Below, in pieces: positions 1 through 64,000 of a stretch of 64,000 bases of DNA. Position 1 is the first letter of the stretch. Each line of letters opens with the position of its first letter. This DNA is from Ginglymostoma cirratum. Its lineage: Eukaryota. The translations under genes were made by a program, and so were the position numbers. Below the pieces are notes generated by a model. That model was not told the origin of the DNA. It did no database searches and saw only the letters and a list, made by a program, of their open reading frames with translations. The stretch covers positions 16,848,069 through 16,912,068 of the forward strand of contig JAHRHZ010000283.1 in NCBI GenBank assembly GCA_024137785.1. Reading direction: 5' to 3'.

Positions 1-53
1 CTCTGATGCTGCTTGGCCTGCTGTGTTCATCCAGCTCTACACCTTGTCATCTC
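1..53 (+). mobile_element. Truncated arm of Penelope-like short element (family B)
   Basis: ctgatgctgcttggcctgctgtgttcatccagctctacaccttgt is near-identical to 61102-61147 and reverse-complementary to 60996-61046 and 63380-63428. Confidence 0.75.
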
Positions 54-1964
54 CTACAAAGATGAGTGTGTTTTGGAGTGGCTCTTGCCTGACACATTAC
101 AAAGCTGGACTAAGGGTACAAACAGGGTGAAATCAGCAGCGAAAATTTATTTATCGAGAATTTGAAAAATAACACTCTGTCGCAGAAATACATCTGGCAA
201 CTTAAATACCCAGCAGCAAATTGGAAACTCTTAAAACAATTGAGAATGTGCATGGCGAAAGCTCCACTTTACACGATCGAAACTTCTCATTCGTAAGCTC
301 TAGGCATTTTATCGCATTGAAATGAATTGACGAGTGCCAATTCTCAACATTGTCTGGCAGAGACCGCTTGCTATGCTGTTCACCACCTTACCCTGCAGGC
401 TTCATGGACACTGCTGTCTCCCACCCTTTACCTACATAATTGGCTTCACAAACCACCAGCCTCCCCACATCTTCGTGGCTGCTTCTGGATCAATCATTCC
501 CCACCTCACCCCTTCAGGACTTTACTTTGGCGCTCAAGAGCATTCATGACTTACATGCCTCTGCCAGGTCGCTTTCCTTGCAGGGGCACACTCTCGAATC
601 TGCATGTGATACATATTATGGCTCTTAGCTCTCTCTGACTTGGTGCTTACTTGTGTCTGACAGTGAGGGGGGTAGCCAGCCTTTTATGATTTGGAGCACT
701 GAACAGTTATATGGTGGGGGGGACATGTTGCTGTCCAGCATCATGCTATGTCAATGTCATGACCAGCACCTGAGCAAATATGCTAGATGTATTTTCAACA
801 GAATGACCATGCTTTAAAGTCGAGGGGGTCCAGTACCTAGTGGGTCAGTCTTGGGGTACTGCCACCAAGCGGTCAGTCAGCACATCTCATTGTCATCCAG
901 GGAGTCAACCATGGTCAGTCCCTTTAGATTAGGTACTATCAGGTTGGGGATTATAGGTCGGTCAGCTGGGGGGACTGTAGAGATAAGGAGTGGACCAGTT
1001 TTTCCTGCAATGAGACGAAGGGAGGGACTGAGTGTCCTGGAAGTAGAAGCAAGAGCTATTAATGTTGATACAGGAGCAGGAGAGGAGATCAGGTGTCCTG
1101 ACTGAATGAGTAGGAAGCACGATGGGGGAGAAAGGGTTGGTTGTTTGCGAGTTGGTTGAGAGCTGTTGAATGGACGTGATGTACAGAGTGAGAGATTTAG
1201 TCCAAGAGGTGACTGTGAGAGTGGCAGAGTTGTAGGAAATGGTGGCCCTGCAGGAGAGAAGATGGTGATGGAGCGAAGAATATCAATCACCTTCTGACTG
1301 CATTACTGTGTGTTAGATTTCACCTAGGACATCACACTAACTTGGACCGAGGCAGGCTGTGTCTGGTGGTATGGCCTCTTTTCCGAGTCAGCAGAGGAAG
1401 CACAGCCTTCCTTTCCACCACCGTATTCACCGGCACCTCTGAGTCCTGTGCAAGAACCGAGGAGCTAACTTGACTTTTCCCCCCATTTTCTCAGGAGAAC
1501 ACTATTGGAGGACCGTGTGAAAGTCAGTTCCTTTGCAGTACCTGAAGTGCCATGAAATTGGGTTTTAAATATGGTGCCAGTGGTGTGAATGTCACAAAGT
1601 TCCAGGAGCACTGAGCACATCTACATCCCTGTCACACAGTTCCATGGCATGGGAACTGGGGAAGCTGGTTATATAATTACTAAGTTGAGGAGCTGAAGAA
1701 GGAAATGACAATGGTTGATATGGGCTGTGACAAGTCCTGCCATGACTCTCACTGAATATAAAATACTTGGTCCAAAGAAAAGAGCATTCATCTCCAAGTC
1801 AGTATTATTCATTGTAGACCCAGTTCCATCGTGAAATGTCCTCCCTCTTAGGAATTTCCAGATTGGCAAATCTGGCAACCTCAGGATAGACTATGTTTAC
1901 CTGTGGATTATTGTAGAAACAGGAATTAGTCTAAGTTAATAAATATCAGCACAATGTTAAAATT

Positions 1965-2147
1965 AAGCAAGAACTGCAGCTGCTGGAAATCTGAAAAAAA
2001 AAATTGCTGGAGGAACATAGCACGTCTGATGGCATCTGTGAAGAGAAATCAAAGTTAACATCTTGGATGCAGTGACCCTTTAGAAGTGCTGAAGATCAGA
2101 TGCTGCCAGATCTGAATTTCTCCAGCAAATTCTGTTTTTGTTTCAGA
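1965..2147. mobile_element. Decayed fold-back Penelope-like short element (family A)
   Basis: Left arm tgctggaaatctgaaaa...ttgctggag...ggcatctgtg...gttaac...gtgaccct; right arm cagatgctgccagatctg...tccagcaaattctgtttttgtttcaga is its reverse complement; same words as 15961-16190. Confidence 0.7.
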
Positions 2148-2613
2148 ATCCTCACTTGAGAATTCTAGCATACTGTTATAAGTTTCTGACTTTTTAAGGA
2201 ATTAAAAATGAGGCTACAAGCTTTCAGTAGTTGCTGAAGAATTTTTTTGTGAAATCGCTTTTGGATTCTATTATACTAAGCAATACAATATCATAGAGTT
2301 TATATCTCAGTTAAAGATAGTTCACATATATATGGTGAATTCTCCAATAAAAGTAAATATTTACTCTTGCATCCGCATAAGCATTGTTTCCTGCAAGTTC
2401 GATTAAAGATACATGTAACATGAAATTCGACTTTAATTTTAAACATAGTCTTCGCATACAGCAAAGAAAAATGGGATATTCGAGTAAATATTTCAAGAAG
2501 ATTACACTCATAGAATGATATAATTCCTTAGTGGGAAGAAATGTCTTTGCCTCACCCTTTTTCATTAAGATAGAGGAATTCTTTGCAGTCTTCAACTTTT
2601 TGTACTTTCACAG

Positions 2614-2705
2614 AATATGGCTGCCTTGATCTGCCTCTACTGACCCCTGAAGACAATGTTTTAAATACACTTCTTACTGTTGTCTGTGGGAAGAACTGCT
2701 ATTAA
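2614..2705 (+). CDS. Candidate terminal coding exon, unidentified gene: (x)YGCLDLPLLTPEDNVLNTLLTVVCGKNCY*
   Basis: Strong acceptor tcttcaactttttgtactttcacag|AA, open frame to TAA at 2703-2705, followed by about 700 nt of repeat-free AT-rich UTR-like sequence. No homologue recognised. Confidence 0.3.
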
Positions 2706-4289
2706 TTATTGTTAAAAATTTGTAAAAGGCATAATTCTTGACAGATCATAAAAATTCATGTTTAAAAATTTTAGTTCAGACTAAAATAACGAACAGACGC
2801 AAGGCCATTTCACCTCTTGAACTCACGGCAGTGAGACCTAAAAGCTTGCTTTTGGCAAAACTTCAGTTTCTCTCTCTTGCTTATCGTAATTGGCAGTGCT
2901 TGAAATTTAACACATTAGTTGCTGGATTAATCAGATGATTTTATTTGTATTTGCCCTTGCATGCATTATTCTGTACTTATGAATAGAAGTACCAAGTCTG
3001 TTGAAAGTAAGGAAATGCCATACGTTTTTAGAATCTCTTAATTTAGCAGAAAATATCTTAACTTCCATCTCCTCACTTTATCCTTTTGTAGGATTTAGCT
3101 GAATGGAAATATTGCTCTGAGAAAACTTTTTGAGTTTAATAATTAGGCGATCATTATTATAATGATAGAGCAGTTAGTGTGCCAGTCGAATTTTCTATTT
3201 GATCAGAGTAGCAAATGAGAAGATAATTTATTGGCTCAATGAACAATCTTAAGTAAATCTATGTCAGGTGCTCACAGTTGTGATAAAGCAAATACCTCAT
3301 TTATACATCTTGATACTTGAAATAAGGGGTATAATTTGCTGTAAATGTGAATCTAATGACGTTATTAAGTAAATTTATTCTTTCATGTTCATGTTGTACA
3401 AAATGTATAAAGACCTGCTGCAAAAAATTGTCGCATCTGCAACATGAGTGAAACAGAGCAACAGTATATCTCCGTAATCAAATTGAAGCATTGTTTATTT
3501 TTCAGTGCAGGGGCTGAGAAGGAGCTGCAGATTAGAGTGAGTGAATTCTGATGTCAAAACTACTATGGAGATAGAAAAGACCAGACTCCTTGAGAAAGAG
3601 ACAAGGAAAAGATGGCAAACATTTAAATACGTACATTTTTTAAAAAAGCTTAAACAACAAGTAATACCTGAAGGAATGAGACTTGACATTTATTCTTCCA
3701 CATGGGTTCTTCATTATTCTATGACATCACGAGTACTTACACAACATATGTTGCATAGTTAATGTAATTTACTTTTGTAAGTGTATAGCTGACTGTGGGA
3801 TTATACAACTGATGTTCATGAGCTGAATTCTAATTTTCAAGAATAATCTTTCCTTTTCTTTCAGCTTTCTCTTTCTCATCTTTTTTGGCTTGCCATTCCT
3901 CTCACACTCGAGCTTCAATTTTTGCAAATCTGCAGATTGGGGTCCCAATGTTGACTTTGGAATAAAGCAGGAGGATATTTTCACAGAGCTCCTGCTTTGC
4001 TTTCACCTTCAGCCTAAAGTCACCCAAGCAGCGGGGGATGCTTTAAAAAAATTGACACATGCTGAAATCTCAATTGGGCCAAGTTTACTTCATCTGTTCA
4101 CCACAAGTTTGTCCTTACCCTGACAATATTCAGGCTGTGCAATATTCTGGCTGCAGCAGGTGTAAAGGTCTTACTGCTGACAGCTAGGTCTTTCTGTTGC
4201 TGTGCTGCTCACTCTGCTTCCTGAGCTCAGAGGTCCACTGCGCAAATTGATGCAGGAAAATTGTGGGCACTTTACTTCAGAAATGAGGC

Positions 4290-5178
4290 ACTCCCCAAGT
4301 TCACACATATCTAGCTTGGAGGGTGAGCTGTGAGGAGGATGTAGAGTTGATTTCAACAAGTTGAATGAGTGACGAATGCATGGCAAATGAACGATAATAT
4401 AGATAAATGTGAGGTTAGGTACTTTGATAGCAAAAATGGGAAGGTAGATTCTTATCTGAAAGGTGTTAGGCTGGGAAAAGTGGAGGTGGATGCAACAAGA
4501 GCTGTTTCCTTGTACGTGCTGAAATCAAGGAAGCAAGTGCAGCGTGCAGTGAAGAAGGCAAGTGGTAAATAGCAAGAGGATTTGAGTACAGGAGCAGGGA
4601 TATCTTGCTGCAGTTGTGGAATTGGGTGAGGCCACACCTGGAGCATTGTATGCAGCTTTGGTGGTCTTGCCTGAAGAAAGATGTTCTGGGGATGGAGGGA
4701 GTGCAGTGAAGGGTTACCAGACTGATTTCTGGGATGGCAAGACTGATAGATTGGATCAGTGAGGCCTACATTTACTGAAATTTAGCTGGATGAAGAGGAT
4801 CTTATGAAGAGAAATTTATAAAATTCTAACAGCTAGGCAAGGTAAATGGAGGAAGGATGGTCCCGATGACCAGGGAGTCCGTAACCAGGGGTGATGGTTG
4901 AAGGATACAGGGAGACCAATTAAGACTGAGATGAGAAATTTCTCTACCCAGACAACGAGCGAGCCTGTGAAATTCCTGCCACAGAAAGCAAGTGGTTGAA
5001 GCCTAAATCTTGAATGGTTTCAAGGAGTTAGATACAGTTCGTAGGGCTAAAGGAATCAAAGGGTATGTGGAGAAAGCAGGAACAGGGTATGGAGTTGGAT
5101 GATCAGCCGTGATCGTGTTGATTGGTGGAACAGGCTGGAGGGCCTGAATGGCCTGCTCTGGTTCCTGTTTTCTATGTT
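4290..5178 (+). mobile_element. CR1 LINE, 5'-truncated 3' fragment (RT C-terminus + 3' UTR)
   Basis: Decayed WQM..N.DKCEV and gtgaggccacacctggagcattgt (VRPHLE.C) motifs; CR1 tail ggcctgaatggcctgctc...ttctatgtt. Confidence 0.9.
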
Positions 5179-5465
5179 GAGAATGTACCTTTGGTTTGCA
5201 GGAAGTTCTGGAAGAGAAGTTGGAAAAACTTCACTTTTTTCAACACAATTCAGCCTCCTCTGTTGATGTTGCTTCACTTCAGGAGGATGTCACAGATCCT
5301 GGGCTCAGTCGCAGTTGGGGCCGACTTGGAACATTGGACTGATTGCACTTCAGTTGGTTTGAAGCTCTGCTCTTCCCTCAATTTTCTGCGTCATTTGCAG
5401 GGCTTATAGTCACCCCTCATGTTCAACTCACCGCTAATCCTCTCTTTGTTTGAGAGAGCGAGAGA

Positions 5466-5597
5466 GACAGAAATTGCTGAGAAATCTCAAACATGCTGAA
5501 GAAGGGCCAGTGGAACCGAAATGTTAACTCTGCTTTCTCTCCACAGTTGCTGCAAGACCTGCTAAGTTGCCCCAGCAATTTCTGTTTCAGATTTCCA
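5466..5597 (+). mobile_element. Penelope-like short element (family A) with decayed hammerhead-like motif at 5496-5530
   Basis: CTGAAGA-A-GGGCCAGTGGAACC-GAAATGTTAACTC followed by the family arm; short inverted left arm cagaaattgctg. Confidence 0.7.
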
Positions 5598-5673
5598 CCT
5601 CCCCCCCCACCTCAATCTCTCTCTCTCTCCCCCTGTTTTTTCTCTCTCTCTCTCTCTTCCCCCACTCCCCCCT
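5598..5673. repeat. C-rich/(CT)n low-complexity tract
   Basis: Poly-C and tctctc runs seen directly. Confidence 0.85.
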
Positions 5674-6467
5674 CAATAATGACAGAGACACCTGTGGACC
5701 TTGGGGACAATGGCGACTTTCACTTCACTTAACTTGCAATTTCAGAGATTAAGCTTGCTTGCAAATCTCAAAACTTGCTATTTAGCCATTCGGCGACCCA
5801 GCTTGTTGGCTCTCAGTTGTGGCGATTCAGTGGATTCTGCTGTTGGAAATCTGAGGTGTCATTTCTGAGCTGAGTCAAACCTGTATTGTGTATTGAAAAC
5901 GATAGCGTGCATCTAGAGAATGTGGGAATAAGCTAGGAACTGCCTCTGAAGCTAAAGAACTTGCCCATTGAAAGTTAGGAAGCTCACACTCATCTCTACC
6001 AGTCGCCACTCGACGGTGAGGATACATCTTTCCGAAGCCCCAAGACAGCTTTGGGAAGGACTGATGGTGTTTCTAGCTAGGTCCTACCTTCTTCTTCATG
6101 TTGTGGAGAAAGAAACTTGCTTTTGTTATTTGCTGCAAGCAGCCCGGGGATTTAATTTCCATTTACAGGCAGGCTTTTTCACTTCTTTTGCAGCCCGTAG
6201 CTTTACATTTTTTAGGTAATAATTCACACCTCTGATTTTATGCTCATAACTGAGAAGCAAGTGGGCAGGCCGGTTAGAGTAGGATATATTTATGCGTGCA
6301 ATACACATTTTAAATCAATGGAACCAGCCAAAGAAAGAAAGGTTTATTATGCTTGTCAAATGCTTCCTTCTGGTATGCGTCCGAACTTTGAGGGAAACAA
6401 AGGTGATTTTTATTTAGTTGCCGCTGAATGACAGCAGTGTTTCGGTCAGACAGTGCTGCTTCTATAG

Positions 6468-6699
6468 GAGAAATGTTCTGATAAAGGATTGCATTGTAAT
6501 TCTGAGTGCACCAGGGATTGCTGCTGCTGCCAAATGCCGGCTGTGTCACTGCTTCCAAAGATCCAAACACAGGAGGGACAAGTGGAGCAGCAGCTGACAT
6601 CCCCAGGCGACGGGAGCAGCCGGTATTTCAGACCAAGCTGTTTGCTGCTGTGGCGTGGAATGTGAAGTGTAGCAAAGCCTTTTTGAGATGCATTAAGAG
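6468..6699 (+). other. Candidate non-coding (5' UTR/first) exon
   Basis: Perfect donor GAG|GTAAGT at 6699/6700; GC-richer unique sequence; weak acceptor tctatag at 6467; contains a closed 43-aa ORF (6534-6665) and no ATG-initiated frame crossing the donor. Confidence 0.35.
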
Positions 6700-6977
6700 G
6701 TAAGTGTGATTCATTTGACCAGCATTGGATTAGATTTTCAACTTGCGTTCTTGTGGTGTCACACCTTCTAGGTCTTATTCATACTTTCTTACTCCTCGTA
6801 TTCTCCCTGCTTCCACTGTTGCTTGCAAGGTTGCATTGCATTGCTGGACTGTGACTGTGCTGCAGAAAGTAATGCTTTTGTGGGATTTAATGCTCCAGTT
6901 ACATTGGCTCTGTCCCTTCAACTAATGTCTCTTACAGGCTGTGCCTGGAGAGCAATTCTACTCGAGCTTTTGAAGGT

Positions 6978-7056
6978 CAAAAACCACAGGACACCAGGTT
7001 AGTGTCCAGCAGGTTTATTTGAAGACACAAGCTCTGAGTCTCTCTCCTTCTTCAGA
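6978..7056 (-). mobile_element. Penelope-like short element, family C fragment
   Basis: acaccaggttagtgtccagcaggtttatttgaagacacaagct...ctccttcttcag; reverse strand reads CTGAAGA-A-GGAG...CTC-agagctt (decayed hammerhead-like layout). Confidence 0.55.
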
Positions 7057-7069
7057 GTATCTCCACCAA

Positions 7070-7192
7070 CTTGAAAACAAAAAATGCTGGAAATCACAGC
7101 AGGTCAGGCAGCATCCACCGAGAGAACAAACTAACGTCTCAAGCTTAAATGACTCTCCAGCATCTCTACCTGCTTCCGGTATTTATTGCTGT
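7070..7192. mobile_element. Decayed Penelope-like short element
   Basis: aaaatgctggaaatcacagcaggtcaggcagcatc arm with partial inverted arm tccagcatct...acctgct. Confidence 0.6.
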
Positions 7193-8744
7193 CATGCATT
7201 AGATCTCCTCGGTGTCTAAGAATAGTGCCCGTCTAGGGTGGTGTATCATCTGCCCATTAATCACTGGATAGGTCAAAGATGAAGCAAGGACAAAAGCGGC
7301 TTTGATCTCCGTAAACTACTTAAAAACAAACTTTATCAAATACCACTTCGTGGTAGAGGGGCAAATACCACAAGGTACCAGAAATGGTCATTTGGTAAAA
7401 TGCCAGAGATTGAACTTTCTTTGTCAACTTACTTGGTATCTCAGCTATATTAGTGTACTTTGAGATGTTGAAGGTTGAGCACATCAGAGCTGAGGCTGAT
7501 AAGATGCCAGGTAAGCTTTGAACTCATAATTTGCTGAGTTGGATGTTCTCAAACGAAGGAGCAACAATTACCTTCAATCTCCTCAGGATATTGAGAAGGG
7601 AGAGAGAGCCCAGTATTCCTACATGCTTGTTCCCTTGATCCACAGTGCTGTTGGAAAGTAGGTGTGTATTGTGATTCACTAAGGAGAAGGGCCAATATCA
7701 TCAAGGTGGTTGATGGCACTAGGTTTGCTGTATCCTGCTGTCGGCAGGAAAAAGGTCTGCGTACCTCCATCATGCAGCACAGAAAAATTCAGAGTGAACC
7801 CGTAACTGGTTCTGAGATAAGAAATGGTGCAGCTTGAATTCAGATGCAGTGGCACAGAGGAGTCATTGATGGATCGTAATGTTACGATGCATGCAGCAGC
7901 TCAGCACTAAGCTGTGCAATTGAAAACTGTAAGACCAGGGCACTAGAAGGAAATCAACTCCTTTTCAGCTGCAATCAGCAGAGTATGCTGAGCAGAACTT
8001 CAGTGCAGTGAATGGAGGCAGTTTGGGAATCTGCTGAGGTCAATATCCAATCTGTTATAGAGAAGAAACTACTGGTGTGGTTGTCATTGGATTCAAGTGA
8101 TTTTACATGTATTTGATAGTAATTTGACACAAAGGAAAATACTGTGCATGAAAGCTCAGCTGGTCTGGCAGTACCTATGGAAAGAAAAATAGAGTTAATG
8201 TTTTCAGTCGAATGTAATTCTTTCTTGGATTTGACACAATCTATTTTAATCAAACTCAGTTCTTGATAAAGTGAATGATTTGCTTGTTAACAGGTTTAAA
8301 TTTGGACAGTGTGCTTTCAAAATGTCAAGATGTTTTGAGAGATTGTGGTGCAGGAAGACCTTAAAGAGCCTTTCATATTTTTAAATTGGGAATTGGTTAG
8401 GTTCATTAAAATATCCACACTTAATCCCACCTCACCATCCCCACATTTTTGTGTTTTGATTGTTAAATTGGATGCCTTGCAGTGTTTGGAAAAGTTTTGA
8501 ACATCACATCCAAGCAAGCTGCCAGAAAAAGTAGTTTCTTGAAGCGTTGGAATCTCCAGTGATGTGCAGCAAGTTTTTAAGATGCTGGCATCCAAGAAAA
8601 GAAAGCTGCCTGCTGGGGATTATGTTGCCAAAAATCAGGTCCTTCTGTGGAAAGTATTGCTGCCAGAGACATGTGTTGAAATTCCCATACTGTGAAGAAG
8701 ATGGAGCCGCAAAAAACATCAGTGGGAATTGTCTCTAAGCTTCA

Positions 8745-11700
8745 AAACAGTGTGGTGAGGTATGCAATGGCATTAAACAGGAAATAAGAAATGCACGCAA
8801 CAAAGATGCTACAGTAATCATGGATAATTTTACTTTCTACAGACTGGGCAAACCTTATGAGCATTAGCGCTGTGGCAGATGAATTCCTGAGGTGTGCACA
8901 AGAAGCAATGTTAGATCAGCACGTTGAAGAACTAACTTAAGAAAGACTATCCCAGATTTGGTTTTGTTAAATGACAAGCAGTTGATTTAATAACGTTGTT
9001 ATTAATTAATAAACTGAAAGGAAATCATGACCATAATCTGATGAATTTGTTCATCGGCATAGAAAGTGAAGTCCATCTGACATCATTCCCACATCTAAAC
9101 AGATGACCCCAAAATTGGAGGTGAAGTAGGCAGCGAAGAAGGTTACCTTAGAGCACAATAGAATATGATCAGATGGGCCAGTGGGCCAAGGAGTGACAGA
9201 CGGAGTTTAATTTAGATAAATGTGAGGTATCATATTTTGGAAAGGCAAATCAGGGCGGGACTTGTACATGGAAAGATAAGATCTTGGGGAGTGTTGCCGA
9301 ACGAAGAGACCTTGGGGTGCAAGTCCATAGTTCTTTGCAAGTGGAGTTGTAGGTAGATAGCATAGTGAAGGTGGTGTTTGGTATGCTCGCCTTTATTGAG
9401 TATAGGAGTTGGGAGGCGATGACATTAGTTAGGCCACGATTCGAATACTGCATGCAATTCTGGTCTCCCTACTATAAGAAGGATGTTGTGAAACCTGAAA
9501 GGGTTCAGAAAAGATTGACAGGGATGTTGCCAGTCTTAGAGCGTTTGAGCTGAAGGGAGAGGCTAAATAGACTGGGGCTGTCTTCCCTGGCGTCTTGGAG
9601 ACTGAGGGGTGACCTTCTAGAAGTTTATCTAATCATGATGGGCATGGATAGGGTAAATAGACAAGGTTTTTTTCTCTGGGGCAGGGGAGGTCCGAAACTA
9701 GAGGGCATAGGTTTCAGGTGAGAGGGGAAAGATGTTAAAGGGACTTAAGGGGCAATTTTTACATGCAGGGGGCGGTGTTGTCTGGAATGAGCTGCCAGGA
9801 GAAGTGCTAGAAGCTGGTGCAATTAGAGTATTTAGAAGACATTTAGATGGACATACAGATAACAAGGGTTTAGAGGGATAAGGACCAAATGCTGGCAAAT
9901 TGGACTAGATTTATTCGGGATATCTAGTCAGCATGGATGAGTTGGACCAAAGGGTCTATTTTTGTGCTGTATATCTCTGACTCTACGACTCTAAAGGCAA
10001 TTGTAAGAAGCTATGAGGGGTGAGTTGGCTCTGGTGGACTGGGTAACTTCATTACCACTGTGGCCAAGTAATGGTTAACATTTAAGGAGTTTTCTTTGCT
10101 GTAGTTACACATTCCCTTCAGATGAAAGAACTGAGCAGGAAGAAGTGACCTATTAGGTTTCACACAAGAAACTTAGGGAAGTACTAGATCCATAAAGGAG
10201 TCATATGAAGTTACTGGAAGTAGCAAGCCTGAAGATTTTAGGAGCAGTTTGTAATTTAGCATGGGAGAACCAAGAGGCTGATTTAGATGGGAAAAGTAGA
10301 GTTTGAGAGTAAACTTAGAAACCACATTAAAGGAGCTTCTATAACTATGCTAAAGATAAAAGATTAGTAAAGGCAAATGTGAACCCCTTGCAGTGAAAAT
10401 TAGTGGTAATTGAGAACAAGGAAATGGCAGAGCTATTAGACAAAACTACTTTTTTGTTCTGTCTTCACAGAAAAGTTCCGAGAAGTATTAGCAAAGCAAG
10501 GGCCATTCAGAAAGGAGGGATTGAAGTAAATTAGTATTCGTTTAAAGAAAAGCAGTGGAGAAATTAATAAATTCCCAGAGCCTGATAACCTACACGCTCG
10601 GATACTAAAAATGTTTGCCATGGAAATAATTGATGTGACGGTCATAACTTAGAAAACTTTGTAGGGTCTGGAAAAGTCCTGGCAGATTGCAGGGTGGCAA
10701 ACATAACTCCACTGTTTAGAAAATAAGAGGGGGACAAAACTAGGAATTACAGACTGGTTAGCCGAACATTAGTCAAAGGGAAATACTGGAGTCTATTGCA
10801 CAAAGTCAATATGGATTTATCAAAGAGAAATAATCTTTGACAAACCTACTGGGGATTTTTTTGGGGGCATATATAGTAAATTAGGTGAGGTAGAACCAGT
10901 GGATGTGGTGCATTTGGATTTTTGGAAAGTTTTTGATAAAATCACACGTAAGAGGTTATTGAGCAAAATCAAAGTATTTGGGATTGATGATAATACACTG
11001 ATGTTGATTACAATTAGTCAGCAGACTGAGCCAAACAGTAGGAATAAATAGATCATTTTCAGAGTAGGAAGTGGTGACAAGTGGGATATTGAAGTGACCA
11101 GTGCTTGAGCCCCAGCTATTCACAATGTGTCATCAATGGCTTAGATGAGGAAGTCTTGTGTAATCTTAGCAAGTTTGCTGACAAAAGAAAACTAGTTTGG
11201 AGTGTGAGTGGTGTGGACAAGGCTTCAGGATGACTTAGACAAGTTGAGTGACTGGACAAATACCAAATGCCATATAATGTGGATAAATGTGGTCTTGTCC
11301 ACTTTGGGAGGAAAAGCAGAATAGCAACATATTATTTAAATGGTGATAGATTGGAATGTGTTTCTGTACAAAGGGACCTGGGTGCCCTTGTATTCTGGTC
11401 ATTGAAAGCAACAGGTATTTGGCCTTCATTGCAGGCGAGTTTGGTACAGAAGCAACAAAGTCTTAGTGCTGCTGTACAGGGCCTTGGTGAGACTCCTTCT
11501 GAAGTATTGTGTGTAGGTTCAGCGTCCTGAGCCGACTAAAGATAGACTTGCCATCGTGGGAGTACAGTGAAGTTTCACCTAACTGATTGCTGAGATGGCA
11601 GGTTTGTCATTTTGGGGCCAATTGACCCTGTATTCACTGGCCTACAGAAGAACGAATGGCGATCTCATTGAAGCATATAAAGTTCTGACAGGGGACTGGT

Positions 11701-12012
11701 TTCAGGGATGACGTTGCCCTGGATTCCGGGCATGTCCAAAACAAAGGGTCATTATTTCTGAAGAGGGGAAGGCCAATTGGACTGAGCTGAGGAGAAATTT
11801 CTTCACACCTGTAAAATTGTTTACCCCAAAAGGCTGTAGTTGTGAAGTCACTCAATATATTTAAGAAATAGATTTCTAGAAGCTAAGGCTGTCAAGGACT
11901 ATGGGGGAGGGCATGCAGGAGTATGGTGTTAAGATATAAGATCAGCTATGATGATGTTGAAAGCATGTTCTGTGGACCAATTGGCCTTGTCATTTTCCTA
12001 TCTTCTAAGTTT
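8745..12012 (+). mobile_element. Old, long CR1 LINE (endonuclease end through RT and 3' UTR), interrupted by a younger CR1 at 9100-9995
   Basis: Decayed codons for W.VANITPLF.K, NYR.VS, HGF.K...LTNL, D.V.LDF.K.FDK, SKFAD, YNVDKC..VHFGRK, QRDLG; CR1 tail near 11975-12012. Confidence 0.9.
9100..9995 (+). mobile_element. Younger CR1 3' fragment nested in older CR1
   Basis: ORF 9365-9553 LVRPRFEYCMQFWSPYYKKDV..ERVQKR.T.MLP; terminal (gactct) microsatellite tail; possible TSD tctaaa at 9094-9099 and 9990-9995. Confidence 0.92.
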
Positions 12013-14547
12013 CAAAGAAGCCGGTCCTACCTCAGTGCATTGTAATGATTACTGGCAGGGCTGGTGGGTGGTTGCAGAGAGGACTGTTTCTTGTGGTCTG
12101 TTCACATTCTCCTTTTACTGAAGTGGTCACTTTCTGCACACCTTGAGTTATCTTTGAACTACTGTAGTCTGATAAAGTTGCAGGATGAGTCTGAGCATTG
12201 GATATTCCCTTCGCTGATTGTCCCCTATCACAATCTTGTAATTTCATAAAATATAGTTTCCAGTTTTATCCGCAGTATGGATAGCATGTGTGAAAGCTGA
12301 TAAGTGGACTTGTGTCCCCACTTTCTCTTTTCCTTCTGTAACAATATTCCCTCTTTGTTAAGCACCTTCTTTGCTCATTCCATTCTTTGACCATTCTGAG
12401 ACCTGTGTCTGTCGCCCTGTGCTAGTGAAGCTGTTCAGCAGTGATGCCTGGCAAGCATACGAGAGCAGCCTTGGGCAACGTTATCACCTTAGGAAGAAGT
12501 ATTGGCCTCAGAGAAAGACATACGTGACTCTACGTTTACTGCTTCATCATTGTGCACAGTAATGCTGCAAAGCGCAACTGTGTGATTTGCAACATTGAAA
12601 ATTTACCAAATCATTAGTTGGATGTGATTTTGCTTTCAGTGTTTCAAGCTGAACTGTATCAACAGTGTCAGTGGCAACCTTGGAGAGGTTTTCTATTTTG
12701 AATTAATACTTGGCTGTCAGATATACCAAGCTCTGAGATAAGCCGGATTGGATACAGAGGAAGGTTTAGTCAGTGGCTTTATTCAAAGACGAGAAGCACT
12801 TTCCCTAATTATACCGGTGACTGTTCCATTGGTATTATATCACCATAGTTCCTGGTGGATTTGATTAAGCTATTGAACACATTCTAAGCACAGGTTTAAC
12901 ATAGTATTTACTTCTCCTGTGTTTCAGGCTTCGTTAGTGGCTCTGTTGGTTTGCACTAAGAGTAACCACAGAAGCCCAAACTGTGTGCATGTGCCAACCT
13001 TTGCCACACCCTACCTTCATCTCATCCCACAATGCGGAGTCTTGCATATTTGTCGCGTGTCTTACTCAGTTGCTCGAAACGCTCGAGCGTTTTAAGAGGA
13101 ATACCCACTTTATCATCCTGAAATCCAGCAGTTTAGAGGCAACAGCTGAAATGAAGTCCCAGTAGAGCTGCAGGCTCACGAGAGGCCATTGGATCCTGCA
13201 CTTAACAATGCCACGGAACACACTGTGGCCACTACTGGAAGGACACCTGAGATTGTGAGGGTCAAGTTGTTAGCTGAGTGCTCTCTGGGCATGAAGGAGG
13301 TTTCTGAGGTTGAGTGTCACTGGAAAAGATGAGTTTTTTTGGAAACAAGGGAAGTGTATGGCTCTCAACTGCCACAGTCTTGCCCACTGTCGAGTCCGTC
13401 AATTGTGCAGTCAGGGGAGAGGTGCACAACTGGGAGCTCACCCTGGATTACTGCTAGGGAAGGCTGTCTCTTGTTTTGCCCCGTTGGAACTGAGACAACT
13501 GAATGTTTGCTGTGAAAAGGCCATAAAGTGCTCATTCATTAACCACTTAATGTCTTCAGTTGGCATTGGGGTGGTAAAGTTGAGCTTTGGCCTTCCTGTC
13601 CAATCTTAATTTAGGCAGAAATGGGATGGGTGTGATATGCCAGCATCCCATTCAATTCAGTTGTCTTCCTGCCTCCCATCTCACCATTACCTGGATCGAA
13701 GACCCTGTCCCTCGCTTCATACATCAGTGCAATGATATCCAAATTCTCATTATTGGCTTGCCGTCTAAGCAGCAGCAGTGTGTGGGATTATGGGGAGAAG
13801 GTGAGGAAATGGCTCTTTTGGAGAGTTGGCACAGACACACTGAGCTGAATGGCCTTTCTGCATATTAAAGATTGGGTGTAAAATGTCCCTGAATCACAAG
13901 TCCTGCTGCATCTTTTTGTTTTTCTACCTACTCTTACCGGGGTAATGAATGAAAGTTGTAATTCAGTCCTTTTGTTTCTGTTATGTTTTTAGCAAATTTG
14001 CTGTATGAACTCTTCTGCGCCAATTGGTTAGAAACAACCCCATTTATTCTGCATTGCCCCTTTTGAGACTGCAAGAACAGGAAATGGTGATTTCGATATA
14101 CTGGACCTGAACTCGGGTTCCTGAAGAGTAAAGAATTGACCTGCTCTTCAAATACTTTGATACATATTAAACTATCGCGGCTGCTGTACAGTCACAATCG
14201 CCTTGCTGCTGCAATATTCTGAGCGACATCGAGGATTGGGAGAAATCATTGCAGTCATCTGCCTGAATCTGGGGCCTGCTAAAGTAATGGGCCCAATCTA
14301 CTTTTTCAGTTTCTACTACTGCCAAAAGAATTATCCAGTATTTTATTTATTTACCTGTAGCACTTCGGTCATTTTGCAATCATACATGGCCTCATACAAG
14401 TCCCCCTTTGCTTGTAAGATGAGGCAATAAGCCAAGTTCCTGCCTATTAGTTCTGGTGACTGTTGCAAATCGAACTTCAGTGTAAAAAGGCACATTGTTT
14501 ATCACTGTCACTTATTACTTAACAATTTAAAGCACTTATTGACCAGA

Positions 14548-14860
14548 AAAAAAAGCCAAGGACTTGCATTTAAATAGCTCCTCTCCCAACCTTGGGACAT
14601 CACACATTACTTCACAGTTGTTTTCTACTTTTTGAAGTGTGTTTACTGTTGTAATGCACAGCAAGCTTACGCAATCAGCGAGAAAACAAAAAGAAAAGAT
14701 AATTAGTGCGAGTGATGGTGGTTAAAGGATAAAATTGGAGAAGTCACATGGACAGTGCAGCACAGATTCAGAACTGACTTGTCAACTTGGGTTAAGTGCT
14801 TGACGCCATTGTAGTGGCCTTGGGTCCGTGACATTTTACAGGATCGTAAACACTGAGACA
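14548..14860 (-). mobile_element. DeuSINE/SacSINE-like SINE, decayed
   Basis: Reverse-strand tail gacttgcatttaaatagc...gggacatc...tttttgaagtgt...actgttgtaatg...cacagcaagct recalled from this family; shared with 15806, 45255 and 53447 copies. Confidence 0.65.
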
Positions 14861-15299
14861 AGAAAAGAACCTCCACTCTAGCGCATAAGAGTAACTCCAG
14901 CCTTCAGTTGCTTTGTCATTTCAACAAACCGTCCTGCTCCGATGCTAACGTTTCCATCTTTGGTCTGCTAGTGTTTCAATTATGTGCAACACAAGCTGGA
15001 GGAACAGCGTCACATTTCCACTTCAGCACTTCACAGCCTCTAGGACTCGACTTTTAAGTTCTGACAACTTCAGAATCCATTTTGATTACAAGGCATTGTG
15101 CACCTACATAAGGGTGTCATTTTTTGTTTGTTTTTTTGGCTTTAATCACAGCAGAGTGCTTCTCCTTTTCACATGTACCCATGTACACCGATTTCACATC
15201 TCTCACTCTTTTAACTCGATTAACACATGCTTTGTCCTTCACTGTCAACGTCAGGTCCACTTGTCCTTCCTCCTGTTCTCTCAACAGCACAGAAGTCAC

Positions 15300-15412
15300 C
15301 ATTTGAAGGAAGGTCATATCAGGCTTGAAACATTAACTGACTCTCTCTTGATAGTTGTTGCCAGACCTGCTGAGTTTCTTCAGCATTTTTTGATCTTGTT
15401 TTTGTTTTGTTT
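15300..15412 (+). mobile_element. Decayed Penelope-like short element (family A)
   Basis: ttgaaggaaggtcat...gaaacattaact...ttgccagacctgctgagtttcttcagcatttt. Confidence 0.65.
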
Positions 15413-15805
15413 TTGTTCCCTATCACATTCGACATGTACCAAATGCTGGCATTAAACCTGGCCGAAATCAAGGATGAGTGTATAATGAAACTTCAAAATG
15501 GGACTATATACTGGCACACACAATGTGTGTTTTTACAAAGAAATGTGGGAGTTTTAACATTATTAGCCACGCCTTTAACTTTGAAATACTTTGACACTCC
15601 AGATCTCTGGGTGAAAATAATTAGTTGAAAACATGCAAATATATGCGCGTATCTAAAATATTATCATGGAAGCAGTCATAGTTGTTAATTTGTTAATCTG
15701 TGTCACGAAAAAGAACATTATTTCTCAGTGGCTTTGATTTTTCATGACTGTACAAGCAGAATATTTTTTTGTTACATATCCAAAATTGCACTATTTCTGT
15801 ATGGA

Positions 15806-16335
15806 AAGAAAGATTTGCATTGGTCTAGCAGCTTCCTCCATCAGGATCTTACAAAACAATTTGCAGCTAGTTAAGTACCTTTATAAAGTGATATACATTT
15901 GCAGCAAATAGTGCAGTCAAATAGGCATAGTAAGATTCCACACACAGCAGTTACACAATCAAAAGCAAAAATTACTGGAGAAACTCAGGTCTGGCAGCAT
16001 CTGTGGAGAGACAGCAGAGGTCATGTTTCAGGTCCAGTGACCCTTCTTCAGAATTGGGTTCTACAAGTTCTGCAGTAGGATCACTGGACCCGAAACATTA
16101 GCTCTGCTTTCTCTCCACAGACGCTGCCAGACCTGCAGAGTTCCTCCAGCAATTCTCATTTTTGTTTCAGTTTCCGGCATCTACAATTCTTTGATTTATT
16201 ATACCAGTTACAGAATGGCTGATGATATTTTTGATCTCTGTTTAAGAAGATGAGTGTTGAAGAGGAAACTGAGAGCTTCCTTGAACGTTCTTACACACCA
16301 CTGTAGTCTTTTATATACACTGTGAGGTGAGACAA
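15806..16335 (-). mobile_element. DeuSINE/SacSINE-like SINE interrupted by a Penelope-like palindrome
   Basis: aagaaagatttgcatt...gcagctagttaagtacc...cacacacagcag; resumes after 16205. Confidence 0.55.
15956..16204. mobile_element. Fold-back Penelope-like element (family A), hammerhead-like motif in each arm
   Basis: About 90-nt inverted arms 15961-16053 and 16068-16165 around a short spacer; minus strand CTGAAGA-A-GGGTC-ACTG-GACCT-GAAAC; plus strand CTGCAGTA-GGATC-ACTG-GACCC-GAAAC; direct repeat cagttaca at 15948-15955 and 16205-16212. Confidence 0.85.
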
Positions 16336-17549
16336 AGCATAGGAACCAGGTCTAGGCCAAACAACGATGTAACAAAAAACCTTCCCATAAAATTGACAGT
16401 GGAAATACTCACCAAGACTTCACATTGTGAATCTCAAACTGGTACGTGTCACAAAAAAGGCCTGTGAATTGTGCTTTTCAACAGTTAAGTAAATGCAGTG
16501 TATGCAACTATTTTTTGCAAGTCAGAGATAAATGGGCAGCGTGTGTTGAGTTAGATGACTACAGAGGTCTTGGTGTTAGTTTTGCAAACGCAGTTGAATT
16601 AGCTGGGTTAATATTTTTATTTAAGTCTAGTTACCGTCATCTTACAGTTCATCTGTTGAACTAAGCAGTTCCTGTGTTGATGGATTGGCATCCAGCATTC
16701 AAAATTAATTTAGTGCTTTTGTTTATGTGTGCACCCATAACCAAATACGAAGGAAGTGCCAGTATAACATGGTTTTCAAAAATGTTACACGTTTGCATGT
16801 ACTTCAGCTCTGAGTCGCAGAATCTGCTCGAACGTTGAAATATTCCAAATTTCGTTCTGCTGCTGACTAGTTAGCAATCCTTTTAGATCATTTTCGTGTA
16901 AAGTTCAAAATTCAATGTGGTCGAGCTTCTCATCATCCACAGTATTTTTCCTTAATAAAACATGGGCAGAGCCAAAATAACATCTGAAGTTTCCAGGGAC
17001 TGTTAGACCACCCTGGATTTATGTTTATTAACTAATATATTTCACAGTTCACAGTGCACAGCAACTGTTTATCTGAATTAAAGTCAAAATTAAATATGAT
17101 ACACTTTGAAAATATTCTGTTGACATCTGAAAGAATGGATGTTCTGATTTGGAGTATTACAGGAAATAGCAAGTTTCCTCACCCTCGTATTCTCTTACAG
17201 GATCCTGACCCATGTCTTTCTTCAGTGCGGTATAATTTTTCAGGAACGGTTTTATTCTGAGATATTCATCATTTATTGCAGCTTCTAAGTACCCCTCTCA
17301 AATGACTCAGCAGTAAATGTTCATGGTTTGTGATACGAGTTTGCCTGCAGCAGGATATTGTGCCTGAGGGCAATATTTGCATTCTTCCCATAACATATGA
17401 GACTGGATGTGAATGTCATGATATTGAAGAATCCAACATATATCTGTTGCAGCTAGCTAGTGTGTACAGACATCACGTTCCTCACACAAATCAGTGTCTG
17501 GGCTAACGTTAAGCTATTTAGTTACACAGAAAGCAATGTGCTTTGGGTA

Positions 17550-17850
17550 ATCCTGGGGTAGAATGGAATATGAGACCTTTATGCACTCTGGTCCCCATGC
17601 CTTGATACAGTGATAATATCATGAGCATGATTTACTGATTGAGAGACATAACATAGCACACGGAGGATTTCCGAACACACTCCTTAACCAAAAGTCCAGA
17701 CCCACATATTTGTCAGTTAGGTGTGCCTGGATGAAGAGCGGGAATCCTCCTCTTGTGAGATAGAGGACTCAGTTGCAGCATTACGATTGTTGCCCTGGAC
17801 TGAGTTGGTGAAGGTTGCAAATTAAGGTTTGACCGAAGACTCTCCTGATC
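17550..17850 (-). mobile_element. LF-SINE-like element, old
   Basis: Reverse strand has ordered blocks ctcagtccagggcaaca...gctgcaactg, ggattcccgctcttcatc, gtctggac...ggttaagga, ctaccccag resembling the recalled LF-SINE consensus. Confidence 0.5.
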
Positions 17851-19404
17851 TCATTGAATCAATTGCCCATTTTAACATGTGTTTATGAAATGAACCATCA
17901 AAGCATCCCATTAAGCAAATATTTGACCTGATGTAACTAATGGTTCTCAAACACCAACAGATTCACTACGTTTCTGCTAAGATTTCAAATGATGTGTATT
18001 CCAATTTAAAGCAATAAAATGTTTACAAGCTATTGTTTCCTCTGTTGAAGTATCTGAATTCCTTGCATAAGATAGATGTTTGAAAGCCTGTGGATTTAAT
18101 GATAAAAAAGCATTGAGAGTTTTGTGGCGAAAGAAGATATGTCTGACCCTAAGGGGTTTATGGCTGTGTTGGTAAACAACGTGGGATCTCATCAATCATT
18201 GTCATTTGATGTTGAACTGTTTTGAAAATGAAAGCTATTGGGAGGCAGGAATCATTTTTGCGTTTTGCATCTGACAAGCAATTTGGAGCTCTGGAAACAG
18301 TGAGGTACCCACTTTGGCACTTGGCAATGAGGATTACTTTGATTAAATTAGTGAGGAATATAGTGCTGACAAGTCTCTAGGTGAAAACTTTGCGGAATTT
18401 GGATGCTTTGTAACCATTTCAAGTTCTAACATTCTTCATCTTAAGAAAAATAAACTGACTGAACTTGGTGACTGGTGTTGTACGTAGTCAGGTGAGAAGA
18501 GGGCGGGGGGACGGACAAGGCCTCGGTTGGACTGACCTTCCCCCAATAGAGGCCCTTCTCTGAGAAATCAAAGACCACTAAAAAGCAACTTTTGGACTGA
18601 CAGAAGGGATGAGAGAGCAGTTGGAAAGGGTCCTTTCTCAGGCTTTGGATGAGAGAGGGGTGGGGTGAATCTCCTTCTGCGATTGGTTTCCAAAATCCTC
18701 ACCCCACTCCCAACACAAGGAAACCCTCCCTGGCAGCTGCTCCTTGCTCTGCCCCTACAGCTTCTTCATTAAGCTCCCCTCCCCAAGCACCTTCTCCCCC
18801 CACCCCGCAGCCTAACCCCCACTTTGGTCTCTCCTTTCCCTGCTGTGCGGCTACTTGCACTTAGACTTCAACGTCAGGACTTGCACTTTAAGCCCTGGCC
18901 ACTGCTGCTGGCACCAGAACATCTGGGACGTATTCCCTGAGGAAGAATTTCCCTCCCTCCCAAGAGACGAAGAGGGTGGCTCCCTTGCCAACCCTTGATG
19001 GTAATAGCGGAGTCAGTATCAGTAGGCTGTCTGATTGTTTGAGTGTGTGGGTGCAAAACCAGGATCCTGTCCGTTAAGGGAATGAGCTATGGCTGGACCC
19101 TTGCTCTTTCCCCTCCTTGGTACTTTTTTAAAAAAAATGCCACTTTGTGCCTAGACTCACTGTTGGACAAGTTGGTGGAGGCTTGTTGGCAGCTGTAGTA
19201 CCACATCCTGGAATGCACTTTCTCTGTCGAGGGGGTGAGGGGAAGGATCAGATAGGGAAACTAAAAATATCTTTTGACTTTGGATTCTCAGAAATATTGA
19301 GAATGTGACTGCAAATGTTCCAGTTCAGCAGTGAAACGTATAATTCGTTTGTCCTTTGAATCACTGACAAATATTTGATACTTGCCTCGAACAACAATAT
19401 TTTG

Positions 19405-21015
19405 TTTTGATTAGATTTATTACTATTACGTGTACCTAGGTACAGTGAAAGGTGTGTGCAGTACAGGTAGATCATACCACATAAAGTGTATAGGGGTAAT
19501 AGTACAGAGCATGGAATACAATATTATGGCTGCAGAGATTGAAGAGTTCGCCTGTTAATCTGCAACTTTTTAAGCAACTTCTTAAGGACTCTTCCAAACC
19601 AAAAGATTGAGTGCAGACAGAGAGCCTTCTGGATTTCCGGACGCTTCATGATGCTACACAGATTAGTGTTTGTCAATTGCTTTTTGTTTGTTTTTGTTGT
19701 CACCTGTACTGAAATACAGTGAAAAGCTTTGTTTATGAGCAGTACAGTGGTACTGGAAAGAGGCTGTTCCTGAACCTACTTGTGCATGTGTTCAGGCTTC
19801 TGTATCTTCTGCCTGACGGAAGGGGTTATAGAGGTTATTACCAGGGTGTGATGGTTCTTTGATGTTGGCCGTCTTTCCGTGGCAACGGGCCGTGTAAAGA
19901 GAGTCCATAGATGGAAGGTTGACGTCCATGATGGTCTGGGCTGTGCACACAACCTTCTGTAGTTTCTTACGTTCCTGGCAGAGCAGCTGTTGTACCAGGC
20001 CGTTATGCACCCAGACAGTATGCTTTCAATGCTGCGTCTGTAGAAGTTGGTGAGGATCCTCATGGACATGCCAAATTTCCTGAGCCGCCTGAGGAAGAAG
20101 AGGTGTTGTTGTGCTTTTTTGACTGTCACATTTACATGGGAAGTCCAGGACAGGTCATTGGTTATCGTCACTTTGAGGAACTTGATGCTCTTTGCTCTCT
20201 CAGCCTCAGTTCTGTTGATGTAGATGGAGGTGTGTTCTCCTCCTTTCTTTCTGAAGTTGATGATCAGTTCTTTAGTTTTGCTGATGTTGGGAGACAGACT
20301 GTTTTTGTTGCACCACGTCACCAAGCCCTCTACCTCCCTTCTGTATTCTGACTCGTCGTTGTTAGATATCCACCCCGTCAATTGTCAATCTAAGGTGGTG
20401 TCGTCAGCGAACTTGTAGATGCTGTTCGTTCGGAATTTGGCAACACAATTGTAGGCGTACAGCGAGTACAGTAGGGGGCTGAGGACGCATCCATGGTGGG
20501 GTGGGCGGGTGTGGTGGTGCGCGCTCCGGTGTTGAGAGTTATCGTGGAGGAGGTGCAGTTGTCTGTCTTCACTGATTGCGGTCTGTGACTCAGAAAGCTG
20601 AGGATCCGGTTGCAGAGGGCAGAGCCAAGACCAAGGTCAAGGAGTTTTGAAACCAGTCTGGAGGGGATAATGGCATTGAAGGTAGAGCTGTAGTCAATGA
20701 GCAGGAGTCTGACGTAGGTGTCTTTGTTGTCCAGATGTTCCAGGGATGAGTGCAGGGCTAGGAATATGGCATCCTCTGTTGATCTGTTATGTTGGTAGGC
20801 AAACTGTAGGGGATTGAAGCAGGTTGGGAGACTGGAGTTGATGAGGGCCATGACCAGCCTCTTGAAGCACTTCGTGATTATTGAGGTCAGATCCACTGGG
20901 CGATAGTTATTAAGGCACACTGCATGTGTTTTCTTGGGTGCAGGGATGATGGTGGTCTTCTTGAAGCAGGTGGGACCCTTGGCTTGTAGGAGGGAGAGTT
21001 TGAAGATTAGTGTTC
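19405..21015 (-). mobile_element. Rex1/Babar LINE, 5'-truncated, frameshifted RT with 3' tail pieces
   Basis: ORF 20390-21046 ([49 protein letters not shown]) and ORF 19776-20381 (SKTKELIINFRK, KKAQQ.LFFLRRLRKF, FYR.SIESIL..CITAWY); IYKFADDTT at about 20394-20420; tail motif tacagtgaaa at 19441 and 19716. Confidence 0.93.
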
Positions 21016-21249
21016 GTGCAGAGCACATCATCAATGTTTGGACCATTTAACGTGATCGTGGTACTTAAGAATCAAGCAATCTACTCGAACTCAGAATTTT
21101 ATGTTAAGTGTTTGTAGTTACAGTTTAACATGTGAATAATCTATGTTTGACTTTTACCTATAATCAGTGTCTTTCAGATGTAGAGGTGAGCTGCCCTGAA
21201 TTTTAAGTTAGTTTATTGGTGGTCTTTTTAGAGAATGCTTACCTAAAAT

Positions 21250-21465
21250 GAGGGAGTCAGTTAGCTCAGGCTGGTTTGCGATGCAGACTGATGTCAACAG
21301 TGCGGGTCCAGTTCCTGCATCGACTGAGGTTGTCGTCAAGGTCCCACATTCTCAACCTCGCCCTTCGCTTGAGGCTTGGTGACCCTTGGGTTAAATCACC
21401 ACCAGTCAACTGTCTCTGTAATGAGAAAGTAATCTTCTGATTCTCTGGGGCTATGACGAGTTTAA
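21250..21465 (+). mobile_element. tRNA-derived SINE, family unassigned
   Basis: A-box-like cagttagctcag, B-box-like gggtccagttcc, 3' end ctctggggctatgacgagttta; related copy at 58777-58966 and 3' fragment at 5677-5730. Confidence 0.7.
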
Positions 21466-22888
21466 TCATCCAAAACTCAGCTGTGTTCATCTAGAGCTGA
21501 GAGCACAGCTCGAGCTTGTACTGCATGGAGTGAATCGAACTGTTATGGAATTTTCCACACTGGAATGAAAAGTCACAAATTTCTGTGCTTCCTTCTATCT
21601 CACTTTCAATGTTGCATTCAAATTATCCATTCAATAAGTCATTGAAGATTGATGTGCCCTTGCGGACGTAACATTTAGAACATTAATAATCCCAAACAAA
21701 CTGGATGATAGTACAACTACTGGGATGTGGGCTGAGTTTTCTGCCTTGCTTCCATTCTCTCAATGACCAGTGGAGGTCAAAAATTCACCTTGTGGAACGC
21801 TGGTTCTCAAAGTTTCACTGGTTTCACCTTCAGCTCCTTTTCTCATTTTAAAAAAAAACTTTCGAATGCATTTTGTAAAAGTTACATTTAGTGATCTAGC
21901 CTGAGGTTGTAGGTAAAAAAAATAAAATGCCCACTGTACTTGGACCTTTTGAAGATCATGAAGTAGTTTTGCTTCCAGGCTGTTGTGTTTGCTGTTTGTC
22001 TTGCATTGCTTGTAGGAATTTCCACTAGATTTTACTCAATCATCTGTCACAGTCTGCATTTTATAATTAATCCATATTCACACGTAGGGGACTGTATTGT
22101 CTAGATGGTACTGTAAGGAGGCATTTTGTAATATCAGTGCAATATCAGTTTCTCTGGGCTTTTGTTGTACGTTTTGATCTCAACTATAAGACTAACAATA
22201 GACCTTCTCTAGTCTGATATAATCTTCTTGTTTGGAAAGTTGTTATATTGAGCATTTTGCAGCTTTCCTGATCTCGTTTACTGGAGTACATGTGCCAATT
22301 GCTGATTTATTCCCAGTATTGATAAGTAGATTTTTACAGAAGGATCACTACAGTTTACTTATGATGAATCTACTGGAAATGGGGTGTTGGGATCTTTCTT
22401 TGTAACCTGGTAAAATCTTGATTACCCTGTTGTCGGCCTCCAAATGAATTGACATAGTGTTGAGCAAAAATTTATCTCTATTGAACCTCCTGGGAGATTT
22501 TGGGTTGCACTGACAGAATATAGCTGTTCATTTAACTTGTGATGATAGTCTGATCTTACTAACCTTCCTGCCTACCTACTTATTCATGCCTCTTAATGTT
22601 TTGAAGATGTGATCACAATTCCTTCTTATTCTTTGTACAAAGAGTCATTCAGCTTTACAAAGCTGCTTTAGGTCCACAATCATTCCTGATAATCTAAAAT
22701 TCTTAGCGACACATTCCTCCTGCCATCTGAAGATGCTATGGTTAAATTTCAATGTCAATAGCAACAATTTTCACAGGCTAGAAAGACATGTATTCCAGTG
22801 TCTTCAAGGTGAATCTTTTTCTGAAATAGTTTAGATACGTACTTTAAACAGTCACCTTCTTCTGCTGTTAGGATATTTTTAAATCAGA

Positions 22889-22985
22889 TTGTTCAGAGGT
22901 GTCGTCACACACCTCTGGAGCAGGTGGGACTTGAACCTCGGCCTCCCGGCTCAGAGGTAGGGATACTACCACTGTTCCAGAGGCT
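22889..22985 (-). mobile_element. Short tRNA-derived SINE/tRNA pseudogene with 3' hairpin
   Basis: Reverse strand A box TGGAACAGTGG and B box GGTTCAAGTCC; inverted repeat cagaggtgt...acacctctg at 22894-22917. Confidence 0.7.
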
Positions 22986-24044
22986 CCTTTTACTGACTGC
23001 CAGGCTATGGGATCATGAATGGGGTCTGAATGTTTGCATCAGCAAGTCATCCATTCACAAGTGAGCGCTAGCTTTCCCTGTAGAAGACATTTCTAAAAGC
23101 AGCAAAATTGGTTAATAATTCACTCAGGTAAGTCAGGCTCCTTTATACTCAACAAATACAGTGATAATGTTTTACCCCATGTACAGAATTATTTTCAGCA
23201 ACAAATAGCCATTAAAGTTTGTAAATTTCTTAAGACTAATCATCAGTGCCATCAGGCAACAGTGAAGTCTGATGAAGAATTAGAATCATTGCTCAAATGA
23301 TCCAGTAGAGACAAAAGAATCCATTTGGCTTATCATCTGGAATACAGTGTTCACTTGTGGTGCCGTCAAGTAATGGGAGTACGTAATCATTATGTAGTAC
23401 GTAACTGCAAGGTCTTTAATGAAAACAAAAAGCTAGCAGAATGGACTGGTTATTTGTTTAAAAAGCTTTGATTAAGGTATTCAAGATAGTAAGACATTTG
23501 ATGATTGTGTTTTGGCTCAGAGTCGAGGGGAAACCAAGGCAAATAAATGCAACACGCCAGGGCAACAGATGTGTGGGTCATCAGCACATCCAAGTCTCCT
23601 GTCAATGCAAACACCATCCTGATTTGGACACATTGTTGGATTGATTCCTTCATTGTTCAGTGAGTCAAGGGAGACAAGTGTCTTTTCTAACATGTTGCAT
23701 TGTGATCTTAAATGCACTGCCTCAAAATGCAAAGGAAGACATCTTTAAAAAAAAACATGTAGAGTGCTGTATTGGAGAATTGCAATAACGAATTCAAAGA
23801 TACAACCTCGACAAAATGGGCTGAATGGCCTCCTTCTATGCTGCAAGATTCCACTTGCAGTAAAATTTGTTGTGATCATTTGAACTTTGACATTCTTGCA
23901 TTAGTCCTGATGATTGGAAAAGAAATTGGCAAAATGTTTGTCTCTTCAGTATGTCTTCTATGTGACCTATTGACTGACTATAATCAGTATAGGTAGGAAT
24001 GAGAAAAAATGGGGAGTGACCATACTGACCAAAGATGCTGTTAC

Positions 24045-24082
24045 AGTTTTGAGGAAGGGTCACCGGACCCGAAACGTTAACT
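24045..24082 (+). ncRNA. Minimal type-I hammerhead-ribozyme-like motif (C3 changed to U)
   Basis: AGTT (stem I)-TTGAGGA-A-GGGTC-ACCG-GACCC (stem II)-GAAA-CGT-T-AACT (stem I'); helix III is the loop-less palindrome ACGT. Confidence 0.65.
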
Positions 24083-24142
24083 CTGTTTTCTCCTCCACAG
24101 ATGCTGCCAGACCTGCTGAGCTTTTCCAGCAACTTTGTTTTT
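24047..24142 (+). mobile_element. Single-arm Penelope-like short element (family A) with exact 13-bp TSD
   Basis: gatgctgttacag at 24034-24046 and 24143-24155 flanks the element. Confidence 0.88.
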
Positions 24143-24199
24143 GATGCTGTTACAGAACTTGAATTGCAGAATAATAGAGAAATTGCTGGCTACAATAAA

Positions 24200-24370
24200 T
24201 GGATCACCAAAAGGAGTGAAATAAAATTAATAACTCTCAAAATGGAGTTAGGTATGAACTTTCAGGGAGGAATTTGCAGGATTATGAGAGAATTGAGGAT
24301 GATTGAATAGTTCTTTTGAAGAGACTACACATACATGATGGCCAAATTGCCACCATCTGTGGTGTTGTAT
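24200..24370 (+). mobile_element. CR1 3' UTR fragment
   Basis: tttgcaggattatgagaga...gaatagttcttttgaagag...atgatggccaaattgcc. Confidence 0.6.
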
Positions 24371-26149
24371 TAAATTGTTCCGTGAAACCCAAACGAGAGG
24401 CCAAACTCTTGCTAAAGGCCCTTGCTGCAGTGGCCTACCCTTAGGCCGATAGTGTTTGCGCTCTGGCAAAGCAATTGTAAACGTTGCCTTCCATAAACTA
24501 AAGTTAAAATGCAGTGCCAGATGGTGCTGCAACCCAGGTGACCCTCGTCACAACAATCCCTGCTCCCACCGTTCTCCCATTGAAACTTAAATGTACTTGG
24601 GGCGTATATGCCATTCTTGAACTTCTCGGGCTATGGCCCAAACCAGGGCCTTGTCCTCTGGTGAAAAACTCAGAGATGAATTGATAAAGGAATGGATAGT
24701 AGTGGATCCACTTTCATTCAATTGTACAAACTAGCCTTTTGTATTTTTTAGCTTCACCTGCTTGTTAACCTTGTGCTGGTTTCCATGGTAATGAAATGAT
24801 TCACAGCACATGCACTGTACCACGATTGCATCATCTGAACCGAGTTGCAAGTTTCTCTGTCTTTGCATTACATCCCCTTCTGGTTTTATTAAATTTACTT
24901 GTTGATGGATTTTATTGATGGCCTTGTTTGCATAGGGTAGATTTGAGATCTGTCTAGCATCTGGTTGCATTAGGATTCTGTTTCTGTTGTGTTTCACATG
25001 CTTCACCGTGGATTGACATTTTGGAAATATTGTAGCGTTTCTAATTTTCGATTGGTGCTTGAAATTGGTTTGAATGCAAACGGGAAGAGAAAGTTACAGT
25101 CAGCAAGGGAATGAGATGCGGTAACATCAAGTACAGGCTGCCGTGGTGTTGCATTGGAATGACATTGTGTCATTTGGGGCTATAAGCTGCTTTCTAGTTC
25201 AAGAAACTGAAGGTGACAAGTTTATGGGAAAATAATGCCGGAATAGAAAGGGGAGGCTCGCAGCAAAACTGCTTTCATAAAATAACATGTAGAAAGTTTG
25301 ACATTCTCTCAGTTATGTTTCTTTGTGCTATACCGACTTTTCAAAGAAATCCTTGAGGATGTTGTTCCATCAATGGATTTGGCTATTTCATCTATTTGAA
25401 ATTTAATTTAAAATGTTTATCCTCTAAACGATTTGCTGAAGTCAGGGTTTGATCGGGCACATTTAAATATGTGTACACACATATTCTTTTATATCTCTGG
25501 TAATGGAGAAATTGTCCTGATTTTTTAGAGCCCATTTTGATACAGGTTTCTCAAGATTAGGCCCAGTGGCTTGTTTCTGTTCTCATGGCCTTGAGCATCA
25601 TCATCTTTCTCCGCTCCAATACCGCGCTACCTTTTTTTTTAAACACCAAGTTCACTTACTGCAGCAGTTATCTAATGAATGGGGAAACGTTATGACTTTA
25701 GTGTGAAACCAGCTTTGTGCTTAGTTCTTTTTGCCAGAGGATCCTTTTCTGTCCATGGTTGTCTATCTCGTGCCGTCTGTGTGATCCCATTTGACATGAG
25801 AATTTTTTTTAATTTGCTCATGGAACGTGGGCATTGCTGGCTGGGTTAGCTTTCCTTGCTTATTCTTGGCTAAATAACCTGCTAGGCCATTTCAGAGGGC
25901 AGTTCAGTGGGAGCCCACCAAATTTCTGTGGCTGTACAGTAACGTAATATGTTGACAGACATAACCTAAAGATATAGTTTTGAGTTGAAAAGTTGAGGCT
26001 GATTTCTAATGTAAATGTAGCCATAAATATGCATTTGTTCACTGAAAAAAATGGGGGAGGGGTGTATTTATTTATGTGCTTAGCCTACACCTGAACAGTT
26101 ATTTTGGTGCTGAGAAAATGGGGTAGACTTACGCATTGCAATGTCTCTT

Positions 26150-26360
26150 AAATAAGAAGTGACAGCGGTGAACAGTTGGTAACCAGAAGAGACAGATTTA
26201 GGATTACTGGCACAAGAGTCAACTGCAATTTGAGTAAACATTAAGCAGTGAGTTGTGATCTGGAATGCATTGCCTGAAAGGGTGCTGGAAGCAGATTTAC
26301 TGGTGAAATTCAAATGATAATTGGATAAATACTTCAAGGTGCAAACATGGAATTAATTAT
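26150..26360 (+). mobile_element. CR1 3' fragment
   Basis: cagtgagttgtgatctggaatgcattgcctgaaagggtgctggaagcagatt...ttggataaatactt. Confidence 0.7.
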
Positions 26361-26469
26361 TTGCTTCTTTTTCCTCCACTTTTCTGCCTGGAGACAGGGC
26401 CTTGGTGATTATTTGCTTAACTATGGAAAATTGCTATAATCCTTTAGAACTAGAAGGGCAAGGCAACAG

Positions 26470-26553
26470 AGCGTGGAATAGGGATTGAACCCTATGCTGG
26501 TGATGCGAGATTGATCAACACTGAGACCGCTTATCCAACTGAGCTAACTGGTT
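26470..26553 (-). mobile_element. tRNA-derived SINE head
   Basis: Reverse strand cagttagctcagttgg ... GGGTTCAATCCC (A and B boxes); same head as 21250 family. Confidence 0.6.
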
Positions 26554-27344
26554 CCCCTTAGCGTACTGAACACCAGTTAATTTGGCATATCCTAACTAGT
26601 CAAGTTGCTGGTACCAGGTCATGCAAGGGTTCCATTCATTAATGTCTTAGTTCTGGTGTTGTCAGCAGTCTTAGGAGCAGGTTTGGATTTCATTTGCAAA
26701 ATGATAATGTGTATTTTGTGAAAACAACTGGTCCGGTTATGGTTTAACATTTGTGATGGCTCAGAAGACTCTTCTGGTTTCCTTTCTGGTAATAGAATAA
26801 ATAAATTTAAATAGAGTGGATGCGTGATTCTGGCCTCTAATACATTCAAAGATGGTTCTTCAATGCAAAATTCTGTAGTTGCGAGAAACCTCGAATGGAA
26901 AGTGCTGGAAGCATTCAGCAGGTCAGGTGGAATGCGTGGAAAGACAAACTGAGTTAACGGGTCGAATTCTCCCAAGCTGTGGGATGGCCAGAGTGTTTTG
27001 TGGGGGATCAGGAATTTAAGAGGACAGCTGGTGTCCCAAGCCGCCTGAGGACATTTCCCTGTTGCCTGGTTCCTCTTTAAACAAGTTGCAGACAACTCCA
27101 ACCAGAATGTTATGAATGAATTTGCCCAGGTGCCCCACAATACCAAAGCGGTCACATCAATACGAGCACAAGCCGGTACCAAAAAAGTTTATTAGGATCA
27201 AAATTTCAGTAATTTTTAAACCTAGACGTATTATCCCTAATCCTACTTGCCTGCTTATGATTACAATACTTCCCAAATCTCTTGTAAATTTACACGGTTG
27301 CGCTCGGTGTGGCTGTGTCTCTGGGTCTGTAAAACTGCTTTCTC

Positions 27345-27657
27345 AATGACTCCATGCCTTTCTGACCCGGTTTGAATCCCATCACGGCAGATACTGGGAT
27401 TTGATTCAATCAAAATGTAGAATGAACTGTCTAATGTTGACCATGAATCCATTAGCGAACGTTGGAAAAACCCATGTGGTTCACTGATGTCCTTCAGCAA
27501 AGGAAATTGCCACCCTTCCCTGGCCTGGTCCACATGTGACTTCAGACCCTCAGCAATGTGTTTGACTCTTAAACTTCACTCTAGGCAATCAGGGATGGAA
27601 AATAAATGCTGGCCTAGCCAGTGACACCCACGTCTCCGAAATGAATTTTAAAAAAAA
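27345..27657 (+). mobile_element. tRNA-derived SINE sharing its 3' tail with the second LINE family
   Basis: B box ggtttgaatccc; body ggttcactgatgtcctt...cacatgtgacttcagacc; tail aataaatgctggcctagccagtgac...atgaat plus A-run; reverse copies at 33390-33690 and 25803-25935. Confidence 0.8.
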
Positions 27658-28479
27658 GAGTTGCTGGTTTTAGCAGTAGTGGATGGTTTACAGATGCGTA
27701 CGAGTGGAGATTATCAGGCAACCAGAAGCTAATTAGTCCGTGAATGACCAGTTACCAATGACAAAGGTCTTCTGCCTTCCAGCAATGATGAGCTTCTTTC
27801 CCAAATAGCTGAACAGTTTAGGGCTCTGAACAAGATAGGAGAACCATCAGATCTCTTCAAGCTCAGGATCTCTCTTGGTTCTGCGCACATAATGCGATTT
27901 AAGTTTGAAGAAAACCAATTTGGCACTCCTTCAGCAGTTGCTGCAAGCTGTGACTTGAAATTAATAAATCAGAGATCTTTACAAGTGTGAGCTAGTCACC
28001 TTGTGCCTCCTGCAAGTCAGTGAAAGCATCCAGAGAAGGACGATCAAGAAGCAATATTTTGATCAGTACAAGAATGATCTCAGCAAGCCCTGTGAACAGG
28101 GAACACTGAATTGCTTTCTCAGTCTTTCCCTCCACCCATAACACCAATTTATTTTTTCCAGTCCTCATCTGTCTGTGTGTGTGTGTAGTGGGGGTAGTTT
28201 ACCTGTAGTGAGAGTACATTCATTTGCAATAAGTAGTAACTCTTGTTAAGTATAGAAGCCTGGTCTGTGCTTTCTGTCAATCTGCATATCAATTGGAGAA
28301 TTCTGCATGCTTTTAAAAATCTTCAGCTGTTGTAATGCTTCCTGGAATAGGAAGCCTTGATTGGCAGCATGCTAACCCAGCGAGATCAAATTCTTTAATT
28401 ATCCTCTCTTGACTTTATCATTCTTAGTCACTTTTTTTCTCTCTCTCTTTCATCCTCACCTTTATATTGCTGCTGTTCA

Positions 28480-28690
28480 TTTGTTCAGTAATGTCACCTT
28501 CTTCCCAGAAGGTTAACTACCAGCGATTTCCACCTCTGTGTCCAATTCTTAGTCATTCTACAAAGGTCAACTGTATCCTGTCCATTCTATCAGTCATCCA
28601 TTTTCACACCTGCTTCCCTCTGACTACTTCCATCAATCTTCCCCTTCAACGAGTGTTTTGCTATCTACCATCTGTTGTAATGATATGATT
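28480..28690 (-). mobile_element. RTE-type LINE 3' fragment
   Basis: Reverse strand encodes TLVEGKIDGSSQR...KWM...EWTG-like C-terminal motif. Confidence 0.5.
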
Positions 28691-30929
28691 GAAATATTGT
28701 GACCTTCTCTGTTTGATGTTATGCGCGAGTTTCCTCTTTTATCCCCAACCATGCAGAATGTCATCCTATATGCCCACGTGTCAAATACTTTCCGCTTACA
28801 TTGTGTATTTATATTTTTTCCTCATTTTCTGTATCTGTACTATTTGCAATTGTTTAATGTAACTGCTAGAGTTAATTAGCTGGAATCTCCAAAATGCTCC
28901 CCCAATCAAGCACATTATTCACTGATGCGTTTCCCATTTATATCTTTTCTGCACGGAAGGAGAAAAAAGCTGAATATAGTAGTGATTTATGTCTTTCATA
29001 TCATAATTGATAAAATGAAACAAGACAGGATTCAAATATAGGGACCAAAATGAAATAAAGCTACTTTTTAGAATAATAGTCTTTGCTTTATGTATAAATT
29101 AAACTTTCCAAAGATTTACTTGGTTTACTTCAACTAGAACATTTTGCCTGTATGTCTGATCTGATCTACACTTAGAACATGGACAGGGAGTGGACCAGTC
29201 ACCCTCTGGTTATGAGGCAGATGCTGCGTTAGTTGTCCTGTAACTACTGGGCAGAAAAAAAAGTTTGAATGCATGAGGAAGTAAGGCTTGCAGTTTAGTG
29301 CAATTGAAATGTGCTTCAATTGATATTAATATGTGTACAGACCCTGTTTCCAAGCTGCATTCTTCTGAGTCAGTAATATCATGGCGGCTATTTAAAAATA
29401 AATGACTTGGTGATACAGTGTACTGTTGTTGCTTAAGGCAAGCAGTATCTACGGGAGTCATTTCTGATTGCAGTCAAGCACGTTTAGAGTAATTTATCAG
29501 CCCATCATAAGCTGGCACTTTATGCAAAGCTTATTTTTTATTCTCTGTCTATGTAAGCACTGACAATGTAAGACCTCCCGTCTTCCATTCACCTTCCAGT
29601 GGATTCGTTCTCATTGCAGGTCCGTATTCCCTGGTAATCTAGCAATGAACAGAATGGCTCTTGGTTCACATTCACATTTGCACTATTCTGGGAGTGCAGG
29701 TGACAGCTCTGGGTTCTAATGATCACGTGCTTACAAGTTGAGAGTTCATGAGACAACATTCTTCAACCTTGTGGTGACGCTGAGGAGGGAAATTGGGAAT
29801 GCAGTCACTCATGAAGGTAATGAACTAAAGCTTGCTTGGAATAGTGTAGTGTTAGAAATCATTGAGTGATACTGATCAAGCTAAATGGGCACATCTGTAA
29901 CTTTGGTATGTGGTACTAGGGAGAAAGTAATGAAAAAATGTACTTGAGTGGATGAATTTAATGTCATATGGAGTACAGAAGGAAAACAAAAACAACAATG
30001 TTCGGTTAAAAGAAAGTTGAGGCAAGGAAAAGTAAGAAAAAGGTTCTTTCTTAAATAAAGTTTAAAGCGGCATAAAATCTCTAGCAAAAGTTCACTTTCA
30101 AAACAGTGTTTTGTTCACTTTTTGGGTCAGAGGGGTTGACTGGGAATCAATAATATTTAATGCATTATTAAAAGGATCATTTTATTGTGTGAGTTTTGTG
30201 GACAATTATTTTTGCATTGACCAGGACGTGTTGCCTATCCCTAATTGCCATTAAACACGGTGGCTGGAAATTTCCCTTCCCTGGTGTGGTTTAAATAATG
30301 ACGAGAAATGTGGGCAAATACAATGGGAATGGAAAGATCAGATTCTTGATGTTGCAAAAATGTTCCCAATAACTCCCTCAAGCAGAAAATGGCAAATTCA
30401 GAATCTCGCAGTTGAGTGGCAACCATCTCATTGCTCTGCGTCTACATCTCATTAAAGTCCCAGTTGAACTGATTTAAATGCCTCTTCCAATGCTCTCCTC
30501 TCCTCTCCTCTCTGAAAAACTGGGTGGCACGAATACCTGGCATGTAAATCAGACTGGGTACCTGGCAGCTGTAGCTCAGTGATTACTTGCCCCAGTCAAA
30601 GTCCCTACAAGCTCCATGGCCACTATTCTCCTTTACCTGCCATCGACGCAAGTTAGCATCAGCAAATCACCAGCTTCAACACATCATCTCAGACCAAAAC
30701 TGTCATTGCTTCAGCCTTTAGAGCTAAGGGTTATGAACAACCTGCATGTTTCTGCCAGGCCACTTTGAATGCAGAGACACCCATGCATCTGTGTATCTCC
30801 ATGGGATGCAACCTATGGCTCTAAGCATGCTTTTTATCTGGAATTAGGGAATTTTACAGCTTACTTGGAGGCTTCCAGCCTTCAAATGTACTTAACAATG
30901 TTTTTTTTAGCCCAAACACACATACGCGC

Positions 30930-31200
30930 TGACACCAGGTACTGCTTACCTAGTGCGGAGAGCAAGGCAGACAGCTTGTAATTGTGGGGAGCACTGTGGC
31001 ACCTTCCACAATTGGAGCCTACAAAGACAGGAATTTCCTGAATGGAGGCAAAGCCAGGGAATTGCACCAGCCTTCTGAGAATGGAGATCAGACTGAGGAT
31101 CCAGACATCGGTCAGGAGAGCCATCCAAGAGACTACAACACAGCAATGCATCACTGAGCCTGAGAAGCACAGATAACCTCATGAAACCAGCTTTCAGGAT
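30930..31200 (+). mobile_element. Possible PIF/Harbinger transposase C-terminal remnant
   Basis: 30995-31027 reads CGTFHNWSLQR, resembling the CCxLHN.AL.R motif, followed by acidic EDPD stretch; frameshifted. Confidence 0.35.
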
Positions 31201-32199
31201 GCATGAGCTGGGTTTCGACTTCATTAAACAGCTTACGATTCTGATGGTAATGTGGCAAAAAAGCCCCTGCTTAGTGCAGATGACATATGGAACCTTCGTA
31301 GTTTAGCAGTCCTTGACCTTTAGTGTTGCTGAATAAATGTTGCATTATCCATGTAATTGTGCACATGATATTTTGTGAGGATTCCATTTTTAATGTATCA
31401 CATGTCCTATCTCAGGGTAAAAGCACTGTCAGTGAGACAGTGCACTAACATTGCATGGTGCTAAGGTTAGTTAATGCTTTAGGTATCCATCAGCATATCA
31501 CATCTGAATATCGTAGTGAAGTCGCTCATAATAGATAGCAAGTTCAGAAGAATCCTTAGAAGTCTCCTTTTGACCTTCCCATCATGGGTTACCCTTCAGT
31601 GTTTCAGAATGAGTGTTGACTGAAATGATTGAGCATCCTTGAGGTCAGTGTTGAACTTCGAAGAGGCTGTACTTTGTGCAGCTGTTTTCTCAGCGAACAC
31701 TGCACTATGGGGGAGAGTGGACATGTGAGCTGCCCTTTGTACATTTCCCAGCCTTGATTAGCAATTCAGCCCCTTAAAAAGCTGTTCAAGTGACCCTTTC
31801 CCTGCTGAGGTATGTGAACTCTCTACTCTCCGTACCCCCTGCACATTGTGTTTACCCTCAGCTGTAGAGAAGGAAACCTGCTCTTGGTATGTCCATTCCA
31901 AGACTTGGGCAGTCATCCCTGGGACCTCTGTGGGTCTGGAGGGACCTAGAGGTGTCATGCATCTCCTGCCCAGATGCAAGCTCACCAGTTGAACAGCTGC
32001 AGGCTTTGGGGTCACAGGCAAGTGGAAGGGGCACCTCTAGAGCATTTTGAGAAGAAGCATTTGACAAGGCAGACTGTCGCTTCTCCTCCGTGCTGCCTGC
32101 TGGCATCGCCCTGTCTCCCTGAGGGGAAGGGACACCTGGAGCGGGGCCAAGCTCCCTAGACTTGCCCCTGCCCACATCTTGGCATTGCTGCTGAACACT

Positions 32200-32700
32200 T
32201 ACAGCTAGCGCAGGTCTGTGCACACAACTGGTGGGCAATGATTGTGCTGGACCTGGTTCACCCTCGTGATCACCAGTCTGTCTTTGAAGATGACAGTCTC
32301 AGGCACACCAGGACCAGCACAGCACTGAAAGCATTTGCTCCATGTTTTCTCTCCAGCTAACCAAGCAGCTCCGCCTGTATCTGTAATTTGGAGAAGTCTT
32401 TCATGGCCAAGAATATGCAGTTCGCTACCTTCCTACCTGGTGGTTCCCTGACCTACTTTGGAGTGTGTCAGTGATGCATGCGCCAGGTTGTTCCCCTGAC
32501 ATGTAACCTCCCGAAGTGAAATTCTCTGAGCTCATACAGGCGCAGTCCCTCGTCCCAGGCTTTGTCGCAGCAACCTCCTGAGGGTTCACTGTCCTGCTCC
32601 TCAAAGGTGAAGGTGTAGCCGTGGGACTCTGGCACTGGTCTCTTTGTGACTGGCTTGCTGGGTGCCATTGGTGTCGAAAGTGAACAAAAGAAAAGAAGTT
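32200..32700 (-). mobile_element. Possible L1/Tx1 ORF1 (ZCCHC3-like) remnant
   Basis: DCACMSSENFTSGGY in ORF 32425-32709 loosely resembles the recalled DIYCLQDFP.GGYFDV motif; GC-richer block. Confidence 0.25.
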
Positions 32701-33389
32701 TGGTGTCAAAGATGGATAACAGCTCGAGTTAATAGTGGGAGTGATGAGAGAGCAGTGGAGATCATGACAATTAAGCTTACTGGATCTCCATTCCCAGTGA
32801 GAAGTTGTGCTGTTCTCTGGCTAAATCCAGAATTTTCTCCCTGTAGGGATTCAGGAGCCTGATGTTGTATGAATGAGTAAATTTTTCATTCATGTGTTTT
32901 GGGAATATAATTTCAAAATTAGAAATTGATTTTTTTTAAATGTAAGAAAATTGAAGCTACCGGGTTTGAGAAACTGATAAACAGCTCTAAGATAATTACG
33001 TTCATGGTTCGTGTTTACTTTGAGGGGTTACCAGTTAGAGATTCGAAAACAAAAAACAACATCAAAAGACTCTCTTGTAGCTTCTGAATGAGACCAAGGA
33101 TTTTGATAAGATTACACTTGTCTCTCTTCAGTGTGTATATCATTTGTGAAATTTCCCAAGTTTGAAGACTGGGTTGAAAGCAACTGGTAAACAAGGGCAG
33201 GTATTGAAGTATCCATATACTTCTCCAATCAAAGGTAAGGTTTTATTTTAAGGGGAATCAAAATGAAAGAACTGTGGATGCTGGAATCTAAGGTTTCTTA
33301 GTGTTAGAAGTGATGAGTTTAAATTTCTTAATCAGATATTCCAGCCATGCTATATTGCTGTGGACATATAATCCTTTTGTTTGTGTGGT

Positions 33390-33690
33390 GTTATTCCTCG
33401 CTAGGCCAGCACTTATTGCTGATCCCTAATCGCCCAGAGGGTAGTCGAATCAACCACATTGCAGTGGGTCTGGCGTCACATGTAAGCCAAATCATGTATG
33501 GACAGTAGTTTCCTTCCCTACAGGAATAAAGGTTTTTTCAACAATCGTCAGTCTCTTAAGTCTAGATTTATTTCATTGAACTCAAATGCCACCGTGTGTC
33601 ATGACAGGTTTTGAACCCAAGTCCCCAGAACGTGACGTGGGTCTCTGGATTAAAGGTCCAGCAAAAATATGACCAGGCTGTTGCCTTCGT
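33390..33690 (-). mobile_element. tRNA-derived SINE (same family as 27345-27657)
   Basis: gctaggccagcacttattgc...caaccacattgcagtgggtctgg.gtcacatgta...tttgaacccaagtccccagaa. Confidence 0.8.
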
Positions 33691-34223
33691 TATGTCTGTG
33701 ACTTCACACACAGGCAGTTGAAGTCAATTTCGGAGCAACTTTTGAGATGAACAGAGAGAGAGAGAGAATGTGCTGGGACCACTGACAGAGTGCTATCAGA
33801 GAATCAGGCAAGAATTCAATGAGAACCATACTTGAACTGGGCTGTCCATAATCATACGGTACTTGAGAGTTGGAAAGTGATCTTGCCAAGAAATCTATAT
33901 AGTAGAGCACAGGAAAGTACTAAAAAATTCAAAGTGAATTCTTAAGAGTTGTGGTGCACCTTTTTTTGGGTCTCTGGAGAAGTGAAGTAATGTATAGGGG
34001 AACTCCTTGGCGGCAATAAAAGTAGAACTGGAAATAGTCAAGTTTGGTTTTGGAGTCTGAAGCAAAAGCGTTTGCAAAATATAGTGTTCGGTTAGTAATA
34101 ATTGTATTGTTTGATTGTTAAAAAATAAAGGTTCATTTTAAACATAAAAAATTAATGAGGTAATTCATAACTTGGAGACTGAATTTCTTATTAAGTTAAT
34201 TGCTCTTCACTGTGACCTTAACA
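33690..34223 (+). mobile_element. Possible solo LTR
   Basis: About 530 nt with AATAAA near 34124 and terminal gtgaccttaaCA; 5' TG boundary and TSD not established. Confidence 0.3.
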
Positions 34224-35199
34224 GTATGTGCTGTGTTAGTCTGCAGCTGGTGGTAAAGTGTAATTATCTGTTGATTTCAGGCCCCTGTCTTTAGGCTACT
34301 CAAATCACCTTTCAAAAACATGAAAATTATTTGACAGCGCATGATATGTTCTGGAAGGTGGTGTAGGCAATACTCTGTTCTCTGTTCTGCTTCTTTATTT
34401 TTATTTACCTGGATATTGGGCAAAAATGATGCACTCCAGGTTATAGGATACATGGAAGGTATTCACAGGAATGCCTGGTCATACTAGTGCTGGGAAAATA
34501 CAGCATGTCAAAAGGCCACAGGCTACTTCTGTCATTCTTGCATGTGCCAATGTTCACAAGAAAGAAAGCTCATTTTTAAACACAAAAATGTTAGTGTTGT
34601 GTGCAGTGAAAGAATCAACAAAGAGTTGAAAGGGAGAAGAAATTCAGCCTGACATTCAAATTAGTAATAGAATGGGCTTCGATGATGGCTGTGCCCTTTT
34701 CTTGCAATGACAGAGTGCCCAAGGCTACTTTTGTATTTGTTGAAATGCAAGATGAGAAGAAATTACATTTCCACTGAGAGATCCCCAATTATGATGATGT
34801 AAAGCATATATTTTGACTGATTCACGGTGTCACAATCTGAGGCTGATCTGGCTTGGTTGCTGGTGAAGGAGAGGAATCTTCCAAATACTTGTGAGCCTTG
34901 TCAACAGAGAATCAAGAGAAGATCTTCACTGTAATTTTTAGCCCACAAACAATGATTGACTTGACTATTATTACTATGTCCCATGGACAGTTATGGTCAG
35001 CGTACTAGGACGTAATACTACCAGCTGCAGCTCCATGTTTCAGAATAGTCAACAGAAATACCATTTTATTGGCTCCTGTCTTGTAGAAATCAGGTGCATT
35101 TAAATGATGTCAGAAAGAAGAACAGCTGAGAGTTGATCTTTCTCTGCGCCTTCTCTGTGGCAGTAAAACTATATTCTGCATTCTGATGTACTTACGTAA

Positions 35200-35281
35200 G
35201 ATATGATATGTATGGTTAGTGCGCGAAGCAATACTTTTCACTGTATCTCAGTACACGTGACAATAATAAATCAAATCAAAC
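35200..35281 (+). mobile_element. Rex1/Babar-type 3' tail fragment
   Basis: cttttcactgtatctcagtacacgtgacaataataaatcaaatcaaa is the reverse complement of tails at 19405-19452 and 19695-19727. Confidence 0.65.
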
Positions 35282-38200
35282 TGTCTGTTGAGCATAGTTC
35301 ATTTTTCGGAGTCGGTGATTGGGAGTGGATGATGAGGTTGGTGGACCAGTACAAATTTGGTTCTTCTGATGCGCAGCAAGTGTTCTGTTTTAATAGAGAG
35401 ATCTGTGACAGTGAGACTAATATTATGGGATCAGACAGGCTGATTGAACATCGAGGTTAATAACAGATAGGGCAAATAAACCTCACCAAACACCTCTCTA
35501 AAGAGCACAGCAATTCCAAAGATGTTCTGACTTTGAGTCAAACAGCCTTGGACATGTGTAGGATTCTTGCAGCAAGATGTCAGTGAAGGGCAATGGTAGT
35601 TATTTTTTGTTTTAGAAGCTGTACACTACAAGGCTTAGGGGACATGTTGCAAACGAAGCAGAGTTGAGCGAGGCTGATTTCTACTGGAGGTAATCTTTAC
35701 AGTGGTGAGAAATGCAACTGATTACACTGTACTGCCAATTTAACTGAGAGCGCACCAATATGTACTGCTGAATCCTGCATCTATTCTCAGACCTTTAGAA
35801 CGCATGTTTCAAAGCTTTCACTTCCATCAGCACATAATCGGATTAATTGCCCATTGTTGAAGATTCTGTTCTGGAAACAACAAATGCTGGAGATCGCAGT
35901 GGGTGTGATCAATTTTCAAAATGGCTGATGTGAAATGTTGGCTATTACCAGCACAAAACATAGACAGCATTTGGTCATCATTTTGTTGGTAAATATTTCT
36001 TCAAACATCCCAATTCTCCTTGATATTTTTAACTTACTTTTCACAGCTAGTAGATTTGACAGGCGTCCTGCCTCTTTCTCGACTCTGTGTGGCATCACTT
36101 TTTAACTGGTTGCCAGGCAGTATTGAAGAGAGATTGGGTTGAGTTTTTAAAGCGCTTGAATTTAAGTGGCTCAGAGCCTATTGTTCACGCAATTTTTTTT
36201 TTGTGTTAAAGCTGCATGCTCTGTTATCTATCGATCGACTTGCTGATGTCCTCCCCAGTGCATGAAGACGGTTACATCTGAGTAAGCGCCTGGCAAGATG
36301 AAGGGTAGCTTTGATTTCTTTGTCAGTGAAAATGATTTCCCCAGCAGACAATAATGCTATGTTGAACTACAGAAGTTCTGAAACTTTAATACTTTTGTTT
36401 CCCAATTCAAGAACTTTCATGTTTGCACCATTTTCACAGCTCGTCCCTGGTCGCTGCCTCATGTTTTTGAAAGGGGTGAAAATTTTCCTCTTCAGACCCC
36501 AGTATGGGCAATGTCTTTATATCTCCTACCATGGGACTTGAATCCCTGGAAAAATTGCTGGCTTTGTTCAATTGCCACCCGATCAATGCAAGTGGCAGTT
36601 AAAATTCATTGCTAAATCCCATATCACTCGAGAAACAGGGTTGCTTTGGCAAAAGGACTGAGGGACGGTGAGGCAGAAGAGTGTATGTAAGCCATAAGTG
36701 GTTGCGTTCCAGGAAGATGGGTAAAGGAGGTGGGTGTTCTGGCGGCATGGTGAAAGGTTACAAATGTGGAATGGTTTAGAATAGGAAAAAGCTGTACAGC
36801 TGTAGCAATTTAGAACCAGAGACAACTGACTATGCCAATTTTGTTCAAGGTGGAAGTTGTTGAATGATTGAGGGTTAGGGAATACCTTGGGTTGAATCCT
36901 ATTTTAAATAACAAAGGACTGGTTTTTCAGCAAAGTGAAAGGGGCAAGGTGTTACTGCAGACACAGTCCAGCACTTAATTACACCATGCTGATGTACTGA
37001 TGAGATAAAAGACAGAAGTGTTAATAAATCATGGGATGTGGTCAGTTTCAAAGGATTTCTAGGCTAGCAACCTATCGCACTTCTTAAAAATTGCTACACA
37101 GGTTGATCAGGAGTCCGTTAGTTAGTATTGCTGTTCAGCATAAACATTATCAAGTAAGAGGTATTCAACAACTTACATTCATGTGTTATTCTCGATATTG
37201 GGAAAAAAAGTGCTTGGAAGAAAACAAGCAAGAGTGACCAAATGGGTGACCAAGAGCTTGGTTATAAAGAGGGTCTTGAAGGAAGGGTGAGTGGTAGAAA
37301 GGAAGATTTGGAGGATGTTTGACAATCTAGGTGACTGATTTGACTGTTATCTGTGCCAAGGATATAAAAGGTATTTTTCACCGTTCCAACTATTTGTTTC
37401 ATCAGCCTGTTGTAAAGGCAAGAAGCCAAGGGCACTTAATGGCAAGCAACCTATGTGTAATCGTGATGCTCATATAGATCAAGTGCTTTGTAAAATAAAT
37501 CTAATTGTACATTTAAATCACTCACATAATGTGCTTCAAATATTCTCTATAATTTGTGAGTATGAAATAGGAGATATACAGAAAGGGCTCTAAAAAGATT
37601 CTAATTTTACCCATTTTTTGAATTAAAATGTAATGGGCCAACACTGATCTTTACCTTCATGACAGATGATGTTTATTCCTAAAATAATGGAAACAAGCTG
37701 GATCCATGAAATCAATGTCCATATTTTGGGAATGCCCATTTGATCTTCGGCAGTCATGTGAGTTTAGTGTCATGCTCCTAACATGGCTTTGATATTATTT
37801 TGGGATGCAATTTTATTTTGCTTTCGCAGGAATCCATGAGCAGCAATGTCTCATCTATCTGTTTGTTATGATGTTGGCTTGCTAAGGAATGTTGGTTTAG
37901 ACAGCTCGCCGCTGTGCATTGTGACAGAATGTCTACTGAAACAAGTGGACAGCTCCATGGAGTGGAATTCAGTCCTTTGCTCCATAACTCTTTAAGTAGC
38001 AGCTGTTAGGTAAATGGGCAAGCGGGGACCCCACCAACTCCCTAATCATGATTAAGGCTGTGGCTAGAAGGCCCGTGAATGTCACCCTCACCCCATCATC
38101 ACCATGAATTGAGGCCATTAAGTGAATAATTGCCCACTGAATGGATCCAGCCCATGGCTCATTCAGTGTCGACTAATGGAATGCCTATCAGACTTTCAGA

Positions 38201-39718
38201 CTTCCACAGTAGGTGGTGGTTGGGGTGAGGGGTTGAGGTGTTTGTTGAAAGGCAATTGGAAGACTCAGTGTCAGGAAGACGGACCTGCAGAGAGAAATCC
38301 TGCTGACCTCCTTTTCCCTGTGACCCCATTCCCAATATCACTGACCTGTAACCCTGGTGCCTCAACAACCCTAGCCTTCAAAGATTGATGTCCACCTCCC
38401 TGGTGGCACTGTTTGCAGTGAGCAGCTGTCAGCCACTAAATGGCTGACTGCTCTTGGAGGGTGAGATCTCTGCTGCAAGTGGCTTTGTGAGATTCTCGTT
38501 AGGTAGTGAGATGCTGATTGATGTTTGTTATTGATTTGATAAGTTCCTTGTTAACACAACAACTCAGGTCATTAATATTCAGCCTCCAATCTTAGCAACC
38601 TTGCCAAACAGACTCGAGTTGGGAAAACTCAACAAGGGAAGTCAGATGGACTCCCTGCGTGATATTCAGCACACCGCTTTCTCTAAATGGCCTCCAGAGA
38701 AGACACTGGCATTACATTCTCAGGGCTCTATCAACAGGCATGCATCCTTTCTCTATGGACATAGGTTGGCAGGTGCCAATCACGACCATCATGGTATCTC
38801 TCTTGGGGATAAGGGCAGAGATCGGGCTAGCTCAAGGAGAATGGAGTTGGGGGTTGGGAGGCTGCAGAACAAGCTGGGAGGACATGGTAGGCTACAGGGA
38901 GTCGGGGAAGGGAGTGTTATTGACTGTAACCACTACAACGGGCTCCACAGGGACAGCCCAAGAGAACAGAGTGGAAATCAGCAGACTGTAATTCCACAGC
39001 TCCCCTCTGCCACCGTTTGGCAGCTGCCTGACTGGTGCAGCTGGTACATCGAATGCCACCCGAGAAACATGGGTTGTATGTGCGAGGATGCATCAGCTGT
39101 GTCGGTGATGTTCTGTGGGCAGCATGACTTTGTGACTGCTGTACCATTACTGTGCTGATGGGAGGGAGGGCTGGATTTTCCGAGTGCGTGGCAGCCATTC
39201 AAATGATACCTTAACCAGGGATACTGTGTTTAAGCAGATATCCACTGCGTAGCGTGTGGTAAAATGAAGTGGAAACTTAAACATGGAAGATCCAATGGCG
39301 TGGGTTATGAAATTAATAACCAAGTTTGTCTAAAAAGGTGAGAAATCTCCTTTGGTCTCGTAGGATAATTTTTCTTTTTAAAAAGACATCTGATGCACCT
39401 CAGATTTACGCAATGGTCAGCATCTTACGTTGTTCTGGCTATTCCCAATGATGATGATGTAAAGATGCCACCGATGACAGCACACTTTGCCAATGGTGAT
39501 GGAGACACCAAGCAAGGGAGCTGAGCAATTCTCTGGGACATCCACCAGGAGATGGCAATGTTCAGGGAAAGCAGCTGGAATAGTCTAATAGACTGGCTTT
39601 GAAAAAAAAACCTGTGTCCGTGATAGGGAGTAGGGCTGACAAAGAGAGAAATCAGACAGGCAGGCAGAGAGACAGAGGAATTCCTATGCACACTTTATGG
39701 TCATTCTCTGAACATAGT

Positions 39719-40056
39719 GGCGGCACAGTCGCTCAGCGGTTAGCACTGCAGCCTCACAGCACCAGGAATCCAGGTTCAATTCCGGCCTCAGGCACCTGTC
39801 TGTGTGGAGTTTGCACATTCTCCCCCTGTCTGTGTGGGTTTCCTCCTACAGTCCAAAGATGTGCGGGTTAGGTGGATTGGCCATACTAAATTGCCCACAT
39901 TGTTCAGGGATGTGTAGGTTAGGTGGATTAGCCATGGGAAATGCAGGGTTACAGGGGTAAGGTAGGGGGGAAGGTTCTCGGTGAGATGCTCTTCAGAGAG
40001 TCAGTATGGACTTGTTGGGCCAAATGGCCTGTTTCCACACAGTAGGGATTCTATGA
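39719..40056 (+). mobile_element. HE1 SINE (V-SINE), near full length
   Basis: tRNA head ggcggcacagtcgctcagcggttagcactgc..., B box GGTTCAATTCC, V-domain gtgtggagtttgcacattctcccc...cagtccaaagatgtgc, CR1-type tail ggccaaatggcctgtttccacac.gtagggattctatga. Confidence 0.92.
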
Positions 40057-40358
40057 AAATTTCCTTGTTTCTCAATTTCTGTTGCTGTTTGAAATGACCT
40101 GTGGAATAAAGAATCCCTGCTTCATGACCCTGGGGCCTTTTGTGTATTCATATGTCGTCGTTATGCCATGAATCCATCCTCTAATTTACAGGAAATGGTA
40201 TCGATATCCAAGTACGTTCAGCAACCTCTCTGTTTAATTTGGTAAGCAGCAGCAAAAATTCTGCTACAAAGCAAACGATACATAGCGGACCAAAATCAGA
40301 CCCAAGCATATCCATGTGTGTATGCAGCTACCACATGCAATCTGTTTCAGAAAAACAC

Positions 40359-43300
40359 ATTCACTCATTGAATGTGAGCACTGCAGGCAAGACCAGCGTT
40401 TGTTGCTCATACCACGTTGTCTTTTGGAAGCTTTGTTGAGTTGCTTTCTTAAACCTATTAATTGAATGTTGGAGGCAATGTGAGTTTGAAGCTGTGGAAC
40501 TCTTGCATCTTGACCTAGATGCGGTGGATGATGTCAGGATGGTAAGTGGCTTGGAGGGGAACTAACAGGTGGTGGTGCACCCATGTCTTTGCTGCCGTTG
40601 TCTTTCTAGGTGGTGGAGGTTGTGGCAGTTGATGCTGGAGAAGCCTCAGAACCTTGAAGAGATGTTGCTGTTCTTATCACTTGACTGGGAAGAGTACGAT
40701 AATAATCATACCCTACTTTTTCATCAGCCATCTCAAAATGGAATAATCCCAATGAGACTACCACAGCGACTAAAATTTGCCCAAGTGACTGCTGCTCAGG
40801 ACAAAAATAATTCCCGCCTCATCTGATCACTAACAGAAAAAAAAAGTCTCTTTATTTTAACACTCATAAATTCAGCAGAAAAGCAGGGAGAGATTTCTAA
40901 GTTACCACTGAGCTACCTAAATTATACTCCTTCAAAGTGTTCAAGCAGACATGTTTAAGACAGATAAAAGACACTGGTAACAAGGGTGGAGAAACAATAT
41001 AAAGACAAGATGATTATAATTCCAAAATCATAAGTTCACGTTTCAAAGGTGTGTTAAATTATGTGCCAGCCATTTTTTTTATTATTTACACTGATAGCAA
41101 GTTCGTGCCTGGAGTCACGTTGTTGTTCTTCAACTTGACAGTGAATCAAGTGGACCGAAGTCGCAGTGTTAGAAATCTTTCCTTAGAGCATTCTTGGCTT
41201 TTCTGTGATGTGGAACAAGTGACAGATTCATCTCTCCCTTGCACTTTCAGGGTCTGGATGTTTCTTTCTCTGCTGCCCTGGTATTTACAAGTGCGATACT
41301 TCGCAGTTTATCCAATCACAGAGCTACCGTTGGGCAGAATGTCTTTAACTCAAAAGACATTCGTGCTGTTCACTCTCTCGTTCTCCCCCTCAGTGCTTCA
41401 CAAAAGCAACATTGTATTGCACAGCTGAAAAATACGAAACACTTTAAGAATCAAAGCTCAACTTGTATTTCATTTGTTAAGTAGTCGAACTTTGATTTCA
41501 TCTTATAGTTGCAAAAAAAAACATATGTCATCTCCGCAGTGCATCTTGTACATTGCTGTCACTGTGCATCAGTGATGGGAAAAGTGAACGTTAAAGGTTG
41601 TGAACGCGGTGCCAATCAAGTGGGCTATTTTGCCCTGGGTGGTGTTAAGCTTCTTGTGTTATTAGAGCTGAGCTTAACCAGGCAAGTGGACAGTATTCCC
41701 TCGCATTCCTGACTTGTGCTTATTTGTTCGTCAATAGGCTTTGGGCAGTCAGGAGATGAGTTACTCACTTCAGAATTCTCAGCCTCTTACTCTGAGAACT
41801 ACAGGTTTGCAGACAGGTCGACTTAAATTTCTAGTCAATGATAACTCCCAGGATATTGATGATGGGGGATTTGTTGATTGCAACATTGTTGATTTGCTAT
41901 TGTTGAGGCTGGTTTTGCCTGGAATTATTGTAATTTGTTTCAGTTGGCTACTTAGCAGTCTGATGCTGATGGAAGTCTTAGTCTCGGTTTTGCTGCAGAT
42001 GGGAGAGACTAATTCATTATCTGAAGAGTTGTGAATGCTGCTGAACATTGTGCAATCATTCATGAACGTGCCACTTCTGACTTGATAGATAGAAGGTCAT
42101 TGATGAAGCAGCTTAAGGGGATTTGGGCCTCGGAGACTATATTAGCTATGTAGAGGGCTTGTGTTCAAGCCCCAGAGGTGTGTTGTAATGTCTCTAAACA
42201 AGTTATTAAAAATATCTATGTTAGCTACGACTCCAGCAATATTCATGTTCCCCAGTTCTCTTCAGTTTTGCTTGGGTTCCTTGGTCAAATGCTGCCTCCA
42301 TGTTAAGAGCAGTCACTCTACCTCATCTCTTGATTTCACTTCTTTTGTCCATGGTTGGTACAGCCTGTGATGAAGACTGAAGTCGAATGATCCTGGTAGT
42401 ATCATAATTGAGTATCGGTGTGTGGGTTTTAAACGACTAATTACAAATTGATAGAACTGTCAATGGCACCTTCTGTTATTTTGATGATTAAGCGTAGTTT
42501 GATTACAACAGTAATTGGCTACAATGAATGTTTACAGCCTTCTGTGGAAAGGATATCCCTGGACAATTATGCACATTAAGTTAGTTTTGTCGTTGTCTGG
42601 GAAAAGCTCCATGAGAAGTGTGGCAACTTCCAAGGCATATATCATCTTCAGTACAGATGGGATGTCGTCCGAATCATATTTTTATGTATCAAGCGCACTC
42701 AACCATTTTTGGATATCCTGGGGAGTGAATCAAGTTGGTACAGTCAGTTATAATAGTGACCTCAACAGGAGACCGAGATGGATCATCAATTTTTGGTTGC
42801 GAATGCTTCAATCTTGTGTTGAGCACCTCTGCTGGGTCCTGCCATCATTGAAGATGGGGATATTCGTAGACTGCCATTATTTGTTCAATTGCCCACCAGC
42901 ATTCTGAAATGTCATAACTGCAGAACTCTAACCTGCTACGCTAGTTGTGAGATTGTTGAACTCCATCCATGGAATGCTGATTCTGGAGTTCAGCATGAAT
43001 GTGGTCGTATGTCGCGATTCTACCAAATTGGTTGCTCATTTTTGCTGAAACCAGATATTGCTACTGACATGATCTCCTACACACTTCTTTCAACCTGGGC
43101 TGATCCTCTGGCTTCATAGTAGAGTGAGGGGTATATTGGGCCTAACGTTACAAATTATGATGGAATCTAATTCTGCTGCTGTGGGCCACAGCACCTCATG
43201 GGTCCTAGTTTTTAGTTGCTAGATCTGAACTGAATCTATTCCATTTAGTGTGGTGTTAGTACAACATGATAGAGGGTCACCACTGTGTGAAGGCAAAACT

Positions 43301-43810
43301 TCGCACAAGGACTATGCAAGGATCACACTTGCCAGTAGTTCAGGGATTGATGCATCTACAAAGTTAGATTGGTGAGGATTAAGTTAGGCAGCAGCTTCCC
43401 TTGTGTTGATTCTCTCACCACCTGCTATGAGCTTAGTCCAGCAACTTTCTCCATCAGGGCTGGTCTGTAATGGTGCCACAAAGTAACTCTGTGCTGGATA
43501 TGATGCATCCCTACTAGAGAACATTCTATGCCTTCGGTAACTTCAGTACTGTTTCCAATCTGTAGTATTCAAAGGGAGCATGATGATTCATCAACTGAGG
43601 GAGGATAATAGATGACGATCAGGCTGTCTCCATGTCCATTGTCTGACCTGATGTGATGAAACCTCATGAGGTCTGTAATCTCATCGTTGTGGACTCCAAG
43701 GGCCATCTCTTCCAAACAGTATACCTCTGTGCGTCCTCCTCTGGTGGATTTCTCCTGCCGGTGAGACAGGCTATAACCCGAAAGAATGGTGATGGATGTT
43801 GACTGAAAGG
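40359..43810 (-). mobile_element. Long decayed CR1/L2-group LINE (APE to RT to 3' tail), interrupted at about 40630-41532
   Basis: ORF 43569-43844 has APE motifs SGYSLSHRQEKSTRGG.T.VY and YYPPS.DES; RT codons gtgagagtgactgctcttaacatggaggcagcatttgaccaag (VRVTAL.ME.AFD) near 42280-42320; 3' tail at 40359 matches 48820 and 51523 copies. Confidence 0.8.
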
Positions 43811-45254
43811 TGTTGTGTTCATCTTTCAGGGACACTAAGATCATATTTCAATGAAGCTACTATGTCGTGGAGCTCAATGTCTTGAGAATGAGACTCCTTG
43901 AGATTGGGAATATATTATTAAATAATAGATTTATTGAATAAAAGCTTGGAAATGGCAACCTAGGTATTGAAGTGCTGCACTGAACATGTGGAACACTGTG
44001 CATTTCTGGCTTGAGAAAGACAGACAGCAGGGACTTTGAAAATAGAAACCAGCAATGGGAACAACAGCAAAAGGGACAAATCTCAAGACTGATAATGATA
44101 AACAGGAACAAGGGCAAGATTGAGCAAAAAAAGACTCAGCTGAAGGAGTCCCTCGTGGTGGAAATGGGCATCAGGGACATGAAAAATAGTGTGGAAGCAG
44201 TAGGTGAGAGAAGAGGAGATCTATCGTTGACAGCAGAGTGGAGTGCTTGGTAAAACAACAAGTGCACATGCAGACGATGCAGCAGGAAGTCTGTACCTAA
44301 CAATGTGATCATGAACATTGTAACATTACCATAACACAGTACATTCCCTTATGTATACTTCAAACCAAATAAAGTGATGACTTTGTGTAATTTGAATGAG
44401 CAGCAAGTAGTTTCACCCTTGGATGTTAAACATTGTGAGGAAAAGCCTTCCTGAGCAAGGTTAGTCAGCTGTTTCAAGATTAGGCTGGCTCTTGATCAAG
44501 TGGAGACGATATGAGCAAGTTAGTTAATTGGTGACTGAGAAAAGAGTGAAACGAGACTGTGGGAGGCCTGAGATCTACTGGCATGTAAAAGGAGGAGTTA
44601 ATATTGCAACAGGGTCAATAGGTCTGTGGAGCCATACTTAGGGTAAGGAAGTGCTCTGCCTTTTGGAGCTGGTAATTTCTTTGAAGGAAATAGATGGGCA
44701 AGGTGAGTTGAGTCAAATGAAAACACATTTGCTCATTGCATTGACGTGGTGGAAATGTGATTAAAAATTGAATGTGTTTGTAATGCAGCACACGTGCTGT
44801 AATTCTCAGAATGATGTCCAGGCACGGTGTAAGAAGTAGAAGTAAGTGTATCCAGAGGATGAAAATTAAGTCATGCAACATAAAAGTAAATTAGTGGCTT
44901 TTCAAAACGATCATAACCCAAGGGAGAATCCTGTCTTGTGACATACTTCTGAACACTTCTTCCTGGAACCAGACTGTTGCCATTTTTTTTCCTAAAGGTG
45001 TTTCAAACCCATTTGAATTCCATTTCACCATTTCCTGTTTGAAACATGCTCCCATCATCTTTGACCTGCTCAAATTGTGCAGCGTTTATTAGTTACATAG
45101 ATAATGTTGTGATGTTTATTTGTGGTGACAGCTTAAAGACTTCAGCCAGCTTCATATTCATTTATGGATTTCATGCGACATTACTCGGTGATGGGTCAGG
45201 ATGTTGGCCATTTGCAGAGTATTTGCAGCAATAGATTGGCCATTGGTTTCAAAA

Positions 45255-45675
45255 CAATGAAAAGACTTGTACTTCTGTAGAACCATTCACAACTGTAGGG
45301 TGTCCTGATTTTGTTTTCCTGCCAGAGAGGTTGTTTTGAAATGTAGCTGCTATCATAACATAAGAGATGAAAGCAGCAAGCTCTCAAAAAGAGAAATATC
45401 GTAATGAGCAGGAGATCTGTTTCGGTGATGCTGCTTGAGATGTGAACATTGGCATTAGAGGAAAAATTGCTTCCTGTTCTTTGAAAACATATCTTGGGAT
45501 TTTTGCATCCTCCTGAGAAGAAAGATTAGCCTCTCATCTGATGGGTAGCATCCCTCAGTGTCGCTGTTTGAGTGCCGGGATAGATCTTGTGCTGATGGCT
45601 CTGATGTAGGAACTGTACCCTTGCAGTTTTGATTCTGAAGCGAGATTGCTTCCGTGAGGAACCACTGACAGCCCC
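45255..45675 (-). mobile_element. DeuSINE/SacSINE-like SINE, decayed
   Basis: aaagacttgtacttctgtag tail; cagcaagctctc; ttgggatttttgcatcc; gcatccctcagtgtcgctg; head ends accactgacagcc. Confidence 0.7.
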
Positions 45676-45949
45676 CTCAAAACATATCATGTGACATGTT
45701 AAAAGGACGTTCTTATATGTAAGCCTTATGGCTACTGAGAGATCCATACTGCCAAGATATAGCATTGTGTTTAATACTCCTAGACTGCCTTGGGGAACAT
45801 TGCAGATAATCATTCCTCCTTCCTTTTCACTGGTGCTGTCGGCATGTGAACCTTGCTGGAGCCAGTGTTCTGATCATTACAGTTGAGAACGTTTCAGACA
45901 AAATAACTGGGGGCAAAAGGTCTCATTTAGAAAAATGTAGTAAACGAAG

Positions 45950-47095
45950 CGGTAGAGGTAAGGCGAGACGAAAGGTATTAATATAGGAGGTGATAAACAA
46001 GCCAAGACAGAAAGGAATAGCAAGTATGCCAGCTAGAGTAAATCAAGAAAAAGAGATGAGGTTACGTAAGCAATAAAAAGACTAATCTAAAGACTCTGCC
46101 AATATGACTGTGCATGACATTTGGGATAAAAAAATAAATGGACTGATGGAACACATAGAAATAAGTAAGTACAGAGATACAGCTGCAGGATAATATGGAT
46201 TGGAACTTGAATATGAAATGATACAAAGCATTTCGGAGGGTAAGGAAACATTGAAATGTTGGAGGGGTGGCTCTGTTAACTACTGATGGTATTAGAGGCA
46301 TAATAGAGAAGGATGACCTAAATTCAGGAATGTTAATGATAAAGGCAAGAAGTCAGTTATCGGATAAAGTCCCCCTTGTAGTAACTAGGTTGTAAGATGT
46401 AGTATAAAGAATGAATTAATGAGAACTTGTCAGAAAGATACAATGATAATCATGGGAGATTTTAATGTCCATGTAAGCTAGAAAATCAGGTAGTCAAAAA
46501 TAAGGAATTGATAAAGTATTTTTGGGACAGTTTGTTAGGACAATACATTCTGGAGCCAACCGGATGGCAGGCTGCATGAATCCACTGGTATTCTGTAACA
46601 AGATAAGATCAATTAATAACCGCATCGTGAAGGTGCTCCTGGACTAACACGATTGAATTTTACATTCAGTTTAAAGGAGAGAAGAGTGGGTCCCACTATT
46701 TACAACTTAAATAAGGGCAATTAAAAGAGCATTCGAAACCGAGCTAGCTAAACTGGGCTGATACATTAGGTTCCGAGGTAGACTGTTAGAGATTCAGTGG
46801 TAGACCTTTAGGGGGATACTTCAGAATACATGGAATAGATGCATTCCAATGAGAAAATAAAATTCTAAGGTGGTGGGAGTGGGGAGTCGGAATCTTCCAT
46901 CTGTAGGAAAATAAAATGTTTGTTAGTATCAGACTTAAAGATGAAGTATTTAGTTATGCAAAGGTGGATGGCAGACCAGAAGATCAGACTGAATATGACA
47001 AAACTGCAAAGAATAAACAGAAAATTAATAGTTATTACTAACACATTAATGTACTTAAAATGTTACCTAGAAATGTAAAAACAGGTGGTATGAGT
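45950..47095 (+). mobile_element. CR1 LINE 5' part (endonuclease region), decayed
   Basis: ggaggggtggctctgtta (GGVAL), ataatcatgggagattttaat (IMGDFN), caatacattctggagccaac (QYILEP). Confidence 0.8.
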
Positions 47096-47098
47096 TAT

Positions 47099-47760
47099 TG
47101 TGATGAAGATTCACGATATGTTCACGTTATTATTTGTAAGTTCGAGTTTTGAAGTGGATAGCTTTAAAATTCACTGTTTTTCTATGCTGCATGTTTTATG
47201 AAGAATAGACATAGTTTTAATTTCATTTTTGACTTCAATGAATTGTCACAGGTCATCTCAAGATTTGTTTGCATGCATTTGAAGGCGTTTGTTTGCATTC
47301 TTTAAACTCGTGAGATGAATAATCCAGTGCCTTTGAAACAGGGGGTGGATGAGAGAAAAATAATTGAGCTACTCTCTCTCAAAAATGTGAGCTATGACAT
47401 AGAGAGGCAGAGATAGAACCAGTGTTTTTAGATTGGCAGAACCATCCAGAAAGATATGGAGTGTGAAGGTTTCTTTCAGAGAGAAAAGTAGGTCATTTCA
47501 GAGGAAAGAAAAGACAGTAGCTGCAGCATTCTTAAAAAGTATCCAGTAAGATCATAGAAGTCTGAAGTGGCTTAGTGTCAATGATGGGAAATCTCCACAA
47601 ATGGAATGCTGTGGAAAAGGAGTTTAAGGAACTCATGTTAGGAGAAAGTGAGTTTGTGCTAGCAGTTCATTTGATGATTGCAGGAAGAAATATTATTGTA
47701 TTATGATATTCAGTCTTTTGGTTCCACGAGTACAGTTTTGGCATTAAGATACCATCTATG
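47099..47760. mobile_element. Possible LTR-like insertion truncating the CR1
   Basis: CR1 similarity stops abruptly at TGtgatgaag; no second boundary or TSD found. Confidence 0.2.
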
Positions 47761-48819
47761 GTGTATGCGAGCATCTTGCTGGTAATGGCCATTCTGGATG
47801 CAGTTTTGCTGAGGACTTTAGTGCGTACACAATTCCATGTACCGGAATTATGTAGAGCATGTAGATTTGTGTGTAAAGCTGGTTAACATTTCAGAGTTCA
47901 CTGTTTAATCCTCATACAGCTGACCCTGTATTCAACAGCAGTAAGCTCCTTCACCACCCAATACCACTTAAGGGTTAGATGCTGACTGTACAAGTGTTCA
48001 TTGGCCTCCAGTGTCTGCTCATGCCTGCAGCGAGTGAGGTAGCCAGTGCTAAAGGACTTTGTATGAAGGATTTTAGTACACTTAATTTACTCCCTGCCAT
48101 GTGAATTGTAAGATGCATTCCTTAGACTAGCAGAATGAGCTGAGGGGACACAGAGGTTGACATGCCATTGGAAGAGAAAGATGGAGGTCATTTTCAGTCA
48201 GGACACTCTAGGAGTGATTGTCCTGCATGAATCCCCTTCGGGAACAAAAGATGAAATGTCTACAGTTCACAAAGTTTCTACATACTGAAATCTGCCACTA
48301 GAACCACAAACACAAACTAAAAGCAGAGCATGGGCAATATTGCCAGCACACGTGAAGATGATGTCAGCCATGGGCTTTTACATATCTAGCTCCTTCCTGA
48401 TAGCAGTTGTCAATCTTAATATTTCCCGTGTTGTATGAAGGAAGTCACCGATGTTCTGTATTCTGAGAGAGGTGCACATAGTTCCTTCCTTCCTTGTGGT
48501 TCCACATTGCCCATTTCAGAATCCCCCTGAGGGCATGCGCTCTGCTGATATGTTTCACACCAACAGGAACTCTGCTCCCTCAACTTTGATCTGATGTGTC
48601 AATGTAGGTGGTGAAACATACAAGACAGTGTCAGAGCCCTTGCTGCAGCTCTGATGCTTTCGTTCTACATTTCATTTGCCATAATACAACAAAGGTGCCT
48701 CGGGGATGACAGGGCCATTTATTAACAACTTTGCTCCTAGTTCTGGTGTACAGACCAGAAACATGTTGATTGCATTCATAAAATTAACGCATGCTACCCT
48801 TGTTTACAAAGATTCTGTC

Positions 48820-49630
48820 ACGGATATGGCAGTCACTGGCTGGGTTCAGCACTTATTGCCCATCCATAGCTGCCCTCGAGTAGATGGTGGGCTGCCTTTT
48901 TGAACCACTGCAGTTCATGTGGGTTGACCCACAATGCCCTTAGGGAGGGAGTTCCAGGATTTTGACCCACTGAAGGAACTTTAATATATTTCCAAGTCAG
49001 GATGGTGAGTGGCTTGGAGAGGAACTTGCAGTTGGCCCTATTCCCATGTGTCAGCTTCCCTTATCCTTCCAGATGGTGATAGTCATAGATTTGGAAGGTG
49101 CTATCAATGATGTTTTGGTGAATTTCTGTGGTTTGTCATGTCGCTGGTACACACTGCGGTGACTATGCATTGGTGGTGGAAGGAGTGAATGTTTGTGGAT
49201 AGGGTACCAATCAAGGGGGCTGCTTTGTCCTGGCTAGTACCAAGTTTCTTGAGTGTTGGAGCTCCATCCATACAGGCAAATGGAGAGTATTCCATTCCAC
49301 TCCTGACTTGTGCCTTGTAGATGATGCACAGGCTTTGGGGAGTCAAGAGGAAGGGTACACACTGCAAGGTACCGAGCTTATGACCTATCCTTGCTGATTC
49401 AATGGTAATGCCGCTAAATCGCAAGCAACAGTGGTGAGATTCTCTTTTGTTGGAGATGGTCATTGCGCTGCACTCGAGTGGCTAAAAAGTATACTTCCCA
49501 CTTGTCAGGCCAAGCCTGGACATTTTCTAGCTCTGGATGCATTTTGATGTAGACTGCTTCATTATCTCAGGAACTGTGCCTATCGGGGAGCATTATAAAA
49601 TCATCAGCAAACATTCACACTTCCGACCCT
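48820..49630 (-). mobile_element. CR1/L2-group LINE 3' fragment (same family as 40359-43810)
   Basis: ORF 49104-49463 LLTPQSL..IYKAQVRS.MEYSP...KKL...QDKAA.LIG. Confidence 0.85.
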
Positions 49631-50817
49631 TAGGATGGATGGAAGGTCAACAAAACGTGAAAGAATAGTCCACAGGAGCTTTATAATAAATAGTTGGAGA
49701 GATGTGTTGACCACAACCTTGAATTATACTAAAAAAAACTCTTGATACTGTAGTGAGCCTTCCTGTCATGGCAAATCTGGAGAGTAAACCCACAATGAAG
49801 GTGTTTAGCAAAGGTGTTTATTCACTTGCCATTGACAAAGCTCCATGTGTTGGTCGTGTGCGCTTCTTTGAAATTTACTGTTTGCAGCAAAGGTGAAAAA
49901 AATGACAGTATCGAATGCAAGCAGTTAGTTTTGGAAACTTGGAAACTGGTCAACGTTTAATTTATGAGAGGAAGAGCAGCATCGCGCACTTAAGGTGAAA
50001 TTCACAACAGATAAGGTCATGGACTTCATCCTAGATTTGGAAGTTGTGTATTTCCTGAAATATTACCTTCTGCAACAAAAAATAGTGATGAGTTAATGAT
50101 ACTGCATTACCATGTTTCTCATAACTACAGTCTTGTTTGTGGTTTGACCTTAATGCGACTGGAAATTGAGATACACAATGACCCGCAACTTCCTGCTGCG
50201 ATAGCACTCGGCTGGCCAGAGTGTAAACTTTGCCAGAGACGCATCTTGTCTTTGGCTGTAAGTGGGTACTTTTGATACAGCAGAATGAAAAGATTGTAAA
50301 TGTTGTTTCCGTTGTATTGGTTGATTTAAGTATTTTCTCACATACATAAAAGGCACTGCTGGGATACTGAGGTGGTCGGTACGTAGGAGGAAGAGTTGCG
50401 TAAAACTGCACCTGTGAATAAACTACTGTCGAGAAAGGGATTTGTCTCGAGATTTAAACTTTACCATGTGGCTTGAAATCTTTGTAACAGGATTGCACAG
50501 TCCCAAAAATAAGCATGAGTGAATTGTAATTTCTCAATGGTTGCTATTTATTTTGTGGTCCAGTGCTGTGGAATTGACCAAAAGTTTGAAAGAGTGGCTT
50601 TCACTGCATGGCCAGCCCTGCTTAAATATCTATTGAAATGATTTTTAAAAAAGGCAACGCACATCTCTGTAAATTCTCCAAAAGTCCTCAAGCTCAGGTT
50701 CTTTGATCGCTGGGAAGACACCTTTCAAAGAGCAATGTTGCTTCTTTCCCAAAGGAATGGGAATAATTGATGTTTTTAAACAAATGGGACTCTCAACATT
50801 TTCTTTCCTTCCCTTAG

Positions 50818-50879
50818 GAAATCGACAGTCCAATCTTGACAGAAAGCTCCAGCCTGGTTTTGTTCGCAGCTGTGTGGAG
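50818..50879 (+). other. Candidate 62-nt internal exon (probably UTR)
   Basis: Acceptor attttctttccttcccttag|G and donor GAG|gtaagc in unique sequence; two open frames but no recognised peptide. Confidence 0.35.
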
Positions 50880-51522
50880 GTAAGCCTGGATTTTATCAAC
50901 CCAGAACCTGTCTAAGACAGTGAATTGGGAATATAAGCGTACACCATTGTCCAAGGTCATATGTAATTTATGGTGAATGTTTTACTTGTGACTCTGCATT
51001 ATTTTCGAATGATCAAGTATTGCTGTAAGAAATTGAAATCAAATGAAAAAGTGACATCTTGTAGAAGAGTTGAAAGTCTGAGGCAGTGTTATTCTTTTGG
51101 CAAAAGTATCGCCCCAGATCGTAGGACAGTAACTTGCAACTAAACAATCTGTGTTCCAGTGAGACAGTTATTTTGAGTTTTCTGGTAAATCATTTTCACT
51201 GTTGAATTTGTTTTCTTCTGAAATTATTGCCAATTGTACAGAAATAGATATATAAATAGAAATGATTTGCACAGAAAATTTAGCAGTGCATTGTATCTCC
51301 CAGGCAAATTGCTGAATGTGTTGCTTTTCAAACAAAGCGAAGCCCATCCTTGATACATGGCTGCTCTGCTTATTGAATTGTACAAGCCGCGAATGGAATT
51401 CTCCACACATTATCTCCAAGATGATCTGATGGACATTTATTCACAGTCAGTTAGATTTCATTGCCTAACTATATTTCAATAGAAGTCTGCTGCATTTATA
51501 TTTTTGGTTAATTTAATTTTTT

Positions 51523-51920
51523 TTATTTGTTCATGGGACATGAGCATCACTAGCTGGGCCAGCATTTTTTTTTCCGGCCTGCCCTTAATTGCCTTTGAAG
51601 ATAATGATGGACTTGCCTCTTGACCTGTTATATTCTTTGTGGTGTAGACACGCTGTCGATGCTTTTAAGGAGAAAGTTCCAGGCTTTTCACCCAGCGACC
51701 GCAAGGAGCGTGGATGCTTCCATTATCAGATGGAAAATTCAAGGGGCGATGTTCTTGCATATCTGCTGCCCTTTTACAGGTTTTAAAGCTGCTGTCAAAG
51801 GAGCCTCAGAGACTGAGTGACTTGTTGGAGTTTGTCTTTTTGTAGATAATACGTATTTCTTCTACTGTGTTTTGGTGGTGGAGGTGAATACAGCAATGAT
51901 CAAGGAGGTTAAAATTGTAT
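51523..51920 (-). mobile_element. CR1/L2-group LINE 3' fragment
   Basis: ttatttgttcatgggacatgagcatcactagctgggccagcattt tail and body similar to 48820-49200. Confidence 0.7.
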
Positions 51921-51921
51921 C

Positions 51922-51956
51922 AGAGATAAAAGGTACTGCAGATGCTGGAGAATCCG
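51922..51956 (-). mobile_element. Start of family B Penelope-like element running into the gap
   Basis: agagataaaaggtactgcagatgctggagaatc matches 63346-63378. Confidence 0.75.
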
Positions 51957-52356
51957 NNNNNNNNNNNNNNNNNNNNNNNNNNNNNNNNNNNNNNNNNNNN
52001 NNNNNNNNNNNNNNNNNNNNNNNNNNNNNNNNNNNNNNNNNNNNNNNNNNNNNNNNNNNNNNNNNNNNNNNNNNNNNNNNNNNNNNNNNNNNNNNNNNNN
52101 NNNNNNNNNNNNNNNNNNNNNNNNNNNNNNNNNNNNNNNNNNNNNNNNNNNNNNNNNNNNNNNNNNNNNNNNNNNNNNNNNNNNNNNNNNNNNNNNNNNN
52201 NNNNNNNNNNNNNNNNNNNNNNNNNNNNNNNNNNNNNNNNNNNNNNNNNNNNNNNNNNNNNNNNNNNNNNNNNNNNNNNNNNNNNNNNNNNNNNNNNNNN
52301 NNNNNNNNNNNNNNNNNNNNNNNNNNNNNNNNNNNNNNNNNNNNNNNNNNNNNNNN
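51957..52356. other. Assembly gap (400 N)
   Basis: Run of N. Confidence 1.
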
Positions 52357-53446
52357 AGTATTAGGATCCATGCATGGTAGTGGAATATATTATTGATACC
52401 AGGTGATAGCTTTCTGAGATGTTAAACTTTGTTTGTTTCAGCCTAACATAGTAATTCCATTCTTGCAACAGCTCTAAATGCTCAGTCACTATGGACATAG
52501 TCCCAGGTTCCCTTTACTGGCAATGTAGACCTTGTTTTATGTTCTCACTGTGTGAGTTTGTTAAATACTGACAATTTATGAATGAATGATTTACTGTCAC
52601 ATATATCTTGAAGTGAAAAGTGTTTTGTTGCCACAGTCCGGCACCATTTTGAATTACAATAAGGATAGAGAGAGCTTACTAAATCAGAGTTCATCTTCTG
52701 TTCAAATTGGGGTGTCAAGCACAGCTTCAGGGCTTCTGCAAGATCTATGCAAGGTAGGTTCCATGAACAGCAACAATGTTGCCAGTGCCCCAGCTCTGCT
52801 GCTGCTGCCATCTCAGCACCACCATCAAGAGTCTATGCTCCGGGCCTATTGCTGCCCGGACTCCAAGCTCCAAGCACCACCACTGCCATCAGAAGTCCCA
52901 GTCTACACCACAGCCCCCACTGTGCCAGCACCGATCTAGCATCAAAGATGATGAAGAAAAAAGGGAGAAGAAAAAGAAAAAAAAGTACAGAGAAAACAAT
53001 GCTATCGGCCTGGAGTGGACAAGCTCCGATGATTTGCACTGTACCATCGTCACTGCAGGGACTCGGAACATTAACAACTGGTATGAGATTGTGCAAAATC
53101 ACATTGGATCACTGTGTCTTGCAGTGACCAGGATGGGTTGTCACCATGTCAGCTCTGAACTGAATTCCAAGCCAGGCAAGAAGTTAGGATGCAAAGCAAA
53201 ATCTACTCCTCGGGCACACGCTTTCAGAAAATGTGTTGGCTTCGAATACCAAATGATGCAAAAGTATCAGAAGACCTTTATCAATTTTGTCCGCCTCTGC
53301 ATTTATAATTCTCAATCTGTGCATGGATGTAAGCTGAGGAAGTAAGCCTGGGTCCCGTGCTAATTATGTGCAAAAGGATCAAGCTCTCCTTCATTGGGTC
53401 CGATTGAATTTTTGTTTGTTTTTTGTGACGTTACTTATTTGTTAGA

Positions 53447-53810
53447 TGTTAGCTATGCCTGAGTGGTAGCACTGTTGCTGCTGAGTTGCATGGTTGTAGG
53501 TTAAGCTTCCATTCCAGAGATATGAACACAACATCTCGGCTGATTCACCAGTGACTTGTCATGGGAGGTCAAACTTGGGCTCTTTCTGCACTCTCTGGCA
53601 AATACAAAAGATTTTGTGGCACTATTTTGAAATAGAGTATGAGAGTCCTTGGCTATATTCATCTCGCAACCAATATCACTAAAACATGCACAGATTTCCT
53701 GCCGCATATGCTATGAGCATGACTACTTGACACAAAGTGCTTCCTTAGCTTAAAGCATTTAGGATGTTGTACGGTCATGAAAAGTTTCAATAAACGTCAA
53801 TTTTCTTTTC
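53447..53810 (+). mobile_element. DeuSINE/SacSINE-like SINE, near full length but decayed
   Basis: tRNA-like head gagtggtagcactgttgctgctgagt; Deu-like tggcactattttgaa...tccttggctatatt...caaccaatatcactaaaaca; tail taaagcatttaggatgt...ggtcatgaaa. Confidence 0.7.
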
Positions 53811-54808
53811 CATTTAAGATTTAAGACCATGGTCAGCTGTTGCTATTTTACTCCATTTTGACTTTGTTATCAGAAAATAAACTGCTATGCAGTAACACAT
53901 CCCAATGGATGTTGGTTCAGTTGATTCTCGAGCCTTTTCGGTGCTCTTGGGGGCATAATTTAAATTGGAGCAGTTCAGCACAGGGCACTGCCTTCAGCCT
54001 TTTGATATAATGTCACTTCAACTTGAAAGTCATTTTTATCCAGAAGCGTAAGTTCTTGTTTTTTTATATAATCCAAATGAACTTGTGGTATTTGGAAGAA
54101 ATGTCTCTGGAGAGCACTAATTGCTGTGCTTTGCATCACCAATATATCAGCAAGCTTAAATAAATGCCCAAAGCAGATTCTCCTGTTTTAGAAACCAATG
54201 TGAACAAATAGGACATATTTCTAATTCTGTCTGCGTTAAAAAATAATATTCCAAGGTGCCCGTGTCTCCTTCAAAGCAGCTGTTAGTGCTGAATGACTAC
54301 CTTTGACATAAGGTCTTCATTTCCTTTCATACTGTGCTATGTGGAGCCAGTAATATTGTCACAACAACTATAACCTCTCTTGAGCCTGCCGAAAGCATCA
54401 CACGGGAAACTGCCGAGTGGTGTGTAACCATTGGTGTTCCTCCACAGCACAGAGCTGTGATTGACAAAAATAATATTGTGAGATACGTCTGCTTCTTTTA
54501 GAGATTGGTGTCCAGCAGAGGCAATGCATGGAGACAGGGAAGAAAATAGTCCCCTTCCACGCAGAAGTGGATCCTTCCCATGTTAATACAGAGATGCTTT
54601 TCTCGGAGCCGAGAACCAGCAGCAGTTTGAGAAAACGGAAGCCCGTACCTATTAATACTCAAAGACCAAATAACTGTAGAAATTGCCAAGACTTTGCAAT
54701 GCACTAGAGACTGAGTTCAGCTATTACTTTAGTATTTGTTGCAGTCAAAAGCATTCATGATGTTGTTGTCAAATTTACTTCTGGAATTTCCATCAGATTT
54801 GCAGTTGA

Positions 54809-55170
54809 AGACCAGAAGATAAAGGAGCAGAAGTAGGCCATTCAGCCCATCAAGTCTTTTTGGTCATTCAGCGTGATTGTGGCTGATCTGATAACCCTCA
54901 CATCCACGTTCCTCCCTTTCCCCACAATCATTGACACCCTTACTGATTAAAATTCTGTCCATCTTGGCCTTGAAAATGACCCAGCTTCCACAACCCTCTG
55001 CAGGAAAGAATTCCACAAATTCACTACCCTCTGAGCAAAGAAATTCCTCCTCATCTCTGTCTTAAAAGTACAATTCCTTATTCTGAGATTATGCCGTCTG
55101 GTGTCTCCAACAAGGGCGAATAAGCTGTCAAGTCTTGGAAGAAACTTTCTTGTTTCAATAAGGTTGCCCA
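54809..55170 (-). mobile_element. CR1 3' fragment
   Basis: ORF 54947-55171 TRRHNLRIR...FKTEMRRNFF.QRVVNLWNS; tail ggagcagaagtaggccattcagccc. Confidence 0.9.
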
Positions 55171-56149
55171 CAAGAGCATTGACTGCAGATCGCTTGACTC
55201 TTAACTGTCAAGGCATTGCCATGGAGAGATCAACAGAGACTTAGAGGCTCCCACATTCCCATTTAATTCAGAAAACAAATTGCAAGTCTTGAACAAGTTG
55301 TGCTCTGTGAACAAAAGCAGAAAAAATTGATGGGCCTGTCGTTCACTTGCTTTCATCTTGATGCAGTGCCTCAAATAATGAGAATTCACCAAGATTTTTT
55401 GTTCAGTCACATAATTTGTAGCAATGGCTTGCAACTTTCCACTCTTGGATTTGTCCTCAAGAGCTTCAAGAATGTTCATGTTCCCAGTTACTATCAAGTA
55501 GGATACGTCATCAAACACTTCTGCCTGACTTCACACAAAAATCTGCAAGACCATTTCTGGCCGTTGATAATTCGGATGGGAAGAGAAACATTAAGGTAGA
55601 AACTGTAGGTTGAACCTGCCCATAGAGGGCGTTGCTGCTCCCCTTCCCTGCATCGATGCTTTGAACAATTCAGAGGCATCTCTATCCATTGCTTTCCTTT
55701 AACGTTTGCGTGGAAATAATAACAAAAATATCCACCCAAATGGAAGACTGGTGAAGAAATTTTAAACTCATTTATTTATTTTAAGGCTAGTGGATGTTTT
55801 AATTTGTTTTTAATCTCTTGCATTTAAGGTGATGCTGTATTGATCCTGTGGAAGTGATACAGTCAGGTCATGTAGTATTCATCAAGGCAAGTAATAGAAT
55901 TTTACAAATGTTTATTGACCTTCAATTTAACTTAGCTGCAGGAAAAATTTTAGCCACATGTTTTAAAAAAAAAAATGCAGTGGATAGAAAGCAGTTTAAA
56001 AGTCAGAGCTGACATCTTTTTGTCTTGAGCAGTAGGGTGATACCTGATGGGCAAAAGAGGTGACAGAAGCAAGTAATAGGTATCCCTTTTGGTCAAGTAG
56101 CATTGACGTTCAGTCCTTGCAGTCAGATAGAAATGGAAAGAAAAAAATG

Positions 56150-56273
56150 AAGAATCCAAATGCTCGAAATCAGAAATAAAAAACAGAAATTTCTGGAAAA
56201 GCTCAGCAGGTCTGGCACAATCTGTGGAGAGGAAGCAAAGTTGATATCTCGGGTCCGGTGACCCTTCTGCAGA
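56150..56273 (-). mobile_element. Single-arm Penelope-like element (family A)
   Basis: ctggaaaagctcagcaggtctggca...cgggtccggtgacccttctgcagaa; stem II intact, core decayed. Confidence 0.75.
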
Positions 56274-56556
56274 AGAAGGAAAATCAGCAATGCAATGAAG
56301 GGGAAAATTCCACTATCGTTCCTTAATTTCAAGTTTAAGAGAAGATCCCATATTCCTCCGAGGTCATAATTTTGACATCAGCAAACCATGGACTCATTGA
56401 GCAAAGCTATAACATTATTGCGCATCTGTAGAATTGGATAACTCGGCGGTTTTGAACCGTGAACTGAAACGGATTTTAACCTGGGCTGATGCTGACAGCA
56501 GTTTTGGCATAAACTCTTCGATCTTCTTTTGAGAGTGGCCAGCTTTTACATTATGG

Positions 56557-56708
56557 CAAATAAAAACCGAAAGAACAGCGGATGCTGTAAATCAGGAAAA
56601 CAGAACTTGCTGGAAAAGCTCAGCAGGTCTGGCAACATCTGTGAGGAAAAAATCGGAGTTAACGTTTTGGCTCCGGTGACCCTTCCTCAGAACCGTTTTT
56701 GTTTGTGT
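56557..56708 (-). mobile_element. Penelope-like element (family A) with exact 13-bp TSD and hammerhead-like motif at 56656-56694
   Basis: ttttacattatgg at 56544-56556 and 56709-56721; reverse strand GTT-CTGAGGA-A-GGGTC-ACCG-GAGCC-AAAA-CGTT-AAC. Confidence 0.85.
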
Positions 56709-57184
56709 TTTTACATTATGGTGCTGGATTGAAATGTTTGTGATTCAGAATCACAATTACTCATTGTTTTCGATATGAATGCTTGTTCTGACTTGTAGCT
56801 GAGAGGAGTGTGCACAATGAAGCTCTTATTGAAGAAGAAAACGAACAGCTAATGTGCATTTCTGAGCTATCAGTCAATTCCACTCCAGTATATCCTAGTA
56901 GCAAGTGAATCCCTCATGGGAAGAATACTGCGAACTCACCTCCCAATTCTCCCTTTTACATTTGCGCAGCACATAGAAGCTAGTGCGTTGAACAAAGTGA
57001 GAGAGAAATAGGATAAAAACTGTTTGAACCGAACGTGGAACCGCGACAGTCATCTAAATGGGTGTGTTTCAATCCAACAAGGAGAGCCAGTTTGGCTCCA
57101 GGATCAGTTTTGCTGTGGACATGTAGTTGAACAAATACAGCACACCCACTGACCTGTCTTAACTAAACCGAGCACAGTATGGTG

Positions 57185-58242
57185 ATCATCATCACCGGCG
57201 GTCCTGCACAGATGAGGATGACTCTCTGTTGTGCTCAGCGTGAGCCCGTAGGTGGCTGTACAGGCAGATGCGGCTCGCGCAGGCTCTATTATACTTGGGG
57301 CAGGTGGTAGTCACGATAAGGAGTGGGTGGGGCGTTGGTGTGGCAGTGCGCTCCTTTCACTATTTGCGCCTGCCTTCCACTTTTTCCCGACAGTAAGTGT
57401 CGAGGTGCCCGACTCCTTCCTGGATGCTCCTCCTCCACTTTGGATGGTCTTGCACCAGTGATTCCCAGCTGTCTGTGGGAATGTCGCACTTCACTAGTGA
57501 GGCCTTGAGCGGATCATTGAAGCACTTCCTCTGTCCACCTGGGGCTCACCTACTGTTTTGAAGCTGGGAGTAGAGCACCTGCTTGGGGAACCTCGTGTCG
57601 ATCATGCGGACGAAATGACCAGCCCATTGTAGCCAATCAAGTGTGTTCAGTGCCTCGGTGCTGGGGATGTTGACCTGGCTGAGGACACTGGAATTGGTGT
57701 GTCTTTATTCCCAGGATTTTCAGGATCCTGCACGGGCAGCTCTGGTGGCATTGCTCCAGTGCCGTGAGGTATCCGCTGTAGACAGTCCGCATCTCAGAGC
57801 CATAAAGGATGGTGGGGACCACGGGCTTGATGTCAGATCCGATGTTGTTGTCCTCGAACACTTTTTCCGTAGGTGGCACTAGCCTGCTGGAGGCGATGAT
57901 GAACCTGGCTGACAGGATGCTCCTGAGGTATCGGTAGTGGTCAACATTATCGGTGGTCTCCCTGTGGACCCTGACGGTCAAGCATTTGCTCTAAAATGCC
58001 AGGCCAGGTTGGTGAAGGGCCTTCATCTTGCGGAAATTCAGGGTGAAGCCCATGCGCTGTCATGCTTGTGTAAAGCTGCTGACGATGGTGTGGAACTCCC
58101 TGCTGGGGTGGAGCTAACTTACAGAACCTGTGGGGGAAGTCATTCAACCTCCATCACCTTCAAGCCAAAGCCAGAGTCACCCCAATCAGTGTCATCGAGC
58201 TGCAGTAAGCAGGTGATGCTTGTGTATGTGCAACCTCAGAGG
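57185..58242 (-). mobile_element. RTE (BovB/Expander-like) LINE 3' part with inverted 5' segment
   Basis: Minus strand MGFTLNFRK.K.LHQP, NVDHY.YL.SILS, VVPTILYGSE, CRILKI and (atg)n-like tail at about 57185; plus strand 58097-58242 LPAGVELTYRT and VIELQ*AGDA (decayed YADD). Confidence 0.88.
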
Positions 58243-58776
58243 GTGTATTCTCGTTTGGTGAGACAGAACAGACGTGTACCGGATGGCATACAGAGGTGAC
58301 CTCCTCCCCAGTCAAAGCGGCCATTGACATCATCAAATCAACTGGAAATGCTGCATTCTGCTGCTGATATAATTGTCTTCCTGCTCAGTAGACTCTGAGA
58401 AATAGAGCCTCCTGTGTCTTCCCAGGGAGAGGAGGATACGTTTTGGTTGACGTCTGAAGCTGCCACAATGGTTGTTCGTAGGAACAGAATGGAAGAAGAA
58501 AAAAATGATGGATCACAACACTGTACAATTGAAAGTTTGAGGTCTGTTTGATTTCCACGATCTAAAAATGGAAACCTGAGACTTGAAGGAAGATGTAGGA
58601 TAAGGAGTTACATTGGACTTTGAGTTGTTAATGGGTTTATTCTAATCGTTTCGTATGCTATTCAACTATTGTGGACATCGTTATAGGAAGTGAATGTAAC
58701 ATGACATAATTTGATGCCTAATAAAGCCTTGTGAAAAATGCAAGGTGGAGCAATAACATTTACTGTTTCACAGACC

Positions 58777-58966
58777 TCTGCAGTTAGCTCAGTCGACTTG
58801 ATGGCTCCCAACAGCACAGGTACAATTCCTGTTCCGATCGAAGTAGACTTGGGACCTCCATCCTTGCCTGCCCCTTGTTTGATGTGGAGTGGTGTCCTTA
58901 AGCTGCGTAACCACTTGTTTTCAACAGTCAGGGAGCCTGTGGTCTCTCTGGACTACGGACAATTTC
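58777..58966 (+). mobile_element. tRNA-derived SINE (21250 family)
   Basis: cagttagctcagt head, caacagcacaggtacaattcctg, 3' ctctctggactacggacaattt. Confidence 0.6.
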
Positions 58967-59969
58967 AAACCTACCTACACAATCATGGTAACGGTGTGTT
59001 GCAATGCGGACTTCCTTGCTATCGTTATCAGATAGATGAAGCACGAGGAAGTAACCTGAAGTATCTGGCCTGGTGACTGTCATTGAATTCCACCTTTATT
59101 CTTCTCCTCCTCCTTGTTTTTCCATTCATTTACAAGCCACAGCTGATTTCTTCTTCTCGTCCCACTTTGGATTCAATCCACCTCCATTTCCCCGCTTAAT
59201 TAACTGCATGTTGAAATGAAGTTTCTAACACCAGCCAAATACCAATCAATTTGGCTCTGGGTTCTGTTTGTTTCCTGGCAAAACCACCAGTGCTTCCCTG
59301 CCCACCAGGTAGAATCTTCCTCCCACTCCAATCGTAATGAAGCCTGCGGTGAAATTATAATCAGTCTTTCCTTCCAAGTAAATGAATCAATGACTGCAGT
59401 CAAATTTCTCTCAGGCAAAGTTAGTAAAAACTTTTTTTAAAAAATTGCATACAATAACAGATCGATTGTAATGCAATGCCTTTCCCATGTTGGTTGCAGA
59501 GGTTACATCTTGTCAGCAAATATCTTGGCCCACACCAGAAAACATTTTCCAGCTCAGACTTCAGGTTATTTGATGTTGTTTGCAGGGGATTTCCGTTACA
59601 TAGACAAGTCAAAATTTGCGGTGGAAAAGTGCGGTTTGTTGAGTAACTATCGTGGCCAGTTGCATTGATCTCTAAGCATGTTCGACTGAGTTGTATCTCT
59701 CGCCTTTGGAAGTAGTGACCGATTTGAAAAGCTTATCTCCTGATCAGTACAATGAAGAGGTATTGCTGTTTTGTTTACTGTTCGTTGTGATATCTAATTC
59801 AACAAGCTTAAGCCACACACCCCCGAATTGCAGATGACTACGCTATTGAGAGCAAAGAGATAAAGAACTGAAATCTTTCTATATTGCTGGTGTCAAGGAC
59901 ACTTTGTGTCTATACTAATGACTGTCAAATGATGATGCCCCCTTCTATATGTATATAAATAATAATTAA

Positions 59970-60790
59970 CTGGGGGCAGTGCACGTCTAAAGAAATTTAG
60001 ATGGTCTGTGTATCCAGATCACTAAAATCCAAAAAATGGCTAATGAAATGTTAGCTTTTGTAAGTAGAGGGTTAGAATGGAAAGGGTGAATGTTTCACTG
60101 TTGCTGTAAAAGAACTTTGTTAATACTGGATGCTGAGTGGAGTTCTATGCAATGAAGTTTAGGAGTATTTACCTTGAAACCTCTATAAAGGTTCACCAGG
60201 CCATAACCAATGTTACAGTCGACCATGAGAGGCTCAATAAATTAGGCCTGTGAGCCCTGAGGAGTAAAGGTGTGACATGTCGGCTCAGTGGTTAACACCG
60301 ATGCCTCACAGCGCGAGGGACCTGTATTCGATTCCAGCGTCGTGCGACGGTCTGTGTGGGTTTCTGTTGGGTGCCCTGGCTTCTGGGCATAGTCCAAAGA
60401 TGTGCAGGCTAGGTGGATTAGCCATGGCTAATGCAAGGTTGGGTCTGGGTGGGATGTTCTTCAGAGGGTCAGTGTGTGGTTGGTGTGGAGTCAATGGGCT
60501 GAATGGCCTGCTTCCACTCTGTAGGGATTCTACAATTTTATGAATATCGAAGCTAATTAAATTGATGTCTGTATATTTAAATGAATTGATTAAATCAAAA
60601 CATCTTTCCACTTCTGTGGGAACGTATAGAGCAGAGAGATGTAACCTTAAACTCAGAACTTAACAACGTAGTCAAAATGTTTGGTAACACTGCTTTACAT
60701 GCCGTTTGGTGGAAGTGAGGAACTCTGTCTCATCTAAAATGCAAGTTGAATGAGTAATGTTAATCCAGAAATTGATGGATTTTTGCTAAT
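59970..60790 (+). mobile_element. Old CR1 3' fragment interrupted by HE1 SINE
   Basis: aaaatggctaatgaaatgttagcttt...agagggttagaat; aaggttcaccagg; resumes after 60545. Confidence 0.6.
60270..60543 (+). mobile_element. HE1 SINE with internal deletion
   Basis: ggctcagtggttaacac.gatgcctcacagcgc head, ttcgattcc B box, agtccaaagatgtgcaggctaggtggattagccatgg, tail aatggcctgcttccactctgtagggattcta. Confidence 0.88.
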
Positions 60791-60881
60791 CATCTGAAGC
60801 ATGAACTTCTGCACACCCAGGAGAAGGTGAATGTTGCCCAGGACCCAGAGGGAAGCGTGTAGCGTGGAATTTCAAATCAAA

Positions 60882-61300
60882 TCAAAATATTGCAGATGCT
60901 GGAAATCTGAAAGAAGCACAGACAATGCTGGATGTCCTCAGCAGATCTGGCAGCATATGCAGGGAGAGAAACAGAGCTAATTATGAAGAAAGATAGAGAT
61001 AACAAGGTGTAGGGCTGGATGAACACAGCAGGCCAAGCAGCATCAGAGGAGCAGGAAGGCTGACGTTTCGGGACTAGACCCTTCAGAAATTCAGATGCTT
61101 TCTGATGCTGCTTGGCCTGCTGTGTTCGTCCAGCTCTACACCTTGTTAGCTCAGATTCTCCAGCATCTGCAGTTCCTACTATCTCTTTATTCTGAAGAAG
61201 AATCTTACTGGACTCAGAAATGTTAACTCTGTTGCTCTGTCCACAGACACTACCAGACCTCCTGCATTTGTCCAGCATTTTCTGTGTTTGTCCATCTTTG
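60882..61300. mobile_element. Outer fold-back Penelope-like element (family A-like) split by nested insertion
   Basis: Left arm 60885-60980 (tgcagatgctggaaatctg...tctggcagc...gagagaaacagagctaa); right arm 61191-61300 (ctgaagaag...gaaatgttaactctgtt...ccagacct...tccagcattttctgtg). Confidence 0.75.
60994..61187. mobile_element. Inner fold-back Penelope-like element (family B)
   Basis: agataacaaggtgtagggctggatgaacacagcaggccaagcagcatcaga and its reverse complement at 61101-61152; minus-strand GGGTCTAGTCCC-GAAAC-GTC at 61062-61081. Confidence 0.85.
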
Positions 61301-62959
61301 GAATCGCAGATGAAATACCCTGGAAGTGACAGCAAGTGATCAGACTGTAGTTTGGGGCAATGCGAAAAATGCTCTCGTTGTAACTATTTCAGAAATAATT
61401 AGCTGATTCCAATTGAAAGCCTCTGGGTGCTCTCATTGACGGTGGGCTGAGAAGTGCGAAAGGGATTTAATTCGGCATAGTGGTGGTACACTTGAATCAT
61501 TAGAATTCAGTTCCATTTCGGCCCACGGTCAACCATCCTGTTTTCCACCAATTGAGACTCTTAGGTGACCAGATAATGACCAGTGAAAGCCTTCATGCCA
61601 CAGCTACTGGCTTTAACCCAGTTATAAGTGAGCTTGTTGGCATACAGAAACCATGGCAGGCCACAAAAGGGACTCTGTGTCCAATCAAAGGTCTGGACAT
61701 CAGGAGGGTACCCGAACCTTTCCCACCTTACTTACTGAGACCTCCGCAAATTTGGGACTCCAGGAGACATCCTTCCAGCTGCACCCGCAGCTTTCTCAAA
61801 GGTACTGACGAGAGAAAGAGAAGGCAGCCTCTGAGTGGTCAACAGAACAGTTGCAATGTCGCTCCCAGGGTCTTGATCTCATGTGAACATCCCATTGACG
61901 CCTTGCCACTGCCGCCTCAGCATGTGGTTCAGTGGAGAATCCCAAGAGGAGGCAGCCTCGATCTCTAGTTGGTTCAACAGTAGTCACGAAGCAGGACTGC
62001 TGAGCCCACAGCAAGGTCCGTGTTATGGTGTACCACTTGTGGGTCAGGTGGTACCACTGTTAAGTTCTCAAAGTGCAAACCTGTCTTCATTTTTTTGAGC
62101 AGCTTAGTTTGTCAGATTTTAACGAAGAGACTTTGCTCTCAACTATTTTCGCTGTTGCAGTGAGCAATTCATTCTTTAACCTTTGAAAATGTAGTTGTGA
62201 CTTAATGCTTTTAATTCAAGTTACTTGTTGACATATTGTCCTTTCTGCTTTAGGTTTGAGGTTTGATTTTCAGCCCAGAATGTCAGGAGAAATGTATCTG
62301 TTCTCAGTGATAGAAGTGCTAATTGTCCACTTTACTCCGTCATAGCCTCACTCCCCGTAGGTGAAGTCCACAATCAGACGTATGGAATAACTATACATAA
62401 TAGCCACAAAAGATGTCACTCTCATGTAAATGAGAAAGGTAAATGTCAGATTTGTGAAATGGAGATCGTGCATTAACAATTCTCAAAGGGGCATTGTTGG
62501 TGAAACATAAACGGTGCTGTGCTGTACCCTCATTCTGTTTGATATGTGACTCAGAAGTTGCATTTACTGAGGCTGGATATGAAAAAGAATTGAGAGAATT
62601 TCTGCAACATGGACACCATTGGCTGAGAGTGACATGGGAAAAGAAACCTTTATTTTTCATTTTGCCTGGCATTGTTTTCTTTGGAACTGAGGAAACAGAG
62701 AAAATTTAATTGAGGTACAAAAAATTTTGATGGATTGGAAAAAGTCTCCTATTTTCTCAATGCTCCTAATGTGTGGCACTACCGCTGTGATAATTAGGAT
62801 AATTTTTCAGATTTAACAAATCAAAACTAAGAATCCATGAGGTCCTGTGGGCCCTCAGCAGCAACAGAATTGATTCGACCATAATCTCTAATTCCGGGGT
62901 CCAGCATTCCCCCTCCCTTGCTGCTGTCATCGAGCCAAGGGCGTTGCCCTGGTTCAATG

Positions 62960-64000
62960 GAGAGTGCAGGAGAACATGCCAGGAGTAGCACTAGGCCTAC
63001 TTAAAAATGAGGTGACAACCTGGTGAAGCTACCAAGCAGGGCTGTTTGCCTGTCAAACAGCGTAAACAACAAGTGATAGACAGAGCTGAGCTGACAATGA
63101 GATCTAAGCTCTGCAGTCCTGTAACGTTCAGTCTTAATGGTGGTGGACAATTATGATCAAACTAAGAGGAGAAGGACATTCTACAAATATCTCCATCCTC
63201 AGTGATAAGGTATCCTAACACATGAGTGTAAAAGACAACATTAAAGCATTTGCAACCATTTCCAGTTCGAAATATCGAGCGAGTGATCCATCTTAGAGAA
63301 GAGGCTAGATTCCTAGAATCACAGGTGCCAGTATTCAGTCAGTTCAGAGATAATAGGTACTGCAGATGCTGGAGAATCTGAGATAACAAGGTGTGGAGCT
63401 GGATGAACACAGCAGGCCAAGCAGCATCATAGGAGCAGGAAAGCTTGATGTTTTGGGCCTAGACCCTTCATCAGAAGGGTCCTGTGCTCCTATGATGCTG
63501 CTTGGCCTTCGGTCAGTTCAATCTGTTACAGTTGATTTCAAGATATGGCTGAAGGCACTTGATACTGCAAAGGCTATGAGCCTTGACAGCGTTTTTGCAA
63601 ACGAGCTTAAAACTTATGTTATGAATTTAGTCACATCCTTGTCGAGCTGTTCCAGTACCGGGAGTCATGCCCAGCACAAAGGAAGATGTTTGTGGTTGTT
63701 GGAGGTTAGTACTCTCAGTTCCAGGAGTTGTTTAGAATAATGTCTTAGGCCCAAGCATTCTGAAGTCTTATTAATGATCTTCCCTCCATCATAAAGGGAT
63801 ATTTTTGTTGATGATTGCACAATGTTCATTCTCCGCTTGTCTAATATTGAACCAGTCAGTGCGCACATACAGCAAGAACTGACCAACCTTCGGGCTTGGG
63901 CTGATCAGTGGAAAGTAACATTCTTGAACCTGTGTGACAGGCAATGATTATCCCTAACCAAAAAGATCTAACCATTGACCTTGACAGTCATTGGCATTAT
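62960..64000 (+). mobile_element. CR1/L2-group LINE RT fragment (same family as 40359-43810), runs off window end
   Basis: LKALDTAKAM..D; gttgatgattgcacaatgttc (.DDCTMF); gcttgggctgatcagtggaaagtaacattc (AWADQWKVTF). Confidence 0.82.
63347..63507. mobile_element. Family B Penelope-like element with 13-bp TSD (12/13) inserted in LINE
   Basis: ttcagtcagttca 63334-63346 and ttcggtcagttca 63508-63520; short inverted arm 63481-63507; minus strand CTGATGA-A-GGGTCTAGGCCC-AAAAC-ATC at 63448-63474. Confidence 0.85.

Follow-up and report, generated by a model that had tools for sequence, protein, structure and literature searches.

Judged from their sequences, the dispersed repeats that carry a minimal hammerhead motif in a 64,000-nt stretch of the Ginglymostoma cirratum genome ("the window") are end-pieces (ca. 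100–140 bp) of the pseudo-LTRs (pLTRs) of Penelope-like elements (PLEs) that encode a reverse transcriptase (RT) and a GIY-YIG endonuclease. These end-pieces ("stubs") are probably insertions of pLTR ends, i.e. short cDNAs of an RNA left uncut, whose predicted start is the hammerhead's first base; the template is taken to be uncut because the copies span the predicted cut site. A preliminary description of the window had proposed separate non-autonomous, retrozyme-like families. Instead, the sequences proved to be the pLTR of ORF-bearing elements, and no tandem arrays were found in the window or the sampled stretches. Its term "ORF-less" holds for the window copies and fails for the family, which has ORF-bearing members. 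The existence of several families was borne out: seven family majorities were distinguished in two groups, A and B.

The copies form a very abundant family set in this shark genome, and no description of it was found in the literature searched. Profile searches of 80 evenly placed 10-kb stretches (385,367 called bases) yielded 104 hits, i.e. ca. 270/Mb. Extrapolation to the 4.36-Gb assembly gives about 1.2 million copies, or roughly a million, a density that may be off twofold because about half of the sampled 800 kb consisted of N; the sample was also biased toward short copies.

At 24045–24082, stem I is formed by a 5' strand at 24045–24048 and a 3' strand at 24079–24082. The core occupies 24049–24055, with C3 changed to T, and is followed by an extra A (24056), a stem II of 5 bp (24057–24061/24066–24070), GAAA (24071–24074) and CG-U-H17 (24075–24078). 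The cut is predicted to fall between 24078 and 24079. The first two bases of the 5' strand as proposed, 24045–24046, are also part of the left target-site duplication. By motif comparison, the layout originally described (CTGA-N-GA, extra A, stem, GAAA, then CGTT or CGTC) was confirmed at all nine places listed in the 64-kb window. As claimed, N7 (G, A or T) and H17 (T or C) vary among these copies, and each of the nine was found by eye to have a lesion in the core or a stem. The nine places were not the full set, however. The repeat unit (95–140 bp) exceeds the motif, and profiles built from the window's own copies located 18 places belonging to groups A and B (Table 1). With offsets counted from the A of stem I (offset 0), 8 of the 12 mapped window copies begin at offset 0–4.

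A relaxed form of the motif matched six times in the window and not once in any of 50 dinucleotide shuffles; this comparison is lenient, as the pattern was derived from the window copies themselves. Reversed-sequence controls gave no profile hits. The scan with hammerhead models that had been advised was carried out with Rfam: 10 matches at E ≤ 10 were returned for the window, none of them to a hammerhead, and the miRNA matches coincided with inverted (head-to-head) pairs. A functional C3-to-U subfamily was considered, given that a U3-A8 hammerhead variant is known (PMC4209133), and was rejected. G8 is unaltered, the T of the best matches stems from the query, nearly all of the protein-selected copies have C3, and at three loci (L031, L035, L036) the T of the direct copy is matched by a C in its inverted partner.

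Table 1. Stubs, motif and flanking duplications in the 64,000-nt window
Feature	Position	Strand	Remarks
Solo stub, family A Penelope-like pLTR	24045–24142	+	98-bp insertion, from hammerhead first base to shorter usual 3' end
Minimal type I hammerhead motif	24045–24082	+	C3 to T at 24049
Left 13-bp target-site duplication	24034–24046	+	last 2 bases common with element start
Right 13-bp target-site duplication	24143–24155	+	partner of 24034–24046
Decayed family A-type stub	5494–5593	+	5' end at offset 4
Left arm of head-to-head pair	15960–16053	−	short 3' end
Right arm, paired with 15960–16053	16066–16207	+	long 3' end, tail; 12-bp outer duplication, 1 mismatch
Family A-type stub	56160–56274	−	A6 and A14 changed
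Family A2 stub with tail	56559–56693	−	G12 to A; 13-bp flanking duplication
Family B2 left arm of head-to-head pair	60996–61090	−	3-nt core deletion
Family B2 right arm	61101–61186	+	begins downstream of ribozyme; tail present
Older family A4-type stub	61190–61291	+	profile
Family B1 stub with tail	63340–63476	−	G12 and G16.2 to A
Decayed head-to-head pair	1969–2080; 2097–2142	−; +	profile; absent from earlier list
Family B fragment	1–53	+	profile; cut by window edge
Old diverged copy	7072–7162	−	profile
Old diverged copy	8132–8212	−	profile; lacks 5' half of motif
Old diverged copy	15304–15397	+	profile
Old diverged partial copy	26894–26967	−	profile
Old partial copy, 3' part only	60915–60981	−	profile

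The connection to a coding element was established from both the repeat and the protein. Among the 30 loci closest to 24043–24145, many have upstream DNA in common for up to 1.6 kb, with varied 5' truncation and with inversions, and the upstream DNA of 24045-like loci encodes RT and GIY-YIG pieces. The stub at 24045–24142 is ca. 94% identical to an ORF-linked copy (L064). In 20 of 20 loci drawn from a protein search (160,832 first-look candidates, 125 scored), the motif shares the strand of the ORF and lies downstream of it, mostly ca. 260 bp past the stop; the proposed link to RT + GIY-YIG ORFs thus exists. A piece from locus L062 matched RVT_1 (E = 1.6e-7, above the cut-off) and GIY-YIG (E = 0.0016, below the cut-off), and one from L061 had no Pfam match. 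Protein homologues numbered 324; most of those listed carry RT or GIY-YIG marks, and the best named ones are from sharks and rays. Three homologues (P0002, P0026 and P0076) are Penelope ORF pieces that have been annotated publicly as isoforms of host genes.

At locus L069, two 359-bp repeats, 91% alike, flank the ORF in a pLTR-ORF-pLTR arrangement, and the pLTR-ORF junction of this locus recurs in 40 of 40 scored hits (out of 1514 candidates). Group B references follow ORFs of their own, which are about 50–60% alike to those of group A. Partial-tandem pLTRs and inverted, 5'-truncated copies of the kind known from EN+ PLEs were found (at L069, in the junction hits and in the head-to-head pairs). 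A DKG motif occurs in one frame of L069; matches to "FDKG" were discarded, as they are not this motif. A CxxC is located between GIY and YIG in four of five protein pieces, the first motif reading LVY. A CX2-5CxxC linker precedes the endonuclease in L002, L070 and L074, the latter two constituting two of five pieces in one motif check. Such a linker is common to Neptune and Nematis (PMC8557442) and, by motif alone, points to one of these rather than to Poseidon.

The first AUG is found at offset 56, in phase with the long ORF, whose AUG is at 173. Of the 25 copies L158–L182, 18 have the offset-56 frame closed after 30 codons, and its counterpart in the window is 24101–24142. Ahead of each AUG (offsets 56 and 173) there is an acceptor-like pyrimidine-AG; an upstream ORF and a 5' UTR intron are suggested as alternative readings of the short frame. 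At L009 and L241, a stub is joined directly to a piece from the element's own ORF start, suggesting a template jump or self-insertion.

Copy ends were mapped in the window and in 120 unselected stretches, together 825,796 called bases with 166 copies. Scoring was confined to the 104 copies (25 A, 79 B) that matched a natural reference at 85% identity or more. The 3' ends fell into two clusters ca. 36 bp apart, corresponding to an optional 30–40-bp Penelope tail: 21 of 25 A ends were at offsets 99–106 or 132–139, and 60 of 79 B ends at 93–101 or 126–135. For the 5' ends, 30 of the 79 B copies were set aside (masked or cut 5' flank, or reaching the end of the reference), which biases the sample toward short copies, and a further 11 B ends lie farther upstream. 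Of the 63 copies whose 5' end lies within ±60 bp of the motif, 32 have it at −2 to +3 (A, 12/25; B, 20/38), and only one A and one B copy (2/63) have it within 3 bases of the predicted cut (offset 32 in B); a uniform null for end positions is crude. Four long copies (L163, L173, L176, L182) also begin at the first bases of the hammerhead. In public contigs, the top loose ends in four of four runs (three studies) were at L069:5921–5925, the first base being 5924 (best 24 of 462 rows); the cut site was too near the end of the stretch for scoring in that analysis. These contigs, of guessed or unknown kind, hold the element, and no RNA start, cut or splice was seen in them.

Target-site duplications of 13–16 bp were seen. 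Duplications belonging to a single copy were scored for 12 of 73 copies (pair members included, the one at 24045 missed), versus 4 of 1477 control pairings. There were 25 head-to-head pairs among the 166 copies. An outer duplication was present in 18 of them (12–16 bp in 14) and absent in seven, as judged by a laxer test (nine matches) without a control of its own. Because such a pair lies inside one outer duplication, it is read as one insertion. The stubs also cluster, with four pieces abutting at 60915–61291, and B stubs are nested inside A pLTRs (L044, L063, L065). Clustering and nesting are consistent with the cutting of its own pLTR by the anole enzyme.

Upstream of the motif, TATA-like hexamers were positioned consistently: in 265 copies, 92 of 97 upstream-window hits were at −29 (A) or −31/−32 (B). 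The hexamer is the sole one, or one of two, in ca. 3 kb of four of five long A copies and of three B references. At L069, no TATA-like hexamer was found at either pLTR. The upstream regions of A and B are distant relatives (ca. 80% alike over 50 bp), so that A and B do not count as independent lineages. The bases around offset 0 fit the pyrimidine-A initiator consensus. An initiator of the form BBCA+1BW has been described (PMC5287114). Among 25 junction copies, 18 run 35–470 bp upstream past the proposed start (the query favored such copies), which requires either longer templates or a jump between templates. The other seven comprise four that start at −4 to +2, one at +9, and two beside masked sequence.

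The TATA-like box and the initiator-like site would make the RNA begin at the A of stem I. The first ca. 138 bases would then be present at both RNA ends, so that the RT start region would be carried twice, and the two 3' ends of the stubs would mark internal RT start sites, as in the anole element, for which internal RT starts, priming by both strands and an uncut RNA template have been reported (PMC11167929). RT starting at the 3' copy would give the usual 5'-truncated elements, and RT starting at the 5' copy would give a cDNA of 100 or 138 bases that runs to the cap, i.e. a stub. Priming by both nicked target strands would generate head-to-head pairs. Stubs, having no TATA-like box, would be dead ends whose decay would be fastest at C11.1-G12 and C15.2-G16.2.

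Across the seven family majorities (A1 and A2, which a sequence pattern did not separate, counting as one family), all 11 core positions are invariant, compared with 32 of 72 downstream columns (Fisher p = 4e-4, the families being related); the excess core conservation that had been named as a check of the hammerhead reading is thereby borne out. The majorities vary at N7 (A/G/T) and H17 (T/C), and 15.2–16.2 is CG, or TG in A4. They contain the features of the minimal hammerhead (C3–A9, G12–A15.1, U16.1, H17, an extra base between 9 and 10.1, G10.1–C11.1) and, with the extra A and the palindromic 15.2/16.2, fit the minimal type I class of Penelope pLTRs to which the motif had been assigned. 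Stem II (4–5 bp) is paired in 50 of 50 cells, with one two-sided change (A4) and wobble changes; stem I has 4 bp in A and B4, is weaker in B1–B3, and is 77.5% paired overall. Covariation, also named as a check, was weak and not significant: one two-sided pair was found in 10 natural copies, 60 of 500 shuffles scored as high, and stem I was out of register in two rows. The minimum-energy monomer folds of five copies contained stem II, full or partial, and a complete hammerhead in none (0/5), which is uninformative because such folds are expected of a dimer motif. Published minimal hammerheads cleave weakly and solely as dimers (PMC4209133), and that of the anole element needs the element's protein for cleavage (PMC11167929).

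Within a family, core positions show no better retention than the control ones, and both CpGs of the core (C11.1-G12 and C15.2-G16.2) fall to 50–90% in most families. Core and stem II are both intact in 73 of the 406 copies fetched, in 25 of 119 taken without selection and in none of the nine window copies; the window lesions are therefore not a family trait. A core that is invariant between families and loses CpGs within them argues for selection in the source and neutral decay after insertion. In source elements the ribozyme has probably been under selection, yet it is seemingly dispensable for insertion.

It is quite possible, if tentative, that the ribozyme acts as a brake: a cut at the 5' copy would take off the capped first 32–34 bases, and one at the 3' copy would separate the ORF from the RT start sites. 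A broader scheme is regarded as doubtful. It would have Penelope RNA begin with the ribozyme and carry a ca. 138-base terminal redundancy comparable to an LTR's R region; the million stubs would be integrated "strong-stop" cDNAs, RT jumps would rebuild the pLTR, and the ribozyme would be a cap-removing brake. If this were true, an RT jump to the 3' copy would restore a promoter-bearing pLTR, and the 18 of 25 junction copies, with their variable upstream pLTR, would represent such jumps. Schostak et al. saw no obvious mechanism for rebuilding the pLTR of D. virilis Penelope, which has a TATA-less internal promoter (PMC2377424).

The 5' pile-up of the same stubs could also be due to an RT that begins at the 3' pLTR and stalls, or is cut off, immediately past the hammerhead fold, or to a splice acceptor. 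Family A has a branch-point-like sequence directly before the motif and an acceptor-like AG at the hammerhead start; in D. virilis, the 3' end of an intron coincides with helix I's 5' end (PMC4209133), and the promoter just cited is TATA-less and internal. Family B, however, has no AG at the hammerhead start and yet exhibits the same 5' peak. The short copies have no upstream exon in common, most junction copies extend past the site, the distance to the TATA-like box is constant in both lineages, and spliced joints with canonical ends were absent among the 15 of 94 joints listed. A stall or an acceptor is thus considered unlikely, and an RNA start at the hammerhead is preferred. With regard to the head-to-head pairs, self-priming on an antisense template was put forward for rotifer elements on the basis of junction palindromes (PMC3846280). 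Here, the arms of a pair often differ in their 3' site (about 100 versus about 135), both carry sense-strand RT-start ends within one duplication, and the anole protein extends both strands (PMC11167929). Priming by both strands is therefore favored, and self-priming is judged quite improbable.

The view of the preliminary description, i.e. independent non-autonomous families, retrozyme- or SINE-like, that use Penelope enzymes, would account for the very many short copies with target duplications of their own, and transcription of the stubs could persist if they had an internal promoter. Animal retrozymes are pLTR derivatives, and monomers are known, but non-LTR retrozymes are defined by tandem repeats in which at least two hammerheads are complete (bioRxiv 10.64898/2026.07.22.740005). 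No such arrays were encountered in the window (0 TRF rows) or the sampled stretches, where just two close same-strand pairs were found among 166 copies in 826 kb of called sequence. Further, the copies span the cut site rather than begin there, and short copies are almost identical to ORF-linked pLTRs: those of B4 are 94–100% identical to the pLTR of ORF-linked locus L072, several of them 99–100%. Family A4 (including the copy at 61190) comes closest to that view, having no upstream TATA-like box in 18 of 18 copies, and no common upstream sequence or ORF-linked copy among 25 loci; an upstream pLTR is present in 2 of 20 copies of A2 and 5 of 25 of A3. A non-autonomous origin of A4 is conceivable on these sequences, and for the families at large it is held to be very unlikely. 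Finally, the likeness to a hammerhead might be a coincidence in a repeat conserved for other reasons. The empty Rfam result, the weak covariation statistic, the weak stem I of B2 and B3 and the incomplete monomer folds (in which stem II does form) would accord with this. The family variation, however, sits on N7, H17, loop II and pair-keeping changes of a fully paired stem II, the core is invariant, and fish PLE pLTRs are known to carry hammerheads (PMC4209133). Coincidence is accordingly deemed extremely improbable.

All structural components (pLTR hammerheads, tails, inverted copies, solos), like the class itself, have been published before. The minimal hammerheads described from PLE pLTRs by Cervera and De la Pena (2014; PMC4209133), reported there for Xena, Poseidon and Neptune of fishes, likewise have no helix III loop, an extra base between 9 and 10.1, G10.1–C11.1, a palindromic 15.2–16.2 and a short helix I; they, too, form many families, in which most motifs stand alone and are attributed to truncated PLEs. 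The stem II of 4–5 bp is a difference, the copy number here is far higher than the 4,000–9,000 motifs given for coelacanth and Xenopus (by a different counting method), and no mention of sharks was found in that paper. The EN+ Neptune/Nematis PLEs of Craig et al. (2021; PMC8557442) resemble the present elements in having an RT followed by a GIY-YIG with internal CxxC, the CX2-5CxxC linker, DKG, partial tandems, an inverted 5'-truncated copy and a 30–40-bp tail; the shark copies differ in their clear duplications of 13–16 bp, and no microsatellite preference was noticed among them. The Poseidon element PAc of Anolis carolinensis (Frangieh et al., 2024; PMC11167929) has two 3' ends matching internal RT starts, an uncut RNA template and priming of both strands, features here deduced from genomic copies. 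Its ORF begins in stem II, whereas the first AUG here is 56 nt after the motif start and mostly closed, with the long ORF at 173. No mapped RNA start was found in the description of PAc.

Pen2a of Adineta vaga and its relatives (Arkhipova et al., 2013; PMC3846280) share a pLTR with a putative TATA box plus initiator, inverted pLTRs placed head to head, a tail, target duplications (8–10 bp there) and solo pLTRs. They differ in their few copies; the solos there are without duplications and were ascribed to recombination, and antisense self-priming was favored. Non-LTR retrozymes (Li et al., 2026; bioRxiv 10.64898/2026.07.22.740005) are similar in being ORF-less and pLTR-related with a type I hammerhead and in occurring in one chondrichthyan, and differ in the tandem repeats discussed above. 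In the openly accessible literature searched, no paper dealt with these shark families or with 5' ends located at the edge of the ribozyme; the supplements of PMC4209133 and of the bioRxiv preprint may list shark families, and Fig. S2 of PMC11167929 may show a 5' pile-up. The pile-up at the ribozyme, together with the promoter features, is a modest mechanistic lead. The sharply defined 5' end, the TATA-like box upstream of it and the insertions in pairs amount to a cheap in vivo record of Penelope replication that bears on the RNA start, on pLTR rebuilding and on the role of a ribozyme that is seemingly dispensable for insertion.

Other repeats were noted in the window. A broken non-LTR RT (RVT_1, E = 6e-9) is located at 19776–21046 on the minus strand, and the next frame matches ALKBH8_N. 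We take this fragment to resemble a Rex1/Babar-type LINE. Short inverted matches (19406–19734 and 35226–35280) near its 3' side are probably the 3' end of the LINE and a related copy. A Pfam search of 41782–42096 gave no match. A further dispersed repeat at 40533–41772 and 48996–49366 (73–76% alike) is probably a LINE remnant. A repeat whose head is tRNA-like occurs twice, at 39731–40053 and 60283–60532; it presumably resembles the HE1-type SINE of sharks.
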